Positions 1-64,000 of a DNA stretch of 64,000 bases are shown here, piece after piece (position 1 is the stretch's first letter; each line of letters begins with the position of its first letter). The notes under the pieces were generated by a model. The model was not told the DNA's origin. It did no database searches and worked only from the letters and a program-made list of their open reading frames with translations. The stretch lies in the NCBI RefSeq assembly GCF_902713615.1, contig NC_052158.1, forward strand, positions 13,264,546 through 13,328,545. The letters run 5' to 3'. Position numbers and translations under genes: made by a program. The DNA is from Scyliorhinus canicula (Eukaryota).

Positions 1-330
1 AATGCACAATGTCAGCCGTGTGCACCGCCGTCACCAAGGCTTCTTTGGCAGCATCTTCCAAACCCACCACCACTACCCTCTAGAAGGTCAGGGCAGCAGA
101 TACCTGGGAAAACCACCACCTGGAATTTGCCCACCAAGTCACTCAACACCCTGACATGGGAAGATATCATCGTTCCTTCACTGCCGCTAAGTCAAAATCC
201 TGAACTCCCTAACCACACTATGGGTGTACCTACATCACATAAACTACAGGGGTCAAGAAGGCAGCTCATCACCACCACCTCAAGGGCAATTAGGCACAAG
301 AATTACAAATGCTGACCAAGCACACAAAAC
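1..330 (+). mobile_element. L2/CR1-group LINE 3' end
   Basis: Same tail family as 19075-19640. Confidence 0.7.
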
Positions 331-769
331 TATGCCAGCAACACACAAATGAATAAAATATGTAATTTCAAATTGCACAAGACTGGAAAAGGTTCAGAGA
401 CCAATATTGACACCTGCTGGTGGGAGATTAGCACTGCAAAGGAAGCAGAGCGGGGAGAGTGGGCCCCTTATTTAGGAGGAGGGTTGCAGAAGCCAAATTG
501 GCCAGTATGAAATCCTCCGATTCAAGTTAACTCTGTCGAGTAGTAGCCCACTGTTCTCCTGGGTCCGGTTTATGGAAGGGGCATGCTGTGCATATTCTCA
601 GAAGCTGCTAAGTTGTTTTTCAGCATAAATTAACTGCAATCTGTGATCCATGCAGTGTTCAATTAACACCACAGCTGCAATGTGTCTGTACTTTCGTCAA
701 TACTTCACAGATGTTTGAAAGCTATGTAGAAATATGGCACAAGCGTCTCTCCATCTGCAAGTGTGTGTA

Positions 770-1095
770 TAACCGCATGCGTGTCTCGCTGTCTGTATGG
801 GCGCGTGTGTCTCCCTCTGTCTGTGTGTCTCCCTCTGTCTGTGTGTCTCCCTCTGTCTGTGTGTCTCCCTCTGTCTGTGTGTGTGTGTGTGCCCCCATGT
901 GTGTGTGAACTCCTGTCTGTCCGTGTGTGTGTGCACACTCCTGTCTGTGTGTGTGTGTCTCTCTCTTTGTCCCTGTCTCTGCATGTGTGTGTGTGTGTGT
1001 GTGAACTGCTGTCTACGCGTGTGTGAGATCTCCGGTCTGCGTGTGTGTGCGTACTTGTATATGTGCACCCCTGTGTTTGTATCTGTGTTGGTGCC

Positions 1096-1127
<32 letters not shown>

Positions 1128-1290
1128 CACCCCTGCGCATGGGTCTCTGTTTTTGTGTGTGCGTGCCTCTCTTGGGCTGTGTATGTGTGTGCGTGCATCT
1201 CTCACAGTGTGTATGTGTCTGCATGTGCGCCTCTCTTGGGGTATGTATGTGTGCTAGTTGCTCTCTTGGAGTCTGTGTTTGTTTGTTATT
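770..1290. repeat. TG/TGTC-rich simple repeat with an 18-bp subunit
   Basis: (GTGTCTCCCTCTGTCTGT)x4 near 805-880 plus (TG)n runs. Confidence 0.95.
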
Positions 1291-1577
1291 TACAGCACAG
1301 ATGGAGGCCATTCTGCCCATCGTGTCTGCACTGGCTCACAAAAGAGCAACCTAGCTAGTCCCATTCCCCAGCCCTATCTCCGTAACCCTCCAAATTCATC
1401 ACTTTCAAATATATATCCAGCTTTCTTTTGAACCCACCTCCACCACTCTCCCAGGCAGCGCATTCCAAACCTCAACTATCTGTGAGTAAAGATGTTTCTC
1501 CTCCTTTCACTCCGAGCTCTCTTGCTGGCCATCTTGAAATTGTGACCCCTAGTCTATGACATGCCAACTAGTGGAAA

Positions 1578-2228
1578 CAGAATGGCGGCGATTCTCCCAA
1601 ATGGAGACCAAGTGTTCGCGCCGTCGCGTTTCACGACGGTGCAAAATGGGCACGGGGATGACCGATTCTGGCCCCCATAGGGGGCCTGCACGGCGCTGGA
1701 GCAGTTCACGTCGCTCCAGCCTCCCTTCCCGGCGCCAAATGGGCAGCGCGCCAACCTGCCCATGCGCGGGGACATCTTCAGCGCGCCGGCCCCGACTCAA
1801 CATGGCGTTGGTGTTCAGGGGCCAACCACGCAAGAAAGTAGGCCCGGAGGGGGGAGAGGCCGGCCCGCCGATTGGTGGGCCCCGATCATGGGCCAGACCC
1901 CATCGGAGGCCCCCCCGGTGAAGGATCGCTTTTCCCCGCCCCACAGGCCGCCCCTGACCCCTCGCGCAGATTTCCTGCCAGCAGCGACCAGGGGTGAATG
2001 GCGCCGGTGGGACTCTGTCATATCCATGGGGCCGCTCGGCCCACACGGGCTGGAGAATCGGCGGCCCCACCGATTCCAGCGGGCCCGAGGCCGGCACCGC
2101 GTCAAATGCGTCAGCGCAAATTATGCCGATTCTCCGCACCTCGGAGAATCGCGCATCAGCGTCGGGGCGTTGTGGCGCGGTTGTGCCGATTCTCTGGCCC
2201 AGCGCGGGGCTCGGAGAATCGGCCCCAA
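1578..2228. mobile_element. GC-rich MITE-like element with inverted termini
   Basis: Begins ...GCGATTCTCC and ends GGAGAATCGGCCCC; several internal GATTCTCC/GGAGAATC inverted pairs; CpG-rich island in an AT-rich context. Confidence 0.6.
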
Positions 2229-2372
2229 TATTCTTCTTTACCCAATCAAATTTGTTCAGTATTGTGAACACCTCCATAAGGTCACTTCTTATCTTCTGTG
2301 CCCCAAGAAGAATAAAACCAATTTCTCCAATCTTTCCTTGTATCTAAAATTGCTCATTCCTACTATTATTTG

Positions 2373-2618
2373 AGAGGCACGCTGGCATAGTGGTTAACAC
2401 TGTTGCCTCACAGTTCTAGAGACCGGGTTCAATTCCGACCTTGGGTGACTCTGTGTGGAGTTTGCTCCGGTTTCCTCCCACAGTCAAAGATGTGCAGCTC
2501 TGTTGACTGGCCATGCTAAATTACCCTCCGTGTCCAAATGTTAAGGGGGTAGACCGGAGAGTCAGACTCGATGGGCCGAGTGGCCTCCTTCTGTGCTGTG
2601 GTGATTCTATTATTCTAT
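2373..2618 (+). mobile_element. HE1/V-SINE (degenerate)
   Basis: tRNA-like head, partial V-core, CR1-type tail. Confidence 0.8.
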
Positions 2619-2816
2619 ACATTGTGCTGATCAGAACATAAATATGAAAAGAAGGTTCCACAAGAGGTGTGCAGAATATTCAAGAGAAACACGGCAGACA
2701 GGGAGGGTTTGAGGGTGGGTGGGGAGGGGAGGGGTGGGGGGGGGGGGCGTGTTGGTAGTGCAATAACTTAAACTGAACCTAACTTAACAGCGAAAAACCT
2801 CCTCAGCCAAGGAATA

Positions 2817-3060
2817 AGCGGGTGGCACAGTGGTTAGCACTGCTGCCTCAGCACCAGCAACTCGGTTCAATTCCGGCCTCGGGTGCTTGTCTGTGTGGAG
2901 TTTGCACGTTCTTCCTGTGTCTGCGTGGGTTTCCTCCGGGTGCTCTGGTTTCTTCCCACAGTCCAAAGATGTGCAGGTTAGGTGGATTCGCCGTGCTAAA
3001 TTGCCTCTAGGTGGGGTCATGGGGATAGGCCTCTTTCTGTACTGAAGGGATCTACGATTC
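2817..3060 (+). mobile_element. HE1/V-SINE
   Basis: ggtggcacagtggttagc...gtgtggagtttgcacgttc...ccacagtccaaagatgtgc. Confidence 0.85.
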
Positions 3061-3089
3061 GAGTAAATCCCCTCTACACTCTCTCCAGG

Positions 3090-3860
3090 GTTTTAACATC
3101 CACCCTTCAATATGGTGCCCAGAACTGAACACAATACTCCAAATGTGGTCTGACCAATGATTTGTCGAGGTGTAGCGTCACTTCCTTGATTTTATACTCT
3201 ATGCCTCTAGTTATAAACCCAAGGATGCTATAAGCCTTCTTAACAACTGTTTCAACCTGCCTGGCCACCCTCAGAAAATTATGCACTTGAACCCTGGAGT
3301 TCCTCTGCTCCTGTACTCCCCTCCAATTTGTACCATTGAGCTGATATTGTCTCCCCATGTTTCTTCTACCAAAATGCATTACCTCCCATTTTGCTGCATT
3401 GATGTTTGTCTGCCCATTTGACCAACTTGGCAATGCCATTTGAATTGCTCAGCGTCATCCTCGCAATTCATTATTTTTCCTTGCTCAAAATTAGAGATTT
3501 TGCCCTCAACACCCAAAACTAAGTCATTTACATGAATCAAATAAAACAAGGGAGCCCTGGGGAACACCACTTTCAACTTGTCACCAGTCAGAGAAATGTC
3601 CATGTATACCAACCCTCTGTTTCTTATCTCTTGCCAATTTCCAATCCATGCTGCCCAGGACCCATCAATCCCAAACATTTTTAATTTTCTAACCAACCTG
3701 CCATGTGGCACTGTATCAAACGCTCTCTGAAAGTCCAAATGTACAACATCCATGACTCTACCCTCATCCACTGCCTCTGTCACCTCGTCAAATAACTCAA
3801 TTCAATTTGTCAGACGTGACCTGCTCTAAAATCATGTTGACTGTCTATTATTAACTTATC
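3090..3860 (-). mobile_element. CR1 LINE RT fragment
   Basis: VDVVHLDFQRAFDTVPHGRL and SLVRPHLEYCVQFWAPY motifs in the ORF track. Confidence 0.9.
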
Positions 3861-3867
3861 TTTCTCT

Positions 3868-4555
3868 AAACAAAGAACAAAGAAAAGTTCAGCGCAGGAA
3901 CAGGCCCTTCGGCCCTCCAAGCCTGTGTCGACAATGCTGCCCGTCTAAACTAAAATCTTCCACACTTCCTGGGTCCGTATCCCTCTATTCCCATCCTAAT
4001 CATGTATTTGTCAAGATGCCCGTTAAATGTCACTATCGTCCCTGCTTCCACCACCTCCTCTGGCAGTGAGTTCCAGGCACCCACTACCCTCTGTGTAAAA
4101 TAAAAAATAAAAAAATGCCTCGTACATCTCCTCTAAACCTTGCCTCTCGCACCTTAAACCTATGCCTCTTAGTAATTGACCTCTCTACCCTGGGAAAAAG
4201 CCTCTGACTATCCACTCTGTCTGTTCCCTCACAATTTTGTAGACTTCTCTCACGTCGCCCCTCAATCTCCATCGTTCCAGTGAGAACAAACCGAGTTTAT
4301 TCAACCGCTCCTCATAGCTAATGCCCTCCATACCATGCAACATCCTGGTAAATCTCTTCTACGCCCTCTCTAAAGCCTCCACATCTTTCTGGTAATCAAC
4401 CAGAATTGAACACTATACTCCAAGTGTGGCCTAACTAAGGTTCAATACAGCTGCAACATGACTTGCCAATTCTTGTACTCAATGCCCCGGCCAATGAAGG
4501 CAAGCATTCCGTATGCCTTCTTGACTACCTTCTCCAACTGTGTTGCCTTTTTCAG
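3868..4555 (-). mobile_element. CR1 LINE 3' end
   Basis: RT C-terminal remnant, tail motif ...GGGCCGAAGGGCCTGT and a (TTTGTTC)n microsatellite end. Confidence 0.85.
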
Positions 4556-5790
4556 TGACACTATGTAAGTGCATAATTATCTCATTCCCCTACTATGGCC
4601 TCATCCGTTTTGCCACTATTGATGTCAAGCTGATAGGTCTGAGGGTTCCTGGGTTATCCTTTGCCCCTTCCTGAAACAACGACATCACGTTTGCAATCCT
4701 CCAGTCCCCTGGGACTAATCCTGTGCTCAGAGAGGCCCGGAGAATTTCTGTTAACGGCTCGCAATATGCTCCCTGCAATCCAGGATGCATCCTACCCAAA
4801 GCCTTGCGACTTCCCCTACCTGGAGTGCTGCCAGCCTTTTTAGCACCTTTTGTTTACCTATCACTGTACTGCTCAGTTGCCTAACACCCACATTTTCAAC
4901 TGGGCCATTGGCACCATCTTGTAATTTGGCTAAGACAGAAGCAACGTGCTCATTTCATATCACTGCCATGCCCTCCGCTTCAGTGAGCAGTTTACCCTGC
5001 TTGCCCCTTATGGGCCCCACTCTATTCGTCACTAAACTTTTACAATTAATATGCTTGAAAACATTTTGCTATAGCCTGCAAACCTTTCCTCATGCTTCCT
5101 CTTAGCCTTCCTCTTGGCCTTCCTTATTCCAGCCTTAGTCTCTCTTCTGCATTTGAGATACTCTTCCTGATTGCTTTTGCTAATATTATTGTGGCATGGA
5201 TCCTATATATTTTTTTTCTTCCTTATTTCATCATCAATATCCTCAGTGATCCAGGGTACTCGAGCTTTGGATACCCTATTTTTGTTTCTCATGGGTACGT
5301 ACCTAGCTTGTATCCTATTCATCTCTCCCATTTTTCATCCATTGTTATATCCACCAAAATGCATTTCCAATCAACCGGCTCCAGACCGACTTTTAGACCC
5401 CTAAAATTAGCCCTTTTCCAGTCTGGGATCTTAACTCGTGACTGATTTTTATCCGTTTCCACCTTAATATTGAATAGTATTATATTGTGATCACTACTTC
5501 CCAATGGCTCCCCCACTCTGACGTTCTCCACCTGCCCTGCCTCATTTCCTAGGAGCAGATCCAGCACCGCTTGCTCTCTGGTAGGATTGGAAATGTACTG
5601 TTCCAGAAAGTTTTCCTGCACACACTGTAGGAATTTCTCCCCTTCCGTGCCCCACCCATTTCCCAATCTGTCTTAGGGTAATTGAAATCTCCAACTATCA
5701 CAAACCTAATTGCTCTGCAGGTTTCCATAATCTGCCGACAAATGCTATCTTCCACTTCCTCCCCACTATTTGGAGGTCGATAATAAACAT

Positions 5791-6130
5791 AGAACATAGA
5801 ACAGTACAACACAGAACAGGCCCTTCGGCCCTCGATGTTGTGCCGAGCAATAATCACCCTACTCAAACCCACGTATCCACCCTATACCCGTAACCCAACA
5901 ACCCCCCTTAACCTCACTTTTTAGGACACTACGGGCAATTTAGCATGGCCAGTCCACCTAACCCGCACATCTTTGGACTGTGGGAGGAAACCGGAGCACC
6001 CGGAGGAAACCCACGCACACACGGGGAGGACGTGCAGACTCCGCACAGACAGTGACCCAGCCGGGAATCGAACCTGGGACCCTGGAGCTGTGAAGCATTT
6101 ATGCTAACCACCATGCTACCGTGCTGCCCT
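5791..6130 (-). mobile_element. HE1/V-SINE, young subfamily, TSD TAAACAT
   Basis: Full length; near-identical to 52337-52682 and 57821-58178. Confidence 0.92.
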
Positions 6131-6231
6131 TAAACATCAAACAAGGTCACTCCTCCCTTCCTGTTTCTCACTTCCAACCATAGAGATTCTACTTCAGGAA
6201 CTGCATCTTGTTCAAGCGCTACGATACTATC

Positions 6232-6731
6232 TTTTTTTTGGGAAATGTTTTTTATTGAGTTTTCATATTTTATATCCAACAAATTACAAATTATTAGAAA
6301 AAAAACACGCAAAAATTAACATGTATATTTACAGGTAAGCATCTTCATAATAACAGCTGTGGCCACCCCCTTTAGCCGGCATACATATTTTACATTCCCC
6401 AATATGGCCGAGGCACATGTTTATAGGCATTTATTTACAATTTGGTTTTGGGCCTTAGCTTGCCATCAGACTGTCGCTTGCGGCTTTGTCCTTTTTTTTT
6501 TTGGAACAATTTTTATTCAAGTTTTCAACAACAAATTTTATCGCAACAGAGAAAAACAGTAACCCCTCCCCTCCAATACAAAAACAATAAATTAACAAGA
6601 AAAATAAATAAGCGTAAAACCATGCGAACAAACCCCCATAACTAACCCATAGCCCTCCCCCCGGCTACCTTCCCCCGATTCCCGTCCATTTTCCCCTGAT
6701 TCTTGGCCACCCAACTATTCTTCCTCCTGTT
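6232..6731 (-). mobile_element. Two stacked L1/Tx1-like 3' fragments with poly(A) tails
   Basis: Poly-T runs at 6232 and about 6490; flanked by the direct repeat GCTACGATACTATC. Confidence 0.55.
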
Positions 6732-6745
6732 GCTACGATACTATC

Positions 6746-6974
6746 TTTTTAAAAATAAATTTAGAGTACCCAATTATTTTTTCCAATTAAGGGGCAATTT
6801 AGCGTGGCCGATCCACCTACTCTGCACATTTTTTGGGTTGTGGGGGCGAAACCCACGCAGACACGGGGAGAATGTGCAAACTCCACACAGACAGTGACCC
6901 AGAGCCTGGATCGAACCTGGGACCTCAGCGCCGTGAGACGGTTGTGCTAACCACTAGGCCACCGTGCTGCCCTT
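6746..6974 (-). mobile_element. HE1/V-SINE, poly(A)-tail subfamily
   Basis: Tail ...ttaattggaaaaa...ggtactctaaattt; TSD CTA(C/T)GATACTATC. Confidence 0.9.
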
Positions 6975-7589
6975 CTATGATACTATCTTTGACCAAGACT
7001 GCTACACCCCCTCCTATTTACCCACCCTGTTCATACTAAAACCTTATAACCCAGGATGTTAAGTATCCAGCCCTGTTCTGGCTTCATCCATGTTTCTGTC
7101 AATGCTACTATGTCATATGCCCCAGAGCAATTTCTACTTCCAGTTTCCCAATTGTGTTCACTACATTCCATGCATTTACATACATACAATTTAACCCTGC
7201 CCTCATCTCTTTCTTGCCCTTTGGGAGGTGACCATTTATTTGTTCACTGTCAACTCTCAACATTCTTCACTTATTTTTCCCTATTCCCCATCTTCTCTCT
7301 TTTTCCCTCAGTTATACTTCTAAAACTAGGCCCATGAGTCAACCCACCACCTATCTCACAAGTTTAAATCCACTCCCACTACACAATTTACTCTCTCCAC
7401 CATTGGTTCCATTTCAGCTCAGATGAAGCCTACCTCTTCTAAACAGTGTGCAACTCTTTTGGGATGTATGCATGTCTCTCTTGGGGAATATTTGTTTCTC
7501 TCCCTCGATTGATGTATGTGTGTGACTCTTGCAGTGCATGTTTATATCTCTCAATGAATGCTTGTGTGTGGTCTGTTGCTCTCTCTGTC

Positions 7590-8420
7590 GCTCTCTCTGT
7601 CTGTGTGTGTGTGTTGGTCGGTGGGGGTGTGTGTGTGTGTTGGTGGGTGGGTGGGGGTGGGTGTCGGTGGGGTGTGTGTGTGTGTCGGTGCGTGGGGTGT
7701 GTGTGTGTGTCGGTGGGGTGTGTGTGTCGGTGGGGGGGGGGTGTGTCGGTGGGGGGGTGTGTGTGTCGGTGGGGGGGTGTGTGTGTCGGTGGGGGGATGT
7801 GTGTGTCGGTGGGGGGGGTGTGTGTGTCGGTGGGGTATGTGTGTGTGTGTCGGTGGGGGGGGTATTTGTGTGTGTGTCGGTGGGGGGGGTATGTGTGTGT
7901 GTGTCGGTGGGGGGGTATGTGTGTGTTGGTGGGGGGGTATGTGTGTGTCGGTGGGTGTGGGGGTGGGGGTGTGTCGGTGGGTGGGGGTGGGGGTGTGTCG
8001 GTGGGTGGGTGTGTCGGTGGGTGGGTGTGTGGGTGGGTGGGTGGGTGGGGGTGTGTGTGTGGGGGTGTGGGTGTGTCGGTGTGTGTGGGTGTGTTGGTGG
8101 GTGGGGGTGTGGGGGTGTCGGTGGGTGGGGGTGTGGGTGTGTCGGTGGGTGGGGGTGTGGGTGTGTCGGTGGGTGGGGGTGTGGGTGTGTCGGTGGGTGG
8201 GGGTGTGGGTGTGTCGGTGGGTGGGGGTGTGTCGGTGGGTGGGGGTATGCGTGTGTGTGTGTGTCCAGGGAGGGGTGTGTGTGTGTCTCGGTGGGTGGGT
8301 GTATGTCTCGGTGGTGTGTGTGTCGGTCTGGGTGGGAGTGTCTCTCTCGCTGGGGTCACTCGTGTGTGTGTGTGTGTGTGTATCTCTCGCTATGTGTGCA
8401 TGCGTCTGTGGCTCTCTCTG
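7590..8420. repeat. G/T-rich minisatellite
   Basis: GTGTCGGTGG(G)n units; 24-bp unit GGGTGTGTCGGTGGGTGGGGGTGT repeated about 5-6 times near 8090-8240. Confidence 0.95.
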
Positions 8421-9474
8421 TGTCTCACTCCTGCCCCTCCTCATCTCTGCCCCCTCCATCCCACACCTTTCCCCTCCCTCCCTCCCTACTCCCGGTCTCT
8501 GCATTGGATCCTTCCTGAGGACCAGCTAATCCCAAGCGTGAACGGAACTGACTCTCTGGACCATCACCAAGTTATCTTGTGGGTATTTCCTCCTCCCTGG
8601 AAATGTATTGCAATTCTGCGGGTTATTTAGTCTAATCTGCACCAAGACCTTCCTCTCACAGCCCCCCAGCTGCAAAGTTAGTGAAGGTGTTCGGAGCCAG
8701 TGGATGTCTTACATTTGTCCGAATGCCTATTTAATCGCAGATAGATAGATGAAGCAGCTGTTTAATAAAAGGCCCATGAGGCCCTTTTAATTGCTGACTG
8801 ATAACTGTGGGAACAAATGATCTAGTTGAAAATTATCTCAGAATACGAGGAGCCTGCCCCGACAAGACTGACAGGCCCTTGGGATCATTGTCCTGCTGTT
8901 ATGTTCTATTGCTAAGGAGACAGACCCCAATCTAACTCTAGTGACATTATTTTGGTTGATGTGTAAAAGGATTTAACAGCCATAGTTTGTGCTCAAGCCC
9001 CTGAGATGTTGGGCTACGTGATCAGATTTTTAAACTTCGGTCTCTTTTGGATGTATCTAGTGTGCTGTTGTCTTTAAGATACAAGAGCAAGTTAGCCATA
9101 ATTTTTGCACTTGGCTCGGTCATTCTAGCAGTGACTAATTAGGGCGGGGGTGTGTGGAAAAAGCTGTTGGCAAATGTAGTTACTTTTTAATCTTGTATCT
9201 GGAAAGCAAGGCAAGGCCGGGCGAAGCAGAACATCCCATGGTTGGAAGGATTTCAATGTCCTTGTGTTTGGCTGTGTGGCAATATTAACCCTGCGGGGTG
9301 TGCGTGTGTGTTTTGGCAGGGAAGATTGCGAGCAAGTTCATCTTTCTCGAGCAGAAATGGAGAAGGAAGAAGTGGCGACGGTTGAGGGTGTGCTAGAGGG
9401 CCTTGGGGTTTTGATGAGTACTATGAGCAGTTTTGGGCCCCATATCCTTTTTGTTTGCTATTTAAGATGTAATA

Positions 9475-9870
9475 TTTTTATTTTATTTTAAATATTTTTA
9501 TTCTTCTCCTTTTTCACAATTTTTCTCCTGAATTTACACAAAACAAATATGTCAAACCCCATAACAGTAACAACGATCCCATCCTCCCACCATGCCCAGA
9601 CAGCATCCCGCATGTTCACATAAACAAATGACAAAGAAAAAAAAGGAATCAGGGATTACCCATAGCCATCTTCAACATACACAGCCCCCCCCCCCCCCCC
9701 ACTAATGTTCGATGTTATCCAGTACTTGAAAGTGCATAATAAATAGTGGCCGTGACTTGTAGAACCCCTCCGAGCTTCCCCTCAGTTCGAACTTTACCTT
9801 CTCAAGGGTCAAGTATTCAAACAGGTCCCCTCACCAGGGCACAGGGTGGAGAGGCTGCTCTCCATCCCAC
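9475..9870 (-). mobile_element. L1-like 3' end fragment
   Basis: T-rich tail followed by ORF2 C-terminal-like sequence and a poly-C run. Confidence 0.5.
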
Positions 9871-9879
9871 CAGGCCCCA

Positions 9880-10360
9880 TATCGAAGGAAGGATGTGCTG
9901 ACCTTGGAAATGGTCCAGAGGAGGTTCACAAAATGAAGAGCTAGTTGTATGAGGAATGGTTAAGGACTCTGGGTCTGTACTTGTTGGAGTTTAGGAGAAT
10001 GATGGGGGAGAATCTTATTGAAACTTGCAGGATACTGTGAGAGATCTGGATAGAGTGGACGTGGAGGAGATGTTTCCATGAGTGTAAGTACTAGAACCAG
10101 TGGGCACAATCTCAGATTGAAGGGGCGATCCTTTAAAAGAGATGAGGAAGAATTTCTTCAGCCAAAGGGTGGTGAATCTGTGGAACTCTTTGCTACAGAA
10201 GGCTGTGTGTCACTGAGTATCTTTAAGACAGATAGATAGGTTCTTGATTAATAAGGGGATCAGGAGCATTGGGGAGAAGGCAGGAGAATGGGCATGAGAA
10301 AATATCAGCCCTGATTGAAAGACGGAGAATACTCGATGGGCCAAGTGGCTTAATTTAATG
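9880..10360 (+). mobile_element. CR1 3' fragment
   Basis: Typical gaggaggttcacaa...agggtggtgaatctgtggaa...ctcgatgggcc tail. Confidence 0.85.
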
Positions 10361-11112
10361 GTCTCAGATAGGGGAAGATGTTTCTTATGACAACTGTGGC
10401 AGAGTCATAGGTTTAAAATTATCTGCAAAGGAAGCGAGAGGGAAAACCGGGAGAAATTTCTTCCCATGGAGAGTAGATTCTCTTTTCAGACAGTCCCTCG
10501 GGATTGAGGGCAAGTTGTTTCCATTCCCGGTTTGATGGGATTTGAGACGGTTCTGAAGACTAATTTATGGCCGGTGGGGGGGAGGGGGGGGGGGGGGGGA
10601 GGTTCAGGTAGATTGAAGGTTTGTGCACTCTCTCCGACACCCTGAATCCACTTCTACACGTTCCCACAGTGCTCGAAGCCTTCCCAAATGAACCTTGTCC
10701 ACTTTGGCCTGATTACAGCTGGGGGGCAGTCAGGAGTCTTCGGGAATGTTTGACCTCTTCAGCAGTGCATTTTTGAGGACATCCCTAAAGAGTTTACATT
10801 GTCGGCTGGGGAGCTCCCCACTGGATTTTAAATAGAGCAGTCACTTGGAGTCTTGGGAAGATTCAAGATGGTGGATTCTCGAGTCTTTTTGTCCAAGACA
10901 CACTTGAACCAAGAAGTAAATTCGAAGGATGTCGCCCCGTGTCAGATTTAATCAAATGCTTCTGTTACGTATCTTCTTGACTGTGGTGCAGTTGAAATGT
11001 TAAGGGGACAGACATCAAGTGCTTGTTGTGCAGGGTGCTCGGTCTTTGTAAGTTGGTTGAAATCACTCTCACGGCATTTTTCATTAAATTGTTTTTCCCC
11101 CTTCACTTCCAG

Positions 11113-11229
11113 GCCTTCAAGAAGCTTCCAGACTACACTTTGATCCCAGCCTCCTGCACGGAAGTGGCCAAACTGGGAGCATCCCTCAGCTCCTGCTCCA
11201 TTCTAATCAATAAGAAGTTTGAATATTAG
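11113..11229 (+). CDS. Candidate terminal coding exon of an unidentified plus-strand gene (AFKKLPDYTLIPASCTEVAKLGASLSSCSILINKKFEY* in phase 0)
   Basis: Strong acceptor tgtttttcccccttcacttccag|. Followed by about 3 kb with no recognisable interspersed repeat and AATAAA at 12156 and 13764. Reading phase not certain. Confidence 0.35.
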   Translation, partial: AFKKLPDYTLIPASCTEVAKLGASLSSCSILINKKFEY

Positions 11230-14200
11230 AATCAACTGGGGAGGGGGCACCCTTGTGTCCCTGCCCCTCCCCCACGCACCTGCCTTAATTCCATGGCGGA
11301 ATAGAATAGAAATGGCTCTAATGTGATGGATGCCAGGAGCACAAGGGATGCACTGGAATATTTGGATCAGGAGTCGCCCCACCTCCCCACCCATGCCCCA
11401 GAAATGAAATTGGATTGTTTTCATGTAGAGGGTAGAGATTGAGAAGTCTTCATTGTAATCAAGAACCCAATATGCAGAGCCAAAGCCTTTATTGTGGGAG
11501 AGATTAAGTGATAGTTTGTGTGAAAACAAAGTGAGCTATACTGGATCTAACCTGGGGAGCAAACAATTCCGCCTCCACCTTTCACTCGATGCTGGAAGCA
11601 GGATCTGGGATGTCCTCTCACCCTACTTCCTGAAATCCTGGATCCTCTCCTACATTTGGATCTCCTCGTGTATGTGTGTGTTTTTTTTTAAATGTGCTTA
11701 AGATGTCCATTTGATTTCTCACCTGGATGGTTGCTGAATCTGGGTAGGAGTGAGATCATCCCTAATTCTGTCCGGATGCCAGAGCACAGGCCTCAGTCCC
11801 TCTCTCCTCCCAGTTATCCTCCCAAATGTGTGATTCTACCAGGGCGAAAACCCCCAGGGCGCCAGCACGCCCCTTGTTTTGGTCTTCCGGCCTGCAACTT
11901 GTTTAAATACCCAGAGAGAAAGAGGCAAAATGTCAAATTCCTGAAAGTAGGAATCATCCCGAACCCAGCTGTGGTCCAACCCACTCTGGCTGAATCCAGC
12001 ATTGAAACTGTGTGAGGAATGTTTCACCATTAACACGGTCTTTTAACATTCTGGGAACTTCTCAAAGAGCTCAGACAAATGTCCAGTCTCTCCACCCCCC
12101 ATCGTTTTAATGTATCAGTCACTCTTACTGGTTCATCTGAAACATTTTGGTTAAAAATAAAATCGAAAAGTGGGGCAAGTCACATTAAACCAGACAGTGC
12201 ATTTGGAAACTAGGAGAATTTTCTCAAATCGGGAGCTTTGGGGTGTGGAAGATGTGGGCCTGAGGATGTCTGACTCCTGCAGGAAACATTGTTTGACGAT
12301 AATTTAGTGTTTCGCTCTTCTCCCCGGAAAATAGAATTATTTAAACCAGTTTAGATAGATCCTGTGCCAACATCATGGGAAGCTGTGGGAGCTCTTACCC
12401 CTTCTGCAATCACAGTCTCCGAAAAGGGAATGAGCTGTCCAAGAAACTGCTCTTCCAGTAAAACAGGGGCAATTAACCCTTTACAGTGCTTTCGAAATTT
12501 CTGTCCCGTAGATATTGAGTGTTTTTTGTTTCGAATTTTTCAAATTTCGAATTATAAATGGTTAGCAAAGGAATACTGGGGCAGCTTCGAGAACAGGCAA
12601 CTTGACTTGCAATGTCGCCTTTCCTCCTAGGTGTAAAATTAACCCCGCCACCCCATAAACCCGCGGTGGAGAGGGTACTAATCTGGGGCTGGGCAGGGCA
12701 TGTCCCCGCTGCTAGCGGCGGATTGCTTCCTGCAGTAACTCCGTCTGCCCCTCTGTGCAACTGCGCCATCTAGAGTTGGAAAACTATATCACAGAAGCAC
12801 AGGCACCACTTTTGACCCCCTATTTTTAATTAGCGAGGAGCAATTACTTGTTTTAATTATCTATGTTACAAATAGCACTTGAGGACATTTTGCTTGAATA
12901 GTGGAGAGATAGGCCTGCGAATAGTGCAGTCACTCACTCGAACACAATTCAGACACACAGCCCGTGTCACCTCGCCGTTCTTTCACAATATGATTGAGAA
13001 CGTTCTTGGCGCAAGATCTTTTACACCAGGACACAGGCGAGATTTGCTGGTTCAGCGACTATTTTACGTTTTGCAGGACAAGCGGATCTTTGAATCTTTG
13101 CAGCAACAGCAGTAACACGGATCAGGTTCCATGTTCTTCATCCGATCCTCAAGGAAATAAGTAACTCGGCCTTCACCTGTGCCCCAGCCCCAGTGGCCGT
13201 GCCCTTTGTAGGGGATCCCAAGCCAGTGAATTTGTTTTGCATGAAATCCCACCCATAGGGGCCCCTGTGCAGTGAGCTCCAGTGGAACGCCTGAGCCATC
13301 ACTGTTCTCTCCCTCCCCGCCCCCATTCCCTTCCCAACCACAACCTCTATCAGATGTGGTCAGTTGCAGAACTTTTCAATGAATGTCCTGTCCTGTTTGA
13401 AATGATCGGTGGGGAGAGAGCAATCTTCATACATTTGTCCAGGGAATATGGGCTACACACACTTTGAAAGGTTGTGTGTGTGTGTGTGTATATGTCTCTG
13501 TCGCTCCTCCTCCCCACCCCAGGTCTGAGCACTGACAGTAGTTCAGTCAATAGCAATCAAAACGTCAGTTCAGTTGGTCCATGCCTCTTTCCCTCCTGCA
13601 GTCGATCCACTTCCAGTGTGTTACCTCATCCCAATCGCTCCCCGGATTGGGATCAGTGTGTTTGTGAGGCGGAGCCAAATCACCTGGTGCTTTTTTTTTT
13701 ATTTCTGATGCCTAAACTCCAGCTTTTGTACCGCCTTTTCTTTATAACCGATTCTTCTGCCCGAATAAAATTGAGCACCTGCCTCGGAAGACAGTGTGGG
13801 GTTTAATATTGTTTCTGGGGTGTGTGTGTGTGTGGTGTGTGTATGGACGACACCAGTCCCTCCAGTCTGCCTCCACCTTCAAATGGATAATGGGAGATTT
13901 CTACCTTCATTTCCAGAACCCAGATCACCCAGTTTGGAAATGTTCATTGACCCTGAGCTTCCGGGGGCGGGGGAGGGGGGGGGGGGGGGAGGTAGGTAAA
14001 GTGTGGGGGCCAGGAGGTGGAAGATTATAACGCCTGGAATTTTCAGGCGCGTTTGTGAAGTCCTTTCTGATCTAGTTTAAGACGAATGGTCCAGTTCTTA
14101 AGGTTTTAGGTTTTGTCCAAGTGTTCAAGATTCTCACCTCTAGCAGTAATTATACCCCCAACAAACTATTTAGTGACATCCACAATTACTCCTTTTCATC

Positions 14201-14404
14201 ACTCCTTATTCATCGATACTCGGGAAACACCAGCACTTTCTGGGTGCTGATGCAACTGTTCTTCAATGGAAACCCCCATGAATCTGCATAAAAATGTCCC
14301 CAAGACCTGTGTATCCTTCCTGAGGGATATGGTGCCCGCCCAGAACTGAATGCATTAATCCAGATGTGGCACAGAACAGCACAATTGCTTTCACCTCATT
14401 TTTG

Positions 14405-14905
14405 ACCCACCTAAGCTTTTTGGACACTAAGGGCAATTTAGCATAGCCAATCCACCTAACCTGCACATCTTTGGACTGCAGGAGGAAACCGGAGCACCCG
14501 GAGGAAACCCATGCCTTCTGTTGCAATCAAATTTTGAAGTGGGTCTTGAAGCTTGAGCTTCAGGTGCAATGATGCCCACTGTGCCACACGGGCATGTATA
14601 ATAATCTTTAATATTGTCACAAGTAGGCTTACATTGACACTGCAATGAAATTACTGTGTAAATGCCCTGGTCGCCACATTCCAGCGCCTGTTCCAGTACA
14701 CAGAGGGAGTATTCAGAATGTCCAATTCACCTAACAAGCACATCTTTTGTGACTTCTGGGAGGAAAGTGGAGCACTCGGAGGAAACTCACACAGACATGG
14801 GGAGAACGTGCAGACTCCGCACAGACAGTGGCCCAACCAGGAATCAAACCTGGGACTCTGACACTGCAAAGCAAAAGTGCTAACCACTGTGCTACCGTGC
14901 CGCCC
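14405..14905 (-). mobile_element. Two adjacent HE1 copies (partial 14405-14520; gtgacaat-tail type 14590-14905)
   Basis: V-core present in both. Confidence 0.8.
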
Positions 14906-16039
14906 CATTATAAGAGTCAAACACATTACTGTGGGCCTGGAGTCACATGTAGGTCAGACCCCATAAAGATGGAAGATTTTCTTTGCTGGTGTGGACTAAT
15001 GATTGATTCCAGCAACAATCGGTGATAATTTCATGGTCACTGAGACTAGCTTCATATGCCAGATTTATTCACTGAACACTGGGGTGGGTTTTGAACCAAC
15101 GTTCCCCGAGCGTTAGTCCTAGGCATCTGGGTTACGAGTAAATTCCTCTGTTTGAATTATTTTTACTTTGCTTAATCTCCCTGGTGGCTCTTCATTATCT
15201 GGGGTGAGAAACTATTCCTACTCTTCCTCTCTGAACCTTACAATATTTACCATTAACATTTTTATATTGCTTGAATAAAACTGTCTCTTTACAATATATT
15301 CCAAATGTCATACACTCCAACACCTTTGGTTCAAGGTTTCATTAAAGTGTAATCTTAAATTGGATTTCCAAGAATTCATCCGAGGTACAGCCTACAGATC
15401 CTTGTGCAGCTCCTGAAGATCGAATCAAAGAAACGAACTGACCTTCACATCAATGTAAACCGGTTACAGTTCACAATGCAACTGGATACTGTGGTCAGAT
15501 CAGCATCTGTAGCCAAATGCGGTTCATCTAGCAGGATTTCAAATTAAATAAATGTTTGCATTTTTTTAAAGCTCCTTCCACAACCTCGGACCATACCCAG
15601 ACACTTTTGAAGTGTCTCTTGTAATTTGAGGAAAGGTTCTGGCTAATTTGCACTTAGTGAGTGCCTGGGAACGTGAATGAAATGAAATGAAAAATCACTT
15701 ATTGTCGTAAGTAGGGTTCAGTAAAGTTACTGTGAAAAGCCCATCGTAACCACATTCCGGCGCCTGTTTGGGGAGGCTGGGACGGGAATCGAACCATGCT
15801 GCTGGCCTGCTTTAAAAGCCAGCGATTTAGCCCAGTGTGCTAAACCAGAACGTCACTGTTTATTGGGGGATTAATGCGGAGCTGCATATTGGCGAGAATC
15901 TTCTATGTAATAGTGGGGAGAGGGTATTTTACACCCACTTGAAAAGGCAGAAAGAATCTTAGTTTAACATTTCATCCAGAAAGCAGCAACAATTACAGTA
16001 CAGCCCTCTCTCAGTGCTGGGTTGATGAGTTTTTACCAT

Positions 16040-16374
16040 AGAATTTACATTGCAGAAGGAGGCCATTCGGCCCATCGAGTCTGCACTGGCTCTTGGAGAG
16101 AGCATCCTACCCAAGGTCAACACCTCCACCCTATCCCAATAACCCTACCCAACACTAAGAGCAATTCTGGACACTAACAGCAATTTATCATGGCCAATCC
16201 ACCTAACCTGCACATCTCTGGACTGTGGGAGGAAACCGGAGCTCCCGGAGGAAACCCACGCAGACACGGGGTGGATGTGCAGACTCCGCACAGACAGTGA
16301 CCCAAGCCGGAATCGAACATGGGACATTGGAACTGTGAAACAATTATGCTAGCCACCATACTACCGTGCTGCCC
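16040..16374 (-). mobile_element. HE1/V-SINE
   Basis: Full length with CR1-type tail. Confidence 0.9.
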
Positions 16375-17059
16375 ATTTGGTAGCCCAAGTTCAAACGTTT
16401 GAAGCTAGGCTCAACCTCCTAACCTTTTATTTTCAAGACGAGAGTGTTAGCAATTGAATCAGGGCTAACAATAACACCAATGCTCATGATACAAGCAGAA
16501 AAATTAAAAGGATAGCATTCATGTCGTGCCTTTTTGCGACCACCGGTTGTCTGAAAGCGCTTCTCAGCCAATAGTGTACCGTCCTGTAAGAATGTAATGT
16601 TTATTATGCATAATTGTTCACACTCATTTCTGATCTCTAAAATGGTATCATTCAAAGATACTGGTTAACTGCAGCTGACCTGTGGATTAACGCTTGTGTG
16701 ATGCCAGTCAGCCCCTCCCCCACTCCCTCATGGTTCTTTCACTTGAGTTCACACCCTTCCCACAGCTCTTGCAACCTTATTGGAATGTGGATTGGGTGAG
16801 ACCCTGGTTTGAAAATATGGATCCTTTATCGGCGCCTGGAGAGCGTATGTTGCTGTATTCACGGAAGGGAGCACTGTAGTAGCTTTGCAAAACTGTCCCT
16901 TGCCTGCTCTCAGAAGGTGTTTCCTAGGAATAAAACATAGAACCAGAAAATAACTTACTTTAACTTATATTTTGCTTATTTTAGGACATAACTTACATTG
17001 GTCTAGTGACCTCTGAGCATTCGAAAGGGCTTTCCCAGCCATTGACGTACTTTTCACAG

Positions 17060-17637
17060 AATCTCTACAGTGCAGAAGGAGGCCGTTTGGCCCATCGAGT
17101 CTGCACCGACCCTCCGAATGGAGCACCTTTCCCACACCCTTGAACCCGCCGTAACCCCACCCTTTTTTTGTGAACACTAATGTGCAATTTATCATGGCCA
17201 ATCCACCTAACCTGTATTGTGGGAGGAAACCGGAATGGTACCCGGAGGAAATTCATACAGACACTGGGAGAATGTATAAATTCACCCAAGATCAGAATAG
17301 AACCCTGGTGCTGTGAAGCAGCAGTGCTAACCACTGTACGAACGTACATAGAACATACAGTGCAGAAGGAGGCCATTCGGCCCATCAAGCCTGCACCAAC
17401 GCACTTAAGCCCCATCCCCATAACCCAATAACCCCTCCTTCCCTTTTTTCATGGGCAATTTATCATGGCCAATCCATCTAACCTGCATGTCTTTGGACTG
17501 TGGGAGGAAACCGGAGCACCCGGAGAAAACCCACACAGACACGGGGAGAACGTGCAGACTCCGCACAGACAGTGACCCAGCAGGGAATCGAACCTGGGGC
17601 CCTGGCGCTGTGAAGCCACGTGCTACTGTGCTGCCCG
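17060..17637 (-). mobile_element. Two tandem HE1/V-SINE copies
   Basis: 17060-17335 (degenerate) and 17345-17637. Confidence 0.85.
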
Positions 17638-17901
17638 TGGAGTACCGACTCCACTTTTGAAGTGTAGTCATTGCTGTCCTGTAGGAAATGTGGCCGTCAG
17701 GTTTTGCACAGCAAGATCCCACAAACAACAACGTTATAACCGTGATTTTAGACATTGGCAGGGCATGCAAGAAGCTACTGCCTTATACAAGATCGGTATG
17801 ACTCCCTTGTACTCAAAGCCCCTATTAATCAAACCGAGGCATTTGCTTTATTAACTATCCCATCAACATGCACTGCCACCTTCAATCACACACACACATT
17901 C

Positions 17902-17934
<33 letters not shown>

Positions 17935-18479
17935 GGTCACTTCCTTTAGAGTTTCTGTGTTTATTTTCACTGTCTCTCCACATTCTTCCTGCTAAAATAA
18001 ATCACTTCACACTTCTCTGCATTGAACTTCATCTGCCACTTCATTGCCCAATCCACTACATATCCATGTCCTTTTGAAATTCAAGACTACCCTAATCACA
18101 GCTGACAATGCTTCCAATCTTCATATTATCCGCAAATTTTGTACTTGGGGGAAATGCTTCACTGGTTGGAATCATGCCCAGCACAAAGGAATATTTTTGT
18201 GATTGTTGACCAATCATTTCAGGGTATTGTCCCATACATTCCTCAGGACAGTGCCCTCTGCCCAACCATCTTCATCTGCTCCATCAATGACCTTCCCTCC
18301 ATCAGTGCAGATGCTCAATGATGATTGTACAATATTCAGTTCCATTAAAAAATCCTCATACCAAACCATTGGGTGCCTGCATGCAGCAAGACCAGGAAAA
18401 AGCTAGTGGTAAGCTGGAGGATTGTGAGAGCTTTAGGGGTCAGCAAAACGCTGCTGAAAATAGAATCAAAAAAAGTTAA

Positions 18480-19050
18480 GATGAACTACGAAAGGAAACG
18501 AGCAGAAAACTAAAACACTGATACCAAGAGCTTCTGTAAGTGTATGAAGAGGAAGAGAATAGCTAAAGTAAATGTTAACCCTTTAGAGGATGATACTGGT
18601 GAGATAATAATGGGGAACAATAGATGATGGAGGCATTGTCTCTGTCTTCACGTCAGAGAATAATAAATATTTTCCAACAATTTCAGTAATGCAGACGAAC
18701 ATAGTGCAATAGCCATTAATAGGATAATGGTATTAAATAAATAGGACTAAAAGCAGATAATCTTCGGGACCTGGTGACCTGCACCCTAGGGTATTAACGG
18801 AGAAGGCAGGAGAGACAATGGTTATGATATTTCAAAACTCCCTGGATCCTGGTGGATTGGAAACACGCTAAAGTAACTCCCCTATTGAAAAAGGGAGAGA
18901 GGTAAAAAGTAGGATACTATAGACCAGTTAGCTTAACCTCTGTGGTGGGGAAATTGCTGGGATCAATCATTAAGGAGGAGATGAACATTTGGAAAGACAA
19001 AGCTCAATCCACCATTGTCAGTATGGGTTTATGAAGGGTAAGTCATAACT
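18480..19050 (+). mobile_element. Degenerate CR1 ORF2 fragment
   Basis: ...tatagaccagttagcttaacctctgtggtggggaaa (YRPVSLTSVVGK). Confidence 0.75.
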
Positions 19051-19074
19051 ACTATGACCGCTATGACTGCGGGT

Positions 19075-19640
19075 CAGATGTTGGGAATTCTACAGTGCAT
19101 AACTCACTTTACTTCCCAAAGCCTCTCCACCATCTACAAGGCACTAGTCACGAGTGTAATGGAATACTCTCCACTTGCCTGGATGAGTGCGTCTCCGGCA
19201 ACATTCAAGAAGCACAACCCCATCCAGGATAAAGCAGCCCGCTTGATAGGCTCCCCGTTCTCAAACATTCAAACCCTCCACCAACACATAATGGCAGCCA
19301 TGTGTACCATCTACAAGATGCACTGCAGCAAATCAACAAGGCTCCTTCCACAGCAACTTCCAAACCCGTGATTTTTACCACTTAGAAGAACAAGGGCAGC
19401 AAATGCATGAGTTCACCACCACCTGCAATTTGCCTTCCAAGCCACACAGTATCCTAAATTGGAATTATTCTGCCGTTCTTACACTGTCACTGGGGAAAAA
19501 ACCAGAACACCCTCCTCGTCAGCCCACTGGATGTACTAACTCCAGATATCAGCAGGAGCCCAAGGAGGAAGCTGACCACCACCTTCTCAAGGGCAATTTA
19601 GCATAGTTAATAAATTCTGACTTCACCAGCCATGCTTGCA
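19075..19640 (+). mobile_element. L2/CR1-group LINE 3' end (second family)
   Basis: MEYSPLAWMSA...IQDKAARLIG...CTIYKMHCS. Related pieces at 1-330, 27330-27990 and 31890-32420 (minus). Confidence 0.75.
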
Positions 19641-20486
19641 TCCTTTAACTAATAAAGCAACACCCATTTTGAAGCTAATAGAGTTGGGTGGGGGATAGTA
19701 TATTCAATATGCAGGTTCATAATATTATTTTAAATAATAATAATCTTACCTGGACTTCAATTATACCTGTAATATGAACATACAATGTTACAGTTACATA
19801 ATGAAGACATGGTATCATTGTTCCCAATCAGCAGAGCTTACTTTCTACTCCCAACCCTCAAACCCTCCTTCATTCTAGACATTGGTTTGGTACAGTGCTT
19901 AGTATTACTGACTATTGCCAGTCAGTAATACTTGATACAAGTGGCTATTATTCATATATAGCACGTAAGGAGGAAAGGTAAAATGTCTGCATCGACATGG
20001 CCCTCATAATGGCCAGGCACCTGTTAAGAATCATCAACCTGTACTTTTTCTATGTCAGAAAAGACACACAAGACAGAGTAACAGGATGATGGCATTCAGC
20101 CCCTTGCTCCTGTCCGCCATTCACCATGCCTGCTCTTTATCTTAAACCCACTGACATAGCTTCCACAATGATATTTTAGCCGAAGGAAATTTTCTCAATC
20201 TCAGTTTTGGACAGTTAATTAGCCCCGAGCTCAATGACTTTTTTTGTGGGGAAATGGTTCCAGATTTCCACCATTTTCTTTGTGAAAATGTAACTCCAAA
20301 TGTCTCAAGGTGTTTTGAAGTGCAGCAGCTGCTGGACACACAGCAATTTCCGCAAAAGGAGCACCAGAGAGGAAAAATCGGAACAATCTGATATTGTTTG
20401 CAGGATAACCATTGACCGGGACACCATGTGAAACACTAGTACTGTGGGATCTTTCCATGCCCAGCTCAGCAGTCAGACGGAGCACC

Positions 20487-21162
20487 GGGGGTGGGATTAT
20501 CTCAGCCCATGCCGGGTCGGAGAATTGCCGGGTGGGCGTGATTCGCGGTCCGCCAGTCCGCCGATTCTCCGGAGGTGGAGAATTGGCGCCATTGTCGCCG
20601 GCGCGATCTCCGCCCAGGATGGGCCGAGCGGCCACATAAACAAATCTGAGTCCCGCTGGTGCCATCCATGTGCGGTCTTACCCGGCTGGACCTCAGCATG
20701 CATCCACCCGGATGTGGACTGGTGGGGGTGGAAGGGGGTTCTGACCCGGGGGAGGGGTGGGGGGGGGGGCTCCGCTGTGGCCTGGCCCATGATCAGGGCC
20801 TAACGATCGGTGAGCCAGCCTCTCGGGCTGGGGGCCCCTTTTACTCCGTCAGCCCCTGTAGCCCTATGCCATGTTGCTTCGGGGCTGGCATGGGGAAGGG
20901 AGCCACCGCGCATGCGCACAACCACGTCGGTCGCTCTCTGCATGAGTGCATTGGTGCCGAGCGCAGTGCGCATGCGCAGAGCTGTGGCACCCATTTAACG
21001 CTGGTCTCCGCAGCTGGGGCCACGTGGGTCGCTCCAGTGCCCTCCTGGCCTATTGAGAGGCTCAGAATCACTACTCCGGCGGGCCTGTTGACGCCGTCGT
21101 GAAACGCGATGGCGTTTATTACAGCGTCAACACTTAGCCTGAGGACCAGAGAATCCCGCCCC
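20487..21162. mobile_element. GC-rich MITE-like element, same family as 1578-2228
   Basis: Termini GGGGTGGGATTATCTC and GAGAATCCCGCCCC are near reverse complements. Confidence 0.65.
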
Positions 21163-21542
21163 GGCTTTACGGCCTTTCTAGAAGACAGCGTGGTAAAACC
21201 GGTCAATGTTGAGGGAGAACCAAGCGACATTTCATCTGCTCACATCCTGGAGTGGGACATGAACCCACAACCTTCTGAGCGACTGGTGCCAAGTCACCTC
21301 CGTAGCTGTGCACACACCGAGCAGGATGGAGGCCGATCACTCCATGCACGGCCCTAGTTGCTAACTATTGATAGCATGGCAAATCCCTCTCCTAATTACT
21401 GACAACTATTTACAGAATCGAGACTTTCAATGCAATAATTAAATGCATTGCGGCGGAAAAGAAGATTCGTCTGAATTGACACCGTATTCGTCTCTCAACA
21501 GTGCCTGTCTCCAGAAGGGAGGAACGTGCAATAAATAATTAC

Positions 21543-21589
21543 CGTACATATCGGCAGACCTTCTTCTGGCTGGCGTGACTGTCTGCAAC
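21543..21589 (-). CDS. Gene A probable cytoplasmic exon (GCRQSRQPEEGLPICT)
   Basis: Acceptor ttcttatcttgaag|, open in phase 1, donor ACG|gtaatt. Read-through would give ...CTVIIYCTFLPSGDRHC*. Any further 3' exons were not resolved. Confidence 0.5.
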
Positions 21590-21922
21590 CTTCAAGATAA
21601 GAACAGGTTAAATCTAATTACAGATTCCACATCGCTAAATTGGAAATGCCAATGTACGCATAAATAACAATGAATTGTTCTGTTACATACCCTTTCAGCC
21701 TTGATATAGCTAAAGTAAAAGGAAATGGTTTAAGATGAGAGGTGTATTTTTTAAATGTCTTTACAAGTAACAGCTATTAATGTTTCATATAATTACACTC
21801 TCAAATAGAAGGTACAATCTCCGGAATCAGCGCCATGCTTGCCACAAATTTGTAACTAGAGGCCGACATTAATTCTCACAGTAAACAGAAGAGCTAGAAT
21901 CACTCCCACAATCACACGGTAC

Positions 21923-22054
21923 CTTGATGTTGGCAGTGCAGCCGCGAGAGCAGGAGGATCATTACCAGAATGGAGCACCCGAGCAGTCCCAGCACCAGTG
22001 GATATACTCGATCATTGGTTGAAACGCCCGCTGGAGGACAATCAGCCACATTCC
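21923..22054 (-). CDS. NCR3: Gene A exon 3: stalk, transmembrane and start of tail (NVADCPPAGVSTNDRVYPLVLGLLGCSILVMILLLSRLHCQHQ)
   Basis: Acceptor tctcttgcctcacaccag| and donor AAG|gtaccg; 132 nt, phase 1-1, in frame with the V exon; about 20-aa hydrophobic segment. Confidence 0.85.
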
Positions 22055-23056
22055 CTGGTGTGAGGCAAGAGAGACGGTTCATTTGCCAAATCACCGTGTA
22101 ACCATTAGCAATCTGACACACCTACAGAAAAGGAGGTGGCGAGGAGCAGCCCCCCCCCCCCCCCCACCACCCCAGAGTCAAGTTTGACCTTCTTAGCAAC
22201 AAGACACTAATCAACAGCGCAGGGTGGAGGGGGGGGGGGGGGGGGTAAAAGTTCAATGTAACCATTAAACAGGCTGAGGAATAAACCTCATTCAACTAAG
22301 GTTTCCTTTAACATCCACTCAACGCCAGCCGATTTCCCGACGCATAGAGAACGGTTTCAATGGGAAATCCCATTGACCATCCCGTTGCCAGCGAACGGAG
22401 CGCCGCCGAGAAACACGCGGCTTGGGCACCGGATAGGCCCATCAGAATAAGTTTAACTTGAGTAGTAGCATTTTTAAACCAGTGGCTTCTCCCTTCAAAC
22501 TTCTTACTGTGCTCACCTCAGTCCAACGCCAGTATCTCCACATCATGCATTTATATAGTACCTTTAATATTCCAGGGCACTTAAGGAGCATTGCCAAAGA
22601 AAATTGAAGGAGGGGGATTCCTGAGCTTAATATCCGGACAACTAAACACACGCACCCCAGTCCCCAGTGGTGTGATGAAAGACCCGGGGGTGCAGAAGAG
22701 GTTAGAGTTGAAGGAACTGGGAGACTCCGGGGCCTGAAGGGCTGGAGGAAACGGCAGAGAAAGGGAGAGGCAAGCCCATGCAAGAATCTCAGAAATGGGG
22801 AGTCAGTGAGAACAGTTTGTGTCCGTTAGGACATAGGTGGCAAGAAGCCTGCATGAGCATTGGCTCTCTAACGATTTGAAGTTACATGTCACTTTCGAGA
22901 AATTAATTATCCATCAGTCAGACATCATTCCGGTTTGAATCACTTTTTGCTACTAGGAAGACAGATGTGCTTTAAAAGTGATTTAGATCCAGAGGCACAT
23001 GCCGCGCACATTTCAAACTGCTGGGAAATTCCTGAACTCCGGTCTGTTTGACTTAC

Positions 23057-23395
23057 TGTCAGTTACAGTGAGTTGTGTTCCTGTCCCGTTTCCTCCCCCA
23101 ATCGTCGGAACTTCCACCTCGCAGTAGTAAACATCCGAGTCCATTTTCGCTAAATTTTCGATTTTAATGAAAGCCACGCTTTGGGCAAATAAGTCCGCCC
23201 CTGACATCTGCATCCGCCCCTGGTAGAAAGGATTCCAAAGCGAAAGTTCCGTGTTTCCTGAGGCCCGCCTCCACACAACGCGTCCGACTTTCCAACTCAA
23301 TTCAAAGGTGCAGTTTAGTTGCACTGACTCGCCTTCTGTAACATTAATAGAGGCCGGAAACTGGACCACATGGATTTCACGCCTCAACCCATAAT
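23057..23395 (-). CDS. NCR3: NKp30/NCR3-like receptor gene A, exon 2: germline-joined VJ-type IgV domain
   Basis: Acceptor ttgtcctctag| and donor A|gtaagt; 339 nt, phase 1-1. Peptide ...EIHVVQFPASINVTEGESVQLNCTF...GRVVW...YQGR...DSDVYYCEVEVPTIGGGNGTGTQLTVTD has canonical V Cys/Trp/DxxxYxC, YxCxVEV and a J-like GxGTxLxV, as in recalled human NKp30. No MYPPPY, so not CD28/CTLA4. Confidence 0.9.
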
Positions 23396-23747
23396 CTAGA
23401 GGACAAATGGAACAATTGAATCTTAGAGACATCTGAAATAGGAACTGCTGTGGACCATTTGCTGAGTGGAGACTATTCCACTCTTCAGTAACAGCATCAC
23501 CTGCCTCAACTTCACTTGTCGTCATTAATGTCCCAATATTAATGAATTCCTTCAATCCAAAAATCTACTGAATTCTGTCTTGAATGTGCCCAATGAGCAT
23601 CCGCACTTCCCTGGGATAGAGCATTCCAAGATTCGCATCTCTCTGAATGAAGAAACCCACTTCCCGATTCCCCAAAGCGTCTGCACATTCTACAAGATAA
23701 GCGTGAGGAGTGTGATGCCATCGGATTCATGAGTGCAGCTTCAACAA

Positions 23748-24045
23748 CGGCACGATAGCACAGTGGTTAGCACTGCTGCCGCACAGTTCCAGGGTACCAG
23801 GTTCAATTCCGGCCTCGGGTGACTGTTGGGAGTTTGCGCTTTCTCCCCTGCCGGGGTTTCATCCCACAGTCCAAAGATGTGCATGTTAGGTGGATTGGGC
23901 ACGCTAAATCGCCTCTTAGTGTCCAAAAGGTTAAACTGGGTTACGGGGATAGGGAGGAGTAAGTAGGCTTAAGTAGGGTGCTCTTTGTAAAGACTCGATA
24001 GGCCGAATGGCCTCCTTCTGCACTGTAAATTCTATGATTCTATGA
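23748..24045 (+). mobile_element. HE1/V-SINE
   Basis: Head, V-core and CR1 tail. Confidence 0.88.
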
Positions 24046-24639
24046 TCAAAGCAGCCTACTCGCCACATGAAACATTCCCTACCATCTGAATCCTCTGCGG
24101 TAGTTCACCCAGGAGCCTTGACGGAGGAACCCGGGCCCTCCGTCAGCTGGCACACGGGAACACTTTGAAAAGTTCCCCTCCAAGCTATGCAGTGCACCAT
24201 CTTGCAACTGTTCCCTCATTATAGCTTAAAATGCTGCATTTCCCTGGCAACACCCTGGTCATACATTCACCACGTGGACAGCACCAATTTCTCAAACTGC
24301 AACTTGGAATGGGTAACAAATGGGTAACAAGCATTGCTATAAAACAAGAAAGAATAAGAAGGGGCTATATAATAATAAGAATAATCACTTATTGTCATGA
24401 GCAGGCTTCAATGAAGATACTGTGAAAAGCCACCAATCACCACATTTTGGCGCCTATTCGTGGAGGCCAGTACGGAAATTAAACCTGCGCAGATGGCATT
24501 GTTCTGCATTACAAACCAGCTGTTTAGCCCAATGTGCTAAACCAGGCCTTTATGCTAAACAAGCCCCGTGTGTCTAAGTGACCTATGTATCATAACTTGC
24601 CGATTAACTTTGTCAAATTGATATGTCACTGGGTTACAA

Positions 24640-24990
24640 ATCCTGGTTAATATTATAGGGGACTTTGGCTCAAACCCACTCATGGCACCTGATGCAATTT
24701 AAACTCTATTCAGTTTAAATATCTGGAATATAAACCTAATTTCAATAATATTGACCATGAAACTATCATTAATTGTAGTAAAGGAACCCCATCTGGTTCA
24801 TTAATGTACTTTAGGGAAGGACATCTGCCACCCTTACCTGGTCTGGCCTACGTGTGACTGACTCCACACCCACATGTGGCTGACTCCTAACCACACTCTG
24901 AAGTGGCCGAGCAACCCATTCAAAGGCAACTCGAGGTCGGTAACACATGCAGGCCTTGCTGGCGATGTCCATACCCTATCAACTAATAAA
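24640..24990 (+). mobile_element. Second SINE family (core ccatctggttcactaatg...agggaagga)
   Basis: Related copies at about 32455-32860 (+), 48380-48585 (+), 14925-15135 (-) and 60215-60400 (-). Confidence 0.6.
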
Positions 24991-25109
24991 ACAGCCTGAT
25001 TATGGGGAAGGATTTAACTTTCAAGTGGCTTGGGTTGGAAGTTCATCAGGGGTAACAAAGGACACCAGATAGAAATGGATCAAGAGGTATTATTGTTATG
25101 TGAGTAATG

Positions 25110-25630
25110 AAGCGGACAACACAAAAACATTCAATAACCGATGATTGTGGGATTGGTGAAGGAAGAGAGGGCTCGGAGGGGATTTACCAGAATGTTGCCA
25201 GGACTGGAAGAATGCAGTCTTGCGGAACATGTCGATAGGTTGGGGTTGTTCACCGTGGAACAGAGGAGGACAACAAAAGATTTGATTGAAATTTAGCAAA
25301 TGGTGAGGTCCCTAAATAGAAAGGATGGGAAGGGGCCTTTTTACCTTAGCAGAGAGGGTCAGTGGCCAGGTGATTTAGATTTGAAGCAATTGGTAAAATG
25401 ATTAGAGGGAAGATGGGGAATATTTTTCTCATTACAGTGTCGTGGAAATTTGGAAATCACTGCCTGAAAGTGATAGAGGCAGAAACCCTAAACTTTAAAA
25501 AAAGGTTTCTGGATATTCACCTGGAGTGCTGTAACCTGTAGGGTTAGGGACCAAGCGCTGGAAAGTGTGATTGTGTGAAAGTGTGGCTCGTTTTTCGGGT
25601 GGCAAAGTCACTGGCCTATTTCTGTGCCCT
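25110..25630 (+). mobile_element. Degenerate CR1 3' fragment
   Basis: RT C-terminal remnants (gagggatttaccagaatgttgccagg...). Confidence 0.7.
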
Positions 25631-25859
25631 AAAGTTCTATGATTATAGCTACTGATTTATCAAATAGATGACGGGGAGGTGGAAGCGAGATGGGAATAAT
25701 GATCTCTTGTTACCTCAAATGTCAGGGACATTGTAAATAAATTAAAATACTGACTAACCTAAAAGATCTGAGCAATATATTCACAGTGGTATCCTTAGAA
25801 TAGGCCTTCCTCCATTGCCTCAATGCTACTTTTGGAAATTATACTACATAATACATAAA

Positions 25860-26887
25860 CCATGGGTTCGATACCCCTTGGAAAACTGATTCTGGATTTT
25901 GGATTTTGTCATGACAACTCATCTTGATTTCCTTTTCAAATCCCGCTGGCCCTTTCTTTCTACACATCCTGTATACATATATACATAATACGGTAGCACA
26001 AATGGACAGCACTGTGGCTTTGCAGCTGCAGGGTACCAGGTTCGATTCCTGGCTTGGGTCACTGCCTGTGTGGAGTCTGCACGTTCTCCCCGTGTCTGCG
26101 TGGGTTTCCTCTGGGTGCTCCGGTTTCCTCCCACAGTCCAAAGACCTGCAGGTCAGGTGGGTTGGCCATGCTAAATTGCCCATTGTATCCAAAAAGGTTA
26201 GGAGGAGTTATTGGTTTACGGTGATAGGGTGGAAGTGAGGGCTTAAGTGGGTCGGTGCAGACTCGATGGGCCGAATGGCCTCCTTCTGCACTTTGTTCTA
26301 TGTTCTGTAATCAGGTAACCCAGGCTAAAGGGCTATCTATATTCTGAAACATTAGGTGTGGAAGGGGTTCCCGCAGTGTGGGTCGCTACTTCAGGACAGG
26401 CAGCTCCTGGGAACAATGGAGGCTGTGAAGCAGAGTCTCAGGTTTGACAGACCTGCCCGTTTAAACCGGCAGGATGTGTTTTAGTTTTACCTGTGAGTGG
26501 GGCTTAACTCAATGAGTTCTGATGTATGATCCCTGACTCAAACAGAAAATGCAAAATGGGAGCTAAATTGTTTTAGTTGCTTTGTCTGTTTCCGTATCCT
26601 TTCTGTTTGAACCCTGCCCCCAACCCCGCTTAATGAATCTCTCTCTACCACCCCTCCACCACCCCCCCATTACCTCCCCTCCCCAATGCCCAGTTCATCG
26701 CGGGGGTCCCACGGAACGTGAAGCAGTAAAATGAGGGCACTCAATCAATAAAGTTTGCATAAAATTTGAGGCAAGCCATGGGTTCGATCCTCCTTGGAAA
26801 ACTGATTCTGGATTTTGGATTTTGTCATGACAACTGTATCTTGATTTCCTTTTCAAATCCCGCTGGCCCTTTCTTTCTAAACATCCT
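25860..26887. repeat. ~110-bp direct repeat pair (25860-25970 and 26776-26887)
   Basis: ccatgggttcgat...ggaaaactgattctggattttggattttgtcatgacaac...cccgctggccctttctttcta, about 95% identical. Confidence 0.9.
25990..26310 (+). mobile_element. HE1/V-SINE
   Basis: Head, V-core and CR1 tail. Confidence 0.9.
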
Positions 26888-27138
26888 CATCCTTTTTTTT
26901 CCATGTAAAAAAAGTGAAAATCAAAATTCGCGCAGCGATTTACAATACTGACTCCTGGAAGGCCAGCCAACAGTGCAACTTCCTTGCCCTGCGCTTGGCA
27001 GCAATTACCCACTACTGGCCCAGTTGGGGAGTGGCTGGGGCCGGCTGGAGGTGCGGGGGGCGCGGTATCTGCCAACTTCAATCCTTCAAGTGGAAAATCT
27101 GCCTGTTCTATTTTGCAACGTGGAAGAGTGGGTGGATG

Positions 27139-27253
27139 CTGAGGAAGGAGCAGTGCTCCGAAAGCTAGTGTTTGAAACAAACATGTTGGACTTTAACCTG
27201 GTGTTGTAAGACTTCCTACTGTGCTCACCCCAGTCCAACGCTGGCATCTCCAC
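27139..27253 (+). mobile_element. Penelope terminal fragment with hammerhead core
   Basis: Same family as 37132-37339; CTGAGGA...GCTCCGAAAGCTA at 27139-27167. Confidence 0.75.
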
Positions 27254-27329
27254 AATAGGGAAAGAGTGAGAGAAAGAGGAGGGGCTGAATGATAACCAGA
27301 TGGTCTCTTTCTAACTACTAATGCCTGAC

Positions 27330-27990
27330 TACATGATGAAGTTGGCTCTAAAGATACTTCGATTCGACGCAACCTGGATAAGTGCAGCTCCAACAACACT
27401 CCATAGGATCCCAACAGTGCAGAAAGAAGCACCATCGATTTTACACCGACCCTCCGAAAGAGTACCCTAAAAAGGCTCACTCCCCCGCCCTATCCCCATA
27501 ACCCTGTAACCCCACCTAACCTGCACATCTTTGGACTGAACACCAGAACTTGGTGCCATCCAGGACAAAGCAGCCCCGCTTGATTGGCACCCCTTCCACA
27601 AACATTCCCTCCCTCCACCACCGACACACAGTAGCAGCCGTCTGTACCATCTACAGGCTGCACTGCAGGAACTCATCAAGATTCCCTACACTGCACATTC
27701 CAAACCTGCGACCCCTATCACTGAGACCGACAAGGCGGCAGGTACATGGAAACACAATTATCTGCAAGTTTTCCTCCAAGCCACTCGCCATCCTGACTTG
27801 GAAATGTATCGCCGTTTCTTCACTGTTGCTCGGACAGAATCTTGGAACTCCCTCCCTAACAGCACTCTGGGTGTACCGACACCACAGCGGTTCAAGAAAG
27901 TGGCTCACCACTACCTTCTCAAGGACAATAAGGGATCAGTAGTAAATGCTGGCTTTGCCACGGACATTTAACTCCCATGAAAGAAGATTT
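27330..27990 (+). mobile_element. L2/CR1-group LINE 3' end (interrupted)
   Basis: IQDKAARLIGTPSTNIPSLHHRHTVAAVCTIY-type coding remnant. Confidence 0.75.
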
Positions 27991-28064
27991 AAAAAATAAC
28001 TTAATTTCATATAGTTAAACAAAATCGTTTGTAAGCATATTGCTACTTCTTTATGTTTCAAACG

Positions 28065-28381
28065 GACACATAGAACACACAGTCCAGAAGGAGGCCATTC
28101 GGCCCATCGAGTCTGCACCAACCCACTTAAGCCCTCACTTCCACCCTATCCCCGTAACCCAATAACCGCTCCTAACCTTTTTGGTCACTTCGGGCAATTT
28201 ATCATGGCCAATCCACCTAACCTGCACGTTTTTTGACTGCGGGAGTAAACCGGAGCGCCCGGAGGAAACCCACGCAGAGAACGTGCAGACTCCGCACAGA
28301 CAGTGACCCAGCAGGGAATTGAACCTGGGACCCTGCCGCTGTGAAGCCACAGTGCTATCCACTTGTGCTACCGTGCTGCCC
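28065..28381 (-). mobile_element. HE1/V-SINE
   Basis: Full length, about 90 nt into gene A intron 1. Confidence 0.9.
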
Positions 28382-28472
28382 TAACACCTGACTGACACCG
28401 CAAGTCAATTAATGTGTTAAAGTCTAAATTAATCTGAAAATTCAATGTGAGATTTGGAAAACAGCGACTCAC

Positions 28473-28530
28473 CAATCTGTATAAGAATTGCCATGAAATT
28501 CAGGAATGCCCATATGCGAATAGTTTGCAT
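28473..28530 (-). CDS. NCR3: NKp30/NCR3-like receptor gene A, exon 1 (signal peptide MQTIRIWAFLNFMAILIQI)
   Basis: ATG at 28530 with A at -3; 19 hydrophobic codons plus 1 nt, then donor G|gtgagt. The phase-1 end joins the V exon in frame (G+AT = Asp). Confidence 0.85.
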
Positions 28531-28539
28531 CTTGATCCT

Positions 28540-28680
28540 TGTTCGGGAAGAGATCAGGAACGCACACGAGATCTGCCGGGATCCAAAACAATGTTGAAGT
28601 CAGCCAACAGCAAACCGCAGGCGCTGACGTGTAAGGAGAGTTGCCTGTGGTGAGTTCATATGGTGTAGCACCAGGAAGGT
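28540..28680 (-). promoter_or_regulatory. Putative gene A proximal promoter with RUNX, ETS and CRE-like motifs
   Basis: AACCGCA at 28613-28619, TGTGGT at 28646-28651, TGACGTGT at 28625-28632 and CAGGAAG at 28672-28678, all within 150 nt of the ATG. Confidence 0.35.
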
Positions 28681-29562
28681 TCAGCCAGGTTCCAACTGTA
28701 ATGCCATTCAATCTTTTAAGAATAACTGGGCAAGAGCACCACTTGGATATCACGCAGGCATCACCGAATACATTGAGGGAGGTGACCAATGGGTTCGATT
28801 TCAATTTAATTGTTCATACCCTTGAGCAGTGTGTGCAGACTGGGGGTAGAAACCCATCTTGTGTTTGTTCAGACAAATAGCGTGCACAGGGTCAGTGGCC
28901 GAGGTGCGAAGCCAGACCGAAACGTGGAAGTCCCGTGGGTGGAAACGGGCTCCGACAACCTCGATGGCGATATTGCACCAACTTGCAATTAATGAATGGG
29001 TGCTTGGTTTACACACCACGATCGTTCTGTTACGCCATTCAGCACTAAGACGGTCCTCTGGTTTTAGAAGGGTAAAACTAGGGGAGGAAATCAGAAGGGA
29101 AACATGACCAGAAATGAACCCGAAAAGTTTTACAATGACCGGTGGGGAAGGAAAACTCGCGTGCGCGTGATTTCAGGCACATAACATGGTTGTTGACACT
29201 TAACTGGCCGAGCAAACCACTCATAGAGTCATGAAGGTGTAGCATATAAGGGCGAGGAGGTAATAATGATGCTGTATAAAACGTTCGTTAGGCTACAGCT
29301 AGAGTACTGTGTGCTCTGGTCGCCACACATATGCCCTTTTAACTACCCTATCTATCAGTGCTGCTGCCTGCAGGGATCTTTGAACATGCAGCACCGAGGT
29401 CCCTTTGGTCCTCTGTACTTCCTAACGTCCGATCGTTCATTGTATGTTATCTCGCCTTGTCAGAACCCCCCCCCCCCCCCCCCCCCGCCCCCCGCCAACA
29501 ATGCATGACCTCACACATTTATGCATTAAGTTCAATGGATGATAATTTCAGCGTCCCTATTT

Positions 29563-29888
29563 CGGCAGCACGGTAGCACAAGTGGCTAGCACTGTGGCTT
29601 CACAGCGCCAGGGTCCCAGGTTCGATTCCCCACTGGGTCACTGTCTGTGCGGAGTCTGCACGTTCTCCCCGTGTCTGCGTGGATTTCCTCCGGGTGCTCC
29701 GGTTTCCTCCCACAGTCCAAAGACCTGCAGGTTAGGTGGATTGGCCATGCTAAATTGCCCTTAGTGTCCAAACAAAGGTTAGGAAGGGTGATTGGTTTAT
29801 GGGGATGGGTGGAAGTGAGGGCTTAAGTGGGTCGGTGCAGACTCGATGGGCCGAATGGCCTCCTTCTGAACTGTATGTTCTATGTTCT
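29563..29888 (+). mobile_element. HE1/V-SINE
   Basis: Full length. Confidence 0.9.
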
Positions 29889-31229
29889 ATTACTGAGCCT
29901 GGCTTTCTTCTCCAAATTCAATTCATTTGCCACCAAAATAGGTGTTTCCACCAAGCTCTTGGAACCAAAGCTTTACATTGAAATGGCGCCTCCCACGTTT
30001 AATCCAGAAATAAGAGCACCCCTGACAGAGCAAGAAGTGGGCAGTGTCAAGCCTTCGGAGTGGGGCACTGAATCCAAACCCTTCAGGTGGCGAGCCGGCT
30101 ACTCATTGACTGAAGACCCAACACTACAATGTGCAAAAGCTTTAATGTAATTGTGTTAGCCATTTAAATCCACAAAAGATAATCGGCTTGAAAGTTAACT
30201 AATTCCCTTTTCGTTCTACTTTCGATTCTTTAATGGAAGCAATCGAAAGCCATTTCAATGCTTCATCAATACATTTTATGAAGCTGACCAGAGAGAAGTG
30301 AAAACTTTCAGACCATATTCAAAACAACGAAATAGGGAAGCCATACATAAAGAAACGTGCAGATTAACCTGTGTACTCACGAAAAGGTGGAAGTAGTTTT
30401 TATTCCCTCCCAAATGTTCGACCATTCTATAATCCACCCTGCCTCTCTGGCACCCAGATCTATTCACTGTAGCCCTTCAACTCCCCTGTTCCCACGTTCG
30501 CTTTTGTTTCGAAATCACACACAAATGGGACACGATGTTCAGATTCTAGGCTGGTTACACGTCGTGTCTAAATTCCCGTTGCTGCGTGTGCATTTGAGAT
30601 TAATGGATGTGTTCAGAGTGCGGGTGGTTCTGTAAACAAAGGGCACGCATTAAAATAAGTGGCAAAGGAAATAATCGGGGGGCGGGTTAGGATGGGTAAG
30701 TATTTCAACGGGGAGGTAGAGTATGGGTGTTGTGTTGCGAATAAACTGCAATGTACTGCATGAAAGCGGATTCAATTACAAAAGGGAATTGGATACATAC
30801 ATAAAAAGGACAGATAGACATGGATATAAGGCCTGAGAATAATTACTACTTCATTCAAAATATCGTCACAGGTGCGTTAGGCCGAATGGCCTTCTTCTAT
30901 ACTGAAACATCCCATTTCACCCTTCGACTTTTTAGAAAGCGTGATTCACCTGGACATGTGAGTTGTGTCTCTTTATGGTGATGTACAATTTGCACACGCT
31001 GTGTTGCAATAAGCTCTGTGATCCGAGTAAATTACACAATGTTTTTCGTAACACTTGGAGATATAACAAAGAAAGGATTGCAGAGAAGTTCTGCTACCAG
31101 TAATTATATCATAACCTGTTGTCGAAAGTGACATTGCAGGGAGGACATCCCTCTCTTTGCTGGATGGTATTTCATATGTTCCTATTATTGGGGCTACTCC
31201 TGCCTCCCTAAATTAAGTGCGAGGTATTG

Positions 31230-31630
31230 TGATCCATCCTATCCCCCACCCCCTCCAATCGTCTTGTCCTCGGCCAGATTAATGATCTGGAAGGAACTGA
31301 AGGCACTGTTGCTAAATTTGCAGATGATACAAAGATCTGTAGAAGGACAGGTAGTATTGAGGAAGCATGGGGGCTACAGAAGGATTTGGACAAGCTGGGA
31401 GAGTGGGCAATAAAGTGGGCAGATTAAATACAATGGCCTGGATAGAGTGCACGTGGAGAGGGTGTTTCCACTTGTAGGAAAAACTAGAACCAGAGCACTC
31501 TATCTAAGGGGTTATGGGGAGAAGGCAGGAGAATGGGGAAGAGAAAAATATCAGCCATGATTGAATGGTGGAGCAGACTCGATGGGCCAAGAGCCTAATT
31601 CTGCTCCTATGTCTTATGGTCTTATGGTCT
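31230..31630 (+). mobile_element. CR1 RT and 3' fragments
   Basis: gctaaatttgcagatgatacaaag (AKFADDTK) plus tail. Confidence 0.85.
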
Positions 31631-31889
31631 TCACCAGATGGCGGATTCCATAACAAGTTAAGTGGCAAGTCCATGGGGAACCAGATTAGCCTCCATAGAC
31701 TGGTTTATTTTGGCGAGGTTTTGGGACGAATTTAATGTCAGTTCTTAGCAAAGAAATCCTGCAGTCAAAAAAATCAGAGAATAATATTTCGCAAAAGTAG
31801 ACAACTTCATCCTTCATATTGCTGCTCAATTGGATTCTCTTTTGCCTGTGGGTGTCCGGGCCTAGATCAGAATTCAATGCCGATCCCTA

Positions 31890-32420
31890 ATGCCCTTGAG
31901 AAGGTGGCTTGTGAGCTGCCTTATTGAATGCGCTGCAGGCCATGTGGTGCAGGTACACCCACAGGGCTGTTCGTAATGGAGTTCCAGCAACGGCGATACA
32001 TTTCCAAGTTCAGAAGGCCAGCTTGAAGTAGAACGTGAAGGAGGTGGTGTTCCCATTGTCTGCTATGTGCTACCCTTGTTCTTCTGAGTGGTAGAGGTCG
32101 CAGATTTGGAATGTGCTGTCAAAGGAGCGTTGGTGATTTGGGCAATGCATTTTGCAAATGCTATACACGGCTATCAATGTGCTTTGGTGACGATCCAGCG
32201 ACCTGCTGTGTCCTGGATGGCATTGAGCTTTTTCAATGGAGACAGGAGAAACACAAACGGTCAACATTACTGCAAAAGCCAGTTCTACGGAAGGGCGCTC
32301 AATCAACACCAATGCACCTAGCTACTGTGGGCCTCTTCACTGCGGCATTGGGTAAGGCGTTGCCCAGCACATCCATGTTGACGCGTTCCCACTGCCTTCA
32401 GGAAGATTGCATCCAATTTC
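31890..32420 (-). mobile_element. L2/CR1-group LINE 3' end
   Basis: Reverse complement of the same tail family. Confidence 0.65.
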
Positions 32421-32454
32421 TGCCACATCCCAAGCCGGGGCGACGATGGTGTAA

Positions 32455-32860
32455 TGTTCACATCACTGGGCTAGTAGTCCAGAAGCCGAGGTCAATCCCT
32501 GGAGGTGGGGTGTGGGGGGGTGGGGGGTGGGGGGGGGGGGGGGGGGGGGGGGGAGGTGTGGGGGAGGGGTGTGGGTAGTTCACCTCACCACAGAATCTGC
32601 TGTAATTTAAATTCCATCAATAACCTCTGGAATATAAAGGTTGCCTCACTAATGTTAACCATGATAACAGTCAAAACCCATCTGGTTCATTCGTGTAGTT
32701 GAAGGAAGGACATCTGCCGGCCTTGACTGGTCTGGCCTACATCCAGATCTACAACAATGTGGTTGTCTCTTAACCGGCCTCAAGCCAGTCAGTTCAAAGG
32801 GCAATTAGAGATGGGTAACAAATGCTGGCCCTGCCAAGCGATGCCCACACCCCATGATAG
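32455..32860 (+). mobile_element. Second SINE family copy
   Basis: Shares core and tail with 24640-24990. Confidence 0.6.
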
Positions 32861-33339
32861 AATTAATAGGGACAGGAATGAGTCTGAATTCAGATTCTGG
32901 CGCAACTAGCAAAAATCCGGTGCTTGAACCTTTTATTGCAAAAGCAAAGGATCTATTTTATTTCAAACTACCTGCCACCTTCATTTGTATCCTTGCATCG
33001 AACTCCAGGCCTCGCTGGTGCTGCAAACACCTTCAAAAGCTATACAATTTGGTTTATATTGTCCATCCACATATTCCCTACAAACAGCGTCACATTTGAC
33101 TGGAGATGTTCATTATTGGCTTCCTCTTTTGTGTGAATTCCGAAACCAGAGCAAATCTATTTTCCACGAGGCTCGGTTCACTGGAGGGGAAATTATCCGC
33201 TCATATTTTCAGTGGGGTTATTTAAAAAAGGAAGCGATACAAAGTCAACGCATTAGTGTAAATACATTCACTTAAAAAATAACTTTATAAAGTTTCACAC
33301 GTGAAACCTAATCCTTATTTCAAGCTTATTGACTAATAT

Positions 33340-33790
33340 AATTGGGCGGAAATATCTGATGCTTTTAAGAAAGACTTGTTCAAACTAGCTGTCGTCTGGG
33401 TTTGGTCGGGAAGAGAGTGGACAATCGGGAGAAATAAGGCAGAGTCAAGGCGAGTTCAGTGGGTCATGAGAAGGCTGAAAGAATGGGTCCGCCAGGACAG
33501 TCCTGTTTGTGAATTTTGGGGAGGAGGTAGATACGGGCTTTACGGGGCTGAGGCGTGGGGGTGGGTTGGGGGAGATATGCAGTTCGAGGTTTTGGAAGGA
33601 AGATCTCCAGAGGAGATGGGGTCAGTGATAGGCCTGAATACAATGGCGTGCTCTTCCTCGCCATTCTGAAGAAGGCACATCGGACACTAATGCTCAATTA
33701 TATTTCTCTTCAGAGATGCTGCAGGGCCTGCTGCACATTTCCAGAACGTTCTGTTTTTATTTCAGATTTCCGGCATCCGGAGTACTCTTT
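33340..33790 (-). mobile_element. Penelope RT fragment
   Basis: The ORF at 33464-33697 contains ARIYLLPKIHKQDCPGGPILSA, a PLE RT N-terminal motif. Confidence 0.75.
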
Positions 33791-34137
33791 TTTAATTCAC
33801 CAAATACATTTTGTTTGTTTACCCCGAAATTTAAAGTCAATGATAACCGCAGTCCGATGTAAGTTGATAATGGATCGTCGGCGGCTGTACCTTAAAACCC
33901 CTCGGGCCGTAAAATCAGATATCCCCTCCACAACACCCCGCTACTTCGAGTGTGTCCCTTCTTAACTTTAGACTCTGTGGTCAAAGCTATTTGAACAAAA
34001 TTGAGGGAGGGAGGAGGCGCAATGTAAATATCAGTTGTTCCTGATAATTGCAAAACGAAAAAGTGCACCATGTCCCATTGGTACGCAATTAAATTAGGCG
34101 CTGTTTGGAACCGCGAATACTTCAATCGCCGACATTA

Positions 34138-34650
34138 GATCATAGAATTTACAGTGCAGAAGGAGGCCATTCGGCCCATCGAGTCTGCACCGGCTAGAGG
34201 CAGCACGGTGGCACAGTGGTTAGCATTGGTGCCTACGGCGCTGAGCACCCGGGTTCAAATCCCGGCCCTGGGTCACTGTCCATGTGGAATTTAGGTGGAT
34301 TGGCCATGCTAAATTGCCCCTTAATTGGAAAAAAATAATTGGGTATTCTAAATTGAAAAAGAAAGAAGAGTCTGCACCGGCTCCTGGAAAGAGCACCCTC
34401 CCCAAGCCCACATCTCCACCCATAACCCAGTAACCCCACCCAACACTAAGGGCAATTTTGAACACTAAGCATGGCCAATCCACCTAACCTGCACATCTTT
34501 GGACTGTGGGAGGAAACCGGAGCACCTGGAAACCCACGCAGGCACGGGGAGAACGTGTAGACTCAGCACAGATAGTGAACCAAGCTGGGAATTGAACCTG
34601 GGACCCTAGAGCTCTGAAGCAATTGTGCTAACGACCATGCTACCGTGCAT
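34138..34650 (-). mobile_element. HE1/V-SINE hosting a nested poly(A)-type HE1 (34196-34367, +)
   Basis: 15-bp TSD GAGTCTGCACCGGCT at 34181-34195 and 34368-34382. Confidence 0.9.
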
Positions 34651-34689
34651 GTACATAACCAAGAGCCAATTTCTACTTGTAGAGTTATA

Positions 34690-35125
34690 GTCATGGATGT
34701 TTACCGCATGGAAACAGGCCCTTCGACCCAGCTTGCCCATGCCACCCAGTTTCTATCACTTGCCCACATATCCCTCTCTAGCCACCCTGCCATGTAACTG
34801 TCTAACTGTTTTTTAAAGGAAAAATTGCACCCGCCTCTACCACTGCCTGTTGCAGTCAGTTCTGGATGCTCACCACCGTCTGCGTCAGGAAATTTCCCCT
34901 CTGGTCTCATTTGTATCTCTCCCCTCTCACCTTAAACCGAAGGCCTCTAATTCTAGACTCCCCTACCTTTGGGAAAAGGTGTCGACTATCTACCTTATCT
35001 ATGCTCCTCATTATGTTATAGACTTCTATAAGATCACCCCTAAGCCTCCTACACTCCAGGGAAAAAAGTCCCAGCCTATCCAGCCTCTCCTTTTAACTTA
35101 GACTATCAAGTCCTGGTAACATCCC
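34690..35125 (-). mobile_element. CR1 3' fragment
   Basis: Tail motif gaaacaggcccttcg and RT C-terminal remnant. Confidence 0.8.
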
Positions 35126-35261
35126 CGTACTTGGCAATGATTCAGTTTACGTTGTGTTTTGTGCTTAGTTGGTTGCAAATAAGACGCTTCGGCCGCGAGA
35201 TCGTCAAACAGCTGGATTCATTGACAGCATGACATAAAGCATGCAGTGGGTTTGCTTGGAG

Positions 35262-35530
35262 TTACTGCAGAGATAATTCAAGTACAAGGGCACTTGATTA
35301 GTCCAGTGGATGGGGACCCGCATTTACATTTGAAATGAATACGTATCAGCCTCTTATTTGAAATGTGGCAATTTGATGCACATTTGTCCAGCATGCTGCT
35401 TTCGAGCCGATTGAGAAATGTGACTAACGTGTCTTTCCCGTCAAGAGAAACCGTGGCCGGAACCATGTGGCGGTTGTTTCTTGAGGTATAAATACAGGAA
35501 AGTGCACTGAAGAGGTAACTAACCCCAGAG
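35262..35530 (-). pseudogene. Candidate degenerate NKp30-like V exon
   Basis: Across frameshifts and stops: LPLQCTF...ATWFR....GK...HQIATFQIRG...CxxxxPxxG, ending TCTG-CAgtaac (gene A: ACTGACAgtaag). The 5' end is cut by a CR1 fragment. By-eye only. Confidence 0.4.
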
Positions 35531-35589
35531 TATATGCTGCACCCTCCTGAGATTCCATGTCCCTCAGAGTGCGCCGATGACGAGAGGAT

Positions 35590-36050
35590 CCTGAGGAGGT
35601 TCACAATAATGATCCCTGGAATGAAGAGCTTGTCATGAGGAGTGGTTGAGGACTCTGGATCTGCTCTAGTTGGAGTTTAGAAGGATGAAGGAGGGTCTTA
35701 TTGAAACTTACAGAATACTGTGAGGCCTGGGTAGAGTGGGCGTGGAGATGATGTTTCCACTTGTAGGAAAAACTGAATCCCGAGGGTAAGGGATGACCCT
35801 TTAAAACGAGATGAGGTGGAATTTCTTCAGCCAGAGGGTGGCGAATTTGTGGACCTCTTTCCCGCAGAAGGCTGTGGAGGCCAAATCACTGAGTGTCTTT
35901 GAGATGGAGATAGATAGGTTTTTGATCAATAAGGGGATCATGGGTCATGGGTAAAAGGCAGGAGAATGGGTATGAGAAACAGATCAGCCATGATTGAGTG
36001 GCGGTGCAGGCGCGATGGGCCGAATGGCTTAATTCTGCTCCTATGTCTTA
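35590..36050 (+). mobile_element. CR1 3' fragment
   Basis: Same subfamily as 9880-10360. Confidence 0.85.
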
Positions 36051-37131
36051 TGAACTTCCAGAGGGTTTGTCCATGATAATGATGTGGTGTGTCCTTTCCT
36101 TCTGCAGTATGGCTGACCTGGGAGCTCGTCTGCTCTCACACTTCACCATCAGGCAGACTGGTAGAAGTTACATGCGAACAGTTAAGCTTTTAGCGCCTTC
36201 TTTTGCTGTCAAGTTATAAAGTGGGACTTGGAGCTAGAGCCTCAGGCCCTCAGGTGGGTGATACCCTCTGTGCCACACGTCCTCCTTTACCCCCTAGTTC
36301 CAAAGTCCATATGGAATCAGATAGTAGGGAACCGCCTTTAGAAACAATCCAACTGGGAGGAGGGGGTGAAGCTGGGTAAATATGGCTGACGGTGTTCCCT
36401 CTCTGCTTGAAGTCAATCACACACACAGAAACACAGAGAATGGTGATACAGTATTAAGGGAGGCCATTCTGCCCTGTATGCCAGTGTCGGCTCGTTGAAA
36501 CAGCTGTCCAATTACTTTCATTTCCTTGATCCTTCATCACACCTCTGCTTTTATTGCAACTTTATATATCAACCTTTTTGATAATTATTATTGAATTTAT
36601 CTATCGAGTCCTTTCAGGAAATGCTTAAGAATTGCTTAAACTTTGTTTCCACTCATATTTCCTTTTGTGATTTTACAAATCGCCTCAACTCAGTAACCTC
36701 TGGTCAGTCCCCATTCTGCCACTGGAAACATATTCTCACATTCACTCCATCAAGACCCTTCATGATTCTGTACAATTGTGCATTAACCCCTACTCCCCTC
36801 CCCCGCCATTTTAGCCTCCTCTCGGAATAAAGGCGGGGGAGATGTTTAACGTGTGGCACATTGGATATCACCTGGTTTAGATTATCACCAGAAGTCACGG
36901 TTGCCCCTACTTGTACCTGAGGAACGGCAATGTCACAAAGTTCTTATTCTCTAAATGCCTATAGAGCTATTGTCAGTAACTATTTCTTCCTTATGACATG
37001 TTAATAGACTGCAAACGGTGTTTGCAACACTACTCCGTGGACAAAATTATTTTGAAGGAAACCTGGCTTGTGGCAGCCCCCAGACATTGAGATACAGGGT
37101 GAGTTAGATGGTTAATTGCTCAAAACAACTG

Positions 37132-37339
37132 ATGTGGAGATGCCGGCGTTGGACTGGGGTGAGCACAGTAAGAAGTCTTACAACACCAGGTTAAAGTCCA
37201 ACAGGTTTGTTTCAAACACGAGCTTTCGGAGCACTGCTCCTTCCTCAGGTGAAGGACCTGAGGAAGGAGCAGTGCTCCGAAAGCTCGTGTTTGAAACAAA
37301 CCTGTTGGACTTTAACCTGGTGTTGTAAGACTTCTTACT
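37132..37339. mobile_element. Penelope-type terminal fragment inserted as a fold-back (84-bp perfect inverted repeat)
   Basis: Arms 37167-37250 and 37256-37339, loop GAAGG; flanking direct repeat CAAAACAACTG. Confidence 0.8.
37258..37290 (+). ncRNA. Minimal hammerhead ribozyme motif (Penelope type)
   Basis: CTGAGGA-A-GGAGC(AGT)GCTCC-GAAA-GCTC: core, 5-bp stem II, palindromic AGCT stem III, predicted cleavage after C37286. Mirror copy on the minus strand. Confidence 0.65.
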
Positions 37340-38055
37340 CAAAACAACTGTGATGGCAAAATAGTAATGTACTGTCATCTGCTGGCAGTTTCGCTGTAGT
37401 ACAGTAGATAGATGCGGAGTGCACACTATTCTCCCAATTTTCTTTTTGTTTTGCAGGAAGGCTGCGTTGTTCAGCTGGTTGATGCTATATATTGTGAAAT
37501 TATATTATTATATAGCATTTGACACCGTTAATACATACAACTTCCTTTCTCCAAACTGTTTTTGCTTTGTGGGAAAGGAGCACTCGTTTCTTCAATAGCG
37601 CACAGCTATCAGTATCTCCCCATGCCCCACATAGTTAAATTATCAGAGCACCAGCATCAACGGCATGTTCATATGCTGGAAAGACTAATTGTGAAATTAC
37701 TTATGTAAACCTGTGAGCGGCAGACAAGACCACGAAAGCTGCCCGCTTTTATATTCAAGGAATCAACTGATGGCTTGCCCTACATGTAATTCCAGTCCCA
37801 CATTAATACAGCGACTAGGAATGGGCATTTAACACTACTTTGATAGCGCTTATCAGTGTACACAATCAAAAATTCCCATTTCAACTATAACATACGCCAC
37901 AACTCAGGAAATCTAATCATGATATCTCAGGCCTCATGTCAGAAATGAAGTGCTTCATCCAGCAGTTATTGAGGGCGTGGAGGGGGGTTGGGGTGGGGAG
38001 AGATGGTGTTTTAGCTCAGTTGGCTGGAACTATGGTACTATGGGAACTTTACTTT

Positions 38056-38402
38056 CATAGAATCATAGAAATTACAGTGCAGATGGAGGCCATTTGGCCC
38101 ATCGATTATGCACCGGCCGTTGGAAAGAGTACCCACTCAAGCACACACCTCCTCCACCCCATCCCCTTAACTCAGTAACCACAATTAACTTTTTTGGACA
38201 CTGAGGGCAATTTGGCATAGCCAATCCACCTAACCCACACATCTTTGGACTGTGGGAGGAAACCGGAGCTCCCGGAGGAAACCCACGCACAGACGGGGAG
38301 AAAGTGCAGACTCAGCACAGACAGTGACCCAAGCCGGGAATCTAACCTGGGACCTTGGAGCTGTTAAGTAACTGTGCTAACCACTATGCTACCACGCTGC
38401 CC
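38056..38402 (-). mobile_element. HE1/V-SINE
   Basis: Full length. Confidence 0.88.
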
Positions 38403-39389
38403 GAAGGTGTGGCGGCAATTACTCAGTTATGTGGAATTCACTCCCAGCGGAGGTGGTGCAGTGAGAGTCACTAGGGACATTTAAGCGACTCTTGGACATG
38501 CACATGGACAGCAGTAAATGGTCGGCACAACATGGTGGGCTGAAGGGCCTGCATGTGTTGTCATGTTCTATGTTCTATGTACATAAAAGCGTGACTAGAG
38601 AAGTGTTAGAGGAATTAAATGACAGACATGGTGCGCACTATTTGGAAAGCTTTTAATACATTGTACACGAAACGTGAAGCAGAAACAATAAAAGATTCGT
38701 GTCAATCATATAATGCATAATTACCTCTTAACAACACCTGGAAGCATAGTTACCTCCGAACAATACGTGGGATATTTTAACACATTCGCAAAATAGTCAT
38801 TCACTGCTGTAATATTTTAACATGTATTCTAATACTTTTTAGAATAAATCGCCTTCGACATTGTAGCTCTATGCATGAAGAGAAAACATAAGGTGCATCG
38901 GCTGTTGATTCTAGATCATCGATCTCATCATGAAAGGAATTACAATTCGTTATTCTACTGTCAGTATACTGATCTAACTGATCACCCCAGGTGATCGAGA
39001 AAAATCCTACAATAAGCGTTCAAACTGATGTTTAAATTATACCGACTTCACATGACTGACATCCAATGCCAATCGCAAATTCGCATGTATCCATTAATCC
39101 ATTAATTTATCCATTAATTTCTCAAGCAGCGAATTCACCATTGCCAACTGTTCTTGCTAGGTGCAGCTATCCACTTGAACAGTATTTTTATGCATCGAAA
39201 TTTATTTTAAGCATGACTTCTTTGGAAAGGTCATTGATGCATGGTTTATTGACGCTGCTTTGAACTGTAGGTTAGCATAGATACAAAGTTTGGACCAAAA
39301 AATCTAGCAGCCAATTTATTTGCAGATTGCATTTTGCTACATATTTTGAAGTGAAAGCGGCCAATGCTACAAGGGGATCATGGGGTATT

Positions 39390-39578
39390 GAACATAGAAC
39401 ATACAGTGCAGAAGGAGGCCATTCAGCCCATTAACTCTGCCCCGACCCACTTAAGCCCTCACTTCTACCCTATCCTTGTAACCTAATTACCCCGCCTAAC
39501 CGTTTTGGACACTAAGGGCAATTTATCATGGCCAATCCACCAAACCTGCATGTGTTTGGGCTGTGGGAGGAAACGGGG
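39390..39578 (-). mobile_element. HE1 3' half
   Basis: Tail and part of the V-core. Confidence 0.8.
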
Positions 39579-40371
39579 CATCATCTAATTCAATGGCGGA
39601 GTACATTCTAGGGCCAAATAGCCTACTGTAAATTTTATCTCTTCAGTGAGTTTATTAAATAGATTTGTAACGTCCCCTTCTAATTCATAGCCTGATATTA
39701 AGACAATGCAAAGGTAGCAAGATGAAAACAACACAACGTAACATTATCTCTTGACTGTTCAACTAACCACAGGATGCAATGTGAGTAATTAGGCCACATT
39801 TAATTTAAACTTCTTCAAACCTCTGTCAAAGCATGAATCATAAAATGGTAAATATTCTTTTTTTAAAAAAAAAATAGGCCCGTACATGGATCTTTGGGCA
39901 AGATATGAATGTATGATGTAAAGGCAGCAATGTTTGTCATGAGTTCCGTGGCGGGTCGGGTTGGGGTGGGAGAATCACTTGCTTATTCCAAGTGAATTTT
40001 CATTTCATTGTTCTTCATTAATCGCGGAAACCTCTCATGCAAATTTTAGAAGTCATCGATTTCGCATTCGGGCCTTCATCACAATCAGAGTTCTTAGGCT
40101 GTTGGTGTATAAAATGATAGTTAGTGTTGGAAAGTCAAAGGTATTTCTCAATCTTTCTCAACATAGTACATGATTATGTTGATATTGACAGAAGAACGCT
40201 TAAGGCTTTATCAAAATATTCGTCACTCGTTATTGTAGTGCATGTGTGAGCTCAAAGTCCATCATTGTTCTATTCAAACACCCCTGCTGATGATGCAGAA
40301 TGCTGGCTCTGCTATAAGCGTCCTGGCAAGCTTTGGAACGCTTCCACAAAAACACCTGAGGCCCATCATTT

Positions 40372-40598
40372 TTTTCTCTAAAATTTAGAGCACCCAATTA
40401 TTTTTTTTCCAATTAAAGGGGAATTAAACGTGACCAATCTACCTAATCTGCACATCTTTGAGTTGAGGGGGTGAAACCTACACAGACACGGGGAGAATGT
40501 GAAAGCTCCACGCAGACAGTGAAAGAGGACCAGGATTCGAACCCGTGTCCTCAGTGCCGTAGGCTGCAGCGCTAACCACTGTGGCACCGTGGTGCCCC
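40372..40598 (-). mobile_element. HE1, poly(A)-tail subfamily
   Basis: aaatttagagcacccaatt...ccaattaa tail. Confidence 0.85.
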
Positions 40599-40807
40599 TT
40601 CTGTATCAGAGATCACCTGTTCTGAGGAAACAAAATGCAGCCGAATAGCTAAAGCAAAACCAAGTACTGGTTTTCCTTGGCACATGTGGACATCACACCT
40701 CTCATGTCCAACGTGTGTTGGGCTTCACTGGAACATTGTTGCAGAGCAAGGACACAACACTTCGGCCAAACTCTTCACATACCCTTCACATCCCGTAAAC
40801 ATACAAA

Positions 40808-41143
40808 TCATAGAATTTACAGTGTAGAAAGCCACTCGGCCCAACGAATCTGCACCGGCCTTTGGAAAGAGCACCCTACTTAAGGTCACGCCTCCACCCT
40901 ATCATCGTATCCCAGTAGGCCACCTAACGTTTTTGAACACTAAGAGGCAAGTTACATGGCCAATCCACCTAACCCGCGCATTTCTTTGGACTGTGGGAGA
41001 AAACCAGAGCATCCAGAGGAAACCCATGCAATTACACAGAGAAAGTGCAAATTCCACACAGACAATTACACAAGGCTGGAATTGAACCCGGGTCCCTGGT
41101 GCTATGAGGCTGCAGTGCTAACCACTGTGCCACCGTGCCGTCC
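40808..41143 (-). mobile_element. HE1/V-SINE
   Basis: Full length, diverged. Confidence 0.85.
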
Positions 41144-41254
41144 CTGAAGTTTGGATATTCTAGAATTCTTCCAAGGTCATCACATCCTTTGTAATAACTG
41201 GTGCCCTGAACTACTCACAGTGCTCCAGTTTTAGTGTAACATGGGATTTGTATA

Positions 41255-41995
41255 GTGAAACACAATTTCAACCACCCAGGATTCCTCCCATTCTCACATT
41301 TCTCTCCTCGACCTGCTACAATACTCCAGGAACGTCAAACACAAGCTGGAGGAACAGAACCTCACTTTCCAATTGGGAACTTCACAGCCTTTAGACTGAA
41401 CGTTAGTTCAACAATTTCAGACCATGAACTCTGTCCATCATTTGATTTCCCTTGCCATCTAGTGTCAGTCTGAATCTTATTCTCGGGGCTGGTTTAGCAC
41501 AGGGATAAATCGCTGGCTTTGAAAGCAGACTAAGGCAGGCCAGCAGTACGGTTCCATTCCCGTACCAGCCTCCCCGAACAGGCGCCGGAATGTGGCGACT
41601 TGTGGCTTTTCACAGTAACTTGTGACAATAAGCAATTTTCATTCATTTCATTTCATGTCTTGCTTCAGAAGGAGCAGACTTTTTGCCTTCTATGAACAAA
41701 TTCATCTATTTTGCTTCCAGGTGGTACTGACGACTACTCTGCTTGTAACATATACTGTAGCCTTTAGTCCTATCATTAGCACTCCTTTTGTCTTTGTTCC
41801 ATGTATCATTTAGTCTACCCTGACTTTCTGTTTTGTTCCACCCAACTTCCCTCTTTTTCAACTGCACATTGCCCAACACATTTCTTTCTCAACCAAATTC
41901 TGATGAAGAGTCGTGCAAGACTCGAAACAATAACTCTGTTTCTTTCGCCACAGAAGATGCCAGGCCTGTTGAGTTTTTCCAGAATTTTTTGTTCA
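41255..41995 (+). mobile_element. Degenerate Penelope 3' end (GIY-YIG C-terminus and terminal repeat), interrupted by a short SINE
   Basis: Translates KLEEQNLTFQLGTSQP. Hammerhead-like CTGATGA-A-GAGTC(GTGCAA)GACTC-GAAAC at 41900-41928 with a mutated stem III. Confidence 0.65.
41485..41652 (+). mobile_element. Short SINE (ggggctggtttagcac...gtgacaataag(catttt)n)
   Basis: Related copies at 15680-15848, 24395-24560 and 45608-45790 (all minus). Confidence 0.75.
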
Positions 41996-42149
41996 TATTA
42001 TTAGAATGGGAGTGATCTGTGTTAATGTCTCAACCATTGGCTGTGTTCATAAACAACTTAAACTATTGGCTTTGGGGTAGTGTATTGAGATGGATAGAAA
42101 ACTGGTTGGCCAAAGGTTATGTGGGGAAAGCAGAGCAGGTTACTGAGTT

Positions 42150-42318
42150 GGATGACCAGACATTTCTTTTTATTAAGGGGCAATTTAGCGTGTTCAATTC
42201 CCCTATCCTGCATATCTTTTGGGTTGTGGGGGGGATTGTGCAAACTCAGAGCCGGGATCGAACCTGGGACCTCAGCACCATGAGGCAGCAGCACTAACCA
42301 CTGTGCCACCATTCCGCC
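42150..42318 (-). mobile_element. HE1, internally deleted
   Basis: Head and ttaa-type tail. Confidence 0.75.
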
Positions 42319-42594
42319 CTGGACCAGCCATGATCATAATGAATGACGAAGCAGACTCAGAGGGTCAAAGGGCCTATTCCTGGTCCTATTTTCTACTTTT
42401 CTATGGAAAACCACATATCCACATTTGCTGATCGCACAGATCTTTGTAAGTAGCATTGTAGGTAATGGATGCTGAGGCATCATATTGCAAAGCAATATTA
42501 GTAGATTATGTAAATGGGCCAAACGGTACTTCAGTGGAAGTGTCAATGAGGTTTTTCACTTTGGAACTAAATATGATAGAACAGAGTAGATTCT

Positions 42595-42790
42595 CCTCAC
42601 AGCGACCAGGTTCCAGGTTTGATCCCAGCTCTGGATCACTGCCCGTGTGGAGTTTGCACGTTCTCCCGGTGTTTGCGTGGGTTTCGCCGCCACAACTCAA
42701 AAGATGTGCAGGGTAGGTGGATTGGCCACGCTAAATTACCCCTTAATTGGGATAAATGAATGCAGCACTCTAAATTTAAAAAAAAAGAAG
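42595..42790 (+). mobile_element. HE1, poly(A)-tail subfamily (5' truncated)
   Basis: ...ccccttaattggg...ctctaaatttaaaaaaaa. Confidence 0.8.
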
Positions 42791-43576
42791 ACTACATTCT
42801 AAATTGTGAAAAGTTAGAAAGATTTATGGTTTAAAGAGACTTGAAGTAACAGGTCGGATAAAATCATGACCAGATAAAGAAAGTAATTCAAAAGTTAATG
42901 AGATGTTTTATATCTGGAGGACAAGAATATCAGGGGTTGGAATTCCCGTTTCACCTATACAACACCCAGATCGGGCTACAATTGTAGTCCTGCATTCAGT
43001 TCAGTGCACCACATCTTAGAAGGGTAGAGTGACCTTGGAGGCAATGGAGCATAGCTAGACTCAGGGTGAAATGACGAGGAAACATTACAGAAGCTGGGCT
43101 ATATTCCCTGGCATTGTAAAGGTTGAGGGGCCGGTTTGATGAAAGTGTGCAAGATAGTGAAAGGAAAAGGTGGGGTAGGTGGAGCGAAACCATTACTGCC
43201 GGTTAGGGTCCAGAAGCAGGGCGCATGTGCTGTAAAAGAAAGTCAGACATTAATGAATAAAATTACATACTTTTTTCCAGAGCAACAATAATATAAAGTT
43301 CCACTGACAGAGATTGACGTTTGATCAATTATTAATTTTGAAACTGAGATTGGTGATTTTTTGTTAGCTAGATTAAGGGATGCGGAGCGATATCGCGCCC
43401 ATGAAGTTAGCTTGCAGATTAGCAAATAAATCAGCAAAAATAAGAGCCGTGCATCTGAAAACCTCCTCGTGTTCCTTTATCCCACGGTCAACACTTTTTC
43501 AAATTGTAGAATGTAATATCCCTAAAACAACATTCACGTAGTTTTTTGTTTGGCTATAAGGAACAAAGAAGCGTAC

Positions 43577-43696
43577 CTCGTACCTTTACCAGACACGCCA
43601 CAGCGCCAAATAGAACCAGGAAGACGGTGAGAATGCATTTTCCAACGAGAAAACCAGCGACTGGAGGCGAAAGAAATTCGTTTCCACAAATTCGAC
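43577..43696 (-). CDS. NCR3: Gene B stalk and transmembrane exon (RICGNEFLSPPVAGFLVGKCILTVFLVLFGAVACLVKVR)
   Basis: Acceptor actttaccttttag| and donor GAG|gtacgc; 120 nt, phase 1-1, in frame with the V exon. Hydrophobic segment with one Lys and a stalk Cys. Confidence 0.8.
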
Positions 43697-44362
43697 CTAA
43701 AAGGTAAAGTGCATTGTAGGGGTCGCTGTTGATGAAGGCGAACGGAAAACGCGCACGAATCTGCATCAACACATTTCAGTTTATATCCGCTGCCACAGTG
43801 GAATTCTTGCTCTGCGGAGCATCTAGTCTTTCATCAGCCGTCCTCTTTTAATCGGTGGACAGACTGTTGTTAACAGTAAACCACACATTCTGCCATTTAT
43901 TTCCTTCCCATTAATATTCGGGATCTTTGGAATGGAATGCGATGCTGTCCTATTCACGGTATCTAACATCTGCATTTCCAAGTCAAAATGAGGATACCAT
44001 CGAGAGGTCCTGCTGTGCCTCTGCCTGGGGTTCATAGATAGCCCAAGCGTAGCGAAAAATGGGACGGCGCACGCTCTGAGCCCCAGTCCTCCCTACCAAC
44101 ATTCCCAAACGCCCCGAGCTAGTTTTCTGGATTCTTGTGATTCAACCCGCTCAGCATCCAAATGTTGGGGAGACTAAGCCATCGTGATAATGCCACTGGG
44201 CAATTTGAATTCGACGGTCAGAATCTGAAAATCCACAACCACTCTCAATAATGGTGACAAGGATTGCTGTAAACCTGACTGGTGACCTAATACCTTAACC
44301 TCACCAGGCCTACACGCGAAGCCTGGAATATGACTGGTCCGGAAATTGCCTAGCCACTCAGT

Positions 44363-44570
44363 TAGAACATAGAACATAGAACAGTACAGCACAGAACAGG
44401 CCCTTCGGCCCTCAATGTTGTGCTGAGCCATGATCACCCTACTCAAACCCACGTATCCACCCGATACCCGTAACCCAACAACCCCCCCCCCCCCCTTAAC
44501 CTTACTTTTATTAGGACACTACGGGCAATTTAGCATAGCCAATCCACCTAACCCGCACATCTTTGGACTG
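44363..44570 (-). mobile_element. HE1 young subfamily, 3' half
   Basis: (catagaa)n-cagtacagcacagaacaggcccttcgg tail. Confidence 0.85.
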
Positions 44571-45479
44571 GGATGGGAAACGTACCCACGGCCAGTGATG
44601 CCCACACGAATAAATAAATAATGGATAGAATTCCATCCGATCTGACTCGTGGGGTGGTTTAATTCTACTATTGCGCGAAGGGCAATGTGAGGCATTGGGC
44701 GCCCAGAAACTCCGTGTTCAATGATTTGCTGGCCCAGGAAGGCCGTCAATTGGCAGTTGAATGAGCTTCAATCTGCAAATTCCTCCAACGCCGCGCCAAG
44801 GGCAGACAGTAAGACAGAGAAACGGTTCCTAGTCAGCCATGTGATGTTTGTTCATAACGCCAGACTGCAACAAGTTGGCCTCCCTGACTGTAGATACCAC
44901 CGCCACCGTCGTGCTGAGCAATATTTAACTCAGTTGGGAAACTTGCATTCAAACTTCAACCCATCAACTGAATGCATTTCTTTTGGACGTCATAAGAGAA
45001 AATGAAACGTTACCAAGCAACCTGCTGAAATTAACTCAGTCCCAGAAGATGGAAGGGAGAGTTGCACTAACTACCCCATTCTCTCATCAATCTCACTGTG
45101 TCAAAGGCGTTTCAATTCCTTGTTATGAATGGCATTGATCTCTGAGTTGTTTCTTATGCTTTGATCTTTATTCTTGGCCATCAGGAGACTAGAAAATGAG
45201 GTTCAATTGCAAAGTTAAATTAAAATCCGGAAAAAAAACCAGTTTGGGTGAACGAATCCAAACCTGGCTTTTTCAGTTGAATTCAAATCACTTTTAAACA
45301 TCATAGAATTATAGACATTTGCAACTCAGCGGGGGCCCATTCAGCCCATTGTGTGTGCACCAACCAACAAGTAGCCATTTGGAATAATCTCACTTTTCGG
45401 GTCCTTATCCTGCTCTCATAAGGCACTGCAAGCACATTGCAATGTACTTTCTGAATCTATACTTGCGGCACTGGAGAAA

Positions 45480-46070
45480 GTCATAAGATTATATTCATTG
45501 GAGTTTAGAAGAGTGAGAGGAAACATCATAGAAACTTATAAAATTCTAACAGGATTAGACAGGGTAGATTGATAAAGAATGCTCCCGATGGTGGGGGAGT
45601 CCAGAACTGAAATGAAATGAAAATCGCTTATTGTCACAAGTAGGCTTCAAATGAAGTTACTGTGAAATGCCCCTAGTCACCACATTCCAAAACCTGTTCA
45701 GGGAGGCTGGTACTGGGATTGAACCGTGCTGCTGGCCTGCCTTGGTCTGCTTTAAAAGCCAGCTCTTCAGCCCTGTGCTGAACCAGCCCCTAGGCTAGCG
45801 GTCATAGTTTGAAGATAGGGGGTAAACCTTCTAGGACTGAGGTGAGGAGAAATTTCTTCACCCAGAGAGAGATGAATCTTTGCAATTCACTACCACAGAG
45901 AACGATGTTGAGGCCAAAACGTTGAGTAATTTGAAGAAGGAATGAGTGATAGGTCTTGGGGCTCAAGGGACTTAGTGATATGGGGCAAAGGCAGGATTGA
46001 ACCTGTTGATTAGCAATGATAATGAATGGCTGAGCAGGCTCGAAGGAACAAACGACCTCCTCCTGTTACT
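45480..46070 (+). mobile_element. CR1 3' fragment containing a short SINE (45608-45790, minus)
   Basis: cattggagtttagaagagtgagagg...; the SINE interrupts agaact|agcggtcatag. Confidence 0.8.
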
Positions 46071-46552
46071 ACTTTCTATTTATGTTTCTATGTATTCTGC
46101 CCATCGATCCATGCTGTTTCCCGATAGAGCAATCCAGGCAGCCCCATCGTCCTGCTCTATCGTTGTAGCTTTGAAAATTCATTTTCTTCAAGTTCATACC
46201 CAATGTCCATTTGAAATAATTCATTGCCCCTGCTTCCAGCACCCCCATAGGCAGCGAGTTTCAAGCCACTACTACACGCCATGATCGACCAACCATTCAG
46301 AAGACAAGGTGCAGATCCCCCACATCCTTGGGCTGAAAAAGTCCCCCATATCCCCGAATCGCCCAAAGCCTCTTTAACTAATCAATGCCCTTTGTCTTAG
46401 TCCAGTCATCTCAAGAGGATAGTATATTTCCATCCACTCTAACTAAACCCCCCGTAAATCGCAAACTTCAACAGGTCTCCTCGCAAATCATTCTGGCTCA
46501 GAGAGATCCAATAGCCCAGGCCTATCCACATTTGCTCATAATTTATACAGAG

Positions 46553-46815
46553 TACATACAGGGCAGAAATAAGCCTTTCGGCCGATCGAGGCTGCACTGA
46601 CCCTTCCAAAAAGCACTCTGGACCGCAGATATAGCATGGCCAACCCAACTATCTTGCACATCTTTGGATTGTGGGAGGAAACCGGAGCACCCAGAGGAAA
46701 CGCACGCAGACACGGGGAGAATGTGAAAACCACACAGTCACCCACGGCCGGAATCGATCCCGGGGTCCCTGGCGTTGTGCAGCAGCAGTGGTCCCAACAG
46801 CCAGGCAGCGCAGGC
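46553..46815 (-). mobile_element. HE1/V-SINE (degenerate)
   Basis: V-core recognisable. Confidence 0.75.
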
Positions 46816-47008
46816 AATGGCTGCTGACATCTCCTTTTGTACCGGCTCCAGGGCAATGTCATCTTCCCTCCAATGTGGTGACAGGAACTGCATGTGTAAT
46901 ACTCCAACTGTGAGCTAACTAGTGCTTTCTGCACATCCAGCATGGCAGCTGTTATATTCCACCCCTCGGCTAAGAAAATGTCCCTCAGCCCTCCTGACCA
47001 CACCTTAC

Positions 47009-47116
47009 GTCCTGCTCTAACTACTTCAAGGGATCTGCGACATCCTCCAACATCCTCTACTCGTCTCAGTATTTTCTCTATCGTGTGCTCCCCTTCCCCT
47101 CCAGACACAACCAATT
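47009..47116 (-). CDS. Gene B possible cassette stalk exon (LVVSGGEGEHTIEKILRRVEDVGGCRRSLEVVRAG)
   Basis: Acceptor ctctttgcag| and donor C|gtaagg; 108 nt, phase 1-1, open in frame. The upstream intron would be only 49 nt, which makes it doubtful. Confidence 0.25.
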
Positions 47117-47165
47117 CTGCAAAGAGTGTTTATTTTGGAATCGCATCGGTCGATTTGCTGCTTAC

Positions 47166-47510
47166 GTTGTACTACGAGTTTGGTACCGTTGCCCACGCTG
47201 AGTTCCCCAGTCATTGCTTTGACTGTGCAGTAATAAGTGGCGGAATCGTACTGCCTGAGGTCGGAGATTTTGATGAAGATTTTCCGCTCGGCGAAGTGAT
47301 GGGATTTCGACCTCTCCAGTCGGCTCATGAGCTGTAGGTCCCCCTTCAATTCGGTCGCGTTTTCACTCGAAGCACCGCGTGACCAGGAGACTTGTCCGAC
47401 AAGAACCTGCACCAAGCTACTTCCGTAGGTACAATTCATGGTCACCGAGTCTCCTTCGGTTGCGTCTACCGACTGAGGGGACTGCAGGACTGTAACTCGT
47501 GCTTCACCGG
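47166..47510 (-). CDS. NCR3: NKp30/NCR3-like receptor gene B, exon 2: germline-joined VJ-type IgV domain
   Basis: Acceptor ttgatttctctcag| and donor C|gtaagc; 345 nt, phase 1-1. Peptide GEARVTVLQSPQSVDATEGDSVTMNCTY...GQVSW...SRL...IFIKISDLRQYDSATYYCTVKAMTGELSVGNGTKLVVQ; GNGTKLVV matches recalled NKp30 GNGTRLVV. Confidence 0.88.
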
Positions 47511-47831
47511 CTGAGAGAAATCAAAGGAGAATCGAAATGTTAGCTTTCAAGGGCGATTTCAACTCAAAGCGGCAAGAGGTGACACGATCAGGGTTACACT
47601 GGTTTTACTGCCGGCTCAGTCGCCACACACCTACCCAGGGAAGACCGGAGCGCAGTGTTAATGTGGCTGCACTGATAATCAAAGACCCACTCGTTAAGAA
47701 TTTTGGATCAAAACCCAGTGCAACGGATTTCGGTTAATAAATCTGGAAAATAAAAGGGGAAGTAGAAAATAGAAGTTGGCCATTCGGCCCTGCGACATTC
47801 CTCCGCCAGTCAATATGACCATGGCTAATTC

Positions 47832-48146
47832 TAATAATAACAACAATCTTTATTGCCACAAGTAGGCTTACATCAATACTGCAATGAACTTACTGTGAAA
47901 AGACCCTCCTCGCCACCTTCCGCCGCCTGTTCGGGAACACAGAGAGAGAATTCAGAATGTCCAAATGACCTTAACAGCACGTCTTTCGTGACTTGTGGTA
48001 GAAAACTGGAGCACCCGGAGGAAACCCACGCACACACGGGGAGGATGTGCAGACTCCACACAGACAGAGACCCAAGCCGGGAATCGAACCTGGGACCCGG
48101 GAGCTGTGAAGCAACAGTGCTATCCACTGTGCTACTGTGCTGCCCT
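47832..48146 (-). mobile_element. HE1, gtgacaat-tail subfamily
   Basis: Same tail as 14590-14905 and 62380-62738. Confidence 0.85.
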
Positions 48147-48739
48147 CAATTTCAACGATGTGGAGATGCCGGCTTTGGGCAACAGGAGATCCAAATACAC
48201 CAGGTCCACTGGATCACATTCTGCTAGTTACGTCCTTAATTTGCCAAACATTCTTTCCCTTTCATAAATCCACGTTCATTTTGCCCAATCCCGTTGATAC
48301 TTTCTAAGTGGCCATCACATTTATAATGGACTCTCGCATTTTCCTGACCAACAAACTATTATACGTTGCCATTCAAACTCATCTGCTTCACTGGTGGTCC
48401 TTGGGAGAAGGGAACCTTTCAATCTTACCCGATCTGGACTACACGTCACTCCAGATATGCAGCAATGTGGTTGACTCTTAACAGACCATTGAAATGACCT
48501 AACAAGGCATTCAGTTCAAGGACAATTAGGGTGGGAAACAAATGCTGACCCACTCACCGATATTCATGTCCCATGAAAAGAATAAGGAAAAAAAAATCAG
48601 TAGACATTTATTGAATTAATGGCGGTTAGGCAGTGTTACACTTATCATTTGTTTCAGCTCTGAAGGACATGGCAATCTATTAACATTTTACAAATTGAAA
48701 TTGTCTTATACAAAGGTAATATTATCGCTCCTCCGGCCT

Positions 48740-49380
48740 GTGAATCGGTAAGGGTGCTGACTGTTGGAGTCAGGGAGCCGTTTACGACAGAAGAAGGTCA
48801 TTCGGCCCACCGAGTCTCTACTGGCTCTCCATAAACAATCCAGGAAGTCCTGGCTCGACCCGTGCAGATTTATATAACTCAGGTACCTACCCAATTTCCT
48901 TTTGAAATTATTGTTTTTTCGCGCTTCCACCATCCTCCTGGACAGCGAGTTCCACTCGATGCATCGAACAAAAATCTTCCTCACATCCGTCCCCCGCACC
49001 TCTTGCCCCAAACTTTACACTTGTGCCACCCACCCATCCCCCACCATCAACAAATGGTAATAGCTTTTCAACGTCTACCTTATCTAAACCTGCCACGACA
49101 TTGTGTACTTCTATCACATCTCCTCTCACTCTCCTTTGCTGCAAAGAGAATAACGCCAGCATCTCCGATCTAACCTTGTAGCTAGGTCCTCTCAGCGACA
49201 GAACCATTCTGATAAATCTCTCCCGTCACCACCCCAAAGGCCTTCACATCCTTGAGAAGGCGTGCTGACCAGAACTGGACGCAATACTCTAGTTGGAGCC
49301 TAATTAGATATTTACAAAGATTCAGCAGAACCTCTCTGCTTTTTTACTCAGTGGCTCTGCCTTTGAATCCCAAGATCCCA
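48740..49380 (-). mobile_element. Degenerate CR1 3' fragment
   Basis: LFSLQQRRVRGDVIEV-like translation in ORF 48908-49207. Confidence 0.7.
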
Positions 49381-50384
49381 AATGCTGTACCAAACACTCT
49401 CTGTGCTATCTTCCAGAACTAAACGCATGGGGTCACTGACCACGTCTGTCGCTGCACACGCTGTGTAACCGTGTCACTAAATCTCGAAAATACTGGAAAA
49501 GCTCAGCAAGCCTGGAAGCAAGTATGGAGAGAGATATGCTGTCGGGCCTGCTGGGGTCATCCAGCATTTTCTGCTTTTATTTCAGATTTCCAACATCTGC
49601 AGTATTTTGGCCATTCGATCTACATGACCTCTCCCTCTCCCTCTCCGCCAAAAACAAATCACCCTACACTTCCCTGGATAAAATTCCAACTGTGGCTGTC
49701 TGCCCATTCAGCTAGTCTAAGTCCTGTTGCAGTTGTTTAAAACATCTCGTCACTCCTCTATGTTTAAAACCGTCAGCAAATCTTCACGCTGTATTGTAAT
49801 ATCCATTTATAATGTCCTTTATAATAGGGACGCTGACGAATTGATTCAAATGTTTGTTTGCTTCATATTTCCAGTATTACCAGGGTAAATGATACGTAAA
49901 AATGCTGTTCACAATAGTGACTGTGCATGGGCGCAGCAGGAGTAATTCCACTGAGAGGAAAAAGGACGAGAACATAAAGCTGCTTAGAACACGTTCAGCA
50001 CAAGTTCACAGTTACATTGCAAAATCATCAAAATTAACTGCCGCCGCGTTCCTTCTTCACATTTATTCAGAATAAAATGAATTGATAGAGTTATATAAAC
50101 ATGGCCTAAGATAGTTAAGAGTGTCTGGAACAGGAGAAATATTTTCAACTGCTATTCTATAATAACTCTTCCAGATTATATTTCAAACCCGCCATCTCTA
50201 TCACTGAGAACAAGGGTAGAAGGAGCATGGGAACGCTACCAGTTTTAAGTTCCCCCTCAAGTTACATACCATGCTGACCTGGGACTGTATTGGTTTCATT
50301 CTCTGTCGCTACGTCAAAATCATCTTCGAAATCCCTCCCCACATCATATGGACTGCACCGCCTTCTTAAGCACAATTCGAGATG

Positions 50385-50700
50385 GGACGGCATGGTGGCA
50401 CAATGGTTAGCGCCAGGGAACTGGATTCAACTCCGGCCTTGGTTGACTATCTGTGTGGAGTTTGCACGCTCTCCCCGTGACTGCGTGAATTTCCTCCGTG
50501 TGCTCCGGTTTCCTCCCACAGTGCAAAGCTGTGCAGGTTAAGTGTATAGGCTATGATCACTTGCCCCTTAAGTATTCAAGGATGTGCAAGTTCGGTTCCA
50601 GGGTTAGGGCGGGAAGTGGGCCGAGGTACGGTGTTCTTTCAGAGGGTCAGTGCGGACTCGATGGCCGAATGGTCTCCCTCTGCTCTGAGAGATTCTATGG
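50385..50700 (+). mobile_element. HE1/V-SINE (degenerate)
   Basis: Head, V-core and tail. Confidence 0.8.
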
Positions 50701-51378
50701 ATTTCCACGGGCCAAAAACTCAGCAGCCCCTCACATTCCATGAATGAATAAAAACCGCGAATGCCTAAGTCAATAACGGTGTCTGATAACGTAGCAATAT
50801 CTTGCTAGAAGTCTGTATAATATCTTGCAATAATGCAAAACGTCCAACTCAGCAAACAATCATTCTTCTGTGAGCGCTATTTAGATATCAATAGGTTGGT
50901 GGTGCGTTTACTGCTCCTCCTGTCCGAAGACAGTCTCGGGTTGAAACTGACCCTATCGCGCATTAAGAAAGTCAATCCGTCTCACGGGGCGGAGTAAATA
51001 CTGTAAAAATACTTTGTTGAAAATGTAACTTATTAATTAGCCGACATGGCTTCTATTTCCACTTGGCAGTCATCACATTTCAATAAAGAGAAAACCATGA
51101 TATTTAATAATGTCAATTATTGTCAATTCAATAATGACGAAGCCATTAAATAAATTTTAAATAACATTGTAAATTAACATTGTTTCCTCACTCATGGTAA
51201 GCGGCGCATCTATTTCTAAGTGTTGCTGACTCTGGCTGAGGTTCCTATATTGCGCGAGCCCCTGAAAAACACCTTTTTAAAAACTACATGGGCACACTAA
51301 CAGTATTTCTACATGAAACAACAAGCTAACCAGACGAATAAAGTTAAGGGGCAGTAATAGTGAAGCAAATTAACTTAC

Positions 51379-51436
51379 CGCAGATTAGAATCGGCAGCAT
51401 TACAATGATGTTGATGATTTTATTGCGTGTAGACAT
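51379..51436 (-). CDS. NCR3: NKp30/NCR3-like receptor gene B, exon 1 (signal peptide MSTRNKIINIIVMLPILIC)
   Basis: ATG with A at -3; 19 codons plus 1 nt; donor G|gtaagt. Joins the V exon in frame (G+CC = Ala). Same 58-nt length as the gene A leader. Confidence 0.85.
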
Positions 51437-51449
51437 GTTTCTGTTCCCA

Positions 51450-51660
51450 TAGGTGTGGTGGTGATGGTCTGTGAGTCTGTGTGTGTGTGGGAGGGGGGGG
51501 GGGGGGGAGGGGGTGTTGTGTGGGGGGGGGGGGGGGGGGTGTCAGGAAGTTCACAGGGCACACTGCAGCTGCTTGACCAGACTATAAGTCACACACGCCA
51601 AGAATGAAGGCGTTACTTTCACGAGAGGCTAAACTCATGTTAATCAACCACAAAGCCACT
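51450..51660 (-). promoter_or_regulatory. Putative gene B proximal promoter with ETS and RUNX motifs and G-tracts
   Basis: CAGGAAGT at 51543-51550, TGTGGT at about 51454, AACCACA at 51646-51652; poly-G runs at about 51490-51540. Confidence 0.35.
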
Positions 51661-51699
51661 GATGTTGCCCTGAATTGCAAAATATGATAAGTATAGACA

Positions 51700-53340
51700 G
51701 AAAAAATAAATTCAAGACAATAAAAGGTTACATCCGTGAAAGCGAAGAACAAGGTCGAGGCTTTTAATGACTATTCTCCATCCCTCTTCAACAAAGTGGG
51801 GGTGATTGCAAACATTTGGGCCAACAGACAGGATTGTGTAATAATGGGAGGGGTAAACATAGCGATGGGGTGGAGGGAGAATGGCTGGGGGCCTTTATGT
51901 ATTTAACATTTTATGAAAATGGATACATCACCAGACCCAGATAAAATCTCTCCTCAGCTGTCGAAGAAGGGGAATAAATTGTGAAAGCTCTGGGCATATT
52001 CTTCCCATCCTCTTTGGCAACAGGGTTGGTTCCCGAGGACTAGAGGCCTCCGAGCATCCAGCCTTTGATTAGAAAGGGAAGAAAAGGATAGATAGAGTAA
52101 TTGCGGGCCAGTCAACCTAAAGTTGGTGCAGGACAAGTTATTCAAAAAGTTCTGAGGGACAGTGAACCATAATTTAGAAATGCAGCCATGAATGCAGGCA
52201 AGTCAAAACGGGTGTGTTCGGTCGTGTGCGACTGACTTGATTGAATATTATGAGAAAGGGGAAGAGCAAGGAGGCAGCACAAAGTTAATGCTATTTACAT
52301 GGATTTTTATCAAGGCTTTTGATTTGGTCCCACATCATAGAACATAGACATAGAACATAGAACAGTACAGCACAGAACAGGCCCTTCGGCCCTCGATGTT
52401 GTGCCGAGCAATGATCATCCCACTTAAACCCACGTAACCCGTATACCCGTAACCCAACAATCCCCCCATTAACCTTACACTACGGGCAATTTAGCATGGC
52501 CAATCCACCTAACCCGCACATCTTTGGACTGTGGGAGGAAACCGGAGCACCCGGAGGAAACCCACGCACACACGGGGAGGACGTGCAGACTCCACACAGA
52601 CAGTGACCCAGCCGGGAATCGAACCTGGGACCCTGGAGCTGTGAAGCATTGATGCTAACCACCATGCTACCGTGAGGCCCCAAATGGTAAGAAACAGGAG
52701 CCATGGGATTTAAGGGTGAGAACCGTTCAAAACTGATTCAGTGGCAGGAAGCTAATGGACCCTGGATAGGTATCCAAAACTCACTGTTTCAAAGGGTAGT
52801 TGAGGCAGAAACTCGCAGCACATTCAAAACATAGCACTTGCACGTATATATAAAGTGACGTGTAAGGTTCTGGGCATGGCAAAACAGGTCATATGTGATT
52901 ACACAAAGAGGAAGTGCGAAATTGATTTACAAGAATTTCTTTAGCAATTGAGAATTGTAGCGACTAGGAAACATCGAGTAGTCAGGGTGGTTAGCTCTGG
53001 AACAGAGGAAGCTGAGTGGAAATTTAATTCTAGTGTGAAAATTATGAGGGACCAAGACAGAGTGAATAGGAAAGACCTTGTTAGCTTTTCGCAAATGTGT
53101 ACCTGTGTTGTTGATTTAAAACAATTCCAAGAAGAATTAGAGGGAAATTCAAAATAATATTCACCCAGACGGTGCTGGTGGCCTGGAATTCATTAATTGA
53201 CAGGATGATCAGGACCCTCATCACATTGAACACCAAATGGATATGCTCCTGAAATGCAAGGACCTACAGGGCTCTGAGAAAAGAGCTGCAAAATGAAATG
53301 AAGTAGTTTAACTCTCTGGGGCACACATGGCCCATTCGCA
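51700..53340 (+). mobile_element. Degenerate CR1 ORF2 fragments interrupted by HE1
   Basis: ...atgctatttacatggatttt...aaggcttttgatttggtcccaca (YMDF.KAFD.VPH). Confidence 0.7.
52337..52682 (-). mobile_element. HE1 young subfamily
   Basis: Near-identical to 5791-6130. Confidence 0.92.
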
Positions 53341-53824
53341 CAGAATGCCCTTCTTCTATGACATACATTTCCTCGGGTTATACGTTTTTATGTATTGTTG
53401 AATAAGAGACATGCAGTCGAAGCTTTCCGTCTTGCACTTATCAGGAAGCATTCACCACGGTACCAAACTCAAAGGGAACAAACATGGCAACGTCTCTGCC
53501 AATTATGATCCTCTTGGCAACCAATCACCAGCATCCTGACAGGCAGTGTAAATTGTTGTTCCCTTTCAGAATTGACACTCTTGCATGTGTCCTGAAGAAT
53601 GAAATATGAAAAGCTTCAACAGCATGCCTCCTTTTGGAGCAATGCTCAAGCCCAGTACTGCCAACTGACAATGTGCTTCTCTCCACTCTCTAAGAATGGG
53701 ATCAAAATCTTTAGGATCTCCGGATATTGATTCCAACCCTTAACTTCTCTTTCCAGAAGAAATGTTAGAATGTAATTACATAAACACGTTGTCTTCTCCT
53801 GAGGAGGATTTCGTCATTACTTAC

Positions 53825-54160
53825 AGGAAAACAGTACTGAGCAGTTAGAGCTGAGTAATAATCACAGCTAAACCCCCAGGGACGTTGACACAGATACATT
53901 GACCACTGTGGTCAGAGTTAGCAGTATCTGAAAGTCCGCCCCCTCCTCCAAGACTGGGGACAGCAAGAGACAACAATGATATTCATTCCATTGTGACTGA
54001 GACTGAAATCAAGCTGACACAGACACATATAAACAAAACAGAAACTTTAAAGCTCATTTATGGCCAAACGTGTCTGTGCCTGCTGAAAAATTGCAATCCA
54101 ACTTTAACTCATTTTGCAGCTCATATTCCATGTCCCAGTCGGTTATGGCACTTCAGCGGT
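53825..54160 (-). pseudogene. Candidate degenerate V exon upstream of gene B
   Basis: LKLDCNFSAGTDTFGHK* has TGA at the expected Trp position (13 codons after Cys 54095). DHSGQCIC-VNVP (Cys 53892) lies about 68 codons from the first Cys, followed by TQL and a gtaagt donor at 53824. One frameshift plus stops. Confidence 0.38.
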
Positions 54161-54488
54161 TTATCTATTTAAAAAAATACGATGAGGTATTCTGCCTCTG
54201 CCAAACATTTAGCCTGTGCTTTCCAGTACCTAGCACCGACTAGAGGAAAGTATTTAACCTCAACGCCCCTCTCATCCTTCGATCAGTTTATTTAGATATG
54301 TGCTTTCAGGCAGCACTCCATCTAACAAGGGACTGGGCCTTCCTATTCACACCATCTAGGCTTCTCATAATTATGGACACCATAATTACATCTTTCCATG
54401 ACCTCTTCCGTTCCAAAGATAACAACCACAGACCATTCAACCTTTCCTCATCGCTAGCATTCTACATCCTCCTAAATCTCCTTTGTAC

Positions 54489-55477
54489 TGTAGCCACCTA
54501 AGATGGACACTGGGCTACAAAATGGAGAACTGCTAAGGCTGCAGGGAAAAACAGTCTTAGCAAGGACAAGCAGTTTGCAGGAGACTAATTAGCATTCTGC
54601 ACGTACAGAAACCAGTTTTTGGCCAGGTGCAGTTTCAGCCAAAGGTGTAAATGGCAACAAGATCTACATAGTAATGAGGTGATCCAGATCCAGACCCCGC
54701 ACAATAGAAACATTTAAGTATCAATAGATACTTTTGAGTAGACGCCCAGACAGAACGGCACCACTGTATCCAACACAAAGAACCATAGGGACAGCACACC
54801 CATCGAGAAACGACCCTCAGATTGGGGGGGTTTGGAAGATATCGATTGGGAAAGGCCCAATCGATACATGGCAGGTAAAAGGCCTGCCCTGAAGGGGCAC
54901 GGACTTCTAGGAACTATAAAAGCAGACCCCGCACATGGTTCGGTCTGTTTGGCTCCAGCTCTCTGCTTTGGCTCCGGCTCTGACTGCTACTTTTGCTCCA
55001 GCTCCGCTTTGCTGCTACATCGCATCCTGACTCCAGTTCCATCACCAGCCGTTGAGCCATCAGCCATCGAACTGTAAGTGCCAATACAACGATCGCTACA
55101 TGATCCAGACCTTGCTAGATCCTGACAACTTTAAGTACCTGAGAGTTGCAGACCAAGAACGGGACGAAGGCTTTGCTCCCTGACCTTGCCTGTTCCTGTC
55201 TAGATAAGTATTTTAGTTGTTTAGTATTAGAAGTAAGTTAGTCTCTTTAGCGTATGCATGTGTATTTATTATATTTGTCATAATAAATATCAATCGTTTG
55301 GACTTACTAATCGGTGTACAGATTTATTACTTTGAACCTGACCTTGATATACTTGTGAGGTGTCTAAATACGGCACCTGGCGACTCCTGAGCATAATTAC
55401 ATACACAGAGCCATAGTAGTGTTAAGCACGGCCTTTAAACGGAGGTGTGTTAATACACTCCAGTAAAACGAGCAACA
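54489..55477 (+). repeat. 5' LTR (989 nt)
   Basis: Starts TGTAGCC, ends AGCAACA; internal TATAAAA and AATAAA. Manual count versus the 3' LTR: about 22 substitutions and 3 small indels. Confidence 0.95.
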
Positions 55478-55482
55478 TTTAG

Positions 55483-55502
55483 TGGCGACATCCTGACGGG
55501 AC
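55483..55502 (+). other. Primer-binding site (TGGCGACATCCTGACGGGAC)
   Basis: TGG-starting motif 5 nt after the 5' LTR. Loosely resembles the recalled complement of a tRNA-Arg 3' end; tRNA identity uncertain. Confidence 0.6.
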
Positions 55503-55787
55503 GCGGTTACAAGTGGCACCCCCACTCCGTCAAGGACCCAGAAATTTGAATTGGAAATCTGAGTAAAGAAAAAGGAAAAATCACAAGTAATCAAGGTGTT
55601 CAAACGAATAAATATAATTCAGAAGTGTGTTTTGTGCATGCGTACTCACAGGGTTGTAAGGAAAACCTGAGAGCTTTTGTTGCGACGATCTGTCAGGAGT
55701 TTTGTGAGCGGAACATAGCGTAAGCCTTACCCGTCTTGTAAAACATAACCTCAACACCCCCTGTTCCAAATTTAAGAGAAAGACAAA

Positions 55788-57184
55788 ATGGCCATGCAGG
55801 CAATGGAACGCCTCATGAACCCAGAACGGTTTGTGGTCGCAGCGACCAGCAGTAGCCGAGTAGGGCAGTGTCCCGTGTGGGAGCTGGAACTCCGCAAGTA
55901 TCTGCAAGGAAAGGGATGGCCCCTTTGGAAAGAGTTCTGTATGAATGAGGAGACAGGTCCCGGAAGTATAGGACATACTTGGTGGGAGAACCTCTCTCAA
56001 ATTCATAAGAAAAACCTTAGTAAATCACGCAAGCCTATGGCAATCGTGTCCTGTTTGGCACAGTTGCGAGGCACTGAGGAGGTCGTTCAGACGCTCCGGG
56101 CAGAATTAGAAGAACGAAATAGGATGAGCAAAGTGGATGTCAGGGACATCGTGAAGGAGAATATGGAACTTAGAGGGAAGCTGGCAGAGAAGGGTAGCGA
56201 GGTGGATGATGCCAAGAGGGCACATCAGTCATGTCTAGCCCATCTGAGCAGTTCCCAGACCCAGTATGAAAAGGCCTATCAGGACGTGCAACGTGCCGTC
56301 CTGATAAGAGAAGAATCAGAGAAGCAGGTAGAGGCATTGCAGAGGCAATGCTCTGACCTTAAGGCAGCGTTAAGAGCACTCCATGCTGCCACCACAGAAC
56401 AAAGACAAAGTACAGTGGATCATGCGAAGTGTAGAAAGCAGATTGCGGAACTGCAATCTCTGCTTTCAGTGCAGAATGGGTTCCAAAGTACTTTTGGAAC
56501 GCAGTTAGATGAGAATGCCCCAGACTGGCAGGAATTAAGTGAGACAGGGGCAGCACGGTGGCACAGTGGTTAGCATTGCTGCCTACGGCGCTGAGGACCC
56601 GGGTTCGAATCCCGGCCCTGGGTCACTGGCTGTGTGGAGTTTGCACATTCTCCCCGTGTTTGCGTGGGTTTCACCCCCACAACCCAAAAGATGTGCAGGA
56701 TAGGTGGATTGGCCACACTAAATTGCCCCTTAATTGGAAAAAATTGGGCACTCTAAATTTAAAAAAAAAAAAAAAAAAGTGAGACAGCACAGCACTATGT
56801 TCAAGGAACATGTGCGCCAGCAGCGCAGCAGAAAAGACAAGCACCCCAACCCCCCACAGATCAGATAGCTACCGTACCCATGAATCCAGTCACCACCCAA
56901 AGGAAAGCAACCACAGAAGGCGCACCCGATATCACCTACACCACCCCCTTAACTGTAACCCAACTCAGTGATGCGTGTGAGAAAATCACTCCGTTTCTCC
57001 CCACCGCAGACCCCCACCAATTTTTCGCGAAAGTAAAACAACAGGCAACCATGTACGGCCTGGACGAGAGAGAGCAGGTTAAGCTCACGGTTCTGAGCTT
57101 AGACCAGTCTGTTGTAGCAGCCCTCCCCGACCCACAGAACGTTGGAGGAGGCACACTAGAGGAAATCCACACCTCCATTTTAGA
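55788..57184 (+). pseudogene. gag-like ORF interrupted by a SINE (56548-56776) and truncated near 57185
   Basis: The 261-aa ORF at 55788 and the ORF at 56880 are in one frame once the SINE and one TSD copy are removed (...QELSET-AQHYVQG...PMNPVTT...). Long coiled-coil, then a capsid-like region. Confidence 0.8.
56548..56776 (+). mobile_element. HE1, poly(A)-tail subfamily, inserted in gag
   Basis: TSD AAGTGAGACAG at 56537-56547 and 56777-56787; long poly(A). Confidence 0.95.
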
Positions 57185-57820
57185 TGTTTTGTTTGTTAGT
57201 TTATGTTTGTTTGATTGTTGATATGTTAAGGGTTTGATTGCAGATCTTTTCAGCTGAAAAGATTGTGACCACCTCACATTATCGCTACAATGTCTGGAGC
57301 ACAGCTCAACTTTTCACAAGAAGCATCTTGGCTCCTCCCTTGTTTTTAGGTGCCCCTCTATTCGGCGAATAGAGGCTGCAAACCCACGGTTAACACATTC
57401 TTGCCCGTTCATTCCAGGTTACTGAGGCAGTGGAGAAACGGCACTGAGGACCCGCCCTGTCTGAGAACCCACTTTGGTCAGCCAAGCTCGGGTACGGCAC
57501 AGCACGCCTTACCCGGGGATCCCATCCAAATCTTATCCGTAGCAGCCCATACGCAACCCATTCGACCTTTCGTTTAAAAATTTGTTTCATTTTACGTTAG
57601 GCAGCCCTTAGGCCGCCACCCCACATGCTATTTACACCCAGGAACATTCGGATGGTAAATTTGCAAAGCCTGCGAGATGGCTCGCAGGAGGAAAGTTGTT
57701 AGGTGTATTCTGTTCCTAAATTCGCTTTTGAAACAAAAAAATGAGGGGAGTCACAGGGTGTGACTTGGCCGGTCATTTAATGGGTCAATTGGAATGAGAG
57801 GACAGATACACTAACAAGTA

Positions 57821-58178
57821 GGGGGCAGCATGGTAGCATGGTGGTTAGCATAAATGCTTCACAGCTCCAGGGTCCCAGGTTCAATTCCCGAGCTGGGTCA
57901 CTGTCTGTGCGGAGTCTGCACGTCCTCCCCGTGTGTGCGTGGGTTTCCTCCGGGTGCTCCGGTTTCCTCCCACAGTCCAAAGATGTGCGGGTTAGGTGGA
58001 TTGGCCATGCTAAATTGCCCGTAGTGTCCTAAAAAAGTAAGGTTAAGGGGGGGGGGGGGGTTGTTGGGTTACGGGTATAGGGTTGATACGTGGGTTTGAG
58101 TAGGGTGATCATGGCTCGGCACAACATCGAGGGCCGAAGGGCCTGTTCTGTGCTGTACTGTTCTATGTTCTATGTTCT
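57821..58178 (+). mobile_element. HE1 young subfamily inside the LTR element
   Basis: TSD AAGTA; (ttctatg)n end. Confidence 0.93.
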
Positions 58179-58309
58179 AAGTACGGATATTAAAACTGTG
58201 TATTGACAGATACTGTGCTTGATCCCATAGCTTTCGAAGGACGAAAGAGGGTTCACGGCAAGGATGGGCCATACAGGAGGAAGAGCACAAAGAGAACGAA
58301 GAGAAGACC

Positions 58310-58654
58310 ATGATGGAAGCCTACCTATTACTGTTAAATGTTGTATTTGTATATGTGGAAGCAAGTCACGTTTCCCCCACAACCCCAGCCGTCAATGTTT
58401 CCCTCACACCAACTCCCCCGTGCGCAGCTCTGATCACCGAAGTTCAGACCTGGTGCACAAAATTTATGACATGGTATTCAATGTCGTACGTGATTGAATC
58501 ACTGCTGGTGATTGCAATCCTCTGCATAATTGTACAGACCCTCAGGTTGAGGAAATGGAGAAGGAGAGCCTCCCGTTCCTGCCCCTCAACCATCTACGGA
58601 GTTCGATCCCCTATTTTTCGGTTTCATCAATCCCCCTTGCCCCTTGATGAATAA
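58310..58654 (+). CDS. 114-aa small type-I membrane protein in the env/accessory position of the LTR element
   Basis: Signal-like N-terminus MMEAYLLLLNVVFVYVEA; T/P-rich ectodomain with an NVS sequon and 2 Cys; TM YVIESLLVIAILCIIVQTL; polybasic RLRKWRRR. Confidence 0.65.
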   Translation: MMEAYLLLLNVVFVYVEASHVSPTTPAVNVSLTPTPPCAALITEVQTWCTKFMTWYSMSYVIESLLVIAILCIIVQTLRLRKWRRRASRSCPSTIYGVRSPIFRFHQSPLPLDE

Positions 58655-59007
58655 AGCAATATGTTAATAAAGACACTAATGTATTATATTGTTCTGAACT
58701 CGACTGCCGAGTCAGAAAGTGATATGTAATGTGGTGTGAATGGATAAGGTTTTTAGACTGTAATAAAATGTTTAAAGTAAGATAAGGATAGTACTTGTGA
58801 TAGGTAGAGGTTCCCGGTTATTGGTAATGCATGTCCCCTTTTCACATAGCGCCAAGTAGAAATGTCAGATAAAATTTTTCTTGCCATAGATAAAGACAGA
58901 GTAGACGCCCAGGAACTTGCTAAGGTCAGGGAACACAAAGAGGGCACCCAAAGGCACTCGAGGAAACGTGCATAGGTGATCTTTCACAATTTCTTGTGAG
59001 GATCACA

Positions 59008-59016
59008 AGGAGGGAA
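59008..59016 (+). other. Polypurine tract
   Basis: AGGAGGGAA immediately before the TG of the 3' LTR. Confidence 0.85.
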
Positions 59017-60008
59017 TGTAGCCACCTAAGATGGACACTGGGCTACAAAATGGAGAACTGCTAAGGCTGCAGGGAAAAACAGTCTCAGCAAGGACAAGCA
59101 GTTTGCAGGAGACTAATTAGCATTCTGCACGTACAGAAACCAGTTTTTGGCCAGGTGCAGAGTTTCAGCCAAAGGTGTAAATGGCAACAAGATCTACATA
59201 GTAATGAGGTGATCCAGATCCAGACTCCGCACAATAGAAACATTTAAGTATCAATAGATACTTTTGAGTAGACGCCCAGACAGAACGGCACCACTGTATC
59301 CAACACAAAGAACCATAGGGACCGCCCACCCATCGAGAAACGACCCTCAGATTGGGGGGTTTGGAAGATATCGATTGGGAAAGGCCCAATCAATACATGG
59401 CAGGTAAAAGGCCCGCCCCGAAGGGGCACGGACTTCTAGGAACTATAAAAGTAGACCCCGCACATGGTTCGGTCTGTTTGGTTCCAGCTCTCTGCTTTGG
59501 CTCCGGCTCTGACTGCTACTTTTGCTCCGGCTCCACTTTGCTGCTACATCGCATCCTGACTCCAGTTCCATCACTAGCCATTGAGCCATCAGCCATCGAA
59601 CTGTAAGTGCCAATACAACGATCGCTACGTGACCCAGACCTTGCTAGATCCTGACAATTTTAAGTACCTGAGAGTTGCAGACCAAGAACGGGACGAAGGC
59701 TTTGCTCCCTGACCTTGCCTGTTCCTGTCTAGATAAGTATTTTAGTTGTTTAGTATTAGAAGTAAGTTAGTCTCTTTAGCATATGCATGTGTGTTTATTA
59801 TATTTGTCATAATAAATATCAATCATTTGGACTTACTAATCGGTGTACAGATTTATTACTTTGAACCTGACCTTGATATACTTGTGAGGTGTCTAAATAC
59901 GGCACCTGGTGACTCCTGAGCATAATTACATGCACAGAGCCATAGTAGTGTTAAGCACACGGCCTTTAAACGGAGGCGTGTTAATACACTCCAGTAAAAC
60001 GAGCAACA
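59017..60008 (+). repeat. 3' LTR (992 nt)
   Basis: Near-identical to 54489-55477; the length difference is explained by the three indels. Confidence 0.95.
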
Positions 60009-60479
60009 GTACTCGCTGGAGTGCCATCACGTGCTTCCTGTAATGTGGCGACCAGTATTGTACACGTTGATTTGGCTTTGGAACAAAGTGCTTTAAAAAT
60101 ATAAATTCTTTCATGGGCTGTGGGCACGTTAGCAAGGCAAACAGTCGTTCCCTATGCATAACTGAACCGAGAGCTGTCATAGGCTATTTCGGAGCCAACC
60201 ACATTGTTGTTGATCTGTAGTCACATGTAGACGTGACCAGATCGACGAATGATAACAGATTCCGTTCCCGAGAAAGGCATTAGTGAACTAGGTGTTTCTT
60301 TCTTTTGCAGCAATCAATGGTAGCTTCATTGGCACCGTTACTTCTAGTAAATGTAAGTGAGCCACATTGAGAGTCTGATTGATTATATTAAATTTGTTAT
60401 CAGTGTAATTCAGGCGCCATTGTGGTATTTCAACCCATGCCACTCGGGCCTAAGCTAAGACATTGAGGTAATCGGTCCA

Positions 60480-60880
60480 ATTACATTCTGATCACAAGAT
60501 CGCCTTTACAGTACCAACATACTCTTCCTGCTTTTAAACTCGAGACTCCAGCTAACAGAAACTGGGATATCTTACTGAAGACATCAAAGCCATCCTTCTG
60601 GATAATGGCTATCCTGATCAGATAATTGTTCGTTATGTGTTTCACAAACTCAAAATGTGTTAAAGGCCAAAGAATCCGGACCGGAATAGTATCACAAATT
60701 ACCCTGGAAGGGTAAGCTAGCTGAAATATTTGAGGCACAAGTGAAGCTTGCTGCTACATGAGGAACATAAGTGTTATTTCCACGAATAAGATACTGCAAT
60801 CAAACCAAAACAATCTTCTGCCCACCATACAAATGAATAATGTGACATATGTGTTTTAGTGCTGGCGTGATGCTACGTAG
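60480..60880 (+). mobile_element. Degenerate Penelope RT/endonuclease fragment
   Basis: Translates EDIKAILLDNGYPDQII and LPWKGKLAEIFEAQVKLA, PLE thumb/linker-like. Confidence 0.6.
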
Positions 60881-60894
60881 GTAGGTTGCACAGC

Positions 60895-61210
60895 ACAGTG
60901 ACTGTAGCACAGTGGTTAGCACAATTGCTTCACAGCACCGGTGTCCTAGGTTCGATTCCCGGCATGGGCCACTATGTGCGCAGAGTCTGCATGTTCTGCA
61001 GGTGTCTGCGTGGGTTTTCTCCGGGCGCTCCGGTTTCCTCCCATAGTCCAAAGATCTGCTGTTAGGTAAATTGGCCGTGCTAAATTGCCCTTAGTATCCA
61101 AAACAAAAGGTTAAGTGGGATTATTGGAATGGGGGATAGGGTGGAGGTGTAAACTTTAGTGGGGTGGATGCTCTTTCCAGGGCCGGAGCAGACTCGATGG
61201 GCCGAATGCA
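60895..61210 (+). mobile_element. HE1/V-SINE
   Basis: Head, V-core and tail. Confidence 0.85.
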
Positions 61211-61229
61211 CTGAATATTTTATAATTGA

Positions 61230-63960
61230 GCCAGTCGGAGGTGGCCCAGCCTGCATGGATGTTGTTCTTGGGGCCAATGCCTGGGCAGTACTGTCGACAT
61301 CGAGATGATGGCTGCCATTGGGAACGATGTGTTGGATGATGCCCTTAGCTCGGTAGTGCAGGTTTTTGGTGCTCACTTTGATGAACTGCAAAATATCCTC
61401 GACAAAATAGTGGAAGCGCAGGAGAAAATATTTTTATTGACAGAACGATTTCCCTGGTGGCTGGCTGCCTTCAGTCCTTGGAAATCCTGCTCCGTGGCGT
61501 GTTGTCTATCCTGGCTGACTGAAAGAATACAGCCGGACAGGGAGCTTTTGTGAGCCAGGTCGAAATGGGCGGCGAATTCCTGACTGATTTTGATAATTGG
61601 TTGCCATGTTTTCGGAAACACGATTTGAAGGCTGGATTTTTCAGTTTCGTCACAGCGCATTGTATCTGCTTCCTGCAGATCTGAGGTTGGTTGGAGGCCC
61701 CAACCAATGGCCTTATGCTGTCCTGTCCTTGATGTTGGTCTAGAGGGCTTGGAGTTGGCAGGTCTTGTCATGTCATCCCTGCCAGCTAGGTTCCTTGCTA
61801 CCTGGGCGTTAGGGAAACAACATGGTGGAGGTGAAGGCACTTCATTCAGTTTAACGGTTGAAGAATCCTGCGTTTTGCCCGACGATCCTGTTATGGTTTC
61901 AGCCTTCAGAGGTGACATGGATAGTGTTATTATCCTGCAGTTCATCAATAATTCTGGACAATATTTCTTGAGATTATGCTGTTGCCTTCATGTTGTTGTC
62001 CTTTCTCCTGACATGGATGGGTGATATTCGAACACAAGGGCAACGCTTATCTATAATGCTGATTTGGCAAAAATCACATTTAGTCGGTAGAGTAATATGT
62101 GGTTTGCGCGTAATCTTGCCCTTTTGTTATGTGCAAAATACTTGTATTTAAGAGGAGCCAGCGTATTTTAGACACCCCTCACCTCCTTTATAGAGAAGCT
62201 GAGTACAGTAATGGCTGGATGGTTGATGTGGTGATAGGTGGTTGGGTTCAATATGTCCTCATTTGGTTTGAGGAAAGCGCGCAGTTACAGCTAATTATGG
62301 TGGTTTCATATAGTGAATCATGAGAATCCGTACTTATCCCCTATGAAGGCCCGGACAGATCATAGGGTAGCACGGTAGCAGGGGCAGCACGGTAACGTAG
62401 TGCTTAGTACTATGGCTTCACAGCACCAGGGTCCCAGATTCGATTCCTGGCTTGGGTCACTGTGCGGAGTCTGCACGTTCTCCCTGTGTTTGCATGGGTT
62501 TCGTCCGGGTGCTCCGGTCTCCTCCCACATGTCCTGAAAGACATGCTATTTGGTAATTTAGACATTCTGAATTCTCCCTCTGTGCACCGGAACAGGCGCC
62601 GGAATGTGGCGACTAGGGGATTTTCACAGTAACTAGGAAACAGAGCAGCGCTGTCTCAACATAGGCAACTTCGGTTTCACAGTAACTTCATTGCAGTGTT
62701 AATGTCAGTCTACTTGTGACAATAAATATTATTCTATTATATGTATCCTGGAGATGATTGGGTTCCTTGTAATTCTTCATTGCCCTTGGCATTTTTGACC
62801 TGATGGATTGGGGGTAATGAGCGGTAGTGTATGCATGGCTGTGGGCAGTTAATTCTTACGTGAGTTGTTCAAGTGAGTGTCTGTATACTATGCCTCTGCA
62901 TTGTTGGAACCCTTCTTCCGGGTCGAGGTAGGCTTGATGGGGGAGTTAATCACCCTCGACCAAGAGGTTTCCTGAGTGCGTTCCTCGTTGTACTGGACGC
63001 AATGTCTTTGCCTATGTTGAGACAGCGCTGCTTTGTTTCCTAGTATCCCCCTTGCTATAGAATACAGTGTTGTTCTGTCTAATAATCCTTAGTTAATTAG
63101 TGTTGCTCCCCTAGAGGGGATTTTAAAAATCTGTATCTGGGTGAGCAGTGTGTCGATATTGGTCCTGTTTTGGTCTTTTGGGTTAAAGGGAGGCCATCTA
63201 ATAATATGGCGGTAGCCGTGGGGGGACTGGGGGGGGGGGGCGGTGGACGACATGGGCCCACCCCCATGTCGCCCAATTAATGGGTGTCATGGATTTTTCT
63301 TCTCTTTGATAGCGGGGTATCCTTAGTTGAGGTCGATGTGACGTTTCTAGTCTGTGGGAGGGAAGGAGGGGCTGATGCGCTGCCTCAGCTGTGGTTAGTG
63401 TGAACTAGGGCCAATAGGTTTTAAGTTCTGATGTGTGCTGGGTGACGTCTAAATGCAAGAATGCGTTGGACTAGGCCACGTCTGGTACAATGATTGAAAC
63501 CACATTCTCCCTTTTGCTTGGGACGTCCCTTCTAGAAAGCACTCATTTGAGACGTCCCGAGAGGCGAAGTCTTGATGTGATTTTGTTACCCTTGGTTTAC
63601 AGATTCTTAGGTGAACGGGGGCGTGAGGTTGGATCATGTCCTGTACTGTGATTGGTATCCTGTTGCCCTCCTTATGTTTGGGATGTTCCTTCCTTTGCAC
63701 GAGATGTCTTTCTTCTTCATTGACATATGGAGTCAGAGAGGTCATTGATATGATGGAGTGTGTGTGCCTGAGGAAGATAGACCGACAGCTGTGCCCTGGT
63801 CCTTTATATCCTGAGACCTGGTAGTTTTCATTTTCTTTATCCTGCCTGGTTTAGCTTGCTGGGAGGTGCTGACCGCAATGACTATAATCCGGATCGGTTG
63901 TGTGAATGTTTACCAGTTCTCTCTGTATAAGTATGAATAATGACAGTTCTGCACTGTGCC
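61230..63960 (-). mobile_element. Old, heavily degraded Penelope-like element, interrupted by HE1
   Basis: Scattered motifs: LVFEYHP, IFSCASTILSRIFC (GIY-YIG upstream motif), YLD...VYR. No long intact ORF. Confidence 0.45.
62380..62738 (+). mobile_element. HE1, gtgacaat-tail subfamily, with a templated insertion
   Basis: Tail interrupted at about 62632-62675. Confidence 0.85.
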
Positions 63961-64000
63961 TCGCATTGGAGTTTTGTTGCGTCTTGTGGTATATGTAAAA

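Follow-up and report, generated by a model that had tools for sequence, protein, structure and literature searches.

An env-less endogenous retrovirus (ERV) family of the catshark Scyliorhinus canicula encodes, at the site where env would lie, a 114-residue protein that we refer to as ORF3. ORF3 is real and under purifying selection, and as a retroviral membrane protein that takes the place of env it has apparently not been described before. By analogy with small membrane-active proteins of other elements and viruses, we propose that it acts as a minimal substitute for Env in the short-range transfer of capsids from cell to cell, a reading to which we give a probability of about 0.4. ERVs without env are regarded as retrotransposons confined to the cell, for which Gag and Pol suffice and which amplify within the germ line. 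The presence of a surface-directed third gene that is selected across subfamilies, in two catshark species and in the youngest burst of copies suggests that something outside the cytosol matters to the replication of this family.

The window analyzed here is a stretch of 64,000 nucleotides of the S. canicula genome (NC_052158.1, positions 13,264,546 to 13,328,545). An earlier sequence-only reading had described a 114-aa open reading frame at 58310-58654 on the forward strand, and translation of the window returns exactly this frame, 114 aa followed by a stop. The host element is an LTR retroelement at 54489-60008, the LTRs of which are 97.3% identical (966/993 columns). Its features are as follows.

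54489-55477 (+): 5' LTR (TG...CA), from LTR alignment, with a 4-bp target duplication at 54485-54488
55483-55502 (+): primer binding site (PBS), a diverged variant of the tRNA-Arg(TCT) 3'-end complement found in other copies
55788-56547 (+): gag, 5' part, without an N-terminal myristoylation motif and with a long predicted coiled coil
56548-56776 (+): SINE inside gag, present only in the window copy among the copies compared
56777-57186 (+): gag, middle part, which stops at the join left by a deletion of about 5 kb
57184-58230 (+): non-coding pol-ORF3 spacer, with a second SINE at about 57824-58178
58229-58230 (+): splice acceptor AG, then a purine-rich leader; position kept across subfamilies and marked by NCBI gene-model joins and two contigs
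58264-58497 (+): upstream ORF, out of frame and overlapping ORF3, specific to the window copy
58310-58654 (+): ORF3, 114 aa, from translation, alignment and structure model
59007-59016 (+): polypurine tract (PPT), from sequence
59017-60008 (+): 3' LTR, from LTR alignment, with the target duplication at 60009-60012

The window copy is a defective, deleted and SINE-interrupted member of its family. The deletion, at about 57185, took the 3' end of gag and all of pol. Among 58 copies examined, none of the 47 other leaders that could be parsed has an ATG at the spot of the out-of-frame ATG at 58264, and because this upstream ATG is specific to the window copy, that copy may translate ORF3 poorly. 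ORF3 lies upstream of the PPT, as had been noted, but it is not adjacent to it, since the stop codon is 352 bases away. The window copy alone says little, and the weight of the argument rests on the family. The PBS begins five bases past the LTR end (window 55478-55502). Several family copies have a PBS complementary to a genomic tRNA-Arg(TCT), and many have drifted from this complement; a second TGGCG motif sits within U5.

The family is abundant and recently active in the shark genome. A search of the 4.2-Gb genome with the ORF3 protein gave 5466 first-look candidates, which is not a copy number; 150 of these were scored and were 90-100% identical, with a stop in four. In one very young subfamily, at least 150 copies encode a single identical ORF3 protein (150/150 scored, in a ranking that favors identity), indicating that the gene has been kept in the most recently replicating lineage. 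Full-length copies have the order LTR-gag-pol-ORF3-LTR and are about 9.7 kb long. This order, with a spacer between pol and ORF3, was seen in 15 of 20 ten-kb stretches taken from the top matches, and the other five were interrupted. Named ORF3 homologues come from two Scyliorhinus catshark species. Gag contains a single CCHC knuckle, is predicted to form a long coiled coil and lacks a myristoylation motif (no MG start); its structure model is poor (pLDDT 44). In L036 and other copies, Pol ends in a low-complexity tail rich in P, T, S and H that extends about 110-180 residues past the integrase core and varies in length.

Is ORF3 a constant part of the element? When 60 copies were chosen by reverse transcriptase (RT) alone, with a frog RT as query, 47 had an ORF3 homologue downstream in the same place. 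By a strict test, 28 of these were open and 18 were not; the remaining one was inverted. The other 13 had no ORF3 in the 6 kb fetched and were mostly cut off or broken by other elements, and inspection by eye of their frames of at least 200 aa revealed no env-like frame. ORF retention, one of the checks proposed at the outset, was also assessed in 29 copies chosen by their 3' UTR, with the window copy left out. Most keep the frame (20 open, 112-123 aa; 9 broken).

The sequence-only reading had also raised the possibility that ORF3 is what remains of a longer env still present in autonomous copies. We found no longer env in the family. There was none between pol and the LTR in the 60 RT-chosen copies or the full-length stretches, and the spacer, which runs for 793-1528 nt from the first stop past the integrase core to ORF3, contained no frame longer than 207 codons in any of the 25 copies measured. 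The genome has 78 matches to the env family PF00429. We inspected 32 such stretches, and the Pol adjoining env was of class I type in all but one, which had little pol. Two loci with env upstream of ORF3 were considered as env-bearing autonomous copies of the family and rejected, as in both the env belongs to a class I provirus that is nested in the element and has LTRs of its own. These proviruses (L193 and L044) entered the pol-ORF3 spacer twice independently in the same orientation, and their LTRs are near-identical (747 and 584 bp).

From its sequence, ORF3 is predicted to be a type I glycoprotein, the mature ectodomain of which is about 40 residues long. A predicted signal peptide (residues 1-18, cleavage predicted by eye) is followed by an S/T/P-rich stalk with the sequon N29-x-S31, an aromatic amphipathic helix at 47-57, a transmembrane segment (TM) at about 58-78 that contains E63 and C72, a basic cluster at 79-87, and a tail with an invariant Y96 and an I-F-x-F motif. 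We aligned 22 copies that span 44-92% identity to the window protein. All of them retain the N-x-S sequon, an aromatic helix next to the membrane, the Glu in the TM and the cluster of basic residues. A hydrophobic N-terminal stretch precedes the invariant sequon in 21 of the 22 (9-residue hydropathy 1.9-3.8; one at 0.9). The invariant residues are N29, S31, W48, F52, W55, Y56, S57, Y60, E63, K82, W83, R85, Y96, I102, F103 and F105, together with P111 of the tail. Every copy has four to six basic residues per ten next to the membrane and an ectodomain helix with a hydrophobic moment of 0.48-0.58 over 11 residues. That N-x-S is kept in 22/22 copies while x varies suggests lumenal or extracellular exposure. 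Two ectodomain cysteines had been noted in the window copy; C49 is, like C72, nearly invariant across the alignment, but C38 varies. With only one conserved ectodomain Cys, the 22 copies share no conserved cystine noose, and none has an MG start for myristoylation. Length is 112-120 aa across subfamilies, with two copies reading through further. AlphaFold models the protein as a single helix (39-90), confident from about 50 to 80.

Database searches gave ORF3 no significant match outside its own family. Pfam returned only weak matches, among them TMEM156, which 19 of the 22 members matched with an E of 0.002 at best, short of the cut-off, and a genome search with the TMEM156 family returned further ORF3 subfamilies only. 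A PDB sequence search with the ORF3 profile gave a single match at E 1.1, Foldseek against viral structures gave nothing at E<=0.001, every ESM Atlas score was below 0.9, and a word-index protein search with the single ORF as query had no match at 62-200 aa. No sequence or fold match to a fusogen emerged from the Pfam, PDB and Foldseek searches. In the parts of the literature within our scope, which lay outside most subscription journals and Repbase/Dfam, we found no account of the gene (PMC12440569, PMC8278194, PMC12193657 and bioRxiv 10.1101/2024.03.25.586437 included). The initial proposal of an uncharacterized retroelement membrane protein in the env position thus stands, with a selected ORF3 at the env site and no described match.

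Selection was measured as dN/dS by the Nei-Gojobori method on 28 open ORFs, with one duplicate dropped. The ratio for ORF3 was 0.40, 0.32 and 0.30 for pairs less than 10%, 10-25% and more than 25% divergent, respectively; across subfamilies it came to about 0.3 for the whole protein and to 0.13-0.20 for the membrane core. Four other reading frames gave 0.86-1.95 against 0.30-0.40 in the coding frame, and the antiparallel frame that shares third positions gave 0.45-0.62 but contains stops. In 12 disjoint pairs, pooled dN/dS for ORF3 was 0.32 (range 0.22-0.41), and an integrase control gave 0.09 in 10 pairs. Because deep branches are shared and only open ORFs were used, the significance of these ratios is overstated, but their direction is clear: far below 1, which answers the dN/dS check that had been proposed. 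By region, with the deepest divergence class saturated for two regions, dN/dS was 0.60-0.67 in the signal region, 0.41-0.74 in the stalk, 0.14-0.23 in the TM, 0.27-0.38 in the tail, and lowest, at 0.10-0.11, in the membrane-proximal ectodomain helix. The strongest constraint on this helix suggests that the face toward the outer leaflet is the most selected part of the protein, as would be expected for a membrane-active peptide.

These comparisons also bear on whether ORF3 is simply a decaying or neutral remnant of env. The gene occupies the env position and has a signal peptide at one end and a TM plus tail at the other, as would remain after an internal deletion of env. However, a frame-specific dN/dS of about 0.3, a length that holds steady across subfamilies, homologues in a second catshark species, and a comparison in which none of six class I env sequences from the genome resembled ORF3 (best E 0.3) all speak against it. 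On these sequence comparisons neutral decay is excluded and the remnant explanation is very improbable, whereas an env-derived origin of ORF3 is possible.

What kind of retrovirus carries this gene? It had been described simply as an LTR element, and LTRs, target duplication and PPT bear that out; the order of domains in Pol refines it to a true retrovirus. All three Pol frames scanned read protease-RT-tether-RNase H-integrase (PF17917/PF17919, PF00075, rve), and a second RNase H after a degenerate tether and before integrase identifies the element as a retrovirus. The closest Pol relatives are amphibian (frog), coelacanth and turtle ERVs (at most 50% identity), with the snakehead retrovirus (SnRV) at 35%, and the best PDB matches of Pol are to foamy Pol. 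A quick RT tree of 56 rows, in which ERV-L, ERV-S and foamy references are absent, groups the family with frog and coelacanth ERVs (SH-aLRT 91) and outside both the gamma/epsilon clade (100) and a Loki-like clade (95). On this sequence evidence class III, clade Huo, is the best placement for the element, as SnRV-like (classification as in PMC6001957). Cartilaginous-fish ERV RTs are mostly of clade III (PMC11089739), and class III ERVs were already known in sharks (PMC4422223; PMC11089739). Unlike this family, SnRV and XtERV-S have full env genes; since env loss is common in ERVs, its absence here leaves the placement intact. In the accounts consulted, we found no description of the SnRV accessory ORFs as membrane proteins, nor of an ORF3-like gene in ERV-L, which is env-less like the ORF3 family. 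In the closest Pol relative, frog P0004, the C-terminal 140 residues appear by eye to hold a hydrophobic signal and then an Ig-like domain, and frog relatives may encode a different small surface protein 3' of pol.

Two other assignments were considered. A first reading as a lokiretrovirus, from NYNRIN-like labels, was dropped because the RT motif searched for also occurs in SnRV rows and because the RT falls outside the Loki-like clade; a Loki-type row from the supplement of PMC7947760 resembles that separate clade in our tree. Lokiretroviruses share a dual RNase H, a coiled-coil Gag and aquatic vertebrate hosts with the family but have a long paramyxo-F-like Env (PMC7947760), and no such Env (PF00523) is present in the element. 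That study reports no lokiretrovirus in any of the six chondrichthyan genomes that it screened (PMC7947760). ERV-Spuma.0-Sca likewise comes from a catshark and is about 9 kb long, and it has a spuma-like Pol, an 866-nt LTR, a 2259-nt gag and a 1326-nt annotated env (PMC10699275). The ORF3-family LTR start and RT motif had no match in the supplements of PMC10699275 that were searched, and by these sequence comparisons ERV-Spuma.0-Sca is a different family.

The 3' region of the element is transcribed in sense, so that a transcript, another of the checks proposed, is present. In an oligo-dT RNA run (X24), 1387 reads mapped at 88% identity onto one family copy. Depth in the usual-sense orientation was 25-60 over the spacer and ORF3 versus 0.6-10 over gag-pol, an excess that could stem from oligo-dT bias or host read-through. 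A single-cell run (X23) covers the 3' region as well. Two candidate acceptors, near 57349 and 58208, had been suggested. An acceptor in this region is supported, but it is the AG at 58229-58230 rather than 58208, and 57349 is without support. The evidence for it comes from two contigs of run X5, whose status as RNA is a guess, in which foreign sequence joins the element at the position matching 58231; from several catshark NCBI gene models that join host exons about 25 codons 5' of where ORF3 starts, with identical residues at the join in three of these models; and from the conservation of the position in subfamilies. The search for spliced reads thus supported the acceptor, but no viral donor-acceptor joint was listed in the X24 reads. 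In catshark NCBI models P0059-P0068 (HEPACAM2-like, KIAA1958, SUGCT, B3GAT1-like and CFAP36), ORF3 is a spliced last exon, which would give host proteins a TM and a basic tail.

The initial reading had likened ORF3 to the reovirus FAST fusogens. FAST proteins (p10, p14, p15 and p22) share with ORF3 their size, a single TM, a mature ectodomain of about 40 residues and a juxtamembrane polybasic motif. Membership nevertheless fails on topology. In FAST proteins the TM is a reverse signal anchor and there is no cleavable signal, whereas the signal peptide of ORF3 is predicted to be cleaved and its stalk to be glycosylated; FAST proteins also carry a myristoylated or cystine-noose fusion peptide, and ORF3 lacks a myristoylation motif and a conserved cystine noose. 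By sequence, then, ORF3 is not a member of the FAST family. The membrane-proximal polybasic motif of p14 is a Golgi-export signal, and p14-V9T, a construct with a new glycosylation site in its ectodomain, does not bring about fusion (PMC3979892). The latter counts against a fusogenic role of ORF3, in which a sequon is invariant. By analogy with p14, the polybasic motif on its own is a sign of delivery to the surface, not of fusion (PMC3979892). Pistolvirus p33, known in silico only, places a FAST-like module behind a secreted N-terminal part and is a partial precedent for the layout of ORF3.

A further parallel comes from insects. In Drosophila, MDG1 elements that lack env rely on a short TM protein carrying a polybasic patch to pass from soma to oocyte, and in some lepidopteran elements the gene for it, sORF2, lies 3' of pol (bioRxiv 10.1101/2025.03.14.642691). 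Like ORF3, sORF2 is a short single-pass protein of an env-less element, with an amphipathic ectodomain motif and a polybasic patch. It differs in belonging to insect Metaviridae rather than Retroviridae, in being usually N-myristoylated and 63-107 aa long, and in that the text consulted mentions no signal peptide, whereas ORF3 has a predicted cleaved signal and a predicted glycosylated stalk. The sORF2 survey covered arthropod elements only (bioRxiv 10.1101/2025.03.14.642691), and fusion by sORF2 was not reproduced in heterologous assays. Features of the FAST and sORF2 types were also drawn from PMC7767094 and PMC12945298.

How might ORF3 stand in for Env? The gene is at the env site behind a conserved acceptor, and an env-like spliced mRNA that uses the acceptor ending at 58230 would express it. 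Cleavage of the signal peptide and N-glycosylation would yield a type I surface glycoprotein, which the juxtamembrane basic cluster would help deliver to the plasma membrane, where the aromatic helix could perturb the membrane. ORF3 might then gather capsids at cell contacts and allow their direct passage into a neighboring cell, probably en route to the germ line. We favor this role because an element that did no more than retrotranspose inside a single germ cell would have little apparent use for a glycosylated protein at the surface, the most constrained part of which faces outward. A bolder version, which we regard as doubtful, is that in a vertebrate retrovirus lineage Env gave way to a cell-cell fusogen of 114 residues with a signal peptide, and that the lineage reached thousands of copies through transfer from soma to germ line without Env. 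If true, the architecture would be new among fusogens and the strategy would be the first of the sORF2/FAST type within Retroviridae, and fusion would mean that the sORF2 route of Drosophila has a vertebrate counterpart of different design. A different function would still define a new family of retroviral accessory proteins, and ORF3 is small enough to study alone.

Other functions would make use of the same features. ORF3 could be a non-fusogenic membrane anchor, the tail of which recruits non-myristoylated Gag for assembly and budding within one cell or into vesicles, so that only the assembly role of Env is kept. Foamy-type Gag depends on Env for budding, and the Gag of this family resembles such Gags in having no MG motif and a long predicted coiled coil. 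The tail is itself selected and holds Y96, I102, F103, F105 and P111 invariant, and the top leads from the Atlas are clusters of influenza M2, whose score of 0.85-0.86 is weak and speaks to architecture. Still, an anchor leaves unexplained why the ectodomain helix is the most constrained segment and why the sequon is invariant, and we consider it unlikely. Alternatively, ORF3 could modulate immunity, as an adaptor mimic resembling CD3-zeta or FcR-gamma without an ITAM that binds receptors with basic TMs (TCR, NKp30), or as a Vpu-like antagonist or viroporin. The ORF3 TM aligns without gaps with CD3-zeta-like and FcR-gamma-like TM exons of the genome (L171 and L172), with the Tyr, the acidic residue and the juxtamembrane basic residues in register; the shuffle p values of 0.003-0.010 for zeta and 0.014-0.055 for gamma belong to a comparison picked by eye and after the fact. 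The acidic residue, E63, is invariant, and with only one Tyr the tail has no ITAM. The profile HMM score, however, is about 0 bits, and PF11628 reported no ORF3 copy among 64 candidates scored or in the 22-member scan. The zeta dimer depends on a Cys and a Tyr/Thr pair, neither of which is kept in ORF3, where Ser takes the position of the Cys at the start of the TM. A decoy must also share a cell with its receptor, and selection for this would be difficult in a germ-line element that lacks env; we judge an immune role to be rather improbable.

The window also contains two Ig V-type exons, at 47140-47520 (-) and about 23016-23400 (-), which are 35% identical to each other. The best non-engineered PDB match of the former is NKp30 (NCR3; E 5e-10). 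The ERV lies about 7 kb upstream of this exon on the opposite strand, a proximity that is probably due to chance since copies of the family are so numerous.
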